This document shows, one piece after another, positions 1 through 64,000 of a stretch of 64,000 bases of DNA; the stretch's first letter is position 1; each line of letters starts with the position of its first letter. Source of the stretch: Macrostomum lignano (taxonomy: Eukaryota); the NCBI GenBank assembly GCA_002269645.1, contig NIVC01000859.1, positions 1 to 64,000 on the forward strand, written 5' to 3'. The notes below the pieces were generated by a model, which worked only from the letters and a program-made list of their open reading frames with translations, did not search any database and was not told the origin of the DNA. A program made the translations under genes and the position numbers.

Positions 1-750
1 GAAAAAAGCCAAGACTGTTTCTTCTCAACCAAATGTCGCATCATTCACAATCATTACGCCGTCACTCAGCATCTTTGAGCTTCAAAAGCACGAAGTAACT
101 CTTGATCGCCAATTTCATGGGGCAGTGTGTTCTAGATCGCTCCAAGATCATCATGTATCGACTTTACTATGACAAAATAAAACCCATGCTAGAATTCCGT
201 GATGGAGCAAGAGTTCGAGTTTGCGGTGGCGATACAGACTCGTTGTTTTTGAGCTTAGAGAACCTTAGTTTGCAGAGAGAAGTGCTGCCAATCCTGCATG
301 CCGAAGGCCTCTTGGACACCTCCAATTTTTCACTAATCATCCTCTCTTCTCGAATCGGCTAAAGGCCAAGCTAGGCTGCATTAAAGATGAAGCTGGTGGA
401 CTGCAACAGATTGAGTGGGTGCTGCTAAGGCCCAAGCTCTATTCTTTCCTCGCTGAAAGCTCGGCGGCATGCAAAGCAAAAGCAAAAGGCATCCAACGAA
501 GCGTGCTGAAGAATGAAGTCTCCCACGACGACTACGTCAAGATTTTCAAGGGGCTTCAAAGCTGTCGCTCACTGTTCGTCGAATTGGAAGTGAGAAACAT
601 CGCGTTTTCACCATTGAGCAACGTAAGCTCGCTCTCAGTATCTGGGAGGACAAGCGAGCGTGGACTGGCTCGAACTCAAGTCTTCCGTTCGGCCACTTTC
701 AGCTGTTAATCAGGGGTAGTCCGAAAAGGACAGCGGACTGCTTAGAGTGA
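1..750 (+). CDS. Protein-primed family B DNA polymerase, C-terminal part, with several small deletions shifting the frame
   Basis: Across frames: LDR(P)IFMGQCVLDRSKIIMY, GGDTDSLF (motif C DTDS), LDTSNF..HPLFSNRLKAKLGCIKDEAGG, LRPKLYS, KAKGI, RIGSEKHRVFTIEQRKLALSIWEDKR..SLPFGH; TGA at 748-750. Frameshifts near 105-115, 330 and 558. Confidence 0.92.
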
Positions 751-840
751 TGCTTTGCACATCTGTGTAACCTTGGCGTTGAAATTTATTGACTTTTACT
801 TATGTACTCCATGAATTGTTTCTGTGGTTTAATTAATCTG

Positions 841-900
841 AATGATGATGATGGTGATGATGGATGATGATGATAATGATGGATGATGATGATAATGACA
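841..900. repeat. (GAT)n microsatellite
   Basis: Imperfect tgatgatgat run; it explains the 864..1100 ORF. Confidence 0.9.
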
Positions 901-1479
901 ATGCTGGAACGAATAGAGCCAATTCAGTTAGTTACATATTTGTAGTCTCTAAGCAACTAACTGAGCGTAACATTTTCGAGTTGAGTTGTTCCAGATTTAT
1001 TTCAATACGAACTTGTGAAAGCCATGTTGGAATAATTTGCGGCATATTGGTCTGGCTTTCCCCTTTTTTATTATCCTTGAATTTTTGCACAATTGAATGA
1101 ACTGAGTTACTGTCCTTTTTTATCTTTGCTAGCTTTGCTACTCATATTTTTTTGTAACCATTATCCAATGATTATCTGAAAAATATTTGCTTCCTTTTTC
1201 ATTTCTGCTAGTTCTTGTTCGTTTTTGTCTTAGCAGTGCATAATCTGAGTGATGGGTGTGCTTTTTTTTCTTGAGTTGGTGTGGTCTGATTAAATTTTCT
1301 ATACTCAAACTAATATTGCGATTTCAGTTTTGAAAATAAAGAAAAAGTCGATCGAAGTCTGATTTTCAGGTATATTGATTAAAATGCACGCATCTTAATA
1401 CGTGGTATATGCATGCAAATTATTATATTTTTGTTCAGCTGTCGTCTTTTTATTTAATTGTTGAAACATATGGTTATTA

Positions 1480-2042
1480 TTAGCACAGAAAACGGACAAG
1501 CAAGGAAAAGTCGGAAATTAGCATGCTCATTGTTTTTGCACCACTGAGAACAAATGAGCCATTGTGAAAAAGCAGGCATTTGCAGAAGCTTAGTTTGCAG
1601 ATCAAAGCAGAAAATGATTCTGGCTCATATTGAGCACTTGGTAAAGTGTTTACAAGATTAGCGAGGGGAAGTGCTCTGCACAAGTCAATTTCCCATGAGC
1701 AGTAATAGTTTTAATCCGCACATGCACAGCTTGATGAGGCAGCAGTTGAGCAGGCACTCTGCGATGCAGCATAGCCACGAAGCGACGAGCGGCCCTGACT
1801 GAGGCCGAGTAGCTCCGGGCGCCACAGATACTCAGTTGTCCAGTCGGATAGAGCAATAGAGTCACTCTGGGATTCCGCATCCTCTTGATAAGCACTCGGG
1901 GCCAGACGGGACGATAGATGACATGAGCCATGCTGAGAGCCAGTTCCCGCAGAGGCAACTGGGCACCCCTGCCTCCAGCAAGTCTCAGATCCACGCCGCC
2001 GACCAGATTGGTCACTCGCAGGGCTGTCGCAGGTGTACTCAT
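1480..2042 (-). CDS. TATA-binding-protein (TBP)-like protein, two TBP repeats, ~187 aa, split by a 1-nt deletion near 1688
   Basis: Repeat 1: LRVTNLVGGVDL..LPLRELAL..IYRP..VLIKRMRNPRVTLLLYPTGQLSICGARS, aligning to TBP '[39 protein letters not shown]'. Repeat 2: QYEPESFSALICKL..CLLFHNGSFVLSGAK, aligning to 'SYEPELFPGLIYRM..LLIFVSGKIVLTGAK'. The copy at 56.2-56.7 kb has both repeats in one frame. Confidence 0.88.
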
Positions 2043-2554
2043 TTAGAGAGTCCTTTCTGCCTGTGGTACTGTCTTTGCGAGCTTTTGAGTGGTGCGGGCA
2101 CACCTCGCTTCTTAAGTTGATACAGAACTTCGGTTTCAGCCAGTTGTAGTACAGTAATACATTTTTCACTGCGCAACCAGTATCAGATGCTTGAATCAAA
2201 GGTGATCCCAGATCCTCTAGGTTGTACACCTGTCTGCCAAGCAGCTCAGTCAGAAAGATGGACTTTTCACCCCGCTTGTCCAGGTGGGACCGTAAGCAAT
2301 GTTTAGAATGTCATTGCCAAATGCATGTACGGTCGAGATCCATCTGTCCACTTGAAATGATGCAAATTCTTTGAGAGCTTTCTGTAATGCACTTGCATCT
2401 CAGGTGAGATTCTCTCCCATGAGAACGGAGAGGCGTACACGTGATGAGTGATATGGTAACTGCCAGCCCGGACTTGGGCAATGGCCAGCTCCTTCACAAC
2501 GAAATCTCTGCTCGATCTCTCGCGTGGGAAGCCTTGGAAGTCAATATAGTTCAT
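1711..2554 (-). CDS. DEDD-like 3'-5' nuclease of the type common in Polintons; frame continues over the TBP 5' half
   Basis: N-terminal YIDFQGF..DFVVKELA, then HHFKWTDG, EKSIFLTELLG.QVYNLEDLGSP..GCAVKNV..YNWL. ORFs 2303..2554 and 1711..2229 join into one frame if two single G deletions (~2318 and ~2271) are restored. Confidence 0.65.
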
Positions 2555-2628
2555 GATCGGATGGTTTCAAGACGCAAGATGTCGGGAAGCCGACTCAGTT
2601 CCCCTTCTTAAATAGTTTTTTTTCCTGC

Positions 2629-3288
2629 TCAGTGTAGCCAGGCTCTCCCACTCCCGAATCCCTTAACTGTATGATGTGCAGGGGTGGCCTCTGGAGAAAC
2701 AGCCGGTTTAGAAATTAGCTGCCTTACTGACTTTCCTATAGCCGAAGCTGGGATGTTAAGCTTTTTGTCTTGAAGCAATGAGACAAACTCACTCCAGCCT
2801 ACCGGCTCGTTGGCACATTTCGAATCCCTCACCGCACTGTGAAACAAATCCAGGATGTTTGAGGAGGGTATTGTCTTCCCAGAAATTTGCGCCTCGCCAT
2901 TTTCGGACACCTGAATCAGAGAGGGATTGCCAGATAGGATGGCCCATAGACTGCGGGCTCTCGCTTTAAACTTCTGCGGCACGGATTGGGTGATCTTTTC
3001 CCCCCAGCTGCTTGGTGCAATATCTGTTTTCAGCATCTTTGCATCACTCGCAGGTACCGCACCATCCTTTCCAGTCCGCTTGCGCTTGGCCAGCAAACTC
3101 TTCATCGCATCATGGTACATGGCAGCTTTCACATCGTCTGGGCAATCCTCGGCAAGCAAAATATCATTGCATTTCCTCTGCGCATATCTCACAGCAGTGT
3201 CGAGTTCAGACTCGACTGGCTTCAAATTCTGTGTGAGCATGTCGTACTCTGACTTGGGGATCAGAACCATTTCTGAGAACTTATTCAT
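2629..3288 (-). CDS. Conserved Polinton/adintovirus protein of unknown function (219 aa)
   Basis: MVLIP N-terminus and 'SENGEAQISGKTIPSSNILDL..P.GW.EF..L...NIP..AI' pattern recalled from Polinton proteins; intact and in-cluster. Confidence 0.7.
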   Translation of the reverse strand: MNKFSEMVLIPKSEYDMLTQNLKPVESELDTAVRYAQRKCNDILLAEDCPDDVKAAMYHDAMKSLLAKRKRTGKDGAVPASDAKMLKTDIAPSSWGEKITQSVPQKFKARARSLWAILSGNPSLIQVSENGEAQISGKTIPSSNILDLFHSAVRDSKCANEPVGWSEFVSLLQDKKLNIPASAIGKSVRQLISKPAVSPEATPAHHTVKGFGSGRAWLH

Positions 3289-3598
3289 TTTGCTTCTTTT
3301 TCTTCACTAGCTTTATTAGAATGTAGAGAATTTTGATAAAACCCGTATTTAGCAGATCCGCAGTTCTTCTATGTGTAGAAATTTTGCGGATTATTTGCTT
3401 TTGCTTCACCAGCGCTGCCTTTTGAGTGAGTGAGAACGACAGAGTGTTTTGCAATAGGTTGTAGCAGGCCTCAATGAGAAATTCACGTACGGCTTTTGGA
3501 CCCGCTCTGATCAACAGACGTTTAAAGCTGATGGAATATTTCGGTGACGCGAGAACATTAAACAAACTTTCATGTGAGTCAAAGGTTTCCATTATCAT
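3281..3598 (-). CDS. Small basic Polinton virion-type protein (protein X/core-like, 105 aa)
   Basis: 'LIRAG...REFLIEACYNLLQNTLSFSLTQKAALVKQKQIIRKIS' pattern; lies directly downstream of the ATPase. Confidence 0.6.
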   Translation of the reverse strand: MIMETFDSHESLFNVLASPKYSISFKRLLIRAGPKAVREFLIEACYNLLQNTLSFSLTQKAALVKQKQIIRKISTHRRTADLLNTGFIKILYILIKLVKKKKQNE

Positions 3599-3645
3599 TA
3601 GTGTTGCAGAATATAGAACAAATGGCGAAATCTCGGCTGTTATTC

Positions 3646-4299
3646 TTAAGTGTAAACAAGGTGGGGTCGCTGATTGGGCAGGATTCGAGCCCGGACGCGC
3701 AGCTCATCAGGGGTGGAAGGGTGAAAATCCAGGAGCAGGTAGGCTCCCCTGCCGTGCGATGTCACGTGCTTGAACACTGACAGCAGAAAGCCGGGCTTCT
3801 CAGCAAAGCACTGCCTGCCCAGCGCATCAATCTGCAGCTGGTCTCTGGGGTTCTTCATGATCACAAAGTACATCGCATTCAGACTCATTGTTCGCAACTC
3901 CTTCCCTTTAAAAAATACATTTTGGGTGAGCATAACCAGAAAGCAGGGCAAATGATGGGCAATTCCAGTGAAAACATTTCGCATTGCAGCAGAATTGGAA
4001 GTTTCTTCAATCAGGTCATCAAATACAACCAGGTCATTGGGTCTCAGTGCGGTCTCGATACTGCTGGGAAATCCCTGCTGCAGGTGCACGCCGAGACTGC
4101 TGAGCTCAGAGTGTGCTACTTGTGAAATCCCGTAGTACCACAGAACTCTCCCAGGCTTCACATCAAACATGACATCCTTGTATTGTATCAGATGTTTCAC
4201 GAAGGTTGTCTTTCCTGCATTTGTAGGCCCGCTGACAATCATGCAGCTTCCCTGTCGCAGGCGCACATCATAACAGTTTATCCGCTCACGTGTTTCCAT
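3646..4299 (-). CDS. A32/FtsK-like genome-packaging ATPase
   Basis: Walker A GPTNAGKT, Walker B LVVFDDL, HH..FLVMLTQN, RTMSLNAMYFVIMKNPRD; intact, 217 aa. Confidence 0.95.
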   Translation of the reverse strand: METRERINCYDVRLRQGSCMIVSGPTNAGKTTFVKHLIQYKDVMFDVKPGRVLWYYGISQVAHSELSSLGVHLQQGFPSSIETALRPNDLVVFDDLIEETSNSAAMRNVFTGIAHHLPCFLVMLTQNVFFKGKELRTMSLNAMYFVIMKNPRDQLQIDALGRQCFAEKPGFLLSVFKHVTSHGRGAYLLLDFHPSTPDELRVRARILPNQRPHLVYT

Positions 4300-4325
4300 T
4301 GCCTGTTGAGCTAAATTCTTGATTT

Positions 4326-4850
4326 TTAAAATCTAATTAAATTTCTTTTTCTTAAGCAACTCTCAAACCTTTGCAGGATTCTTTCATTCAAGTGGCTCTG
4401 CTGATTTGCATGGAGGTGCCGCAGAACCCACTCAAACGAGCGCTTGAAACGAAACTTTTGATAGGCAAACAAGAGACAGAACAAACCGCATTTAGCAGAG
4501 TTGCAGCTCTGAATTCGATTCACATTGCTACGTAAGTAGAATGGAGAATACCAAAAGGATTTCAGTGCTCTGTGAATGATCTCTAAAGTGCTGGAGTCCC
4601 AGCCCAGAGAGTTAAAGAGTTCTATGGAATTCTCCTTATCAGTATAACAAACCACCCAGTGACCGAAGGATGAGCTGTACTGAAGCAGAAAGAAAATAAA
4701 CTTACATCGAGATAAATTTCTTTTGAGAGTTGCTCACTGAATAAAGTTCAAAGCATAAGATGTTTTATTTATTGAATTCAAGACAATAATTAAACAGTTA
4801 TTTTGTGGCAAAAAGCTTTTAGCCAGTTTAAGCAGTTGAAAAGCATCCAT
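4326..4850 (-). CDS. Adenain-like (C5) maturation cysteine protease with one in-frame TGA at 4734-4736
   Basis: ATG at 4850 (MDAFQLLK) is in frame with FGHWVVCY (His), ELFNSLG and RIQSCNSAKCGLFC (Gln, Cys). Confidence 0.85.
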
Positions 4851-4873
4851 ATTAGCGTTGCGCCAGCGTACTC

Positions 4874-6156
4874 CTAGGATGGAAAATCTAGCAGAATCTC
4901 CCTGTGCTTCGTGACCTCAATCAGTGAGTCATACAGGCACATAACAATCAGAGATACAGGCTCCTCCAGGGCCTGTCGGAAGCGAATCTCCAGCCGCAAA
5001 TTCCCTCCTTCTGTCCGTACCACAGGGCCGCTCCCTCAGGCGTGAGATCGAATGCGAAAGCTGTGTTGCCGTTGGAGAACAACTGGTAGGGGACCCACGG
5101 AACCGAGTTGGTAGGGCTGGCTGACTGACAGCTTTTCAGGTAGTGCAAGTACTCTCTCACGAATGAATTATTCTCAGGTGCAAATGCAGCGTGGCACATG
5201 GCTTCACCACCTTTCTTTAGTGCTAGCTGGCTGAGGTTGAAGCTCTGGAACTCGAAGGGGCTGGAATGGTGATGGCCATTGAAGGCTCGGTGGTTCACGA
5301 AGACCAGCATAACGAACTTCGGCAGTTTGCCATGGGTGAATCCTTCAATGTTTTTTGACTGAATTCCCTGGGGTAGAATAAAGTTTTGCATTTCGGTTCG
5401 CTCGATGGGGTAAAGTGCGTTCTGATTGGTAAGTCCCTGTTCATGCGCCAGGCTGATGTGAGGCGCCACTTTGACTCGGCGCAGGTTCAGAATGCAGTGG
5501 GAGATTTCCATTCGGTAGGCTGTGTTGTTCTCATCTGGGGTTCGGATGGCGAATGCAGTATCGCTGGGCATCAGCTTGATGTGCAGGTGTAAATTGTTCA
5601 GCAGCAGAACAGGACACTGGAAAATGTCGCTGAGCAGTGGTCCCGCATACTCCACCCAGCGGGACTCCCTGTGTCTCTCGGCATGCCCCTCAGCAGCAGT
5701 TTCGGGTTCCAGGAATCCGGCGGGGTAGAACTTTAACTGCTGAGCATCGGATGAGCTCATGAGAGCTTTTAGGTAGGCATGGTAGGGGTAGAGCTGGTCT
5801 CCACCTGATACAATGCGCTGGTTGATGCTCACGATTACATCTGAGAATGCCGTAGACAGGACAAAGTTTTCTGGGTGCACCCCACTGTCTCTGCGCTCAG
5901 TGACAACTCCATCGGCATTTCGAACCTCCTCCCTCATCAAAGCCCCGCCAAGCCGGACTAGGCGACAGCGAATATACAGGAATGAGCTCAGCAGATCAGT
6001 GTACTCATCAGCCGATGGATGACAGTCGAATTCAATAGGTGAGTTAGTAGCAATAGAGTTCACGGGGTGAATATCAACATATGTGGATTTTTCAATGGCA
6101 GTCTGCAGCACGGGGGACTTGAACAAATCGAGTCTCGGGTTGAATCCGTAAGCCAT
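4874..6156 (-). CDS. Major capsid protein (double jelly-roll), 1-nt deletion near 5002
   Basis: LDLFKSPVLQTAIEKSTYVDIHP..SPIEF..YTDL.SSFLY N-terminus. The shifted frame supplies the typical C-terminus GNLRLEIRFRQALEEPVSLIV..DSLIEVTKHREILLDFPS*. Confidence 0.93.
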
Positions 6157-6158
6157 TG

Positions 6159-6569
6159 CTATGAGAGCGAGTCCAGAACACGTTTAACAGTCTTTTTGCT
6201 CACTTTTTGCTTTCCTTTGCCTGTTTTCTTGCTTTGAGTTTTAGACCTCCCTTTCTTAGGTTTATTTCGCCCTGACTGGCTTCTTTTCGGTGATTTCTCC
6301 GTCTTACTCTTTTTCTTCTTTTTTGTCTGCTTCTTACTGCCCTGTTTGACTAGTCGCTGCTTTGGTCTGTTTCTATTGCTTCTGCTGTTGCTGCTGCTAC
6401 CGCTGGCGGTGGTATGCCCTGGCTTTGATAGCGATATTGACTTTGTGGAAGCTTCTGGAGGAGGCTGATAAGTCATGATTCCTGGAAAACTCCCACAGCC
6501 ATAGAGCGCCGGCTTTTGGCTTCCTGCCAGAGTCCCTGAATACTGACGAATCAGCTGTTGGTAGTTCAT
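6159..6569 (-). CDS. Lys/Arg/Ser-rich basic protein, probable DNA-condensing core protein
   Basis: N-terminal Y..Q..G..LYGCG (possible adenain GxG site) followed by a highly basic tail; lies between penton and MCP. Confidence 0.6.
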   Translation of the reverse strand: MNYQQLIRQYSGTLAGSQKPALYGCGSFPGIMTYQPPPEASTKSISLSKPGHTTASGSSSNSRSNRNRPKQRLVKQGSKKQTKKKKKSKTEKSPKRSQSGRNKPKKGRSKTQSKKTGKGKQKVSKKTVKRVLDSLS

Positions 6570-7375
6570 TGTATTAGCCTTTCCCGAATATGAACTGTGA
6601 GCAGAACAGGGCTGCTGCTCCGAGCAGTCAGTGAGTAGCCAAAGATGTCACGCAGTTGAAATCTAATGCCATGTAGAAAATTAGCTTTCTGAATCGGGAA
6701 GAATATTGCTTTCTTAAACACTTTGCTCATGTAGCTGCCCCATTCGACATCGGATGACATGCTCACAGTTCGCAGCACGGAGTTCCAGTTACAGTTTGTT
6801 CGCTCCACAATGCTGCAGTGCAAGTTGATCAGGTTGGTGGGCGGACAACCGATGCAGCAGAGTGACACTTGCCGTCCGGGTGGGATCTTCACAGGCTGGT
6901 TTCCGAATCCCAGCCACTGCAGAATTTTACTTGATGGAAGGAACAATTCTGCTCGAGCCGTGTTGTTGAGCACTACCGTTCTCAACTCTTGGATTTCAAA
7001 CTTTATGCCAATATCTCTAGCGCTGCTTCGCCCCATTAAACCGGACTCATCAGCTTCCATTTCAGACTCCCTTTCGCTCATTGCATCGAAGAACAGTGAC
7101 TCAGAGTTGGCCAGCAGCTCATTCATGCGCTCAACCAGTTCCTCCACTCTAGCAAAGCGTCCGGGTTGAAGAACCAGGGCCTCATGCTCTCTTCCATCTG
7201 AGACAGTGAAGCAGTAAGGCTCGTCAACATTGAACCATGCAGCAGGCAGATGGATTTCAGCCAGACCTGCCTCATAGTCCACATTTCGATCCAAGTAAAT
7301 AGGTGAAGGCAGGTGAAAATGAAAGTCACTAGGAGTACCTTCAGCATTTTCGCTACAAATGATGATGCTTCTCAT
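6566..7375 (-). CDS. Minor capsid protein (penton, single jelly-roll)
   Basis: SDFHFHLPSPIYLD..YEAGLAEIHLP..WFNV; LHCSIVE..VLRTV; IRFQLRDIFG..VLLTVHIR. Confidence 0.88.
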   Translation of the reverse strand: MRSIIICSENAEGTPSDFHFHLPSPIYLDRNVDYEAGLAEIHLPAAWFNVDEPYCFTVSDGREHEALVLQPGRFARVEELVERMNELLANSESLFFDAMSERESEMEADESGLMGRSSARDIGIKFEIQELRTVVLNNTARAELFLPSSKILQWLGFGNQPVKIPPGRQVSLCCIGCPPTNLINLHCSIVERTNCNWNSVLRTVSMSSDVEWGSYMSKVFKKAIFFPIQKANFLHGIRFQLRDIFGYSLTARSSSPVLLTVHIRERLIQ

Positions 7376-7405
7376 AGTTGGGAATGGCTGCACAATGTCG
7401 GTATC

Positions 7406-8479
7406 TTACACTTTTCTTAAGTCCTTCTCATCCACCCAGTCAGTGGACTTGTAGCCGGCCCACTTGACGAGATATCGGATCTTTCCCTTCCGCTTCTCAG
7501 TCTTCAGAACCTTCTCGATTACATACAGCCGCTGCGAGTCCGGAACAGCTTGCAGCTCATGCTCATGGAAGAGGCCTCTAATGTCTTCCCCCTTCATGTC
7601 TCGAATCCTGTACATGTAGGGATAATGCTTTGGTGCCCTAAACACTATGGTGTACACCTCCTCGCTCCAGTTCGCCTTGTATCCCTTCCTGAAGAGTCTG
7701 GGTGCATTGGAAATCCGCACATGATCTGATTGGTTTTCACAGAACTTCGGTTTTCTCAGTTTCTCAACTGTCTCAATCGCTTTCCCATCATAAAGGTTCA
7801 TCCACACTTCAGTCTCGTTTGCTTTGCTGACATTCATTGGTGTAGTCTTGATGCTTCTGTGGAAAGTATTGTTATAGGACTTGACCAGTTTAGGCAGCAC
7901 ATCAAGCCATTGTAGAGTGCTGTTGTGAGTAAAGTAACGCCACATCTTGCTTTTTAAAGTTCGATTCCATCTTTCAATTATGGCTGCTTTGTGCTCACTG
8001 CTAGTTGGAAACGCCAGAATCCCCCGGTCTATGCAGAACTGGCGAAAAATTGCGTTGACAAACTCCTTTCCCTGATCTGTGCGGACAGTGCGCGGCTGCC
8101 GCTTTGAGCTCTTCAGCATGCTCTCAAACGCAGATTTCACTTCTGCCGCGCTCTTAGACTTCAGTGCTCGGGCCATTGCAAATTTAGACAAAACATCAAT
8201 GCAGGTGAGAATGTATTTATGCCCGCGATTATACTTTGCAAACGGAATCATTTCCACCAGATCCATCTCCCACTGATCATCAATGGCCCTCACTATTATT
8301 GGCGCCCTTGGAAATCGTACTCTAGCTGGCTTATGCAGAGTGTGTACTGGCTGCTGACTTAGCCACTGCTCAATGCTCTTGACTCCAATATGCTCGCCTC
8401 TTTTTCGCAGTTCATGTTGCAGTTTTGAAGAACTGCAATAGCTCGCAGGCTGATTTGGATTGAAATAATTTTTTTCCAT
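7406..8479 (-). CDS. Retroviral-like (rve) DDE integrase with C-terminal chromodomain
   Basis: YFNPNQPASY, WLSQQPVHTLHKP, QWEMDLVEM (D), VRTDQGKEF (D), IIERWNRTLK (E); chromodomain YVIEKVLK..RYLVKWAGY. Intact; likely start MEKNY at 8479. Confidence 0.97.
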   Translation of the reverse strand: MEKNYFNPNQPASYCSSSKLQHELRKRGEHIGVKSIEQWLSQQPVHTLHKPARVRFPRAPIIVRAIDDQWEMDLVEMIPFAKYNRGHKYILTCIDVLSKFAMARALKSKSAAEVKSAFESMLKSSKRQPRTVRTDQGKEFVNAIFRQFCIDRGILAFPTSSEHKAAIIERWNRTLKSKMWRYFTHNSTLQWLDVLPKLVKSYNNTFHRSIKTTPMNVSKANETEVWMNLYDGKAIETVEKLRKPKFCENQSDHVRISNAPRLFRKGYKANWSEEVYTIVFRAPKHYPYMYRIRDMKGEDIRGLFHEHELQAVPDSQRLYVIEKVLKTEKRKGKIRYLVKWAGYKSTDWVDEKDLRKV

Positions 8480-8646
8480 TTTCAGAAACAAAGAAACATT
8501 TTTTTTAGGTTTTCTTAAGACATTGAAAATGCATAGCGCATGTGAAAGCAAGCATATATTTTTTATTTTCAAACAAAGAGATGGAAAGCAGGTCTGGATA
8601 AAAAGCTCGTAGCACAGAGTTTGTCTCAATGTCAGAGGGTCTGCAA

Positions 8647-9414
8647 TCAGTCGAAGCACGGCCTGGGCAGCTTCATGGCATCCAATCTGCGCAGAGCGAA
8701 CGGCGGCTGCTTGCGTTTCCTGGCGTTCTCAGCGGCGGCTGCTTGAGCTCGGAACTGGTACCAGACTGGATCCTCTTGCAGATCAGTGTCCTGCCGAGGA
8801 ATCGCTCCAGCTGCTGGCTTGGTCAGTTGCAGAGGCGTTGAAGTGGCAAACGCTGTGTCGATTTGCAGATTGGATGGCATGCCAGCCACATCGCCAGCAG
8901 CAGCAGGAGCATCGTCCTCCGCCTTCACTACCGGCTTGGTCTCTTCCGCGTTTTCGCCAGCACCGTCTTCATTTTCGATGCTGTTGGAGGAAGATCCCGA
9001 CTCCAGCTCGTATACATCGGAAATCTCACGTGGAGCCGATAGCTGCTCGTCGATCCAATCCGCGTACTGCCACAGCTTTCGCCACAGCGGCGGTGTCAGC
9101 GGCACGGTGTTCCGCTTAAGAAACTCGTCGCAGCAGTCCTCCGGCAATCGCTTTAACCAGATAATGCCGTTTTTCACTTCGATGAACTTATCGAAGCCGA
9201 GTTTGACAACCTTTGGCTGTTTGTCCAAGGCCGCCTTGACAAGCGATCGCTTCAACTCCTTGAGCTTCTCCCACTGACGGATGTTCAAATTGAAGCCGGG
9301 GACTCCAGGTTTCAAACTCGAAGTGCTGCCATGTCGGTAAAATTTTCTGATAGCAATGAACATAACTCCTTCATACTCCTGTATTTGGAGTTTATATCCT
9401 TCGCCGATGTCCAT
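8647..9414 (-). CDS. Protein with two PC4/Sub1-like ssDNA-binding domains and a low-complexity tail (255 aa)
   Basis: Domain 1: DIGEGYKLQIQEYEGVMFIAIRKFY..KPGVPGFNLNIRQWEKLKE, resembling PC4 'SVRDFKGKVLIDIREY..PGRKGISLNPEQWSQLKE'. Domain 2, degenerate: KLGFDKFIEV..TVPLTPPLWRKL..IDEQL. Confidence 0.72.
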   Translation of the reverse strand: MDIGEGYKLQIQEYEGVMFIAIRKFYRHGSTSSLKPGVPGFNLNIRQWEKLKELKRSLVKAALDKQPKVVKLGFDKFIEVKNGIIWLKRLPEDCCDEFLKRNTVPLTPPLWRKLWQYADWIDEQLSAPREISDVYELESGSSSNSIENEDGAGENAEETKPVVKAEDDAPAAAGDVAGMPSNLQIDTAFATSTPLQLTKPAAGAIPRQDTDLQEDPVWYQFRAQAAAAENARKRKQPPFALRRLDAMKLPRPCFD

Positions 9415-9489
9415 GACTTAAAATCTAACAGAATAAACTATCTCGTCGAAAAAAATTCGTTTTTCATGAATCAAAGAGATTTTTTGGTC

Positions 9490-9497
9490 CTTATATA
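9490..9497 (-). promoter_or_regulatory. Candidate TATA box (TATATAAG) ~75 nt upstream of the first gene of the minus-strand cluster
   Basis: Plus-strand cttatata; reverse complement matches TATAWAAR. Confidence 0.45.
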
Positions 9498-9535
9498 GAC
9501 TAAACCACTGCAGCAGACATACAGCAATAGAAAAA

Positions 9536-9681
9536 CATAGGCCTATGTTCTCTCACTAAGGCCCCATGGAATTTCCATGGCTTTCCCTGCGGCAGAGTCC
9601 ACCAATGCATTTACATAGGCGCTATGTTTACACACTACAGGCCCGTGGTTTTCCCACGGAAATTCCTGCGGCAGAGTCCAC
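9536..9681. repeat. Two imperfect ~67-bp direct repeats, each with a 6-bp hairpin
   Basis: cataggc..ccatgg-aattt-ccatgg..cctgcggcagagtccac and cataggc..ccgtgg-ttttc-ccacgg..cctgcggcagagtccac. Confidence 0.8.
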
Positions 9682-10264
9682 ATTTCCCCTACTACTTAAG
9701 ATGAATGTTTTTACTTTTCAATGCAGGGGCTAGAGCTCTTAAGTCCCTGGGGTCGGGGACTTAAACAACAGAGTTTTGACACCACGACAGCACATTGGGG
9801 TTGGGGATAAAGTTAAGATGAATCACTTTCAAGGGGAGCTCTTAAGTCCCTGGGTTGGGGACTTGGATGGGGTTGGGATCGTGCGGCTAAATTTGAGATG
9901 AATGTGAGAGGAGCTCTTAAGTCCCTAGAATGTTGTGGTTGGGATGGTGGGGGCTTACGTTAAGATGAATGAAGCTAATGGGGAAGCCGTCCAGCATTGG
10001 CCACTATAAAACAAGGCTAGATTGCAAAGGAGGTGTCTTGAAAACCAACTGATAACTAGGCCATCGCCCTCCAAAAAGATCTTGAATAATAACAATTGGA
10101 GATTTTGTTACTTTAGTTACTTAAATAATGCAAGGAAAGATGCCAGGAGAGAGAGGACAGAAGGGAAAGAGAAGAGAGGGAGAAAGGAGAGAGAAGGGGG
10201 AAAGAAGAGAGGGGAGAGGGGAGAAAAGAGGGAAGAGAGGAGAGTAAAGGGGGCAGAGAAGAGA

Positions 10265-10580
10265 ATCTTGCTGTTCGCCCTTGGCCTCGCCTGCGCGATC
10301 CCAGCAGCATGAGCAGCAGCACTTCGTGTAGCAGCTCAGGGCAGAGGGCCTCCGACCAGATGACGTGGCCAGCCAGTCGAAGTCATCGCCCGCGCAGCAG
10401 GTCAGAAGGCCGCGTCAGGCATGCCCTTGTGTAGAGCGCTGCATTGGTCTGATCTCGCTACCTGGACTGCTGCGCACTCTGAACGCCGCACGCAGCATGG
10501 CCGTAAGCGCAGCGTTCAGCTGCCTCTCCAAGGCTTCCGTCAGGGTCCAGGTCTTGGCATTGGACAACAGTTACGGAAGA
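10265..10580 (-). pseudogene. RTE-like non-LTR retrotransposon 3' fragment
   Basis: Degenerate LLSNAKTWTLTEALERQLNAALTAMLRAAF..NAALY..LRLAGHVI..EVLLL..SRRRGQGR, typical of the region after RT in RTE-type LINEs. Confidence 0.7.
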
Positions 10581-10865
10581 TTTACGAAGTTACGGATACG
10601 GATATGGATACGGAGTTTAAGAAGCAAAATTCAACCCCAAAATCAAGGCAATTGACAACTAGACGAGCAATCCGTGGTTTTACAGGTACATGTATGCACC
10701 ATGCACTATGCATCAATGCTTTGTACTCATTCTTGTTTAGTGGCTCAGCAACAGGATCGGCTTTTTTCTATTGTTAAATCAGTCGATCTAATACGAGAAA
10801 GCCAGAGGACGCCAGGCTCTGTGCGGCTCACTTTTTAAATCATCAATTAGCTCCTTAAATATACA

Positions 10866-11653
10866 CAGGGGCGTCGCCATGGATTTTATGGTGGGGGAAA
10901 ATCACATGTACATGTACATGACTAAATTCCTACATGTCCATTATTTTCAGAATCGGTGTTTTCAGCACTCATTTTGGCGCCGCAGGCACTCATTTTAGCG
11001 CAGCAGGCACTCATTTTAGCGCCGCAGGCACTCATTTTAGCGCCGCAGGCACTCATTTTAGCGCCGCAGGCACTCATTTTAGCGCCGCAGGCACACTCAT
11101 TTTAGCGCCGCAGGAACTCATTTTAGCGCCGCAGGCACTCATTTTAGCGCCACAGGAACTCATTTTAGCGCCGCAGGCACTCATTTTAGCGCCGCAGGAA
11201 CTCATTTTAGCGCCGCAGGAACTCATTTTAGCGCCACAGGAACTCATTTTAGCGCCGCAGGCACTCATTTTAGCGCCGCAGGCACTCATTTTAGCGCCGC
11301 AGTCACTCATTTTAGCACCGCAGGCACTCATTTTAGCACCGCAGGAACTCATTTTAGCGCCGCAGGCACTCATTTTAGCGCCACAGGAACTCATTTTAGC
11401 GCCGCAGGCACTCATTTTAGCGCCGCAGGCACTCATTTTAGCGCCGCAGGAACTCATTTTAGCGCCGCAGGCACTCATTTTAGCGCCGCAGGTGCTATGT
11501 TATGTCGCACTGTAGCAAAGTTATTGCATGATTTCCTTAACGGGTCACAAGGTGCATGGGGGTGGGGGACGTCTGGGGGGGACATGCCAATGCTTTGTCC
11601 CCCCACCCCACCTTGGACATGTCGACCCCCCCCCCCTGTTGGCGACGCCCCTG
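10866..11653. mobile_element. hAT-type MITE carrying a 21-bp minisatellite (~10965-11490)
   Basis: Perfect 14-bp TIR caggggcgtcgcca / tggcgacgcccctg; 8-bp flanks aatataca / catataca (7 of 8 match); internal (gcactcattttagcgccgcag)n. Confidence 0.85.
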
Positions 11654-13574
11654 CATATACATGTAAATAGGGAATCCGATTCCTGAAAAAAAATTCCTGG
11701 GGTTGCCAGAGATGGTTGCGGCTGGGGAATGACACATCTCTCTCAATTCTTATGAAATCCCAGCCTGTATTTTTGCACGTGGACACTGGACAGTCCAGTC
11801 AGTCAGTCACATCTCAATCTGGCAATGTTGAAAAACAAATATGTTGCACTGTAAACTGTGTGTCCACCATGCCAATGCAGAGTGCCATCAGCTAACGCAA
11901 AGTTGTTAGCTGGTTATATTATATATTATTAAGGCAAATTTCAATGTACACACTTACCATATTTATGCATTCGCTATCATTTGAAATTAAAGTACACACG
12001 GTTTTAACAATGCTGATATCTCAATTCCCCGAGGAGAGGTTTTATGCATTTTTTCTGGGTTACCAAGAATGGATTCCCTACCAACATGTAAGTAGTATAC
12101 ACCCTAAACAGGCAAGCCAACCTGTAGATTATACGGTTTAGCTGAAGAGTGACTAGGTACGTTAGTTAGATTTCTGACAGATTCTGCGATTTTTAATGTA
12201 TACGGAAGCTTTTAGAATTTCTAAGCTTGTTAGGATGATGGCCAAAATAGGCTATAAATTTCAAAATGACAAGTATACGCTGAGGTAAATAGTGAAGTAT
12301 AGGCTCCTTGCAACACTTGTAGACAACTTAGAGATAACTTAAAGACGTCTTCAGACATCTTCAAGACATCTTAAAATCTACTTAAAGACATCTTCCAGAT
12401 GACTTGCAGAAGACATCTTGCCCAAGATCATTTAAGAAATGCTGTTGCCATTGCAATCATAGTTGTTTAAAAGAAAAATGACTAAAAATATTACAGCACT
12501 CTTTTGTTTTGTTTCAGGCAATATTGATATGAAAGAGAAGCTATTTAGTAGGCTTCTAAACATGGTTCAATGTAATTTATGATTTATGATTTATATTTTC
12601 ATTTTATAAAAGGCACAGTTTAAAAGTCACAGAAGCAATAAAATGGTGAATCAAAAACAAGTTAAAATACACTAAATAAAAATGCAAAAATACTTCACTA
12701 TGCAAAACATGACACGACATTAACGCAAGCAAGAACACAAATACAATTGAGTACGCGAAAGCAAAAACATGGTACGGCAATGAACGCAATCAAATACAAG
12801 TCAAAAGCAAGTCAAAAAGCAAGTCTCGACGGAACACAAAATTTACGCAAACTATAGCACGACTTTTCTACAATCAAAGGTACTAGGCAAAATTGAAAAA
12901 CCCGCACTTGAAAAACACAATGAAACCAAACGTACGCAACAAAAGGAAACGCATGCACCCGTCACCGAGAAACAAATAACGCGCTGACGCATTTTACAAA
13001 AGTTAATTTTATTACGCCTTCGTTGACATGCTAAGATAACCCTCATTGGCTGGCAAAAGTTTTATTACTCGCTAATTTAACTGCCTGCACCCCCCCCCTC
13101 CTAAAAAGGTAGGGTGGACGCTACGACCCTCACTGTCACCACAGCAGAATTCTTATCGCTCCGTCACGACGCTTATCTCTATCTGATGCCTCGACGATAA
13201 TTAATTTCACGCCCGCGCTCCCGTGGCGTGCCATCCTCTCAGCGAAGTCTATCGCCCATTGGCTGCAGTTTACCGTCTTGCCCAGGACCAATCCCCGTGG
13301 CGAAATTCACCGCCCAATGGCTGCAGTTTTCTGTCGTTCCCAGGACAACTATTTAAACGCCCAACGAGGCTCTGACCCCGCCTCAATCAACGTCCCAACT
13401 ACATTATGGCCCGTCACCCGAGCGACAACGAGACGAGGCGGCCCTGCGGACCCCTAAACTGCACAACACCAGGCCGTCACCTCCCGGACTACCCGGGCTG
13501 GAAGCACGCCTAGTGACCATGCCACAATCCCGATGACTAAGCCTACTTAACTATCAACAACAGTCGCTCACCAG

Positions 13575-14297
13575 CTACGGGTCCCGCTTAGCACGTGGTG
13601 GGGTGCGCATGTACAAGCATTCGAATCTGTCAGCAGCCGCGTGGGTATCAACTCGAAAGCGCGCCACGCTGCGAACAGTCACCGAGCCATCCTCTTCCAG
13701 CTGACGGCGGTAACCGGCGCCGAACAACGACTCGCAGCGGCCAGCGGGCAGGACGCCCCCGATCGACGTTGACGCGGGCCCAGTGCCGTTGCGTCCCTTC
13801 AAGGCGAGCCCTTCTGCCTGACAGGCCGTGCGGATGTCGTCGATGCTCGTGTCTGGCATTCGCTGGCGCGGTGTAAAAGCAATGGCCACCGACACGGCCG
13901 TCGCCATCGTGTCGAACAACTCGGGCATCGGGATGCCGCCTTGCTGACCAGCAAGCTGCACGTGCCGGATCTTCGCACGAAGCGTATCTACCAACGGGTT
14001 TCGGCTCCAGTCGTTTCTAATGTATCGCTTCAGAGCCGAAAAGACCTGTGGCCGCGTCAGCGTCGGCGGTGTCTCGAGTTCGCGTTCGGCGCGACGCAGG
14101 GCACGTCGTTGCTCATAGTGCCGTTGGGCCCGCTCTCGCCGCCTCTCAGCCCGCGATGGCTTCGCCGTCGCCATCGACATGTCAAGGTCGTCAACGGCGG
14201 CGCACACATCGAGCACGTCCTCCTTCGGGACCGCGGCAGCGCCGTCGAAAATTTCGCCATCTTCGCGCTCAGCCATTTCAGCTGCAACATGTAACAT
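13575..14297 (-). CDS. Orphan GC-rich 240-aa ORF, function unknown
   Basis: Long open frame that is not a tandem repeat; acidic N-terminus and Arg-rich helix; no recognised domain. Confidence 0.35.
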   Translation of the reverse strand: MLHVAAEMAEREDGEIFDGAAAVPKEDVLDVCAAVDDLDMSMATAKPSRAERRRERAQRHYEQRRALRRAERELETPPTLTRPQVFSALKRYIRNDWSRNPLVDTLRAKIRHVQLAGQQGGIPMPELFDTMATAVSVAIAFTPRQRMPDTSIDDIRTACQAEGLALKGRNGTGPASTSIGGVLPAGRCESLFGAGYRRQLEEDGSVTVRSVARFRVDTHAAADRFECLYMRTPPRAKRDP

Positions 14298-14530
14298 GTC
14301 GGTTTACCGTAAGTTTATTTTTTAATATTTTTGCGTCAAGCAGTGTTCTGACTCCAGCAATTGTGAATAATATTTTTTGTGTTGTTTTTATGAAGCTTTT
14401 ACAATTTTTATGTTATTATCGAATATTCACGCATGTCAGTTCTACTGCAGACAGTTTTTTATAATGTTTTTAATTTTAATAATAATATTTTCGCGATAAT
14501 AATTTTCCGACTGTCTGTGCCTGTGGAACC

Positions 14531-15670
14531 TCAGACGACTGCAATCTGGGCCCTATTCAATTTCAATTCCTTTTTGCAAGCCAGTAGGTCCCCTGAGCGA
14601 GCGAATGCAGATGAAGTCGGATGCAGGTTGGCAGCTTGCAGTTCAGCTGGGATACCGCGGTTTTTCCGTACTGTCCCAGTTAGCAGCGTATCATGCTGCA
14701 GCAGCCAAGTAGCCAGCCGCTGAGACGTAAACCAACTGTCGGTAAAGACGTGGTGTCCAAGATTAAGCAAACTGCGGCACAGTTCTGCAACAACCTTCTC
14801 ACTCATCGTGAAGTCCTGACACCCGAGGCCTTCACCGAACTGATTATTGACCTCAGGGAATGTGTGAACGACGAAGTTCCATAAGTACGCACTCTCGCTC
14901 TCACAGATACAATACACTTTGATTCCGTATTTACTTTTCTTTGTTGGAATGTACTGTTTAAAGGCAACTCTGCCCTTGTACAAAACGAGTGTCTCATCAA
15001 CCGACAGTCGCTGCCGTGGCATGTAATTGTTGCTGCAGAGATGCTTTACGCTGTGCAGAAAGGGCTCCATCTTTGCCAGAGGGCCATCTCCTAAAGCCTC
15101 AGCGCAGTTGTAAAAACGCAGGCAGGACAGCAGCTGCTTGAAGCGGTCTCTTCAGAGCAAGAATGGCTTAGCCAAAAGGGGACAATGAAACGCTGGATCG
15201 GTTGACCTGTAGTTGGCGATTTCCGGCTTCTTGTCGACACCCATCAAAAGCACGATTCCCACTAACTTACGAACTTCATCCGTCGTTGAGTCCCGCCATT
15301 TTAACATTTGCTTCGGCAGTGCAGCCTCTGTTTCGGCTTCTTGAAAGATTCTCCAAGCCAATTAGTCCAATTGCTGAGGTCTTCGACCACTGATCTAGAA
15401 AAAAAGCTTTAGGAAAGCATCTTCGTTTCCATCAGCAGTTGGTGGAGGCTGCCAGTCTGGTCGGATGCCAGGTGTTCCGAGAAAATCGGGTAAGGCTGAT
15501 GGCCTGTTGTCCTAATTCGGTTGAACCATGTGCCACCCACCGGCTTGCTCGTTGTTCTTAGCGATGTCCATCTCATCGTCCTCAGACCATTCAAAAGTTT
15601 CATCAGCGGTGGAATACTGACTCGACGAAGTATCAGAGTCGAAACTAGCGTCAGAATCCATGTATATTTG
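14531..15670 (-). pseudogene. piggyBac (PGBD4-like) transposase, fragmented and 3'-truncated
   Basis: WRDSTTDEVRKLVGIVLLMG..PEIANY; LSVDETLVLYKGR..QYIPTKKSKYGIK (D1); VFTDSWFTS (D2); GTVRKNR. The third Asp is not seen. Confidence 0.9.
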
Positions 15671-15984
15671 CTTGAAACAGAAAATCTCTGTGCAAACTCT
15701 ACGCGCAGGCAGTCAATAAGTATATGTAAAGTCTATGTAGAAACTCTGTGGTACGTTAGAAACTGTTCCCGGCGGGAATGGGTGTGAGCATTACAGGAAA
15801 AAAATTGTCTATGGCCCGATTTCGGTCCAAGCCGTCAGGAACGGGTGTGGACCAAAGAGAGGTCAGTCTCGTAGTCGTTAATAATACTGTATTATAGCGA
15901 TTAGCGTTAATCTGAAAAGTCAAAAACATTGACTGATAACAAAGTCAGTTGCTTCTGTTGTTTTTTATGAAGGCTTTATTTCGC

Positions 15985-16055
15985 TGTCTATTTGTTACTT
16001 GTAAAGAACAAAGATTCTATCCAGATGTCCCCCATCGGGGGGCGATGATTGCTAG
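15985..16055 (+). mobile_element. Isolated Helitron 3' end, same family as 41.4 and 43.4 kb
   Basis: tttgttacttgtaaagaacaaagattctatccagatg-tcccccatcgggggg-cgatgattgCTAG: GC hairpin followed by CTAG|T. Confidence 0.75.
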
Positions 16056-17270
16056 TTTATCGCTAAAATTGTTAAATCATAGTACAAGCCAGTACAGGCA
16101 CTGCACACGCAGGTGTGAAAGCCTAGATAAATAGAACAGATCGCAGATTTAATAATACTGTATTATAGCGATTAGCGTTAACCTGAAAGTCAGACTGGAC
16201 TGGCGCCTCTAGACTCAGGGCGTCAACCTCTAGTCGAAAAATATCATTTCCAACATTGCCCACCAATGACCGAAATTTCGACCTTAGGAAATTTTCGACT
16301 TGATATTGCTCTTAGACAAGTTAGGTAGCCGCTCAGAGCCCAAGTTGGCTCCCAAAAGAAAATCTCGGGGGACTCAACTGGAATCTATACTCCACAAATG
16401 CAGATTCTCGCATATGACAGGATCGCATGACCAGACTCACCTAGGCTCCTGAGTGTGATGAGAGACGATGATACTCCGCTCACACTGATAGTACAACCCA
16501 GTACAGGCAACCAGTACAGTATAGTACAACTCAGTCAAGTGGAAAATGGCAAGACAGTTTTAGCAAAAATGAAAACAGAAAAACAGTGACACGAACGTAA
16601 GCATGTGTATATTTTCTTTCCCTCCTCCTTTTTCATCCGGGCTGGGGACCGGCAATGGCGGAGTTAAAAGAGTTGACTAAACGCAAGAATCACGAATTTG
16701 GTGGCCCTGAAAAAAGGGCCGTTTTAACGTTCAGAAGGGATCACGTTTTTACAGGTCAGTGACCAAGACCTTTCCCAAACCACAACTGCACAAGTGCAGT
16801 GGCGGCGGGCCGCTGCTGCGTGTTGCCAGACTGGCCAGCGTGGCAAGGCTCGGCACCTTGCCAGCGGAACAGCGGGCAGCCCGGTTTGCAATTAGTGCCC
16901 GATACTTCGCAGCAGCGGTCCGCACTGCGCAGCTTTGCCAGTGGAAACCGGGCTTAGGCGGCGAAGACGAAGAAGACGGCTTAGAACACGAAGGAGCTGG
17001 CACTGGAGCTGGCACAGCTGGCCCCTCGCACCATGAAGTTTGCCCCCAAAAGCAGCCTGGCCCATTGCTGATTGCTTAGAAATCATTGTCTCTTGGACAA
17101 TGTTTCCTACGGCACGTATTGGCCAGCAACTTTTAGCAGCAGCTTACATGGGCAAGGGGCACCACTCATCTTCTGCCACCTCAGTAGCAGACTGGCGCGA
17201 CAATAGACAGCCCTGGAATCATTTTGTGAACAGAAATGATTATCCCACAAAAATTAAAACTAGCCAACAT

Positions 17271-17435
17271 CTAGCCAACTCCCCACCTAGCCACCCAACT
17301 CCCTATCTAGCCACCTAACTCCCCACCTAGCCACCCAACTCTCCACCTAGCCACCTAACTGCCCACCTAGCCACCCAACTGCCCACCTAGCCACCCAACT
17401 GCCCACCTAGCCACCCAACTCCCCACCTAGCCACC
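17271..17435. repeat. 20-bp minisatellite (ctagccacccaactccccac)n
   Basis: About 8 tandem units. Confidence 0.95.
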
Positions 17436-18124
17436 AACGATCCACCTCCGCTTATCTCTACTCATCTCCGCTCCAGCCTAAAGTAAAAAATGAATAGAAA
17501 AAACAAGGCTACTGTACATATGCTTAGTGCATGCAAAAAACATCGTTGGTGAGTGTTTATTGGATTTGTCATCAACAAGTAATTAGTGATGCCAAATTGT
17601 AATGCATTTTGTGAGTGGCGCGTCCGCTTACAGTTCTCCTAAGTCTCTAGGCTTACATTTTATTTCTATCTCCTACTTCAAGTAGCGAACTAAGCTTATT
17701 TTACTCGGCATGAAAAAATAAATGAGCAAAAATATTATATTTTTAGTAAATTTCTATTGTGTACGTTGCAAACTCGTAATACTCGAATACTAAAACTCTT
17801 AATTACAAGTTTTGCAATAGTTTCAGCTTTGCGTGCCTCTATTTTCTGTGTCCCTCACTACGCTCGTAAAAGAGGAGGGGTAGAAGAATGGAGGGGAGAA
17901 AGGGTAGACTGGAGGGGAGAAGCGTAGAATGTAGGCGAGAAAGGGTAGAATGAGGAGAGAATATTTATTTGCACTTCAATGCACCAATAAAGGACCCACA
18001 AAATTGAAAACAATATTTCCGCTAGTTCACTGACAACATTCGGATCTAAACGCGCAGGTCAATGTCTTCCAGCAACGGAGCTGCAGACGCCGCGGCCGCA
18101 GAAGCGCCACCACCAGCAGTCGTA

Positions 18125-19859
18125 CGAGGGGCGTACCGAAAGTTTTGAGATACGCCGAAACCACAAATATCTGAAGCAAAATTTCTGTCACGATTTTTCG
18201 AAGTAGTTGCCACCAGCTTGCACGCATTTCCTCATGCGGTGAAACCACTGCGTTCAGGCTCCAGCCCACTGTTCTTCTGGCACTGCTGACACCACCTGCT
18301 CGAACTCGATTCTTGCTGCTTCAGGGCTCTCAAACCGAGTCCCACGCAGTTGGATCTTCACCAAAGGGAAGGGAAAGAAGTGACAGGGTGCCATGTCAGA
18401 GAATATGCGGGATGCGTCCAACTGGACTCCATTATCGGCCAGAAATGCCAATGTTGCAACAGCCATGTGCGCACTGGCATTGTTGTGGTGCAGCAGCAGG
18501 CAACGAAGTCCGGTGCGCGGCTGGCGTCTGCGCCACGCATCGAACACGAGCGGCAGGCACTGGTTAGTATATCAGTCTGCATTGACTGTCCGCCTGTTTT
18601 GGAGCGCTACAGACGCCAATTGGCCGGCCTGGCTGAAGAAAGCCGCCACCATCTGCTTCCCGACGCTGCGGGCCCGCTTGACTTTCGTTGGAGTGGCATC
18701 GTCCGGAAGGAGCCAAACTGCAGAATGCTGCTTGGTTTCCGTGTCGTGCTGGCAGACCCAGGTCTCATCGCCACTGATGATCTCCCAGCATCACTTTAAA
18801 GTCCCAGAATCAAATCTTTCCAGCATGAACTCGCACCAAAGCACCCTCTCCGCTTTCTGGTCATCCGTTAGGTTGTGGGCACCCAGCAGGCACACCGCTT
18901 GGAGGCTCCCAGCTTGTCAACTGCTGCCGATCCAATGCCGAGAGCCTCTCTGACCTCTGCACAGGTCACTTGCCGGTCCTCGTCAATCATTCTTCGGACA
19001 GCAGCTAAAGTGAAACGAAGGCGCCGTTAGCAAGAGGATGGGAGAAATCAGCCGACACGCTCGTGATGTTTGAACAAGCAGCCAGCCTTGGCAGCAACTC
19101 CCCAGATGCACAAGATCTGCATGCCTAAAAATAGTCCTGATGATCGGCGAGCAAGAAGCCCAGCCATGCGATCCTCGCGTGATGCATGCACAACCTCTGA
19201 CCGACACTGCCTATTGGGCCTCGAAATCCCACTCTCTCTCCCTACTGCTCCTATTCCTCGTAGCTTGCGTACAGTGTGCTAGCTTATAAAATATACTGAT
19301 TGAAGAGGAAAGATCCTCGCCTGAAGTTTGAGAATGTGACTCTAGAGATCACACGGAGAAAGTTACCATCGAAGTCCATAGTTCGTTGTCTTCCTGAACT
19401 GTTGGCAGAAGGAAACGATAATATGGGAAAACCCATATAAATTGTCGTTTCACAGCGATGTTTTCGTCCGTGACAGCGGAAGCTGGACGTCCCGTCCGAG
19501 GCTCGTCATCAAGGCTGCTTCGGCCCCACTTACATTCGCTGTACCACCGAAAAAAACTATGGCACGTGAAGGGGCTTGATCTCCAAAGACAGCATGTAAA
19601 ATTTCAACGCACTGCTCCTACGTGAGACCTTTTCGCTGGTTGTAAACAATCATGACTCGAAAGTCGCAATTTGTCAACTCCATTGGAGCAAGTACAGTTT
19701 GGTAGGGGGTATCGACTTTAAAGAGGGATTGTGAAAGATTGACAAAAGCACAAAGGCTGAAAATTAATCATCTTAAAGGTGGTAGAGTATGTAAATAAAA
19801 ATTCGTGCAGTTTGTATTTATGAGTCAGCCGTATCTCAAAACTCTCAGTACGCCCCTCG
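18125..19859 (-). mobile_element. Mariner DNA transposon with degenerate transposase and a ~440-bp internal insertion (~19007-19452)
   Basis: ~29-bp TIRs (cgaggggcgtaccgaaagttttgagatacg / cgtatctcaaaactctcagtacgcccctcg) with TA target duplication. Fragments DDEPRTGRP, ISGDETWV, LLHHNNASAH, DMAPCHF..LRGTRF. Confidence 0.92.
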
Positions 19860-20044
19860 TACTGCTGCTGCTAATCGTGTCAGCAACGCAATCTACTGCG
19901 ATATCCATCTCGCCTAGTCCGTTGCAAACCGCGCCTTGCAGTATATCGATGGCGGAAAACACAGCGTCCTGCAACACCGTAGCATATTATCCGAGAACAC
20001 CGGCTGTTTCAGCAGAACTTGAAAGCTTAGCACCGACCTGTGCA

Positions 20045-22195
20045 AGATTCTGGGGGTAGTAATCGTGAGATTCTGGGGGGTAAGAATCGTCAGATTCTGG
20101 GGGTAAGAATCGTCAGATTCTGGGGGTAAGAATCGTCAGATTATGGGGGTAAGAATCGTCAGATTCTGGGGGTAAGAATCGTCAGATTCTGGGGGTAAGA
20201 ATCGTCAGATTCTGGGGGTAAGAATCGTGAGATTATGGGGGTAAGAATCGTGAGATTCGGGGGGTAAGAATCGTGAGATTCTGGGGGTTAGAATCGTGAG
20301 ATTCTGGGGGTAGTAATCGTGAGATTCTGGGGGTAGTAATCGTGAGATTCTGGGGGTAGTAATCGTGAGATTCTGGGGGTAAGAATCGTGAGATTCTGGG
20401 AAAAGAATCATGCTTAAAACGATTCCTTTTATTTCAAAGTTGCAGCGATTTTTTATTACCCATGCGATTTTTGCAAGCCGAGAGTCGGTGGCAACACTGT
20501 TAAGCAATCACAGAAGCTAAAAACCCACCTGCGAAGTGCGAATCTGCCTGAGACTGGCATGAACTCTGCGTCCCACGCCGTAACGATGGGGCTGCACGTG
20601 ACTGTCAAGCTGCTGCTGAGCTGCTCGCTGACATCGTCCGCTGATGGCATTGCTGGGCTTCTGGACTCGGAGTCTGAGGGCATAGCTGATTTAAGATGTG
20701 CCAAGAGATCGATCTGAATCTTATAAGTCTTATAAGATTAGTGTAATATAAGAACTGCCAAATGCGTGGGCATATATATTTATAGTAAGGTGTGTTAAGC
20801 AGACAGACTTAACTCTGCGTCCCACGCCGTAACGATGGGGCTGCACGTGACTGTCGAGCTGCTGCTGAGCTGCTCGCTGACATCGTACGCTGCTGGCATT
20901 GCTGGGCTTCTGGACTCGGAGTCTGAGGGCATGGCTAATTTGAGATGTGCCAAGAGATCGATCTGAATCTTATAAGTCTTATAAGATTAATGTAATATAA
21001 GAACTGCCAAATGCGTGGGCATATATATTTATAGTAAGGTGTGTTAAGCAGACAGACTTAAGTCAAAGTTGTCTGTCTTAAGGGAGACTGCTCCCCAGGG
21101 TAAGAATCGTGAGATTCTGGGGGTAAGAATCGTGAGATGCGGGGGGGTAAGAATCGTGAGATTCGGGGGGGGGGGTAAGAATCGTGAGATTCTGGGGGTA
21201 GTAATCGTGAGATTCTGGGGGTAAGAATCGTGAGATTCTGGGAAAAGAATCATGCTTAAAACGATTCCTTTTATTTCAAAGTTGCAGCAATTTTTTATTA
21301 CCCATGCGATTTTTGCAAGCCGAGAGTCGGTGGCAACACTGTTAAGCAATCACAGAAGCTAAAAACCCACCTGCGAAGTGCGAATCTGCCTGAGACTGGC
21401 ATGAACTTTGCGTCCCACGCCGTAACGATGGGGCTGCACGTGACTGTCAAGCTGCTGCTGAGCTGCTCGCTGACATCGTCCGCTGATGGCATTGCTGGGC
21501 TTCTGGACTCGGAGTCTGAGGGCATAGCTGATTTAATATGTGCCAAGAGATCGATCTGAATCTTATAAGTCTTATAAGATTAGTGTAATATAAGAACTGC
21601 CAAATGCGTGGGCATATATATTTATAGTAAGGTGTGTTAAGCAGACAGACTTAACTCTGCGTCCCACGCCGTAACGATGGGGCTGCACGTGACTGTCGAG
21701 CTGCTGCTGAGCTGCTCGCTGACATCGTACGCTGCTGGCATTGCTGGGCTTCTGGACTCGGAGTCTGAGGGCATGGCTAATTTGAGATGTGCCAAGAGAT
21801 CGATCTGAATCTTATAAGTCTTATAAGATTAATGTAATATAAGAACTGCCAAATGCGTGAGCATATATGTTTATAGTAAGGTGTGTTAAGCAGACAGACT
21901 TAAGTCTGTCTTAAGGGAGACTGCTCCCCAGGGTAAGAATCGTGAGATTCTGGGGGTAAGAATCGTGAGATGCGGGGGGTAAGAATCGTGAGATTCGGGG
22001 GGTGGGTAAGAATCGTGAGATGCGGGGGGGTAGTAATCGTGAGATTCTGGGGGTAAGTATCATGAGATTCTGGGAAAAGAATCATGCTTAAAACGATTCC
22101 TTTTATTTCAAAGTTGCAGCGATTTTTTATTACCCATGCGATTTTTGCAAGCCGAGAGTCGGTGGCAACACTGTTAAGCAATCACAGAAGCTAAA
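20045..22195. repeat. Higher-order tandem array: 23-bp minisatellite blocks alternating with ~250-bp units, overall period ~842 bp
   Basis: (gattctgggggtaagaatcgtga)n at ~20045-20400, 21095-21240 and 21930-22075; near-identical ORFs at 20456 and 21298 are 842 bp apart. Confidence 0.95.
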
Positions 22196-22500
22196 AGTTA
22201 GTTTTTATTGACTTCATATTTTAGGAATTTCAGTTTTCTGCAGTTAGGAATAGAAATAAGGGCCATCCAATTTGAAATTCAAACCTTTGCTAAATAAGAA
22301 CCACTCCAGTAAATTTAAATATATAGATAAATATAAATAAATCTACCAATGATAAACATTGCAAGGCAAATACTTTGCTAACTATTCAAAAACTCAATCA
22401 ATCAATTCATGTACCTATTGGTAAAAATTTTTTCCCAATTGGTCACATTTCTATTTATCTCATTAAGTCCCTACTAAAAGTAAAAATTGGTACTGAATGA

Positions 22501-22893
22501 GCAAAAGTACTCAACAATTCGTCGCCTCAGCAGCCTCAGCCGCCACCTCAGCAGCATCAGCCGCCACCCCAGCAGCCCCAGCCGCCACCTCAGCAGCCGC
22601 CCCAGCCTCCATTCCCTGTTAGGTTCTCTGCATTCCCAGCCACCAACGAACCTATAAGTATCTGCGTGTCGGCTGTAGGCGACGATCCCTTGGTTTTCTA
22701 CTTGCTGTGCGACAACGAACAGAGCAGAAGTCTGAGCAACCTGGTCTGCTCGATGGTTGAATACTACAACGGTTTGAAGCCTGACTATCCGCTAGGCTGC
22801 AACCTTTGCCCAGGCGAATTGGTGGCCGCTTATTATGAGCCAGATCAAACCTGGCAACGGGCCAGAGTTGTCAGTGTTGACCTACTTTTTTAA
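22501..22893 (+). CDS. Probable exon of a Tudor-domain (TDRD-like) gene, preceded by a Pro/Gln-rich tract
   Basis: Stop-free frame from 22501: PQQPQPPP.., then DDPLVFYL..LSNLVCSMVEYYN..PGELVAAYYEPDQTWQRARVVSV. No ATG, so exon boundaries are uncertain. Confidence 0.7.
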   Translation, partial: AKVLNNSSPQQPQPPPQQHQPPPQQPQPPPQQPPQPPFPVRFSAFPATNEPISICVSAVGDDPLVFYLLCDNEQSRSLSNLVCSMVEYYNGLKPDYPLGCNLCPGELVAAYYEPDQTWQRARVVSVDLLF

Positions 22894-23477
22894 AACTACT
22901 TTTAAGAAGTTCATGATTAAACATGTCTATTAGACATAATTTTTTATGTAATGTCCCATTCCCTAGAAAATGAGTTAACACAGTGATTTTTAGTGCTTTT
23001 TAATTTTAGGCCTCAAATTGCAGCTTATGAAGGTACATGTGCCCCCTTGCCCTGGGCCTAATGCCCCTTAAATATATAAGGCTCTGCTGACTATGTGCAC
23101 TAAGTATAGATTTTCAGATATAGATAAGATAACATTAAGTTTCTTCAGACTGCCATGCAGCTTATTCAATAATATACAAACAAAAATCATAAGGCTCATG
23201 AAGTCATGCTTAGACTACTGTTTGTTTAAAAAACTAGTCAAAATTTCTTGAATTTCACCTTGAACTTTATCTACAATGTAAAGATAAGCAAAAATTATCA
23301 TTTTTAGCATGTTAATTTTGCAGCATTTATAAAGTTTTTAATCATAACATAAGTTTAACTTATTAATTTCATTTATAATATATAGGCTATAATTCATGTA
23401 TTGCTAACTTGCATAAAAATCCAAACTTTCTACTTTCTGAGCTGGCTGACACATTCACTTGTACCATCAAGCTGAAC

Positions 23478-23757
23478 CAGGGGCAGGGGTGGATTTAGGG
23501 GGGGGGGCAAGGCGCCCCCTCCCCCAAAATAGCTTGACCGAACATATCCCCCCAAAAAACCTAAATGTGTGCCCTCTAAATGTGCTTTTTTGCCCCTTAT
23601 ATGCATTTTTTGCGCCCCTAAGCTTGATTCTTCGCCCCTACATGCATTTTTGCACTTCATAGCTTAAAAATTGGCGCCCCTTACACTCGTGTTGGCACCC
23701 CAAACTTGGACTGCCTTTCCACCCCCCCCCCCAAATGAAACTCTGAATCCGCCACTG
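23478..23757. mobile_element. hAT-type MITE
   Basis: Perfect 8-bp TSD agctgaac (23470-77 and 23758-65); imperfect TIR caggggtggatttag / ctgaatccgccactg. Confidence 0.85.
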
Positions 23758-25639
23758 AGCTGAACCCTAAGCATAAAACCCCCTCCTTGGAATTCAGCAT
23801 CTGTGCTTGAATTGATGTGCTTGAAAGTGTCACAATGTTTATTTCATATCTTCAATTTCAAAATGACTTTCAAGTCAAGACATTTATATTAATATTAGTT
23901 TCCAATTCTAATTGCATAGCTGTACTACATCTATGACTATGTAGCTTAGCTAGCAAATTTTTACTTGGGCCTATATGAATAAGTAGAATATAATGCCTAA
24001 TGGGTATTCTATAAGACTAATAAGACATAAGAGTATAGAGGGTTTTAGGATAACAACATTCAGACAAGCAGAATTATTATAGGTAGCTAATCTTAAGTCA
24101 TTTATATTTTGAAAGGACTGCCCCTATTCCAATTAATTGCATTTGCATAGTTGTACTATTACTATGTAGCTTAACTAGTGGCTACTAGCTTGCCTGCATG
24201 GTAGCTGGCAATGGCAATTGGCTGGGACTAGGGCCTTTACTTTATATCTGCAAATTAGCATGAAGAAACCTAAATTAAAAATTATTGTTGTTTAATAATA
24301 TTTAACCCCATATACTGATATACATACACCATGTACACTTAGTCTAAATGTTATTTGAATTTTCATTGTTTTATGGCAATTGTTATTTGTCCGATGACTG
24401 GACGAATAGCGACATGGTTATTCATCCGGTTACCAGACAAATAGCCATTTTGTTATTCGTCCAGTTAAATATATATTACTAGTACTATCTACTTGTAGGG
24501 AATATGTCTGGTTTTTAACAGCTTCTTACTCGTATCTTGAATAATATATTGTTATACTAGTGTCCAGTTAAGTTGCTAATATAAGTTTTTCTTCTTTAAA
24601 GTATTTGTTAAGTAATTATTATTCTGCATTTTTAGAACCTTTTTTCGTATCTCAGTTAATATTTTGTTTATACTGATAGCTATTAGAAAATGGTAATAAA
24701 CATTTACAAAATTAAAATACAAAATTATAAATTAAGCATTGCCATCATTATAAATGGCAATGGCAATGATGTCAATGATGATGATAAGATGTTCTAGTTA
24801 TAGTTAGGCTTCTATAATCATATGAATACAGTTACTGCCATTTGCATTGTGACAGCTAGAGAACTAGTTCTAATGCTAGAACTAGTTATTACCAGTGGCT
24901 GTGTCATATTTAACAGGTTATAACTGTTATAATATAGCTCATATGATAAAATACTTATAGCCATATATAGGCCTAGTCATGCAGCTCAGCAGCTGCAAGC
25001 AAAGAGCTGCAAAGATGGTTATGGCTAGAGTTCCAGCACCAGAACTAGTCCCTAACAGCTGTGTAACTGACACTGCTGGATCTTATATCTAGGGTAATAA
25101 TATAGCCATAAGAAAACTGGCTACTGGCTTTGCTGCCAGAACTCTAGCTAGTGTGGTAGGCCGGTCTACCACTGGGGCTTCGGCAACAGTTGGTGACGCG
25201 CGGAACGCCTTCATCCGGCGGACGATTCTTTCACGTCATTTCGGCTCCCCCGGTTGAACTGTCTTCTCCCCCCGTTGTTCCCACCTCCGGTCCATCGGTT
25301 GCCCCTTCCCTTGGTCCCGCTTTGTTTTGCCAATTTCCACCCGGGTTTGTCCACTTTTCCCACCGGTGTTCCCCCCTGTGTTCCCCCTGGTGTCCCCCTG
25401 ATAGTTTTTTTTGCGTTCTTTTGGTATTTAATCTTTGGCGTAGCTTTAGTTTGTCAACCCCCCCTTTTCTTCTTTTCTTCTTGGTTGTTTTTAGTTTGTT
25501 CTTATAGGCCGTGACTTTAACTAAGCCTTGTTAGTTTTCTGATAGTTGCACGGCACTGTCTCGTAATCATCCGTCTAATTGTAGTGTGTAACAATTACTC
25601 TATCGCCTAACTCCATTTATTAGTCAATTAGCTTGTCTT

Positions 25640-26340
25640 AGTGTAATATAAGAACTGCCAAATGCGTGGGCATATATATTTATAGTAAGGTGTGTTAAGC
25701 AGACAGACTTAACTCTGCGTCCCACGCCGTAACGATGGGGCTGCACGTGACTGTCGAGCTGCTGCTGCTGTGCTGCTCGCTGACATCGTCCACTGCTGGC
25801 ATTGCTGGGCTTCTGGACTCGGAGTCTGAGGGCATGGCTGATTTGAGATGTGCCAAGAGATCGAGCTGAATCTTATAAATCTTATAAGATTAGTGTAATA
25901 TAAGAACTGCCAAATGCGTGGGCATATATATTTATAGTAAGGTGTGTTAAGCAGACAGACTTAACTCTGCGTCCCACGCCGTAACGATGGGGCTGCACGT
26001 GACTGTCGAGCTGCTGCTGCTGTGCTGCTCGCTGACATCGTCCACTGCTGGCATTGCTGGGCTTCTGGACTCGGAGTCTGAGGGCATGGCTGATTTGAGA
26101 TGTGCCAAGAGATCGAGCTGAATCTTATAAATCTTATAAGATTAGTGTAATATAAGAACTGCCAAATGCGTGGGCATATATGTTTATAGTAAGGTGTGTT
26201 AAGCAGACAGACTTAACTCTGCGTTCCATGCCGTAACGATGAGGCTGCACGTGACTGTCAAGCTGCTGCTGAGCTGCTCGCTGACATCCGCTGCTGGCAT
26301 TGCTGGGCTTCTGGACTCGGAGTCTGAGGGCATGGCTAAT
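25640..26340. repeat. 252-bp satellite, ~2.8 tandem units, same family as the 20-22 kb array
   Basis: agtgtaatataagaactgcc starts at 25640, 25892 and 26144. Confidence 0.95.
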
Positions 26341-26364
26341 GAAATTTAGCCATGGCTAATGAAA

Positions 26365-26500
26365 ACGATATGAAATTTAGGTGATTTGAAAGAGCGTGCA
26401 AATATTTTAGGCGTTGTGAAATTTAGGCGATATGAAATTTAGGCGTTGTGAAGTGTGGTGGTTTTGGGCGTTGTGAAATTTAGGTCTTATGAAAGCGTCC
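26365..26500. repeat. ~17-bp degenerate tandem repeat (tgaaatttaggcgttg)
   Basis: Several copies ending in ..atgaaagcgtccc; possibly one arm of a foldback element. Confidence 0.7.
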
Positions 26501-27122
26501 CGCAAAAGGCAACACTGTGGGCCCAATGACTGAGCAAGGGAAGGGAACCCTAAATTATCGATCGTGAGGGCGTGGGAGCTGGGGTGCCATTTTTTCTACT
26601 TGGAAAGAGGAGGACGGGGGGTTCGATAAGGATGGGCTCGGCTAACGGTCGGCCATAAACTGACCCAGTCAGACAGTCGGATTTGTGGGGGGCGATGGCG
26701 TGGGGTTGTTGCCTGGCCTGCCGTACGATTCCTCAGTGTACGCAAATCTCCTAACCCTAACCCAGTTAGCTGCCTCTCGTTCCCTCTTCGTTCGAGCCTC
26801 CCCATGCGTCATTCTATTTTTAGACCGAGGGCCTCGCAAGTGCACTCCTTCCCTCTCGCTCTTCATTTCTTCGTCTGAGCCTCTCCCTATGCGTCATTCT
26901 ATTTTCAGACTGAGGGTCTTTGGGCCCGTGTCCGAACCCTCCCTCGTGCGCGCACAGGCCACCCTTCCTGATGTGCTGATGCGCATTGTGCCAATCTGCG
27001 GATCTGCTGATATTGCAGCAGAATTGCCAACGATTTTCACCTTACCTCTTCTAGTCTTCTATTCCAATAGCTGTTGTAAGGGTGGCGGTTGCCTGACCAG
27101 ACCTAAAATCTTACATTACCCG

Positions 27123-27530
27123 CAGGCGCGTCGCCATGGATTTTATGGTTTGCAGGGGGGGACAAAGCCAAGATTATTCAAAATCGGTGTGGTCACTGTC
27201 AGTCAGCACCCATTTTAGCGCCGCAGGCACTTATTTTAGCGCCACAGACACTCATTTTTTGCGCCACATACACTCATATTAGTTCCGCATGCACTCATTT
27301 TAGCGCCGCAGGCACTCATTTTAGCGCCGCAGGCACTCATTTTAGCGCCGCAGGCACTCTTAGCGCCGCAGGCACTCATTTTAGCACTCATTTTTGCGCC
27401 ACATACACTTAATTTAGTTCCGCATGCACTCATTTTAGTGCCGCAGGCACTCATTTTAGCGCCGCAGGCACTCTTTTTGCGCCGCAGGCACTCATTTTAG
27501 CACTCATTTTAGCGCCACAGTACTCATTTT
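27123..27530 (+). mobile_element. Truncated copy of the 10.9-kb MITE family with the 21-bp minisatellite
   Basis: caggcgcgtcgccatggattttatgg matches the 10866 end, and the same repeat unit follows; no right TIR found. Confidence 0.75.
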
Positions 27531-27999
27531 ATCGGGTCCTTTGCAAATTCACGTCATGCTACTGTCAGTGGGTGACAATGCGTGTTTTCCCTAAATTATT
27601 TTCTATATCTGGGCCTTACGCGGGTCTGACGTCAGATTGACGTCACTTTGCATGCATTCGACAAATAGACGCGGTTGCAGCTACAGGCGCATATGCGTCT
27701 TAATCAATACAGCACGAAGCCTGGTTGCCTTGCTTCATTATTATTTTTGGAATCTGATCTGACCATGCCAGCAAATGGCAGGAAAGTTTATACTATAAAT
27801 GTATCGTTCTTATCTTCCATATCATGCATGCAAACACAAGTCCCATGGAGATGGAAGCAGAAATTACTCATTGGTCTCTGCTAACCCAAAGTAAACAACA
27901 CTGATTCACAAGTCCTAACTAGCACTTTTCCTGAATATCTGTAGATATTGTAACGTTTTGTAACGTCTTCACCATGCATCCATGCAGTACCAAGCAGAT

Positions 28000-28880
28000 G
28001 CTTCTTCTTCTTCTTCTTCTTCGGGCGTGCTCGGGCCAGGGCCCATGGCACCGGGCGTCAGATGGCGCCCGCCTTCCCGAGGAAGTTCAACACCGCGACG
28101 CAGTTCTCGAAAACTGCCGCGGGCTCCGGGCTTGGCCCCCAGAGGCGGCAGCGGTGTGATGTCAGGGCGGGGCAGGAGATCAGCAGATGGGCCGCCGTCT
28201 CCTCTCCATCGCCACAGAGGCGGCAGGTGGGGGCCACGTCAACGCCGATGGCGGCCTGGAAGCCCCGCAGGGCCGGGCAGCGGTCGGCGCGCAGCTGGCA
28301 GATCAGCCGCTCCTGCCGCCGCGTGAGGTCGCTTGTCGGCTGAGGCGGCAGGCGGCCCGCCGTGCAGGCAAGGTGCCAGGCAAGCGAGCTCGTGCTCGCC
28401 GCCTCGGTGGCCGCCGCGTTGTAGATCTGGTGCCAGCGGGCGAGGCAGTAGCGGCGGACGGCAGCCTGCGCGGCAGCTAGCGGTACGGGCGCGGTGCCTT
28501 GCGCCAGCGTGGTGCCTTGCTTGGCGATCTCGTCCACGGCCTCGTTGCCTGGGATTCCCGCGTGGCCAGGCACCCACTGCAGGTGGACCGAGGTTCCCCG
28601 GGCCGCGAGGTCGGCGAGGCTGCCCCAGACGGCGTCGATCATGGTGGCGCCCGTCGACCCGGGGCCGGACGCGAGCGCGCTAAGCGCGCTCAGGGAGTCG
28701 GAGCAGATGCGGACCGGCGACAGCTCTGCCGGGTCCGGGGCCGCGAGCACCCACCGAAGGGCCTCAGCGATGGCCACTAACTCGGCGTGGAAGCTGGACG
28801 TCACATGGCCAGCAGCGACGCACAGCGTCGTGTTGGGCTCGACCAGGACGCCACTGCCGCCGTCCAGGATGCTCGGGGCT
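28000..28880 (-). mobile_element. 5'-truncated non-LTR retrotransposon (I/R1/Tad-like): RNase H, CCHC finger, (GAA)n tail
   Basis: SSFHAELVAI..ICSDSLSAL..LQWVPGHAGIPGNEAVDEIAK (RNase H); CRLCGDGEETAAHLLISC; plus-strand (tct)n at ~28000-28021. Confidence 0.9.
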
Positions 28881-30599
28881 TAGGGGCTAAGCAAAGCCAT
28901 GCCACTCAAAGTTTCTGCTCTTTCGCAATGCAGGCTCGGAGGACTTGCTTCTGTTTCCTGTCATTCATACCTCGCATGATTCATTACCCAAGCCGCTTGG
29001 CTAACCTAGAGTGCACAAAGTACATCTCTGGCGCCGATTCTGCACTTCTGGCAGTTTTGCTCACTGATTTGATTGATTGATCGACTGAGAACTGCCTTGC
29101 TATTGGTCCACTGTGACCGGCGCCTACTAGCTTAGCTACTCATCTGAGCCATCGGCGGACAAAGAAAAAAAGCCGATAAAAATAACTGTTGGATTTAACC
29201 TTCTCCTTAATTCACTTCACACTTCAGATTGAATTGGGGCTTAGACTACTGGCAGTATTATTGAATGACTTCTGCCTCAGCAACAGCACTACTGAACAAA
29301 ATGAGCAAAAGTGTGCGCCTAATTCAGCTACTGAAACAGGGGACAGATAAGGGATCACCCAATCAAGCAAATCTAGGTAGCCTCTCACCCAACCAATCAG
29401 AAACTCAACAGCCGGAGACCAGGTAATCCACAGTGACCGAATCGGCAGCTGTAGGCCCGGGATGATGCTGTCACAATCTTCGCTGTTAGCTAGCAGGTGA
29501 TGCTCTTCACTTTGATGTTCACTGCTGATGACCAGGGGACTCGTCCTTGATGATGATGGGGAGAAGTCGCAATCTGGGGATCAAGAAACGACGGTCGGTT
29601 CCTGGCCGGTGGAGCACAGGAAACACAAGGGGGAAGCAGTCAAGTGAACCGAGCGTTGCCGCGTCTGGAGTCCGAGCGGGCCAAAAACACCGGTTTAAAT
29701 AGCCGCCAACTAGACCACATTTTTTTATAATGGAACACGTCGATTCTGATTGGCTGAGCCGTTTTGTTAAAATGAGCGCCGAATTTTCTGATTGGCTGAG
29801 CTTGTTGCCACCCAAAATCACGTGACCGGGAGATCCTATCAGTTCCTACAGGGTCATAAAAAGATGACAGGTGCGGCCATAAATCAATCAAAATCGCAAC
29901 AAAATGATTTATGACTTTTCGCGTAGGATTGACAGAAATTAATGAGAAAATATACATTGGAAAGCTCTTATTAAATAGAAAGTGAAGTTAATGAAAAGAA
30001 ATCGCTAATCGCTAATCCAAAAATACTTTTAGGGGTAAAACGCATAGCTGTCAGAGCTGTCACACGCTTGAGTGAACCCGAACAATAGGCTCTGACTTCA
30101 TAAATCTGATGGCCTGTCAAAAATGATGAGAAAAAAGCTACTATTCGCATCCCCTCAAACCATCTGGCGCCCGCCTCAACACTGAGTGAGGCGCAGGTGG
30201 CTGTCAGACCAGCTTCGAAAGCGATGATTTATGACCCAAAAAGCTGCGCCTATGTTAATATGACTACTAGTGAATGAAGACGCTGTCGTCTTCAAAGGTG
30301 GGACGATGGTTTATTGGCTTATTATCTTTTATGGCTATGACGTATGAAGAACTAAGAAGCTTAGTAGGCTATGATTATAATTTGATTTAAACAAAGTTCA
30401 TGCATAACTGTAACTGTGTAGTCTTATAATAAGCAGTGATTCGTTGATACACCTTAATAAGGGTAAAGACTTTTCATTACCACTACCGACCTGTCGTTAA
30501 GTGTTTATAAGCTATTAACTAATTTGTATAAATAATTTTGGCGTTATATCGGAATTCAATATTTTCAATATACTACCCAACACTGCCTATTGCACAAGG

Positions 30600-31325
30600 C
30601 ACCTACCCCCAGCCCCAGCCCCAGCCCCAGCCCCAGTCCCAGAATCACCATGAGCAGAAGCAGCAGCAGCAGACGTCGAGACGGCAGGAGCAGACGCAGC
30701 TGGAATAGTTGCCGCACGTGCAGCTGCCGCACGTGCAGCTGCCGCACGTGCTGCTGCCGCACGGGCAATTGTCGCACGGGCAGTGGCCGAACGAGCAGCC
30801 GCTGCAAGTGCAGTATCAGCTGCAGCAGTAGCAGCTGCAGCAGGAGCAGCTGTAGCAGTGGCCTAAATTAAATTTAATATTAATTTAATTATCATTTTAG
30901 TCACGAATTTTATGTGCTTAAAATTAAAACGCAAGCTTTTGCAGCTATAACGTCTTTAAAGGATTTAGTAATTAATGAAAGTAATCAAATACATTTGCAC
31001 ATGGACTTACGTTGCGCCGCATTAATTTACATTTTCGGGCAACGTGCCCGAGAACTTTACATCAATAGCATCCTACGAATTTAAAATTTGGAGAAAAATG
31101 TTGCCTACGTTAACTAAGATTATGTAGAAATATGCAATAATTTTAACAACAAATTTATGTTTTAGACTGCTAAAATTGAAAATTTAGTGTAAGTTTTACT
31201 CACGATAACTTCTCCTGCCGCCACCGCCACCGCCGCCACCGCCGCGCCCGCCACCGCCGCCACCGCCACCACCGCCGCGGCCGCCACCGCCACCACCGCC
31301 GCGGCCGCCACCGCCGCCATGGCCG
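30600..31325. repeat. Low-complexity tracts: (cccagc)n, (gcacgtgcagctgcc)n, (cag)n and (ccg/cca)n
   Basis: Visible simple repeats at 30605-30640, 30700-30855 and 31215-31325; coding status cannot be established. Confidence 0.8.
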
Positions 31326-31678
31326 CTTGGAATTTGTGCTAAACAAGAGCAGCCACATGCACAGTAGACCGCCTTGACACTCATAATTAATAAGGCTAGG
31401 CAATGCAATGGAATTCCATTATCAACGACTTATATAAATTTCTAAAATCCTGGCCCACCATGCACTAGCGTTGACAATAGACATACGATTATGCGCAGAA
31501 AAATCTAACTTTGCATGGTAGGCGACTACTTTCTAGTAGTGATGTAAGTGAACGCAATATTGCTATGTCTGCTGTGTAGAACGTCAACGCTTGATTTTCG
31601 CTGCGCGTAACACCCACTCAATACCGAGTGACTAATAACTACATTACTACAATGTCAAAAACGCCAATTGCTACTGGC

Positions 31679-33250
31679 TCATTTCTTGCACAAAGCTAAT
31701 AAACGCTTCTGCTCATTTACCTGTGCCAGAATACCACCTGTAGAAAATAGGCGCTGAAATCTAACGAAATCGCAACAGGTAACAAACAGATCAGACAAGG
31801 CACGAACTTTACTCACCGCAGTGTAGTACAGACCTGCTGGCGGCGACTTGCGGCCCTTACCCAGCTGTACAAACGCCTTGTCAATCGTTAGGCCCTGCGA
31901 CTTGTGAATAGTGATTGCCCAGGCTAGCCTCAGCGGAAAATGCTGTCTCGACAAGCTGGCGCCTCGCTGAAGCCACTGGCTCGACACTGGCAGAATTGGC
32001 ACAACAGAAACTGATGATGCACACTCGCTGCTGCTGCTGCTACTACCATCTCCTCTGGGCAGCCGCATGGCTTGCATTGCTGGGCCATTGTAGCGCTCGA
32101 ATTCAACCCAAACGTAGTCGGGAAAAGCGTTTGGCGGCTTCTTTCCATTCGCATAGCAAATACCACGAATCGTTCAAACCGAGCCATTCGCTAGGCCATT
32201 TTCCACAGATTAGGTTCCGAGTCAACATCACGCGTGCTTCAATCGCCAGAAATAGTCGCCTGGCTAGGCCTGTCTCCGATTTCTGTTTGCTATCATTAGC
32301 ATTGTTGCCAGTCAGCGGTTGCCTTCCAGTACAAGTTGCATTGATTATCCGCACTGGATTGTTGTCATCGACAATTTTTTGCAGCTCTTCACAGTTTGCA
32401 TTAGACACATCTTCATTTGTGTGGTACAATAGCGTGCATTTGCCATTAACCTCTAGCGGTAGCATGTCTGCGGCTGCTACTTGACACTTGTCCATTACAG
32501 TCTTCCAAATGGCTTCGGTTACTTTGCCTTCGCGAAGAGACTCTAGAATGCTGGCAAACTCTGTGTCATTTGCTTGACGCACCTGCTTGTTTAGATAAAC
32601 AACCGTTTTTAAACTCTGATACACTTGATAGCCAATCGGTGTCAAATTATCTTTAGCATTCTTGTTAAACACGTACAGCTGTTTGTCTTGAACGGGAGGC
32701 AGCTGAAACACATCGCCAACCAAAATGATTGATCGGCCGCCGAAATATCCTTCTTCAAGCGTGTCTCGCTTCTCCTCAGGAAACGGTTCGCACAGACGGT
32801 TGTGCACCTTTGCCAGTGTTTTTTAGCTAACCATGCTAAACTCGGGAATGATTATGTAGCGCACATTTGACCATACCGATTGCATGTCTGACAATGCCTT
32901 GCTGCTGCCCGAAGTCGTTGAACCGTCAGCATTAGTAGTACAGGCCGTAGTCGAAAACTTTACGTTCAACTTTAACGCTGAATGCAGGTCTCGCCAGCAA
33001 TGTTGAACGCAGCCACACCAGTCGGTGCCAATACTTTGCACTTGTCCTCGCCAATCAATTTTCGTAGTGCAGCAATCAGAAAACTCTTGCCTGTTCCAGC
33101 GCTGCCATACAAAATTACTCGCAGTGGTGGAGGCATCTTTGACGACTCCTGCACTGCTAGTAGTGTTGTCACTATCAGCCAGCCGTTCAAGCTTCAATTG
33201 ATTGTCAATCATGTCGTAGAGCTTCCGCTGTCTCTCATTAAGCAGTGAAA
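31679..33250 (-). pseudogene. Pif1-family SF1 helicase of Helitron/Helentron type, frameshifted
   Basis: LRVILYGSAGTGKS, LAPTGVAA, IIPEFSMV (motif II altered), FGGRSIILVGDVFQLPPV, LNKQVRQ, RVMLTRNL, RQHFPLRLAWAITIHKSQGLT, YTAVSKV. Confidence 0.88.
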
Positions 33251-34333
33251 CGTCAATTGTTTGACGATTAGCACCTGCACCATCTTCGGTTGTAATTCCA
33301 CCATGCGAGGCACATGAGCAGCATGCGAGGCACAAAATAGTGTGATAGGAACTTTCTGACACTGCTAAGACTTAATCACTGTTTTAGTGTTGAAAATCGT
33401 GAGGTTTCCTATCTCCATGGTGTATTTTTCCGGTGAAACCTGCCTTTAAAACTATTTCTGAACGAAAAACTTTATAAATATCGATAAAGCAATAAGAAAG
33501 GCATAACATATCAAAAGATGAACACTGGATCTGCCCCCTATCAAAAGCAATAACAATTTTTGTGCTGAAAAAATTAAAACCTTATCTCTGTAGTGTATTT
33601 TTCGGCGAAAAGTTGCCTTCAAAACATGTTTACCATAGATTGCGAGTGTTGCGCCCTAGCTTCTACTTAAGTTGTCCTTGATCGAGCCTCACAGATCCTC
33701 GGTTGCTGATTTGCTGATCCAGCCTCCCAGATCTTCAGTTGCTAATCGAGCATCCCAGATCCCCTGCTGTTGGGCCAGCCTCACAGATCCCAGCTTCACC
33801 ATTTAAATTTGAATCGAAATAAGGAAGACTAAGAAACGCTGCGCTAAAAATTCTTCAAACCACACAAGCACTGACAATGAACGGTGAAATTGAATGCTGA
33901 CAATTCAAGAATATATTGGCACGTATTTAACGAAAGAAAAAAACAGCTTCAAGAAATTTGCTCGTAGTTATAAATTGTAATCAGTTAAACAAATATCTAA
34001 AATTGTTAACAGAAGTATCACAGAGAAATATACCAGAAAAAATGGTGTTCCATTAGCCGATTCTAAAAGCGAATCGTGGATCCCCTCAGCCACGAAGAGG
34101 CCGAACACCTTTCAGGAGGTTAATCCATAGTTCACTTTGCAGAGCAAAACTAATTCCACAGCACAATAAACAGTGCACAGTGGTCTTTTTCAGCATTGAA
34201 CTAAGGACCAATCCCGTCATTAAGAGCGGGAAGCCACAGCAAGAAATGCAAAGCGGCCAGCTTTTTGAAAGCCAATACTATCTTATAGTAAATTCCCAAT
34301 GGGCTTATGGCTCTAGAGAATAAACTTAGTCTT

Positions 34334-35011
34334 TCAGTTTTTATGCCACGGCTGTAGTCGAAGCGCATCCGGCCGCCTTTCTCCATAATCGTAGATTAAC
34401 TCCTCGCCTCGAGCAATGTCTCGAGTGGCTTGGAAGACCAGTTGCGGTTTATTGTTTACATCAGCAACAATCGGCTTCAAGTTATTTTTCCGCCGACTAT
34501 GGTTGATGAACCGACCGACATACTCGCAAGTGTCTGTTGCGTCGATGCAATAGGCTTGATCTCGCCAGGAAAAGAATAACAAGAAGCAGCATGGCTTCCC
34601 TTGCTTTACAATATCTTCCTCCCGGGTGAGGCGTGCTTTTTGCCCCTGAATTAGTTCTCCACCGTAAATACAGACGATAGTGCCTTTTGGGAGGTCAATA
34701 CGGGCAAATGCGCCAAGACCCTCTGCATCGACGCTACCGGCCCGGACCACGACGTTTCCAGTTTGCAGCATTGTTTGTCGAACCAGATCGGCCATTGTGA
34801 GCTACCTCACGGACGCCGTCCCTGTCGGCAGGGACCGCTCTGCACTCCCATGGCTAGCTCGGCCGTAAGGCGTCACGTGAGGGAGCTGCGTACGGGCTCC
34901 TTCCGGCTTTGTTACAATATCCGGGATTACAAGCTCCCGATTAGCTGCCATTGCAGGAGAGACAACCGCGGCAGCGTGGCTATTTGAGTTCATCTCTGTA
35001 GTGTAGTGCAT
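34334..35011 (-). CDS. Intronless SETD8/PR-Set7-like SET-domain methyltransferase; one in-frame TAG at 34802-34804 before the SET core
   Basis: GLGAFA..KGTIVCIYGGELI..CCFLLFF..YCIDAT..VGRFINHS..QLVFQATRDIARGEELIYDYG..QPW closely parallels SETD8. ORFs 34802..35011 and 34334..34795 share one frame. Confidence 0.85.
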
Positions 35012-36153
35012 GCGCCCTTGTCAGTTGGCAGGGCGCGTTGCACTTTGGGGCTGGTTGGGGGGGTTGGCGGGCGTGGCAGGGTTTGGCCGCCGGCCGGGCT
35101 TTGCGCGTGCCCCTCCCCAGCCGTGCCCCTGCCCCGTGCTCAGGGCTGGTTGGCTGCGGCCGGGCCAGCTTTGGCGCGGGTGCAGCCCCTCCCCCCTTAG
35201 GCGGGGTTTTGATTGGCTGGGCCGGCGTGGTTTGTTTTGGTGAGCTTAGCCGGTGGGGCCGTCTGCCCCAGGGTTTGGGTGCTATTTATGGTGCGACTCT
35301 GGCTCTTGCCCACCTCCTGCGTGCTTTTTGTGTTTTGGTGTGCTCCGAGAGTGCAAGCGCGAGACCTGATAAAAGAAACAGCAACATTAGCTACTTCGAT
35401 AAAAGAAACAGCAACATTAGCTACTTCGATAAAAGAAACACAATAGCCTAATTGAGAAGAGTCTTGGAGAATTAAGAAGAAGTCGGAAACTGCGCTTGAG
35501 ACCTGCGAATAATAAACGGTGAACAGTCATCTGGCCACTGGTAAGCCGCCTGCTGTTTGAGTCCTTTCTTTTCGGGAAGCTTGCTAGGCCGGATTCTTGC
35601 CAGAGCGTCATAACGCCGGGAGACCATATAGCTTCTGTAGTACGGTACCGTTTACCATATATATTGCGTACGCCCTACGGTATAGAGAATAGAAGCACTC
35701 GAGAGTGTCACCACACCTCGAGCCGCAGCGTGAACTCTGAGTGTCACAACACCAGAGGGATCGAATTATTATCGCAGAGCGTCGCCACGCCTGCTCGTCG
35801 TATTCATAAAAGTACAGACAGAGCGTCACAACGCCTGTTATATCACATATAATATATATTGTACTCGGGACTGGGCACCCAAGCCGACCCGGGTCACAAC
35901 AGTAGTAACAGCTGTACTTATCACAGTCGGCTCAGAAGGCGGATCATTGGACACGCCATCCTCATTCGCTTCGCCTCTTTGTCCTCTTTGGAGCGAAACG
36001 CTAAAGGAAGCCTGACAATGAAGAAAACAAGTAATTCGTAATTGTTTCAGCATGCAATGAACCCAAGCCTTATTTTTATAGAATATACATGCAGCGAAAC
36101 TGCTGCTAAGAAAATAGTTTTACACCATCTAAACCATGGACACAAATTTTGGT

Positions 36154-36585
36154 TTAACTTACTTCATTGGAGGTCGCCGGTACAGTATCGGCAGCTTCAG
36201 CAGCTAAGTCCGCGTCCATTGTTATAGCGGCGGGAGATTCTGGCAGCCTTTCAAGCGGCAAGGTTGGGTTTAGATTTAGTTGAGGCTGGATGCCATAAAA
36301 GGCCAACAACCGCAGGCCCTCGAGCCTATCGTAAGCCCTTGCCCTCGCCTCAGCTACGGCTACCCGGCCGACAACGAATGCTTCGCCGAAATGGCACTGC
36401 CACATGTGTTGTCTCATATTAGAGGCGGCAAATGAGCTGCACAGCTGGCAAAGCTTCAATTTTTTTGCCATGCCAACGTTTGTAGAGAATGTAGGCTTCC
36501 ACTCGTTCCAAGTTTGCTGTATGCTTGCTTCGAGCGTGTCGAAGGAGGGTGGCGGACCGATCGGTTGAATAGTCACATCGGGCAA
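36154..36585 (-). CDS. 143-aa ORF with one C2H2-like finger
   Basis: CQLCSSFAASNMRQHMWQCH; otherwise unrecognised. Confidence 0.35.
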   Translation of the reverse strand: MPDVTIQPIGPPPSFDTLEASIQQTWNEWKPTFSTNVGMAKKLKLCQLCSSFAASNMRQHMWQCHFGEAFVVGRVAVAEARARAYDRLEGLRLLAFYGIQPQLNLNPTLPLERLPESPAAITMDADLAAEAADTVPATSNEVS

Positions 36586-37591
36586 ATAAACTGGTCAGCG
36601 TCCATATTGAATAAAATTTAATTTTAATTTGAACTTCTTTCTTTATCGATAAAATGCGCCGCTGAATCTTTCTCCGAAAAGTAGAAAAACATGAAAATGA
36701 AACCTTAGACTAGGGTGACAGATAGATGGACTAGGCCATCCAGGCAGTAGGTATTTCATCAAAATATATTTCATCTCGATCTCCTATTTCATCCCTCTTC
36801 TTAATCTTTCCTGTCCTCTCCTCTTGATCTTTTCCTTTAGTCTCCTTTCTCATTTTATCTCTTCTCTTTTTCCTTTATTTTCCTGCCTCCCCTTTCTCCT
36901 ATTTGTCTTCCCTATTCACTCTCCTCTCTCTCCTCTGGCCTGCAGTCATGCGCTAGGTTCTCTATCTGGCCCTTAAAGTAAAAAGTTTGCCGACCACTGG
37001 ACTAGGCCAGTAGTATACAAAAGTACGCTTCTAGACCCAGAGGCACCCAGGGGGAAAATACAAAAACACTAAAAAGCACCATCCAATCCAAAAAAGCATC
37101 ATCTATTCCCACTACTCATACAAACCACTCACCAATCCCCAATAACACTAACTAATCCCAACCCTCCCACTACTTCCCAACACACCCAATACTTAAATCA
37201 TCAAAATGTGTTGTGCTTAAAATTGACCGCACCCTCTAGACGCCAAAATGAGGTATTTAATAGGTTCTGATCTAGAAGCGTACTTTTGTATACTACTATC
37301 TAACTATCACTTCTAACACTTCTACATTTCCAACACTTCTAACAGTAACTACCACTTCTAACCCCCGCCCGCGCCGCAAGCGCAAAGGGTCTGAAATGGT
37401 ATTTTCTGTTACCTACCATTGTTCCTTTATAGAGAGAAAGGCAGCAACACAACTAGCGCCGATTTGTATAATTATACAGAAAAGCGCCAACCATAAAAGA
37501 AAAGCGTCGTTCTAAAAGAAAAGCTCCAATTTAACCCCCTTATTTTGTGCCTCCAGTTCGTCTCTTTTTCTGTTACTAAAAATAGACAAGA

Positions 37592-37906
37592 ATGACACAC
37601 ATAACACATGCATACAATCTGAATGAATTACAAATAGGAGACCCAGTAGAATACAGAGGTGAGGGTCTTTTTGACATAATAGGCGCTGCAGCAAATACAA
37701 TAAAAGATAATATGCCACTAATAGCACAAGCAGGCTCCGCCGCAGGCTCTGTAACCAACGCAGTCAAGGGTGGAATAGAATCAGCTGAGGCAGCAGAAGA
37801 GCTCAAGAAATTAAAAGAATTTAACGAGACCCTCTCGCTAATAAAAGCAATAAAAGATTTAAAACTAGCACAAGAAGCACAACACATACTAAAAGTAACC
37901 CACTGA
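37592..37906 (+). CDS. Small Polinton-type virion/core protein (element B)
   Basis: RGEGLFDII motif (GxG site) followed by an Ala/Gly-rich helix; adjacent to the next Polinton-type gene. Confidence 0.55.
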   Translation: MTHITHAYNLNELQIGDPVEYRGEGLFDIIGAAANTIKDNMPLIAQAGSAAGSVTNAVKGGIESAEAAEELKKLKEFNETLSLIKAIKDLKLAQEAQHILKVTH

Positions 37907-37989
37907 GCAATAAAGATATCCAAGATTTTAATAAAATGTTAACCTCAATTAAAGGCGGAAAAGGATTAAAAAAATTTAAGTAATATAAA

Positions 37990-38466
37990 ATGGACTCAGA
38001 TAATGATGAAAATCGCACACTTTTCTTATCTGAAATAGTAGACACTTTAAACTTAGATGATAATAAACATAGCCACGCAATGTGAAAAAGATTAGATCGA
38101 TTAGGTAAAAAACTGGATTATGATATAGATGCAATAGCTGCAAAATATGCTCAAGAAGGAAGACCCATTTCATTTAAGCAAAATCGTAAAACCCATAGAT
38201 TAACAGAATCTGATGTTAAATTTTTATTAAAGACTCACACTAAAAAGGATGGTGGACTATTACCCATTCTACCAATTCTTTTAGGCCTCGGGGCAGCAGG
38301 AGCAACGGGACTAGCAGCCTAAAAAATTCATGCCAATCGAAAACACTTAGCGGAATTAAAAGCAAAACAAGGGGGTGTACTACCACTTGCAACTTTGCTC
38401 CCAATAATTTTTGCAGAAATCGGAGCAGCTGGTGGAGCGGCTGGAATTGCAAAAGCAGTAAATGCT
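37990..38466 (+). pseudogene. Polinton virion protein with duplicated GG-LP hydrophobic segments; two in-frame stops, 3' end cut by a Helitron
   Basis: KKDGGLLPILPILLGLGAAGATGLAA* and KQGGVLPLATLLPIIFAEIGAAGGAAGIAKAVNA, a pattern recalled from invertebrate Mavericks. Confidence 0.65.
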
Positions 38467-41466
38467 CAATATTAAAGGGATAAAGTGTTCGAAAAACATG
38501 CTTTTTTGCAAAGGTCAAGCAAATTTTTCGACTTGAAATGCATTGTAAGAATGCTAGATAAAAACCTGACTGACTGAATTTCAATTCTGATAAAGATTGC
38601 ATCACAACAAGTTGAAAACAGTGCCGAAGAAATGCACACACAACTTGATTGAAATTGCGTAACAATATTGCTAACTTAAATTGACAATGATACTGGCTGA
38701 CTGAGAAATCGATTATGTCATAACTTTTTACTCTAACCGATTTGCTATAAGAATTTAATTATAAGGGCCACAATTCATGTTCTCCAATTGAAAAGAGATA
38801 GCATAGATGCGAACAGACTGGACTGCTAATGCAGCGACGTGGGTTCGAATCTTAGTAGTGCAAAAAGATTTTTTTATTCAAAAACCTTAAAAACACAAAA
38901 TGCTAAACACAAAAAAGCACAATGTCAAACATTAAAGAGCCACCATGTCGAACATATACGTGACTCCATGTCGAACATTAAAGAGCCATCATGTCAAACA
39001 TAAAAGAGCCACCATGTCGAAATTAAAGAGCCACCATGTCAAATATTGAATAGCCACCATGTCGAACATTAAAGAGCGACCATGCCAAAACATAAAAGAG
39101 CCACCAAGTCAAACATTAAAGAGCCACCATGTCGAACATTAAAGAGCCACCATGTCAAACATTAAAGAGCCACAATGTCAAACATTTAATAGCCACTATG
39201 TCGAACGTTAAAGAGCCACCATGTCGAACATTTAAGAGCCATCATGTAAAAAATTTAAGAGCTACCATGTCGAACATAAAAGAGCCACCATGTCAAACAT
39301 TAAAGAGCCACCATGTCAAACATAAAAAATACACAATTTCAAACGTAAAAGTAAGCGTCATGCCAATTTTAAAGGAGCCACTATAGAGCTAAGGAAATTG
39401 TTGCACTAGCTACTTATTGTCTGGTGGATGCTTACTATTTGGGGATGCTTGCTATCTGGGGGACGCTTGCTATATGGGGGATGCTTGCTACCTGGGGGAT
39501 GCTTGCTATTTGGGGGATGCTTGCTATCTGGGGGATGCTTGCTATCTGGGGGAATATTAAAGTGCCATCATGTCTAACATTAAAGAGCCACCATGTCAAG
39601 CATAAAAGAGCCACCATGTCCAACATAAAAGAACCACCATGTCAAACATAAAAGAGCCACCATGTCGAACAATAAAGAGCCACCATGTCAAACATTAAAG
39701 AGCCACCATGTCAAACATTAAAGAGCCACCATTTCAAACATTAAAGAGCCACAATGTCAAACATTAAAGAGCCACTATGTCGAACATTAAAGAGCCACCA
39801 TGTCGAACATTAAAGAGCCACCATGTAAAAAATTAAAGAGCCACCATGTCGAACATTAAAGAGCCACCATGTCAAACATTAAGGAGCCACCATGTCAAAC
39901 ATTAAAGAGCCACAATGTCAAACATTAAAGAGCCACTATGTCGAACATTAAAGAGCCACCATGTCGAACATTAAAGAGCCACCATGTAAAAAATTAAAGA
40001 GCCACCATGTCGAACATTAAAGAGACACCATGTCAGACATTAAAAAACCCCGAATCAAACATAAAAGAGCCACCATGTAGAACATAAAAGAGCCACCATG
40101 TCAAACATTAAAGAGCCACCATGTCAAACATAAAAGATACAGAATTTCAAACGTAAAAGTAAGCGTCATGCCAATTTTAAAGGAGCCACTATAGAGCTAA
40201 GGAAATTGTTGCACTAGCTACTTATTGTCTGGCGGATGCTTACTATTTTGGGATGCTTGCTATCTGGGGGATGCTTGCTATCTGGGGGATGCTTGCTATC
40301 TGGGGGATACTTGCTATCTGGGGGATGCTTGCTATCTGGGGGATGCTTGCTATCTGGGGGATGCTTGCTATTTGGGGGATGCTTGCTATCTGGGGGAATA
40401 TTAGGGAGCCACCATGTCGAAAATTAAAGAGCCACCATGTCGAAAATTAAAGAGCCACCATGTCAAACAATAAAGAGCCACACTGTCGAACATTAAAGAG
40501 CCACCATGCCAAAAATAAAAGAGCCACCATGTCAAACATAAAAGAGCCACCATGTCAAACATAAAAGAGCCACCATGTCAAACATAAAAGAGCCACCATG
40601 CCAAACATAGAAGAGCCCCCATGTCGAACATAAAAGAGCCACCATGTCGAACATTAAAGAGCCACCACGTCTAACATAAAAGAGCCACCCTGCCAAACAT
40701 AAAAGAGCCACCCTGTCGAACATAAAAGAGCCACCATGCCAAACGTAAAAGAGCCACCATGTAGAACATAAAAGAGCCACCATGTCAAACATTAAAGAGC
40801 CACCAAGTCAAACATAAAAGAGCCATTATGTCAAACATAAAAGATCCACCATGTCAAACATAAATGATACACATTTTCAAACGTAAAAGTAAGCGTCATG
40901 CCAATTTTCATGGAGCCACTATAGAGCTAAGGAAATTGTTGCACTAGCTACTTATTGTCTGGTGGATGCTTACTATTTGGGGATGCTTGCTATCTGGGGG
41001 ATGCTTGCTATCTGGGAGGGGGGATGCTTGCTATCTGGGGGTGCTTGCTGTTTTGGGGATGCTTGCTATCTGGGGGATGCTTGCTATTTGGGGAATGCTT
41101 GCTATCTGGGGGATGCTTGCTATCTAAGGGATGCTTGCTATTTGGGGGATGCTTGCTATCTGGGGGATGCTTGCTATCTGGGGGATGCTTGCTATCTGGG
41201 GGATGCTTGCATCTGGGGGATGCTTGCTATCTGGGGGATGCTTGCTATTTGGGGGATGCTTGCTATCTGGGGGATGCTTGCAATCTGGGGGATGCTTGCT
41301 ATCTGGGGGATGCTTGCTGTCTTGGGATGATTCCTTTTTGCATTGCACTTTAATTGAGCAGTTTGTCTGTTGTCTTTGTGAAGGCTTTTTTTGGCTGTCT
41401 TTTTGTTACTTGTAGAGAACAGAGATTCTATCCAGATGTCCCCCAACGGGGGGTGAAGATTGCTAG
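38466..41466 (+). mobile_element. 5'-truncated non-autonomous Helitron with three [23-bp array - spacer - 18-bp array] modules
   Basis: 38466-38930 matches 41610-42070. Arrays (ccaccatgtcaaacattaaagag)n and (tctgggggatgcttgcta)n. Ends in hairpin cccccaacgggggg followed by CTAG at 41463-66. Confidence 0.8.
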
Positions 41467-43457
41467 TCCTATATACTAAAAATGAGTTGTCTGTATCTAG
41501 CTATGCGATAGATTTCAGAAAAAAAGGCTCAACCGATTATATTCAAACTTGCACCATTCAATCAGAAATTTTCCTGGGACGGTACATGCATCTTGGCTAA
41601 GAAATTGCTCAATATTAAAGGGATTAAATATTCGAAAAACATGCTTTTTTGCTAAGGTCAAGCAAATTTTTCGACTTGAAATGCATTGTAAGAATGCTAG
41701 ATAAAAACCTGACTGACTGAATTTCAATTCTGATAAAGATTGCATCACAACAAGTTTAAAACAGTGCCGAAGAAATGCACACACAACTTGATTGAAATTG
41801 CGTAACAATATTGCTAACTTAAATTGACAATGATACTGGCTGACTGAGAAATCGATTATGTCATAACTTTTTACTCTAACCGATTTGCTATAAGAATTTA
41901 ATTATAAGGGCCACAATTCATGTTCTCCAATTGAAAAGAGATAGCATAGATGCGAACAGACTGGACTGCTAATGCAGCGACGTGGGTTCGAATCTTAGTA
42001 GTGCAAAAAGATTTTTTTATTCAAAAACCTTAAAAACACAAAATGCTAAACACAAAAAAGCACAATGTCAAACATACAAGTGGCACCATGTCGAAAATTA
42101 AAGAGCCACCATGTCAAACATAAAAGAGCCACCATGTAGAGCATTAAAGAGCTACCATGTCAAACACATTCGTGACTCCAATGTCAAACATATTTGTGAC
42201 TCCATATAAATTATATATACGTGACTCCTTGTCAAACATTAAAGAGCATCATGTCGAACATTAAAGAGCCACCATGTCAAACATTGAAGAGCAACCATGT
42301 CAAACATTAAAGAGCCACCATGTCGAACATTAAAGAGTCACCATGTCAAACGTAAAAGAACCACTATGTTGAACATTAAAGAGCCATTTTGTCAAGCCTA
42401 AAAGAGCCACCATGTCAAACATAAAAGAGCTACCATGAAGAACATTAAAGAGCCACCATGTGAAACATTAAAGAGCCACTTTGTCGTACTTAAAAGAGCC
42501 ACCATGTCGAACATTAAAAGCCACCACGTCAAACATTAAAAAGCCACCATGTCGAACATTAAAGAACCACCATGTCGAACATATACGTGACTCCATGTCA
42601 AACATTAAAGAGCCACCATGTCAAACATAACAGAGACACCATTTCAAACGTAAAAGGGCCACCATTTCAAACGTAAAAGAGCCATCATGTCAAAAGTAAA
42701 AAAGCAATTATGTCAAACATATACGTGACTGCATGTCGATCATTTAAGAGCCACCATGTCAAACGTTAAAGAGCTCCATGTCGAACATTAAAGAGCCACC
42801 ATGCCAAACAAAAAAGAGCCACCATGTCGAACATTAAAGAGCCACGATGTCGAAAATTAAAGAGCCACCATGTCGAACATTAAATAGCCACCATGTCAAA
42901 TATAAAAGAGCCACCATGTCAAACATGTACATGATTCCATGTCAAACATATGCGTGACTTCATGTCAGACATTAAAGAGCCAACATGTCGAGTGTTAAAG
43001 AGCCACCATGTGAAACATATACATGACTCCATGTCGAACATTAAAGCGACACCATGTTGAACATTAAAGAGCCACCATGTCAAACATAAAAGAGCCACCA
43101 TGTTAAACATAAAATAGACACCATTTCAAATGTAAAAAGCAGCTTCATGCGAAAAATAAAGGGGCCACTATAAAGCGAAGGATATTATTGCACTAGCTAC
43201 TTGTGTTCTTGGCTGATGCTTGCTATTTAAGGATAGATTACTGCTATCAGGGGGATGTTTGCTATTGGAAGGATGCTTGCTATCTGGGGGGATGCTTGCT
43301 ATGGGGGAGATGCTTGCATGCTGTCTGGGGATGCTTGCTGTCTTGGGATGTTTTCTTTTTAGAGGAAATGTCTGCTGTTTTTTCGTTGTCTATTTGTTAC
43401 TTGTAAAGAACAAAGATTCTATCCAGATGTCCCCCATCGGGGGGCGAAGATTGCTAG
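41467..43457 (+). mobile_element. Complete ~2-kb non-autonomous Helitron
   Basis: 5' TC-ctatatactaaaaatgagttgtctgt; 3' hairpin cccccatcgggggg followed by CTAG (43454-57) then T. Confidence 0.85.
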
Positions 43458-45310
43458 TCAAATATAACTGAAGCGGATTATAAACATGCACAAAAGGTAT
43501 AGAACTATTTTAATTGTAAAACATTTAAAGATAATCATTACATCTATCTTAAAGCCGATGTTCTCCTATTAGCTGATGCTTTTGCAAACTTTAGAAATCA
43601 TACATATGAGAATTTTCAAATTGATCCATCCTATTGCTTTAGTGCACCTGGATTAACATGGGCATGCGGATTGAAAATATACAGATGTGAAAATTGATTT
43701 ACTAACTGATCATGATATGTTGTTAATGATTGAGCGAGGAATTCGCGGTGGACTCTCAGGGGTATTAGGAGATATATATACTAAAGTAAACAATAAATAT
43801 TTACCCAATCATAATAAAAAACAAAAATCATCATATGTATTATATCTAGATGCAAACAATTTATATGGAGGCTGCGTGAAACAAAAATTACCAATTGCTG
43901 ATTTCCAATGGGAAGATGATCCAGATTATTATAAAAACATTCCCGAAGGAAGGGGTTGCATTGTGGAAGTAGATTTAGAATATAGTCGGCAAGCAAAAGC
44001 AAAAACATATAAATATCCACTAGCTCCAGAGCATTGTTTAGTTAAGGAAGAAGATTTATCAGAAACACAAAAAGATTATCTCAAAGCAGACAATTTAAAA
44101 CACCTAGCAACAAAAAAGTTAATTTTAAATTTGTTTGATAAGAAAAACTATGTAGTGCATTATAAGCTACTTAAATTTTATGAAAAGCAAGGAATAAAAG
44201 TAACTAAAGTACATCGAACAATCTCGTTCATTAAGGATGATTGGTTAGCTAAATATGTTGACTTTAAATCAAATCAGAGACAGATGTCAAAAACGGGTCC
44301 ACCCCAACTGCCAGCCAGAAAACTGCCATCCGACAACTGCCAGCCGGAAAACTGCCAGCCGACAATTGCCAGCCGACAACTGCCAGCCGGAAAACTGCCA
44401 GTCGACAACTGCCAGCCGACAACTGCCAACCGACAATTGCCAGCCGAAAAAAACTGCCAGCCGGAAAACTGCTAGCCGACTACTGCCAGTCGACAATTGC
44501 CAGCCGAGAAAACTGCCAGCCGGAAAACTGCCAGCCGACAACTGCCAGCCGAGTAAACTGCCAGCCGACAAGTTCTAGCTAATTGAATCTACTGTAGCCT
44601 ACTTATTAGCTAAGTAAAATGCACGAAACTGTTTGGCTAGCAAAAGGCTTGTGGGGTAGCCTTAAATGTTGCCCTTCCCTTCCCTATTTTTTCAGATTTC
44701 CATTAGAAGTATATATGTGAGGAGAAAACTTCAAATTTTGTCTTTTAGGTAGCCTTTGCTCTTTCTTTGAAAGCTTTATTTAAGTAAAGTAATTTAATAG
44801 ACTTTCTAGGATTGCGTCAGTATAGCAATCGCAATCGCAAATTAAATAATAAAGTAAATGAACTTTCAATACAGAAATATTTACAATAGGCATTACAGAA
44901 TGCCTTCTCCTTCACATATATACTTCTAATGGAAATCTGAAAAAATTAGGGAAGGGAAGGGCGACATTTAAGGCAACCCCACAAGCCTTTTGCTAGCCAA
45001 ACAGTTTCGTGCTTTTTACTTAGCTAATAAGTAGGCTACCGTAGATTCAATTAGCTAGAACTTGTCGGCTGGCAGTTTTCTCGGCTGGCAATTGTCGGCT
45101 GGCAGTTGTCGGCTGGCAGTTGTCGACTGGCAGTTGTCGGCTGGCAGTTGTCGGCTGGCAGTTGTCGGCTGGCAATTGTCGGCTGGCAGTTTTCCGGCTG
45201 GCAGTTGTCAGCTGGCAGTTTTTCGGCTGGCAGTTGGAGTGCTCCCGTCAAAAACAACTTTTAAGAAAGATTATTGGAAATTAATGAACAATGCATTTTA
45301 TGGAAAAACG
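43458..45310 (+). pseudogene. Second Polinton pPolB (element B), central fragment, interrupted at 44295-45246
   Basis: ITEADYKHAQKV*, YLKADVLLLADAF.NFR, IDPSYCFSAPGLTW, IERGIRGGLS, YLDANNLYG (motif A), NYVVHY; resumes with KDYWKLMNNAFYGKT (motif B). Confidence 0.93.
44295..45246. mobile_element. Foldback/MULE-like non-autonomous element, 952 bp, 9-bp TSD
   Basis: gtcaaaaac at 44286-94 and 45247-55; GGG..CCC termini. Arms ~44295-44726 and ~44905-45246 are inverted copies containing 14/15-bp (aactgccagccgac) arrays. Confidence 0.9.
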
Positions 45311-45713
45311 ATCCATCCGTCCATCCATATCCATCCATCCATATCATCCAGACAATCAAAAAAGGGGGGTCGCACTCGCCCACAAAACGTCCTCCATAAT
45401 ACCATTAAATCCATCCATATTATCCCTGACAGAATCAGGAAAAAGGGGGTCGCACTCGCTCACAAAACGTCCTCCATAATCCCATTAAATCCATCCGTAT
45501 TATCTCCGACAGAATCAGAGCATAACAGGTGTCCTACTGTTATGCTCTAAGGGTTTATGCTCTGAGCATAACAGCTCAAAATCCACCCATAGCATCTTCG
45601 AAACAATCAGAAAATAATCTGAATTCTTCTCCCCACATTCAATCCGCGAAACCAGATCCCTAATACTTTAAATCCTCAGCGCTCAGAGAAACCCAAATAG
45701 CATTATACGGTAC

Positions 45714-46067
45714 ATGCATGGAGGCGTGCGGTCCATTCAGCGTGAAATTAGTGATAATCTTTACCCTGCACTGCCACATAATGGAGATTTCAGTCAGAAC
45801 AAGATTAGAAAATTTTACAGCGAGTTGGTCGACTTGGCTGTGAAAGAGAACAATGGAATTGCTATCACTGCTCTTCAATATGGAACTCTATATCCGATGT
45901 TTAGCGCTGAAGTGTCTGCCAGACAAATGCCTACTGATAACAGCCATGTGAATATCGTGACTAACATTGAGAGGACTGTCGCAACACCCGTGGACCTGTA
46001 CATTATCTATGCATTTGAGAGGAAGGTGAAGCTTAACATGATCAACAATTCATCCAGTAAAGTTTAA
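45714..46067 (+). pseudogene. C-terminal fragment of a Polinton major capsid protein (element B)
   Basis: LYP..FYSEL..GIAITALQYGTLYPMFSAEVS..LYIIYAFERKV pattern, immediately upstream of the penton. Confidence 0.55.
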
Positions 46068-46087
46068 ATAATTTTTTTCAATAAAAA

Positions 46088-46995
46088 ATGGAAGCCATAG
46101 CTGAAAGACTAAATAATATTATTTCGCACTCCAAGGAGAGCATTCCTATTACAATAACTGGGCGAATTAATGACTCAAACGGGATATTTATTCAAAAATT
46201 AGAGCAGGCGATTCGCCTGGATCCAGGTGCTAATTACCATGTCTATCTTAACGACTTCACTGGTTGGTCAAACGTTCCCAATGTGATGGCAGCAAATAGT
46301 AAGTTTTATTACAAATGGAAAGGTGCAGCAGCAGCACCTGTGGTATTCCCTGTGAGCACGCAAAGTGTGGATACCTACAATTACTTTCTAGAAAACGTTT
46401 TTACTAAAAGAGGCCATTTTGAGACACCTGATGCGAGTAAGCCAGATAAAAAACTGTTCCTTGTTAAACTAGCCTATGATCTCACTGTAATGAGAGTGGT
46501 CATGCAAGTTCACAAAGATGCGGAGGTTGAGTTTAAAGATGACACTTGGTATAGGGAATTAGGATTCGAGAAGAAAGTTTATAAGACAGAATCCACGGCG
46601 CGGACCGCCACTCAAACGTCGGGGGCCGTTAGCATGGCCCGGGAAAGTGTACGCGGTTTGTTCTGAGCACCCAATATAGCAGATTGTAAAGCACATTGTA
46701 AAGCACATTGTAAAGCACAATATAGCACATTGTAAAGGGTTTGAATATTCTAATCAGAACTAATCTCAGTCTTGATTGGGTATTTAAGGGAAAGCGAACT
46801 AATATTTTGTACAACATTTCCAACTCTGTAGCTGGAGGACAGATGCTGGAAGAGAAACCAAATACAGTGAAAACAGTTGTATTGAGTAATAAGGAGATTC
46901 ACGAGATTGTGCTACAGTTTGAGACTAAAGATGGGGTAGGTGTTGATTTCAACGGTGAAGAGTTTGTATTGACGTTGATCATTGAGAGAATGTGA
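46088..46995 (+). pseudogene. Polinton minor capsid (penton), disrupted near 46600-46735 by a short GC-rich insert and a 12-bp tandem expansion
   Basis: LEQAIRLDP..YHVYL..WSNVPNV..ELGFE; C-terminus ILYNISNSV.GGQMLEEKPN..IHEIVLQFETKDGVGVDFNGEEFVLTLII. Confidence 0.75.
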
Positions 46996-47278
46996 GAAAA
47001 AAATTACAATTTCCTAATGATTTCTGCAAAGTTATAGTACGCTGGTAGCTGTCGTAATCTTTTACGTAGGTTACTCCATACTTATGAAACCAGTGTTTTT
47101 GGAGATCTAGATTATTATTAGGGACATTAATATCAATTCCGGGCCAATGCTTTCTTATGTACTCACTGCATTCTAGTTTGCATCGGTACTTACTCTTGTA
47201 GTTAGGCTCGTGCGCTTTGTAATAAGAACCTGGAGAGACGATTGGAAGCACTTTTATTAAGAATTTAATTTTTTTCAA
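46979..47278 (-). CDS. 99-aa ORF convergent on the penton, function unknown
   Basis: ATG-initiated, not a tandem repeat, stop region overlaps the penton end. Confidence 0.3.
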   Translation of the reverse strand: MKKIKFLIKVLPIVSPGSYYKAHEPNYKSKYRCKLECSEYIRKHWPGIDINVPNNNLDLQKHWFHKYGVTYVKDYDSYQRTITLQKSLGNCNFFLTFSQ

Positions 47279-48204
47279 AGGATGAGCCCCCTGCGCTGAG
47301 GATTTAAAGTATTAGGGATCTGGTTTCGCGGATTGAATGTGGGGAGAAGAATGCAGATTATTTTCTGATACTTTCGAAGATGCTATGGGTGGATTTGGAG
47401 CTGTTATGCTCAGAGCATAAACCCTCAGAGCATAACAGTAGGACACCTGTTATGCTCTGATTCTGTCGGGGATAATACGGATGGATTTAATGGGATTATG
47501 GAGGACGTTTTGAGTGCAACCCAGGGGCGGATTTAGGGGGGGGGGGCAGGGGGGCGGCCCCCTCCCAAAATTTTGGTCATGGGTTTATGGCGCCCCCCCC
47601 ACTGACGCCCACACCGCCCACATTAAAGGATTCAACCAGGTCCCCAAAGCCTGACATCTCCTGCGCGACCCCCTTTCCGTCATTGGCCCAACCCATATAA
47701 AGATCTTCAGCGCCCGCTCCTCCCTCCCAACCAAGACTAGACAGAAGACAGCAGAGGGTAATAAAATTGTTCTTGCAGGAAATCTAACACTCGTATCTAT
47801 ATGTACGGCCAGAGGACCCAAAGTCTGAGTGCTGAATCACTGCCACACTCCTAGCTCACAAGTTCTTAACGTACATGCACCCCGCCCCAGTCAGCTAGCA
47901 TATAGCACTAATGTACTGTCACCCGCCAGGATCCAGACAATGATTAAACTGAATATAAGAGGACAACACTGGAGTCTCGGATCATTAAGACAGACACCGG
48001 TAGAGAAAAATAAACGTGCCTACAGCTTCAAAAGCAACTGACAGTCACGGTCTTTATATTACTGTATATTTAAGCCGCTTCAGGCCTTCAGTAAATGAAG
48101 CGAAAAAGCTCAGGCGCAAAAAATCAAGCGCGTCAAGCTGCTTGAAGGGAGCGCTGCACATGCACAATGCGACAGCATTTCAAAATTTTTAATAACAACT
48201 GCAA

Positions 48205-48780
48205 AAGTAACGGAGACCTCTGCTGCGACCGCTGGCGCCCCTGCTGCGACCACTGGCGCCCCTGCTGCGACCACTGGCGCCCCTGCTGCGACTGCTGGCG
48301 CCCCTGCTGCAACCGCTGGCGTCCCTGCTGCGTCTGCTGGCGCCCCTGCTGCGACCACTGGCGCCCCTGCTGCGTCTGCTGGCGCCCCTGCTGCGACCAC
48401 TGGCGCCCCTGCTGCGTCTGCTGGCGCCCCTGATGCGACCACTGGCGCCCCTGCTGCGACTTCTGGCGCCCCTGCTGCAACCGCTGGCGCCCCTGCTGCG
48501 ACTGCTGGCGCCCCTGCTGCGTCTGCTGGCGCCCCTGCTGCAATCGCTGGCGCCCCTGTTCCAGCCGTTGACGCCCCCCTGCTGCGACTGCTGGCGCCCC
48601 TGCTGCGTCTGCTGGCGCCCCTGCTGCAATCGCTGGCGCCCCTGTTCCAGCCGTTGACGCCCCTGCTGCGTCTTCTGGCGCCCCTGCTGCGACTGCTGGC
48701 GCCCCTGCTGCGACCCCTGCTGCGACTGCTGTCGCCCCTGCTGCGACCCCTGCTGCGGCGGCTGGCGCCCCTGCTGCGAC
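48205..48780. repeat. 21-bp GC-rich minisatellite (ctggcgcccctgctgcgacca)n
   Basis: More than 20 degenerate units. Confidence 0.95.
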
Positions 48781-48789
48781 CTATAGATC

Positions 48790-49090
48790 AGTCAATGACA
48801 CGAACTGGACAGATGACCTAGTTGGACAAATGACACTATGCAGATAAAGGAATGACACGAACGACGAACTGGACAGATGACCCTCTGGTTAAACAAATGA
48901 CACTATGCGGATAAGGAATGACAAAATTTAACAGATGACCATCTGGTTTGACAAATGACACTATGCAGATAGGAATGACACAAAATGAACACATGACCCT
49001 CTGGTTGGACTAATGACACTATGCAGATGGAATGACAAACTGAACAGATGACCCTCTAGTTGGACAAATGACTCTATGCAGATAAGGAAT
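48790..49090. repeat. ~53-56-bp tandem repeat, ~5 units
   Basis: aatgacac..actggacagatgacc..ttggacaaatgacactatgcagataagg repeated. Confidence 0.9.
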
Positions 49091-50417
49091 TGTAAAAGGT
49101 TTCAAAGTCGCTAATGAAAATTCACTTTAATCGCGACGCTGATTCACGAATTGTACTAGACCTAATAATTAATACGACTTCACGGCTTGGAAATCAAATT
49201 CCACCGCTAATGACACCAATTGTAATGGGTCTATAATTTAGTACAACTTGCCGGAACTAAATATTGAAAAAACGCTAATGTGGCTACTGACGACAATTAT
49301 TATGTCTAGCACCGATTAGAGACAGGCCCTTTGTCTCAAGTGACCTATAATTCCCTATGGGCCCTATATCTCGCGGGACTCTAGATTTCCGCTGGGCTCT
49401 TTGTCTAGCTGCAGACTATGAATCACTCAGATTTTTACCCGGCGGTGACTCAGCGTCTGGCCCAACTCAGACAGGCTCTTTGTCCGCGAACTCTTAATGG
49501 GCGGAGTGACTTGTTTCTCTATTTTCGGTAACGACAAGGGTTCCAAATAACTTAGAATTTCGGTAGCTAAGAGAATATGGCCTAAGGCTATACTGCTTAT
49601 ATTACACCAGCCGAACAGCGTTATTGTCTTGTAACCGTGACAAACGGAGTGGTCTAAGAGCTGACCTCATCAGTATATTAACTGCGTCTGTGTATTATGC
49701 ATTCACGCCGAAAAGGCAATAAACGCACAGGATACTGGAAACATGAAGAATACGGCAGGTAGACGGCGCACAATACCGTAAGGGAGGATGGAAAAAAAGA
49801 AGGACAACCAGCAAAAAGGACGACAAAAGCAAAAAGAGGTAAAGCAGCAATCAAACAAAGAGAGAAACAAAGAATCCAGAAAAAGCAAAAAGTAGTACAT
49901 TAGAACGGCCCAGAGCCCGTCGCAGACAGGATAGGCAAAAGCAACACAAAAAGTTAAGAAGGCAAAGAAGAAGACAGCAGGAAGAAGGAAAAGAAAAGCA
50001 GACGACAGACACGCGCCACACCCCACCCCCGGCTGCCACCCGGGGAACCAGCACACACCACACGAAGGCACAGCTACAGTCCGTCCGGTTTTCTGGCCGA
50101 AACCGGCAAACCCGTACAAGCACCAAAGGAGACGGGCCAAGTCGGCGAGGCGCGAGGCCACCCGTCATAAGGGCGTAGTGCCAGACCACGACAAGCAGTG
50201 GAGATTGTGATAAATAGATTGACTAAAGTTAACTATAATAACATATAAGTAGCATAGTTAGTAAATTAATTAGTTAGTTAAACTTCCGAAATCAAAGTTA
50301 AGACATAAGTAGCGTATAAAGTAAGTTATCATCAAAGATAAAGTTAACCTAATTGGATAAGTATTTACCAAAGAAATCTATTTGGACCCACACCACCCTC
50401 AAACCTTTGGAAAGATT

Positions 50418-52768
50418 TCAAGAGCTGCCATACCTTCCCGTCCTTCTATGGAAAGCCTCCGCCTCATAAACACCTCCCTCAAGCACCATGATCGACAACA
50501 GTTTCTGTTCGGCTTTAGTGAAACCTAAATTAGTTAAAATTTGCGACGTTCTCTTCTCCATGCATCCTCTCCAGTTCCAGATCAGCCCAGTGCATTTAAA
50601 TCCTGGTTTTTCCAACGACTTAAGATTATAGTAATTAAGGACCCAATCTTTGATGCATGGTTTGTTATAATAGCTACATTTATTATCGGCAGCTCTGTCC
50701 ATACTTCCTGGTCCCACTCCCGCATCTGCAACAATTGAGACGTCCCCAATCCAGGCGGTGTTGCCCACCTTCCAAATCAGGTCTGGTCTACGACCCCTTT
50801 CTTTCGGAGAAATTAGCTGTTCTTTAATAGGTTGATGAGCTCTAGTTTCTAATTTGGCAAAAATATAGTTAACAATCTTATGATGCCGGAAGTTACGTTT
50901 ATCGAATGTACGATTGCAGCTTTGTAAGATGTGCCCCAATCCTTCAGCTCTACGACAGCCCGCATCGCAATTCGGAGCTTTGCCCCTACCTCTGGATGCA
51001 CGGGCCTGGTAGGCCAAAGATTAGATCTTATTTTGAGGCACTTAATGAACATTTCTGATGAGACAATGCTGGTGCCGTCGGAGACCCAGTCATGAACGAA
51101 AGGGACCTCGGCGGCTTCAGCAAGGCCTCTGCCATCTATCGTGTTGTTGAGCTTTTCTTTCCAATGGAGATTAATTTCATTCATACTATCATAAACTGTT
51201 AAAGATTTGTCAAGTTTAAATTTGTTGGCGAATTTAGGTTGATTGGCGATCTTATTAATTAGAGAGTCACTACAGTTAATTAGGCTTTGAAGTTTTCTGT
51301 TCTTTAAGTAAGGAATACATGTAGTAAATGAATTGATACCCAGGCCTCCATCGCGGACCTTTGCATGAATTATAGGCGACGGAGTATCCTTGGGTAACCT
51401 GAGTATATTGATAACCCATTTTCTGACCGTAATGTCTGCTTCTAATAATGTCTTTTTGTGGATTCTACCATTAGTAAGAAGGTAATAAACTTCAGGTATG
51501 ATATTAGTGGAAAGTAGGTACATGCGTTGCTGAGGCCTAAGAGGGGCCTCCTTAAGTTTTGCAAGCATGTCCTTTAAGACCTTTAATCCCGGCTGCACTT
51601 GCCCTTTGGCATTGATCTTAATTCCCAAATATTTATAGCTATTTTGAAGGCCTATATTAGGTAGTTCTTGGTTGTAAATTTTAAATCTAATGCTTTGGTT
51701 ATTAAGCCACCTCTTATTCTTTCCATCCCAAACAATCGCGATGGTAGCGCTCTTCTTGATATTGACTTCTAGGCCAGTTGGAGCAAGGGCCTCTTCAAAG
51801 GTACTGAGATGTTTAGTAAGTCCGGCTTCGCTCGATGCGCAGATAGCCATATCGTCCGCAAATGCTGCAGAGTTGACTCTCTCCTGAGCAATTGGGAAGG
51901 CTAGGTGCGGGTCGAGCGAGCCCAGGACCTCATCAATTACAAAATTAAAAAGGATAGGTGACAGAGGGTCACCTTGCTTGACCCCCCTCCCAAGATTAGT
52001 AGTATTCCCAAAGATTTCAGTAGTATTGTTGGTGTATAGGTTGTCTAAGTAGTTAATTAACAGATCCGGTATACCTACTCTCCTGGCTGCCCTAATTAAA
52101 GTGGGGTGGTTGACCGAATCAAAAGCTTTTTTAAGGTCTAGGAAGGCCAGGAACAGGGGTGAGTTCCCTGCTCTGGCCTCCGCTAGAAGGTTTTCAATTA
52201 GGAAGTGATTCGCGCCAACCCCATCTAACCCTAGTTTAAATCCCCACTGAACACTACTGATATTATTCTCTGCTGCCAACCTTCTAGCTAAGATCTTATG
52301 ATACGTTCTACATGTAATATTTCCGATAGATAATGGTCTAAATTCAGCCGGAAACTCAGGCTTGTCTACCTTAGGGATTAGGATAGTTCTTGAATGCTTG
52401 AAAGAGGCTGGTGTATTGCCACTAGCTAAAATACCATTTAATAGATACGTAAGGACTTTTCTATCTGCTTGTTTAATTGCATCGACTCCTAGACCATCCG
52501 GTCCTGCAGCTGTTTTCCCGAAGTCTTTAATTGCCCAATGTACCTCTTCCTCTTTGATTGGATCAATAATACTAGTTTTAGGTTCGCAGATCGGTTTAAC
52601 TGGTCTCTCATCTGTACCCGAAGGATTAGAAATTAAGTCGCACCAATATCCAACCACGCGTTGCTGGTTTGCCAAAAATTGAACGTGCAGGCAACCTTGG
52701 CAAGATTTTTCTCCTTTTGGTGGCAGGCAAACCATGACTGGCCACCAGCTTTCTTTGCAGCAATGCAA
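50418..52768 (-). mobile_element. 5'-truncated R2-like non-LTR retrotransposon: RT plus restriction-like endonuclease, one frameshift near 51010
   Basis: AAGPDG, RTILIPK..FRPLSI, QWGFK, FLDLKKAFDSVNH, RGVKQGDPLSPILFN, AFADD, YKYLG; CDAGCRRAEGLGHILQSC..RH; RRPDLIW..IGDVSIV. Confidence 0.95.
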
Positions 52769-53307
52769 AAAAATTATACGAGCATATACAGTAAAATTAA
52801 TTAGTTAAAAATAGAGCTACATGGCCTAAATGTTTTGTGCTGAATAAATAATTACTCTATTATTGCAACAGAAGAAATATTCTTATTGCAGTTCTTAAAA
52901 CGAAATATTGCGGTTGCCGTTCGGCCAATATGCACAAACTAAGTCGCCCTGCTCGTGCTTTCCGGCCGGATTGTTGCCGCCACCGCCAGAGACTGCGGCG
53001 TCGTTAAGCGGACGGCGCGCTTTGTTTGAGCCGATGTCTCGCACCTGTGGCAACCTAATTTGGGCGGAAGGTTTTGACAACTTTTATGTTTTCTTTCTAC
53101 GATCAATATAATAATTTCGTAATTTTCGTAATTTTTCAATTCTAATTACCTTGCCAGTCGACGCTTCAATTGCCTTCATGAGCACGTCGCTGCCCGCCCT
53201 TCGGTAACGGTCTGTATGCACTTAATATGCATCACGTGCTACTTTAGGAGTATGCTACAGACGGTCAGCCACCAACTGTTTATCAGCGCCAGCCAAGAGC
53301 TCAAAGA

Positions 53308-54290
53308 ATGAAGAATGACTTCAAAGAAGAGTCAAAGAATGACTTCCTGTGGGACAGTCAACACGATAAGGCGTTTGACGTGATGCGACAGGAACTGAGC
53401 AATATTCCAACGATGGCGTACTACGACCAGAAGAGACAAACCGCGCATCACACAGACGCATCCCGTTTGAATGGTCTAGGGTTCGTGCTGAAGCAGAAAC
53501 AGGACGATGATTCCTGGAAGGTGGTCCAAGCGGGCTCAAGATTTATTTCGGAGACGGAAAGGCGATACGCAATGATCGAGTTGAAACTACTCGCAGTCGT
53601 CTGGGCCGCAAAGAGATGCCGCCTGTTTTTGGAAGGGCTGCACCAGTTCGACATCGTTATCGATCACAAGCCGCTGGAGCCAATCCTAAATAATTATACA
53701 CTCGACCAGATCGAGAATTCGAGATTACAGAAACTACGCCAGAAGCTTGACTGCTTCCATTACACGGCTCGGTGGGTTAAAGGCAGTGACCACAAAGAGG
53801 CAGATGCTCTGTCAAGAGCGCCTGTGGAGCCTGCAACCAAGGACGACGAAATAGCAGAAGAACATGAGACCAATATTGTCATGGCGATCGACGAGATTCG
53901 CACACCAGAGGCGGAACTGATCCGAAGGGCGAGCACTGACGAGGAGTACCAGACGCTGAAGAGAATAATTCAACAAGGCTTTCCGAATGCGAAAGGAAAC
54001 CTGCCGAACTCCGTGCGCCCGTTCTGGAGTGTCCGTGACAAGCTGGCCGTGGAGCGCGACATGATTGTCGTTGGAGCTCGGCTGCTAATCCCCAAAGAAA
54101 TGCGAGCTGAGGTGCTGACCAAGATGCTCAAGATGCATCAAGGGATTGTGAAGATGAAGCAGCGAGCCATAACGGCATTCTACTGGCCAGGTATTGACAA
54201 CGACATTGAAATGGCGTCGCGAAGATGCAAAACATGTCAGGATAACTTACCAATCCAGTCGAAGGAACCTCTGTCAGTTCCTTCAGCGCC
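53308..54290 (+). pseudogene. Ty3/Gypsy pol fragment: RNase H and integrase zinc finger
   Basis: WDSQHDKAF, TDASRLNGLGFVL, SRF..TERRYAMIE, DHKPL, ADALSR, HQGI..AFYWPGI..CKTCQ. Confidence 0.93.
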
Positions 54291-54339
54291 TACGCCAAGC
54301 CATGCAGCAAAGCACACACAGCCGGAGATCTGAACGGAG

Positions 54340-55030
54340 ACCCAGGCTAAGGACGAAGAGGACGCACTCTCTGCAGCGCTGGGTGCAGCCCGGATCAGCG
54401 ACGGATCTGACGAGGAGACTGCCGCGGGGCCCCCGTCCCAGTCGGATGGCGACCGGAGAAGGCGGCTTCAGCACGAGGTGGAAGAGCTGGAATGTCGGGT
54501 CCTCGAGAACCGCAAGGCTCAGCTGCAGCGACAGCTAGGTGGGCTCGAGGCATCGGGATCATCGCTGTCTCAGCCAGGTGAGCGCCAGTCTGCGACTGAT
54601 GTTTTGCGTGAATGTGCTGAAACGCTAGGCCAATCGGTAGGGACTGGGCAGACGAGTGCCGGTTGCAGTGCTATCCCGACAGGATCAGGCCGGCTGTACC
54701 TTGTGCGGGATTTCGCTAAACCAAAGAGTAAGACTGCCTCTGGGAATGGAAGCAACATGGTGGCCGTTATGGAAGGTGGTCAATTGGTTTTCAAGCCTCA
54801 GCAAATCTCGCTAGGGAAAGTTTCTGTTGGCCAGTGGATTGCCGCTAACGCTGAGATCATGTCCAGGCTGATTGCTGATGGTAGCCTGCTTAGCACTAAT
54901 GGTGATGGAAGCCTCAACACCGAAGGCCTGCTTGGATATCTGCAGTAAACTAAGAAGGTGGGAGAGCTTCTTGATGCCGGCTACGAGACTAGCGCTGTCT
55001 GGGATTTGGGATTACCGCAAGCTCATGCAT
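54340..55030 (+). pseudogene. DIRS/Ngaro-type gag-like ORF1 remnant
   Basis: LYLVRDF..GQLVFKP..KVSVGQWIAANAEIMSRL..LLGYLQ*TKKVGEL..YETSAV resembles ORF1 of tyrosine-recombinase retroelements. Confidence 0.55.
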
Positions 55031-55752
55031 GATTCCACAGGGAGCCAGTGTACTCCCTGTGGAATCAGAGAGAGACAAGAAGAGACAAAAATAAATTAAA
55101 TTATTAGGCCATCACACAGAACAAACAAACACAGAGCAAACAATATTGGCGGGGAGAGAGCCGCAAACCCACACCAAGCCTAGAAAACTTTGAGCTGTAA
55201 ACTCGCTCCTCCGCCTGCAAGCTGAGTATTCAGACTTGGTCTATGATGCTTAATGTGCAAGGCTTCCAGCTCTGAGTTTGCCATTAAATCTACATCTATC
55301 CAGAACAGTGAAAAGCTCATGCTCACAACAAGCATTACAACTAAGCAATTGGTCATGCACTGCAGAGTTATTCATTATATGCTCCCTAGCCGTAGTGTAC
55401 AGTTGTCTTTTGGTTTTCCTATGTAGGAAATGCTCTGATCACCAGAGCAACAAAATTGATGGATGACACCAGCCGACAGAGCTCTAGGGGCCTTCGACTT
55501 CAACCTGCTAACAAACTGGCCGATTTTGGCGGTCTGAAACACAACCATGATCCGAGAGTTAAAATGCTTCAAGAAAGTTCTTTTAAGCCTCTTTTTCCAG
55601 ACGCAGGGACAGGACACCAAGGAAGGAGAGTTTTATCAGCACATCACTGGAATTCGACCTCTTAGCTTCGTCAGTCAAACCAGACTCAGTCATTTTCTTA
55701 GTCAGAAATCTGTTCAGCACTTTACCAACAAACCCCTAGGGAAACCATTACG

Positions 55753-56155
55753 TTGAAAAACACCCAGCCTCAGATCCACTCCGCCAACCAGATTGGTCAC
55801 TCTTAGGGCTGTAGCTGCAGGTGGACTCATTTCGATCCTTTACTTCTTCACCAAATCTTCTGCCAACTTCACTGCCCCTGTGCCACGGAAACTGCTCGCT
55901 TCTTAAGTTGATGCAGAACTTTGGCTTAAGCCAACTGTACTCGTAGTGCAGCAATGAATTTCTCACTGCATAGCCAGTATCTGAATCTTCAATCGATGGT
56001 GCTCCCAAATCTTCGAGGTTATAAACCTGTATACCAAGCAGCTCAGTCAATGGAAGGCTGGTCTTGTCCGTTTCATGATGCACAGAGCGTTCAATATCTG
56101 TAGTACCTGGCAATCTTTCCACCAAGAAGTGGTCAAGCTCACTGACATTTTTCAA
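55753..56155 (-). pseudogene. Inverted fragment: 3' part of the DEDD-like nuclease plus the 5' tip of TBP (copy 2)
   Basis: LTELLGIQVYNLEDLGAP..YSWLKPKFCINLRSE, and ATG at 55830 giving MSPPAATALRVTNLVGGVDLRL; homologous to 1975-2260. Confidence 0.9.
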
Positions 56156-56159
56156 GAGA

Positions 56160-56670
56160 CAGGGGTGCCCAGCTGCCTCTACGGGAACTGGCTCTCAGTA
56201 TGGCTCATGTGATCTACCGCCCCGTCTGGCCCTGGGTGCTCATCAAGCGGATGCGAAGTCCCAGAGTGACTCTGCTACTCTACCCTACTGGGCAACTGAG
56301 CATCTGCGGTGCCAAGACCCACGCAGACGCCAAAAGGGCTGCCCGTCGCTCCGTGGCTATGCTGCATCGGAGAGTGCCGGCTCAACTGCTGCCTCATCAA
56401 ACTGTTTGTGTTCGAATTAAAACTAATACTGCTCATTGACGGTTTAAGCTCCAAAATGCGCGACCGCTTACTGAACTTGTTAAAGTATTGCCCAAAGCCC
56501 AGTATGAGCCATAAACATTTTCAGCTTTAGTTTGTCAACTTAGGTATTGTAAATGCTTGCTTCTCCATAATGCCTCTTATATTCTTAGTGGGGCGAAATC
56601 TCTGCGTATGCTAAAATCCGACAGTACTTCTCTGTTTCGCTCTGTTAACACACTTATGCAACTAAAATAA
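56160..56670 (+). pseudogene. TBP-like gene, copy 2, two in-frame stops (56437, 56512)
   Basis: RGAQLPLRELALSMAHVIYRPVWP..LLLYPTGQLSICGAK..AH*RFKL..AQYEP*TFSALVCQL..LLLHNASYILSGAK..LK*, all in one frame. Confidence 0.9.
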
Positions 56671-58954
56671 AGCACAAGAATTATCCGCCTTTAATCAGAC
56701 TCTGAAAACTCGCTTGAGTCCTGCTCTGCCATTTTGCCTGTTATTTGGTTTCCTTAGCTGCAAGTTGAGTGGTCAAATACATCTCTAATGCAAAGTATGG
56801 ATACAAATTAAACTTTTAAGCTATTTTATTCATGTGAGAAACCAATATTGAAATTGATTAAATAGAAACGAAATTCCAACTTATCCAGTCACAATGAAGT
56901 AAAAAATCGAAGGCATTGCGAAATTCTAGCAGTATATTTTTACTTCAAATTTCTGCATCAAAGTACAGGGAACTGAATTCGTTAACTAAAGAATTGCACA
57001 CTAAGCACACTCCGAAACGTCAAGTGTTAGCAGCTAGCGCATGTTGATCCCACAATTTCTTAGACTTACAATGCTAACAGAGTAAGCTTTCGAATGTCAA
57101 AATATTTGTTTTTTAAAAATGAAAAATTGAAAAGCTCACAATGGAACTAATGTAACAGTGTTTATACCAAAATAAATGGCATATCCAGCACCAGAAATTG
57201 GTGGTAGGACAAGTTGTAGCCGGCTGCTAAGATTGCTTACAGGAACCGACTCTAGGGCAGCAATTGGGTTTGTAGCGTACTTTAATACTTTCTCGGAATT
57301 TCGTCAGATTTCTAAAAGTCAATACATTATTATTTTTTCTAGAAACTTCTTCGAGTTAGCAGCTTATTCAAGGTACGCATTATAAATAATAAATAATTAA
57401 TTACAACCTAACTTTTTATATTCTACTTGTATTTGCGTAACGTATATAATTAAGTGTTTAATCGCTTTGTTAAGATGTGTTCAATCTTTCTAGAAATTTT
57501 TGGAAAGCTTTATAAGTCTATAAATATACGGCGACGGCAGTGACATCAATCACGCCACCTTATTTTTCTCTCTTCGAATCCCCGATCTAATTTGCGTCGA
57601 TAAACAACCAAAAGAACCACCGCCTTGCTCTCATTCAATAACCAACAAAGCCGTCAACAGGTTCATTGTCCCAAAACTGGGGGCAGCATCGGCTTGTCCT
57701 TGGATCAGAAATTCCAGGAGGGACTCAGCCATCTCGTTTTCAGGTTGCTGTTGCTGCTGCTGCTCGCTGATGCTCTTTGCTTTGCTACCTGCCTCTCACA
57801 GTGCAGCAGAGTTGCATAAGCGTTTCGCCACCCAGCCAATCACACCTACCCCACGCCCCTTATTTCCATTGGCTATCTCAGCTGGCTCTTTTACGCCCTC
57901 CTATTCTTTTACATTACCGCCTATCTCCGCCGTGCAGGTGCGGCAGAGTTGCATATACTCATACTACCCCCTTTACGATTGGCGATCTTAGTCTGGCTGT
58001 ACATTTATATGCTCTTTGTAAAACATTACGGTTGTAAAAATGTTTGTGGGAACTAAAATTTAATTCAGTGCTGCTACACCAAAAGTGTTCGCAGACTTTA
58101 TGAGTTGTTTTTGTTTTCACCCTCCTGAAAACCGGGTTCTGTTGTCTGTACCCAGCCCTAAAATTCCCCAAACTTTCTCAGACATCTTGTATCAATAATA
58201 TTCCACAGGGGGTGCTGCTTAGTGCTTGCCTTCCACCTAACCGACCAACCCCACGCTAGGCGCGCTGGGCCTCTCCAAGTTTTCCAGTTCAACCAACCCC
58301 ACACTCTGACTTGCACTCCTACCCCCAATTGCCCCGTACGCTCGCTCTCCTATCTCCACACTGTTCGGCAGGGTTGCTGCTCTCACTTTTCTGCTCTGTA
58401 TCGGCTGGTTCACTTTCGAGCTGCTTCGATGAGTCAGTCTCAGAGTAGTGGACCTCCGACTCGGAGTAGTTATGCGCCGCCGGCTTTAAGTCTTCCAACT
58501 CACTCCAGTCTCCAGCCTCTGCTTCATCAGTTTCACTCCAATCCTCTAATTCTGATTCACTCCAGTCTCTAGAGCTGCCCCTACTATTGGAACCGCTATA
58601 GCTAGATTGAAGCTGCAATGTTTGAGTATTTTTAACAGCAATAGAAGTTTATATTTGGAAAAAATGTTGCTAACATAATTTGAAGTTTTTTTTATATAAA
58701 ACAATCAGAGGAATTTTTATCCAAAGATAAAAATGATTACAGTCTTTCATTTCACTTTCTAATTCAACAGTTCTTATTCAATATAACAAAAGTGATTTTG
58801 TCTTTTATATAGCTGGATGAACCATAAGCATCAAATGACACAATAAGCTGTTAAAAGCAATTTGAGGAAGTTATTAGGGGAAATGGTGAAATCAGGAAGC
58901 CAGCTGAACAATTTCAAAGGGACAAATTTAATTGAATTTCCTTCAAAATACTTG

Positions 58955-59345
58955 TTGGCCTCTGTGAGGTGATGGGGCACCCATACCGATGTGACACAAC
59001 GCAGCTCCAGGTCTTCTCTCAAAATTCGATGCACCGTTGACTTGTCAACCTCCAGCCAGTCAGCAAGGGTCCGTACTGACACTTTTGGATCGTCTTCAAT
59101 CAGAACACGCACATCGCTGATCAGCTCTGGTGTTCGAGTTGATCGAGGTCTCCCGGCACCGCTGGCACTCGGGCAGTCGCCTGCTCCTTTAGTGGGGCTG
59201 GTCTTGGCATCAGCGGTGGCTGCCTTGAAATAATTAAATACAGTTGCACGGCATGGAGCTCCACTGCCATACGCGGAAGACAACTCTTCAAAGCACTGTT
59301 GAGCACTGATTCCAAGCTGCTGCTGCGTCCATGCGTAAAATCTAA
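58955..59345 (-). pseudogene. Mariner transposase N-terminal (HTH) fragment
   Basis: YGSGAPCRATVFNYF..GRP..VSVRTLA..VDKSTVHRILREDL..WVPHHLT. Confidence 0.85.
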
Positions 59346-59542
59346 AGTTTTATTTGCTTGGCTCCAATCGTTTTTGCACTGGCGTTGCAGTAGGCAAAAC
59401 TGAGCTATAAAAATCTATAGTGATGCGCAAGAGAGGGTGCAGTGATACTTAAATCTCTTGTGCGTCTTCGGTACTGTCTATGGTAGCATGTGGTGCGCTG
59501 ACAGCTGTAGCTATTGTTCACTCTTCAAATAGCAGCAGTAAT

Positions 59543-60097
59543 CTAAATAAATTTGGGACACCTGAAGTACAGCGCATATCCACCATCAGAAATTGGTGGC
59601 AAAATGAGTTGCAGTCCTCCTTGCCAGCTACTCAAAACATTCGCGGCTACATTGTTTGGCTGCTGCTGCTGGGTTGAGCCAGGCAGTTCCATCTCAGCGG
59701 GCAGCTTAGTGAAGCCGGTCTGCTGCATCTTGGCGGGCAGCTGGGCGAAGTCGGTCTGCTGGATGCAGGTGCCGGTGGTGACTTCTTCGCCAATGATGAC
59801 GAAATCCTCTTCATCCTTACCATCGAGGCCTACGTCTTTCTCCTCCGAGATGTCGCTGATATGCGGGTCATTAATTCGGAGAGTCTTGTCCTTGATCTCA
59901 GGACGACGACGATGAGAGCCAGTTGGCTGCTCAAATACATCCTGCTGCCGACTTGGTTGTACAACCAAGTCGTCATCGCTGTTGCTGCAGGCCTCTCTCA
60001 CCTCCTCGATAACTTGGCTTAAAGCCTGCCGAGTTGCCTCCCCATCGGCCGCCAGCTGCTGTGCCTTCTGCATTACCATGCGCCTCAGATTGCACAT
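59543..60097 (-). CDS. Orphan 184-aa acidic ORF
   Basis: Open frame with no recognised domain; may be non-coding or an exon. Confidence 0.2.
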   Translation of the reverse strand: MCNLRRMVMQKAQQLAADGEATRQALSQVIEEVREACSNSDDDLVVQPSRQQDVFEQPTGSHRRRPEIKDKTLRINDPHISDISEEKDVGLDGKDEEDFVIIGEEVTTGTCIQQTDFAQLPAKMQQTGFTKLPAEMELPGSTQQQQPNNVAANVLSSWQGGLQLILPPISDGGYALYFRCPKFI

Positions 60098-61288
60098 GCC
60101 TCCATCTCCACTGGGCAGTTGCTGGTGTTGTGAGCCCCGTCCTCCGGAGCAACGCCTACAGCTTTAACCTGTCGGGAAGCTGCGACCCCCAGGTCCCCAG
60201 TCAGAGCTCCCGTCCCGCGCCCTAGGGAGAAGCAGAAAAAGGACAGTAACTCGCGAACACGAACTTACACCCCGTAGCCGATGCAGTTCGCCGTGCACTT
60301 TTTATGGTAGATCGACGAGTCGTTTTATTCAATAGCCAACGGAGGCGGACCAACGCGCGCAAGGGAGGAGTCTGCCCTCCAGACAGCGACTATATATTTT
60401 TCATTGGTCCTACGCGTACATGAATATACCTTAAGAACAAATGTACGGTACAGCAGGGGAGGTGGGGCGGGGTGGCGTGATCGGCGTACGCATTCATTAT
60501 TGATTGGAGGGGTAGGGCAGACTGGAAGGTTGGGGCGGGCAGGAGGGCGAGAAAGGGCACGATTGCACAACTCTGGTGTCCACTGTGCCCTCGCAGCGTT
60601 TCGAGTTTAACTGTACGTTTTTTTATAACCCCGAGCTGCTGTGAGCTGGCCCACAGCAACTTTGTGGCAGTTAAGACAAACCTCGAATTGAGCACAGTTG
60701 CTGCTTTTTGTTTTCATTGTAGCAGATTTAAATTCAGAAAAACACGAAATTCACTACTTTTCAGTCGTCTAGGGAACACAATTTGGGTTTTCAAAAACTA
60801 CCAAATTGGGGGTTTATATAGCTGCAAAAGTTTATTAATAATAATACGAGCTGTTTACTATCTTTGTTATATTTATTTAACATTTGCTATCAATGTCCAT
60901 TTTATTTTTTCAGCATAGCCCACCCTTTCAGAGTTCAACCAAAAAACAAACATTTCCACCCTATCCTCTACTACATTGCGAACTCCCACCCCTCCTTTCG
61001 ATTAGCGGTCTGTTGTACATATTTTTGAAGTGCTGTCCCGGAAGGTTTCGCGAAGAAAACATTGGGCTACTGCCCGAGCCTATACTGGCCCATCATCCGG
61101 GTAGCATATTAGCTGGTTTTATGGCGTGGAAACCGCTGGAAAACCGGTACAACCCCCCGTCCAGGTGGTCAAGTCAGCCAACTCTTTATCTAGAGCAGCG
61201 TCATGAACATGGGACCAGCCGGGACTGCCGGGCGGATGCCTGAAACTGGTCCGGACGTTACCGAACGCCGGAGCCACCAACACGCTAA

Positions 61289-62205
61289 CTACTCTCTCCG
61301 ATTACGACCTTCAACCTGCGCAAAATTAATCCCAGTCCTCTTTCTGAAAACCTCCGCGCACCAGACCGAGCCTTCTAGAACTCTGACCGAGGCCAGCCTC
61401 CTAGACTCGAGCGGTACGCCCATCTTCTTAAGCCACTCATCAGTCTTCTTTTCACAACATCCCCTCCAGTTCCAAACCAAACCAATCACGCTCTGGGCAC
61501 CTGGGCCCGCCACCTTCGCGACCTCAGTCGCAAGACCCTCGTCTGAATAATATTTGCTTTTATTGTCCCTAGCAAGGGCCATAGGCCTCGCTCCTCTGTC
61601 CGCACAGATCGTAACGTCAGCAATCCAAACCTTCTCCTTATAAAATATTATTAAATCAGGTCGTCTATGCCCCCTAGGAGTCGCAAAAGACTTTTCCTTC
61701 AAAACACTGAACCCAAGACGCTCTAACTGGCTCGCAATGAACTCTACCATCCTATCGTGCCTCGCCCCTCTCTTATCCCAAGTCCTGTTGCACTGCTGCA
61801 GAATATGCCCCAATCCCTCAATTTGCCTGCACCCTGCATCACACAGAGGCGCTTGCCTCCTACCTCTGGACGCACAAGCTGCAGTCGACCAAACATTCCA
61901 TCTAATTTTCAGACATTTGATGTACATCTCATCTGTGAGCAGGGACGAACCGTCAGTCACCCAAGAGTGGACTTGTGGACGTCCGCTGCTTCACCCAAGC
62001 CAAAGCCGTCAAGGTTAACTAACAACTTATTTTTCCAGAACACCCTATAATCAGCTCTATCGTTAAAACTGGTCTGCGCACCTTTGAGTTGGAATCGCTT
62101 ACGAATGGCAGGTAGTTGGGCTAAGTCACGGACCAATGCGTCCGGAACCTCTTCGAGGCTCACCAACTTCTGCCATTTGTACATAGGAACGAGCGTAAGT
62201 AAATA
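61289..62205 (-). mobile_element. Second 5'-truncated R2-like element: RT C-terminus and endonuclease
   Basis: DGSSL..KCLKIR..CDAGCRQIEGLGHILQQC..RH..RRPDLII..IADVTI; clearly related to 50418-51100. Confidence 0.92.
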
Positions 62206-62214
62206 AGACAAGAC

Positions 62215-62871
62215 AAGTCAGTTAACGTTTATTAATGTGAATAACGGTCACAGGCCGATCCTAAATTATCATTTAAAGCTCAACTGGTGTCGCAGTAACA
62301 AGCCCTAAGCCTTATTAGGTGTCAATTTAATGTTGCCCAAACAGCGTAGGTTGTAAGCCACGAGACCGAATCCAGACGGTGTTGAAGGTCTAGCGTGCTG
62401 TCGACACAGTAGCCTGCGGCAGTCTTAATGAGCAATGGCAGCTGCAACGAATGTTTGCTTGTAGGTTATCCCTAGGAAAAACGTCTAGCGAATCTGCCTA
62501 AGCTAGTTCGTCTAGGAAAAGTGTCTGGGAATACTAGCTCTTGCTCGAAGTCAAGCAGGCGGTCTCCGAAGGATCGGACGATGGTCTCTTTTGGGCCCTC
62601 ACCTACTCCGTATTTATACTAAAATCGGGGGCTCAGGGCCAATAGGAGGCTCAGAGGCAGTTTCGTGGCAGATCCTGTGGCAGTTCCGTGGACTACCTGG
62701 AGCCAGGAACGATCTCGGAGATCTCCATAAGACATCTTCCTCATCACGAGGCCTCCGCATGGCCTACTGGTACACTGCTTGCATGTTGCAGCATGCAAGG
62801 AGTGTACCCCCAAAATCCCACAGGAGCCTACCCCGGTCGGAGAGCTATGCTCTCGTTCCCGCTGACTAACA
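62215..62871 (-). mobile_element. Possible solo LTR
   Basis: Minus strand begins TGTTAGTCAG, contains CCAAT-type, TATAAAT and AATAAA motifs in order, and ends ..ctgact. No TSD found. Confidence 0.3.
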
Positions 62872-64000
62872 AAGACTCTACTAAAAGGAATGTCCCACTG
62901 ACTAATGTTCTATTTTAGCCCATTGCAGCCTGCGCCAGGGGGAGAGGGGGAGAGAGTCTCTCTCCCTGTCCCGCGACAGCTGCACACCCGAGCCTGCACA
63001 AGGGATGGGGAGGAAGGGAAGGGCGCGCTGAAAGCGCACAGACCCTATACCCAGCTCCCAGAGCTACAGCTCAAACACTAACTAACTATGACTAAGCGGG
63101 TATCCAAGGAGCAGCCTATGCTAACTATGCTGGATCACCACACTATATTGAACGTTTCTGCTGTAAACATTTACGGGAACTGAATATTTAGTTCAGTGCT
63201 GCACTAAAGCTATTCCCAGAATTTCATGCCTTGTTTTGCTCAAGATAACCCCACCCCACTCCAACGGACTCCTTTATCACCGCCAACCACCCCAAGACCC
63301 ACAACACCCCTGTTAAATCGACTAACTCTTCGAAACCGAAAAATAACTAAGTAGGCAAAAATCGGATGCTTGTAGGCTTCAATACCTCTGCGTTCTCGCG
63401 CAGGCAAATAAAACAACCAAGTTAGCAAAAAAACACGCTGACCAAAAATCACGCCCTTTTTAATTATTATTTAACGTGGGGTGGGGTTAGCAAATCGAGG
63501 GGGGTTGGCTCATGTACATTAAATAAAGAGCAAATACATGTACAATTAAATAAGTAAAACCCCAAAAATATGACAAAAAATGAACCTCCAGAACATTCCC
63601 CCCTTCCTGATTGGGGCCAATCAGCAAAAAAGCAGAAAAAAAATTGCCTCCTTGAAACTTACGTGCAATTAATTGAAACGGTTGCAAGCATAATTCGAAA
63701 AAACAGTAAACTCCTGTAAACAAAAAAATAAATCGCGCGAAATCAGAAATTAACATTAAGAACGCATGCAATGTGAAGTGTCAATTGGGATCAAAAGATA
63801 GTGTGCCAAATATAAACCTTTGCAATCGCTGGCCAACACAAAAAATCTCTGCTAAGAAACGAACACAAACGAACTCAAAGATGCTCAAACGATAATTAGT
63901 GAAATAACACGGGATGAAAAATGTCTTGAAAACTTAAATAATCCCTACTGTAAACATATGAAAAAATCAAAGCACAAAAACTGCCAAAAGAACTCGCATT

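Follow-up and report, generated by a model that had tools for sequence, protein, structure and literature searches.

A Polinton integrated in the genome of the flatworm Macrostomum lignano encodes its own TATA-binding protein (TBP), and the data fully support that this is a conserved gene of the element. The gene, hereafter vTBP, lies near the beginning of the window, i.e., the whole stretch of 64,000 nucleotides that was analyzed (contig NIVC01000859.1, positions 1 to 64,000), which starts at the first base of the contig. Moreover, most genes of the element are preceded by a shared box, YWTAAGAA, which vTBP would read through a remodeled DNA-binding face.

A Polinton-encoded TBP and its broken copy in the window

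Two minus-strand frames match the TBP family PF00352 above the Pfam cut-off, one at 1650-2042 (130 aa, E = 2.7e-11) and the other at 1480-1710 (76 aa, E = 6.4e-9). Both frames belong to one gene with a frameshift near 1690, a natural sister of 187 aa matching 2042-1665 at 94% and 1692-1483 at 99%. The two-repeat TBP-like ORF proposed in the preliminary description of this DNA is therefore borne out, as is its lack of introns. In intact sisters of the same family (family A) the protein has 187 aa and is wholly TBP core. PF00352 scores of intact sisters are 76.3 and 68.2 bits, with two matching stretches in each. A comparison with one sister copy gives 12 indel events in the first 2 kb of the window and 1-5 per 2 kb elsewhere; because the indels pile up at the contig end, the break in vTBP may be either an assembly error or real decay.

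The features of the element in the window are as follows.

1 to 750, plus strand: 3' end of pPolB (tblastn to a sister polymerase; PF03175 and PF02945 on sister ORFs)
1480 to 2042, minus strand: vTBP, TBP-like with two TBP repeats (PF00352 on both frames; sister copies; fold model and Foldseek of an intact sister)
1711 to 2554, minus strand: ORF upstream of vTBP (281 aa in sisters; no Pfam match), which we take to be DEDD exonuclease-like
2570 to 3288, minus strand: conserved Polinton ORF of ~231 aa, working label PZ (no family match; no box upstream in family A)
3281 to 3598, minus strand: small conserved Polinton ORF of ~105 aa
3646 to 4299, minus strand: packaging ATPase, A32-like P-loop (weak P-loop Pfam matches; PF04665 in several homologues)
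4326 to 4850, minus strand: adenovirus-type cysteine protease (PF00770)
4877 to 6156, minus strand: putative major capsid protein (named for its size, its place, and its resemblance to other Polinton ORFs; no Pfam match)
6159 to 6569, minus strand: basic 136-aa ORF, working label core protein
6566 to 7375, minus strand: presumably the minor capsid protein (no Pfam match)
7406 to 8479, minus strand: retrovirus-like integrase with chromodomain (PF00665, PF00385)
8647 to 9414, minus strand: PC4 (p15 coactivator)-like ORF (PF02229 above the cut-off; in both families, just below the cut-off in family B)
9562 to 9696, no strand: terminal inverted repeat of ~135 bp at the element end, reading AGTAGT from the end (the sister on G000 contig C84 carries matching sequence at its two ends)

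Polintons are defined by terminal inverted repeats starting with AG(T) and by a 6-bp target duplication. The element described here combines pPolB (PF03175) and a retrovirus-like integrase (PF00665) with a packaging ATPase, a cysteine protease, and terminal repeats. The window holds the right end only, but a complete 12.1-kb sister on G000 contig C84 has both terminal repeats and the target duplication, and no ORF for a multi-subunit RNA polymerase was found in it. No family match underlies the names major capsid, minor capsid, core, PZ, and exonuclease-like, and no Pfam match to double or single jelly-roll capsid proteins was obtained among the element ORFs; by sequence comparison only, two Polintons from IMG/VR have ORFs with 27-30% identity to the major capsid candidate.

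vTBP closes a co-oriented block formed by the PC4-like gene, integrase, putative minor capsid, basic ORF, putative major capsid, protease, ATPase, the two conserved ORFs, and the exonuclease-like ORF, and faces the 3' end of pPolB. Thus, the preliminary description was right in placing it in the orientation of the virion genes, although with pPolB, which is on the plus strand, it is convergent. The overlap with a viral gene reported there also holds, the tail of the exonuclease-like ORF running over repeat 1 of vTBP. In its own frame this tail has a dN/dS of 1.1-4.4 in six pairs, so it is not under selection there, and a selected protein tail overlapping vTBP was rejected.

As separate observations, the PC4-like domain is a second factor related to RNA polymerase II (Pol II) encoded by both families, and a Polinton without a detected TBP (control L081, see below) has a terminal ORF at a similar place (L081:11373-11885). 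In one sister (L064:927-1943), the ATPase and the small downstream ORF, separate in the window, make up one 338-aa frame, probably by a copy-specific indel.

Copies, families, and selection

Searching the host genome with vTBP gave 153 matches (the best 150 of 230 candidates were scored), a figure that does not equal a copy number. Among the 150 matches listed, at least 94 are stop-free, with at least 187 codons and nearly full query coverage. A second family, family B, encodes a protein of 199 aa, 34% identical to that of family A, and has at least 17 full-length stop-free rows at 93-100% among the 150 matches listed for it. In the 12 flanks examined, six from each family, vTBP always adjoins the exonuclease-like ORF within a Polinton block. 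Its dN/dS ranges from 0.14 to 0.43, about 0.2 (Nei-Gojobori, 15 pairs from six family-A copies), and repeat 1 is under strong purifying selection. The corresponding values are 0.18-0.25 in the minor capsid gene, 0.07 in the major capsid gene, and 0.03-0.07 in the integrase gene. vTBP is a fixed Polinton gene and no recent retrocopy; a host TBP retrocopy inserted at this single locus, contemplated in the preliminary description, was rejected given the multiple stop-free copies in two families.

The host has its own, separate genes for TBP (L051) and for a TRF2-like paralogue (L052), both canonical. All named close relatives of vTBP are labeled Macrostomum lignano, and relatives at 30-70% identity are present in other data sets (P0002-P0004, P0009, P0011, and P0155). 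Of the eight matches at E ≤ 1e-30 in a profile search, seven belong to the vTBP clade and one is a duplicated plant TBP. Among 13 loci from a metagenome scan, the four examined (L067-L070) showed no Polinton context, and alignments of vTBP, ATPase, and capsid retrieved no relatives from IMG/VR. A third Polinton family lacking TBP was not found in the host genome, where the best 99 of 464 capsid candidates belong only to families A and B and a search with PF00770 gave no match. In the Atlas, only TBP clusters were recovered for vTBP, with recognition below threshold. Contigs of three runs presumed to be RNA and of one of uncertain kind cover parts of vTBP, which says nothing on transcription.

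As to how family B (L031-L042) is arranged, polymerase and PC4-like gene are at swapped ends relative to family A, and the sequence found upstream of the PC4-like gene recurs, in two copies, before the polymerase at the opposite end. Because both genes share it, the early promoter of family B seems to lie within the terminal repeat.

Fold and phylogeny of vTBP

The AlphaFold2 model of an intact natural sister, built from an alignment that contained host TBP and TRF2, adopts the TBP saddle (pLDDT 91, pTM 0.81). Foldseek gives a TM-score of about 0.82 to cellular TBPs in the PDB, with E-values down to 2e-14 and 44 matches at E ≤ 0.001. The structural check suggested by the preliminary description thus returns a strong TBP-fold match, the absence of which would have spoken against its proposal. 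Matches in the viral library BFVD are weaker (E from 1e-11 to 1e-3, 6-20% identity).

Polinton TBPs form one clade (SH-aLRT 98 and 99) in two quick trees of 88 and 39 rows, from which rows of at least 400 aa and most lower-ranked matches were excluded. In the smaller tree, whose archaeal labels are our own reading of the sequences, this clade falls outside the cellular eukaryotic clade and is loosely associated (support 83) with short divergent TBPs. A sister relation between vTBP and host TBP is not rejected by an AU test (p = 0.084). Long-branch attraction in this placement is likely, and vTBP may come from an ancient capture from a eukaryote. An origin as a TRF2 copy was rejected, since vTBP does not group with TRF2 and keeps F190 and F207, and so was archaeal contamination, vTBP being outside the archaeal-type clade and the elements being integrated with target duplications.

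The short divergent metagenome TBPs found loosely near vTBP (169-193 aa; P0016, P0038, P0050, P0055, P0057, P0075, P0086, P0098, P0100, P0106, P0117, P0124, and P0158) mostly have the canonical Phe set and may be TBPs of other Polintons or viruses.

A remodeled DNA face with a retained stirrup

Like cellular eukaryotic and archaeal TBPs (PF00352), vTBP has two direct repeats, the saddle fold, N69, F190, F207, and an acidic C-terminal stirrup, which in TBP contacts TFIIB. Unlike them, it is virus-encoded, lacks an N-terminal extension, is only 25-28% identical, and forms its own long-branch clade. Residue numbers, which we take to be those of yeast TBP, were mapped via the host TBP alignment. 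In this alignment the residues described in the preliminary description hold, with F190, F207, and YEPE retained in repeat 2, and in repeat 1 N69 kept, Trp-Pro at R98-F99, and Tyr at F116. The window copy has further changes not mentioned there, i.e., N159T, P191S, V122S, V161T, and T124C.

Residues N69, T112, L114, E186, E188, F190, and F207 are kept in vTBP, whereas F116Y, N159T, T124C, V122S/T, V161T/S, P191S/N, and F99P (nine of ten rows) are the changes present in both families. Across the ten vTBP rows of alignment A3, E188, F190, F207, Tyr116, and Thr159 are invariant, Pro99 is present in nine, and the EPE of the stirrup is constant, the L189 position being variable. On the other hand, 158 other TBPs have Phe99 in 149 cases, Phe116 in 151, and Asn159 in 147, and none of them has Pro at position 99, where this larger alignment misplaces family B. 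Consequently, with Pro99, Tyr116, and Thr159, vTBP departs from the canonical set of four intercalating Phe and two central Asn residues. The host TRF2/TBPL1 paralogue (L052) is likewise a divergent TBP with altered intercalating residues; however, it alters positions 99, 116, and 190 and keeps only F207, whereas vTBP keeps both F190 and F207 and groups apart. The basic stretch of helix 2 is kept in family A (AARRF compared with AARKY in the host) and lost in family B.

According to the available text of PMC1636458, the C-terminal repeat of TBP contacts the TATA element in its 5' half and the N-terminal repeat in its 3' half, and Pro191 was proposed to restrict TATA position 1 to T. In vTBP, position 191 is Ser or Asn, and the box described below usually begins with C. 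Judging from the residues, vTBP, having lost F99 and N159, might also bind DNA weakly or not at all.

A conserved box upstream of the Polinton genes

A box on the sense strand, YWTAAGAA, usually in the form CTTAAGAA, precedes 7-8 of 10-11 genes in three family-A copies, in most cases by 40-150 nt. When up to 160 nt upstream are considered, the count is 7 of 10 genes for the window and 8 of 11 for two sister subfamilies. The boxes of the window, together with a canonical TATA element, are the following.

2109 to 2116, minus strand: CTTAAGAA, 74 nt upstream of the vTBP ATG, inside the exonuclease-like ORF
2605 to 2612, minus strand: TTTAAGAA, 58 nt upstream of the exonuclease-like ORF
3643 to 3650, minus strand: CTTAAGAA, 52 nt upstream of the small ORF (3281..3598)
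4349 to 4356, minus strand: CTTAAGAA, 57 nt upstream of the ATPase
6711 to 6718, minus strand: TTTAAGAA, 149 nt upstream of the basic ORF
7414 to 7421, minus strand: CTTAAGAA, 46 nt upstream of the minor capsid gene, within the last integrase codons (identical letters in both families)
8512 to 8519, minus strand: CTTAAGAA, ~40 nt upstream of the integrase, intergenic
9490 to 9497, minus strand: canonical TATATAAG, ~84 nt upstream of the PC4-like gene, the sole TATAWAWR match in the element of the window

The box of vTBP is found at -74 to -83 in all five family-A copies tested. For the major capsid gene, the exact match is absent in the window copy, and the box is at -110 in the sister subfamilies and at -107 in family B. 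Also, the box of the exonuclease-like gene occupies matching places, at -53 in family B and at -46 to -58 in family A. In family B, CTTAAGAA occurs once per copy, CATAAGA and TATAAGA being dominant, and two boxes are only 12 and 19 nt before the first ATG. No box was found upstream of the protease gene in two family-A copies tested. Canonical TATA elements precede the PC4-like gene in five of five family-A copies, the polymerase end in some copies, and vTBP in family B.

The motif was defined after looking and on these same elements, whose copies are kin, and the following counts are to be read accordingly. In the gene blocks of eight element copies, YWTAAGA occurs 67 times in the sense and five times in the antisense orientation, and CTTAAGAA is found 5-7 times per family-A copy compared with 0.43-0.78 in 200 shuffles (largest shuffle value 3-6). 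Boxes within coding DNA persist despite saturated synonymous sites in the integrase (dS 1.7-3.4), and TTA AGA encodes 4 of 22 Leu-Arg pairs, compared with ~0.4 expected.

Two Polintons from IMG/VR, found with a broader ATPase alignment and giving no TBP match in six frames, served as the only controls. YWTAAGAA precedes only one of 11 genes in one and one of 10 in the other (for L080, 20.6 of 28.9 kb were covered and one gene start is approximate). Since each control has one such box before a gene, TAAG-type boxes are not exclusive to TBP carriers. In L081, canonical TATA elements are located at -44, -52, and -45 before ATPase, integrase, and minor capsid genes, respectively.

A candidate early-to-late switch and its alternatives

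The reading we favor, with somewhat better than even confidence, is that vTBP recognizes YWTAAGAA and brings host TFIIB and Pol II to the integrase and virion genes, host TBP driving the terminal early genes. The preliminary description had proposed that the protein may redirect host Pol II to non-canonical viral TATA boxes, an idea to which the YWTAAGAA box lends indirect support. In this scheme, host TBP would first transcribe the terminal genes from canonical TATA elements, i.e., the PC4-like gene, the polymerase end, and, in family B, vTBP. Then, vTBP would bind YWTAAGAA, in the place of a TATA element, ahead of the integrase, minor capsid, core, major capsid, ATPase, small ORF, and exonuclease-like genes, and its retained acidic stirrup would recruit host TFIIB and Pol II. 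The outcome would be an early-to-late switch without a viral RNA polymerase, with positive feedback in family A, where the vTBP gene itself lies behind the box. The fold, the residue pattern, the fixation in two families, the purifying selection, and the position and strand bias of the box are observed; the promoter nature of the box, its binding by vTBP, the recruitment of TFIIB and Pol II, and the timing are inferred. If this reading is true, vTBP is expected to prefer YWTAAGAA over TATAAAAG. A precedent is provided by the TBP mimics of beta- and gammaherpesviruses, which read TATT late promoters with host Pol II (PMC6541308, available text).

Several points stand against this reading. The protease gene has no box, the family-B boxes at 12 and 19 nt are too close for a TATA element unless a later ATG is used, and, with family-A vTBP behind a late box, the start of the cascade is left unexplained.

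The strongest competitor, although unlikely, is that host TBP reads the boxes as common variants of TATA, vTBP raising the free TBP activity or soaking up TBP inhibitors (such as the TAF1 N terminus, NC2, and Mot1) with no specificity of its own. The box indeed fits structural rules for canonical TBP in the available text of two papers: by a structure-based rule, CTTAAGAA is still acceptable to it (PMC13566119), and the wild-type protein has cavities for G at position 6 (PMC1636458), so the box does not need vTBP. Moreover, the element also encodes a general coactivator of the PC4 type, and the basic helix-2 stretch would point in the same direction in family A, but its loss in family B would not. 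Nonetheless, neither the convergence of both families on G6, nor the shared fixed substitutions on the DNA face, nor the canonical TATA in the same slots of the control is explained in this way.

Alternatively, the box could be read by another machine, such as a helper virus polymerase at TAAG, or be a 3'-end signal, with vTBP bending DNA for replication or packaging. Baculovirus late genes start at TAAG, which is also the core of the box, and several boxes are close to where the preceding gene stops, besides the two of family B located 12-19 nt from an ATG. However, ~400 nt separate the vTBP box from the upstream stop, the box of the integrase is intergenic and keeps a steady distance to the ATG, and canonical TATA fills the same slots in the control, which makes this possibility improbable, even if a divergent TBP from Giardia, without three of the four Phe residues, prefers single-stranded DNA (PMC12209930, available text).

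Slightly less probable still is the proposal, already raised in the preliminary description, of a decoy that binds host TFIIB through the stirrup instead of DNA and dampens host transcription. An EPE motif that stays invariant while two of four intercalating Phe positions and N159 change would be expected from such a protein; the conservation of F190, F207, N69, T112, and L114 on the DNA face and the purifying selection on repeat 1 would not, the boxes would stay unexplained, and an element without RNA polymerase itself needs TFIIB. Finally, a captured host TBP retrocopy riding along without function is very improbable, and its recent form is refuted, for although the host TBP core is one uninterrupted frame, the AU test tolerates a sister relation, and the window copy is broken, vTBP is only 28% identical to host TBP, has at least 94 stop-free copies among the matches listed, in two families and with dN/dS about 0.2, and has relatives in other data sets (P0002-P0004, P0009, and P0011).

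Beyond this element, the switch attributed here to vTBP might be extended to the tentative proposal, which we would not yet expect to hold, that Polintons without RNA polymerase run an early-to-late cascade by a true two-repeat TBP whose specificity shifted together with its promoters. If so, lineages would have their own TBP-box pairs, YWTAAGAA being the one seen here, as a natural set of orthogonal TBP-TATA codes.

Relation to known viral TBPs and Polintons

Herpesvirus TBP mimics are much larger than vTBP. In the available text of PMC6541308, KSHV ORF24, EBV BcRF1, and HCMV UL87 resemble it in that viruses without an RNA polymerase use a TBP-like factor with a modified TATA before structural genes; however, these proteins bind Pol II directly within a six-protein viral complex, whereas no partner was found for vTBP. 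Furthermore, vTBP is a bare TBP core of 187-199 aa, without the Pol II-binding part that ORF24, BcRF1, and UL87 have outside it, and the boxes differ, being TATTWAA for the mimics. For the five further members of that complex, no Pfam match of that kind was obtained among the element ORFs scanned, a search with family profiles only. By analogy, vTBP probably works like the beta/gammaherpesvirus mimics, though it is not a member of that family.

TBPs from Nucleocytoviricota and mirusviruses share the viral TBP fold with vTBP (BFVD matches), and TBP is present in 59% of mirusvirus genomes (PMC10132985, available text). Nevertheless, these viruses encode their own RNA polymerase, the 12-kb Polinton does not, and the structure of vTBP resembles cellular TBP more closely than it does the named BFVD matches.

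Regarding Polintons, adintoviruses, and MELD viruses, the available text of Starrett et al. 2021 (PMC8502044) gives a common set of pPolB, integrase, ATPase, protease, putative capsid genes, and terminal repeats, and the legend of its Fig. 5, as well as the preprint, has a TBP gene label for MELD virus maps. This weakens the novelty that the preliminary description gave to TBP as a Polinton gene, although a term search of the same text retrieved no discussion of TBP, promoters, Macrostomum, flatworms, altered specificity, or a matching box. Term searches of the available text of PMC11071308, 10.64898/2026.06.19.733378, and PMC12220804 retrieved no relevant TATA or TBP passage, and no literature on a Polinton, Maverick, or adintovirus TBP or promoter, or on Macrostomum Polintons, was found in a search that lay outside subscription journals, Repbase reports, and bioRxiv supplements. 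The novelty is therefore partial: the gene class has already been glimpsed in print, whereas the remodeled DNA face and its matching box were not found there.

The timing of capsid genes in animal Polintons and the rarity of observed virions are open questions for which vTBP and its box offer a candidate switch, testable in a laboratory flatworm carrying many copies. If true, the model would extend the TATT strategy of herpesviruses to an unrelated virus lineage with a much simpler protein, and would provide a natural altered-specificity TBP in a family with an otherwise almost invariant DNA face.

Additional observations

Three family-A copies, on G000 contigs C1580, C38, and C529, share 93-100% identity over most 60-nt windows as far as about codon 100 of vTBP, and 22-75% starting at about codon 120. 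A breakpoint of recombination between subfamilies is located inside vTBP (codon ~110-120, window ~1690-1710), so that repeat 2 and the downstream DNA are exchanged apart from repeat 1. A second, isolated fragment of this element family, with parts of the exonuclease-like ORF and vTBP, ~95% identical to the C38 subfamily and with an internal inversion, is located at 55761-56696 of the window and has its own CTTAAGAA at 55900-55907. Two near-identical copies (L059-L060 and L061-L062, on contigs C201 and C2466) lack ~2.4 kb corresponding to window 4970-7333, with most capsid genes, and retain intact vTBP and integrase matches; because their flanks share a 6-bp duplication, they may be one insertion assembled twice. 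Elsewhere, the window contains a degraded pPolB-like fragment at 43458-44289 (27-41% to family A), a 21-nt minisatellite within 20-bp inverted arms at 10882-11576, a piggyBac-type transposase fragment at 14531-15151 (PF13843), and a Tudor-domain exon at 22501-22893 (PF00567).
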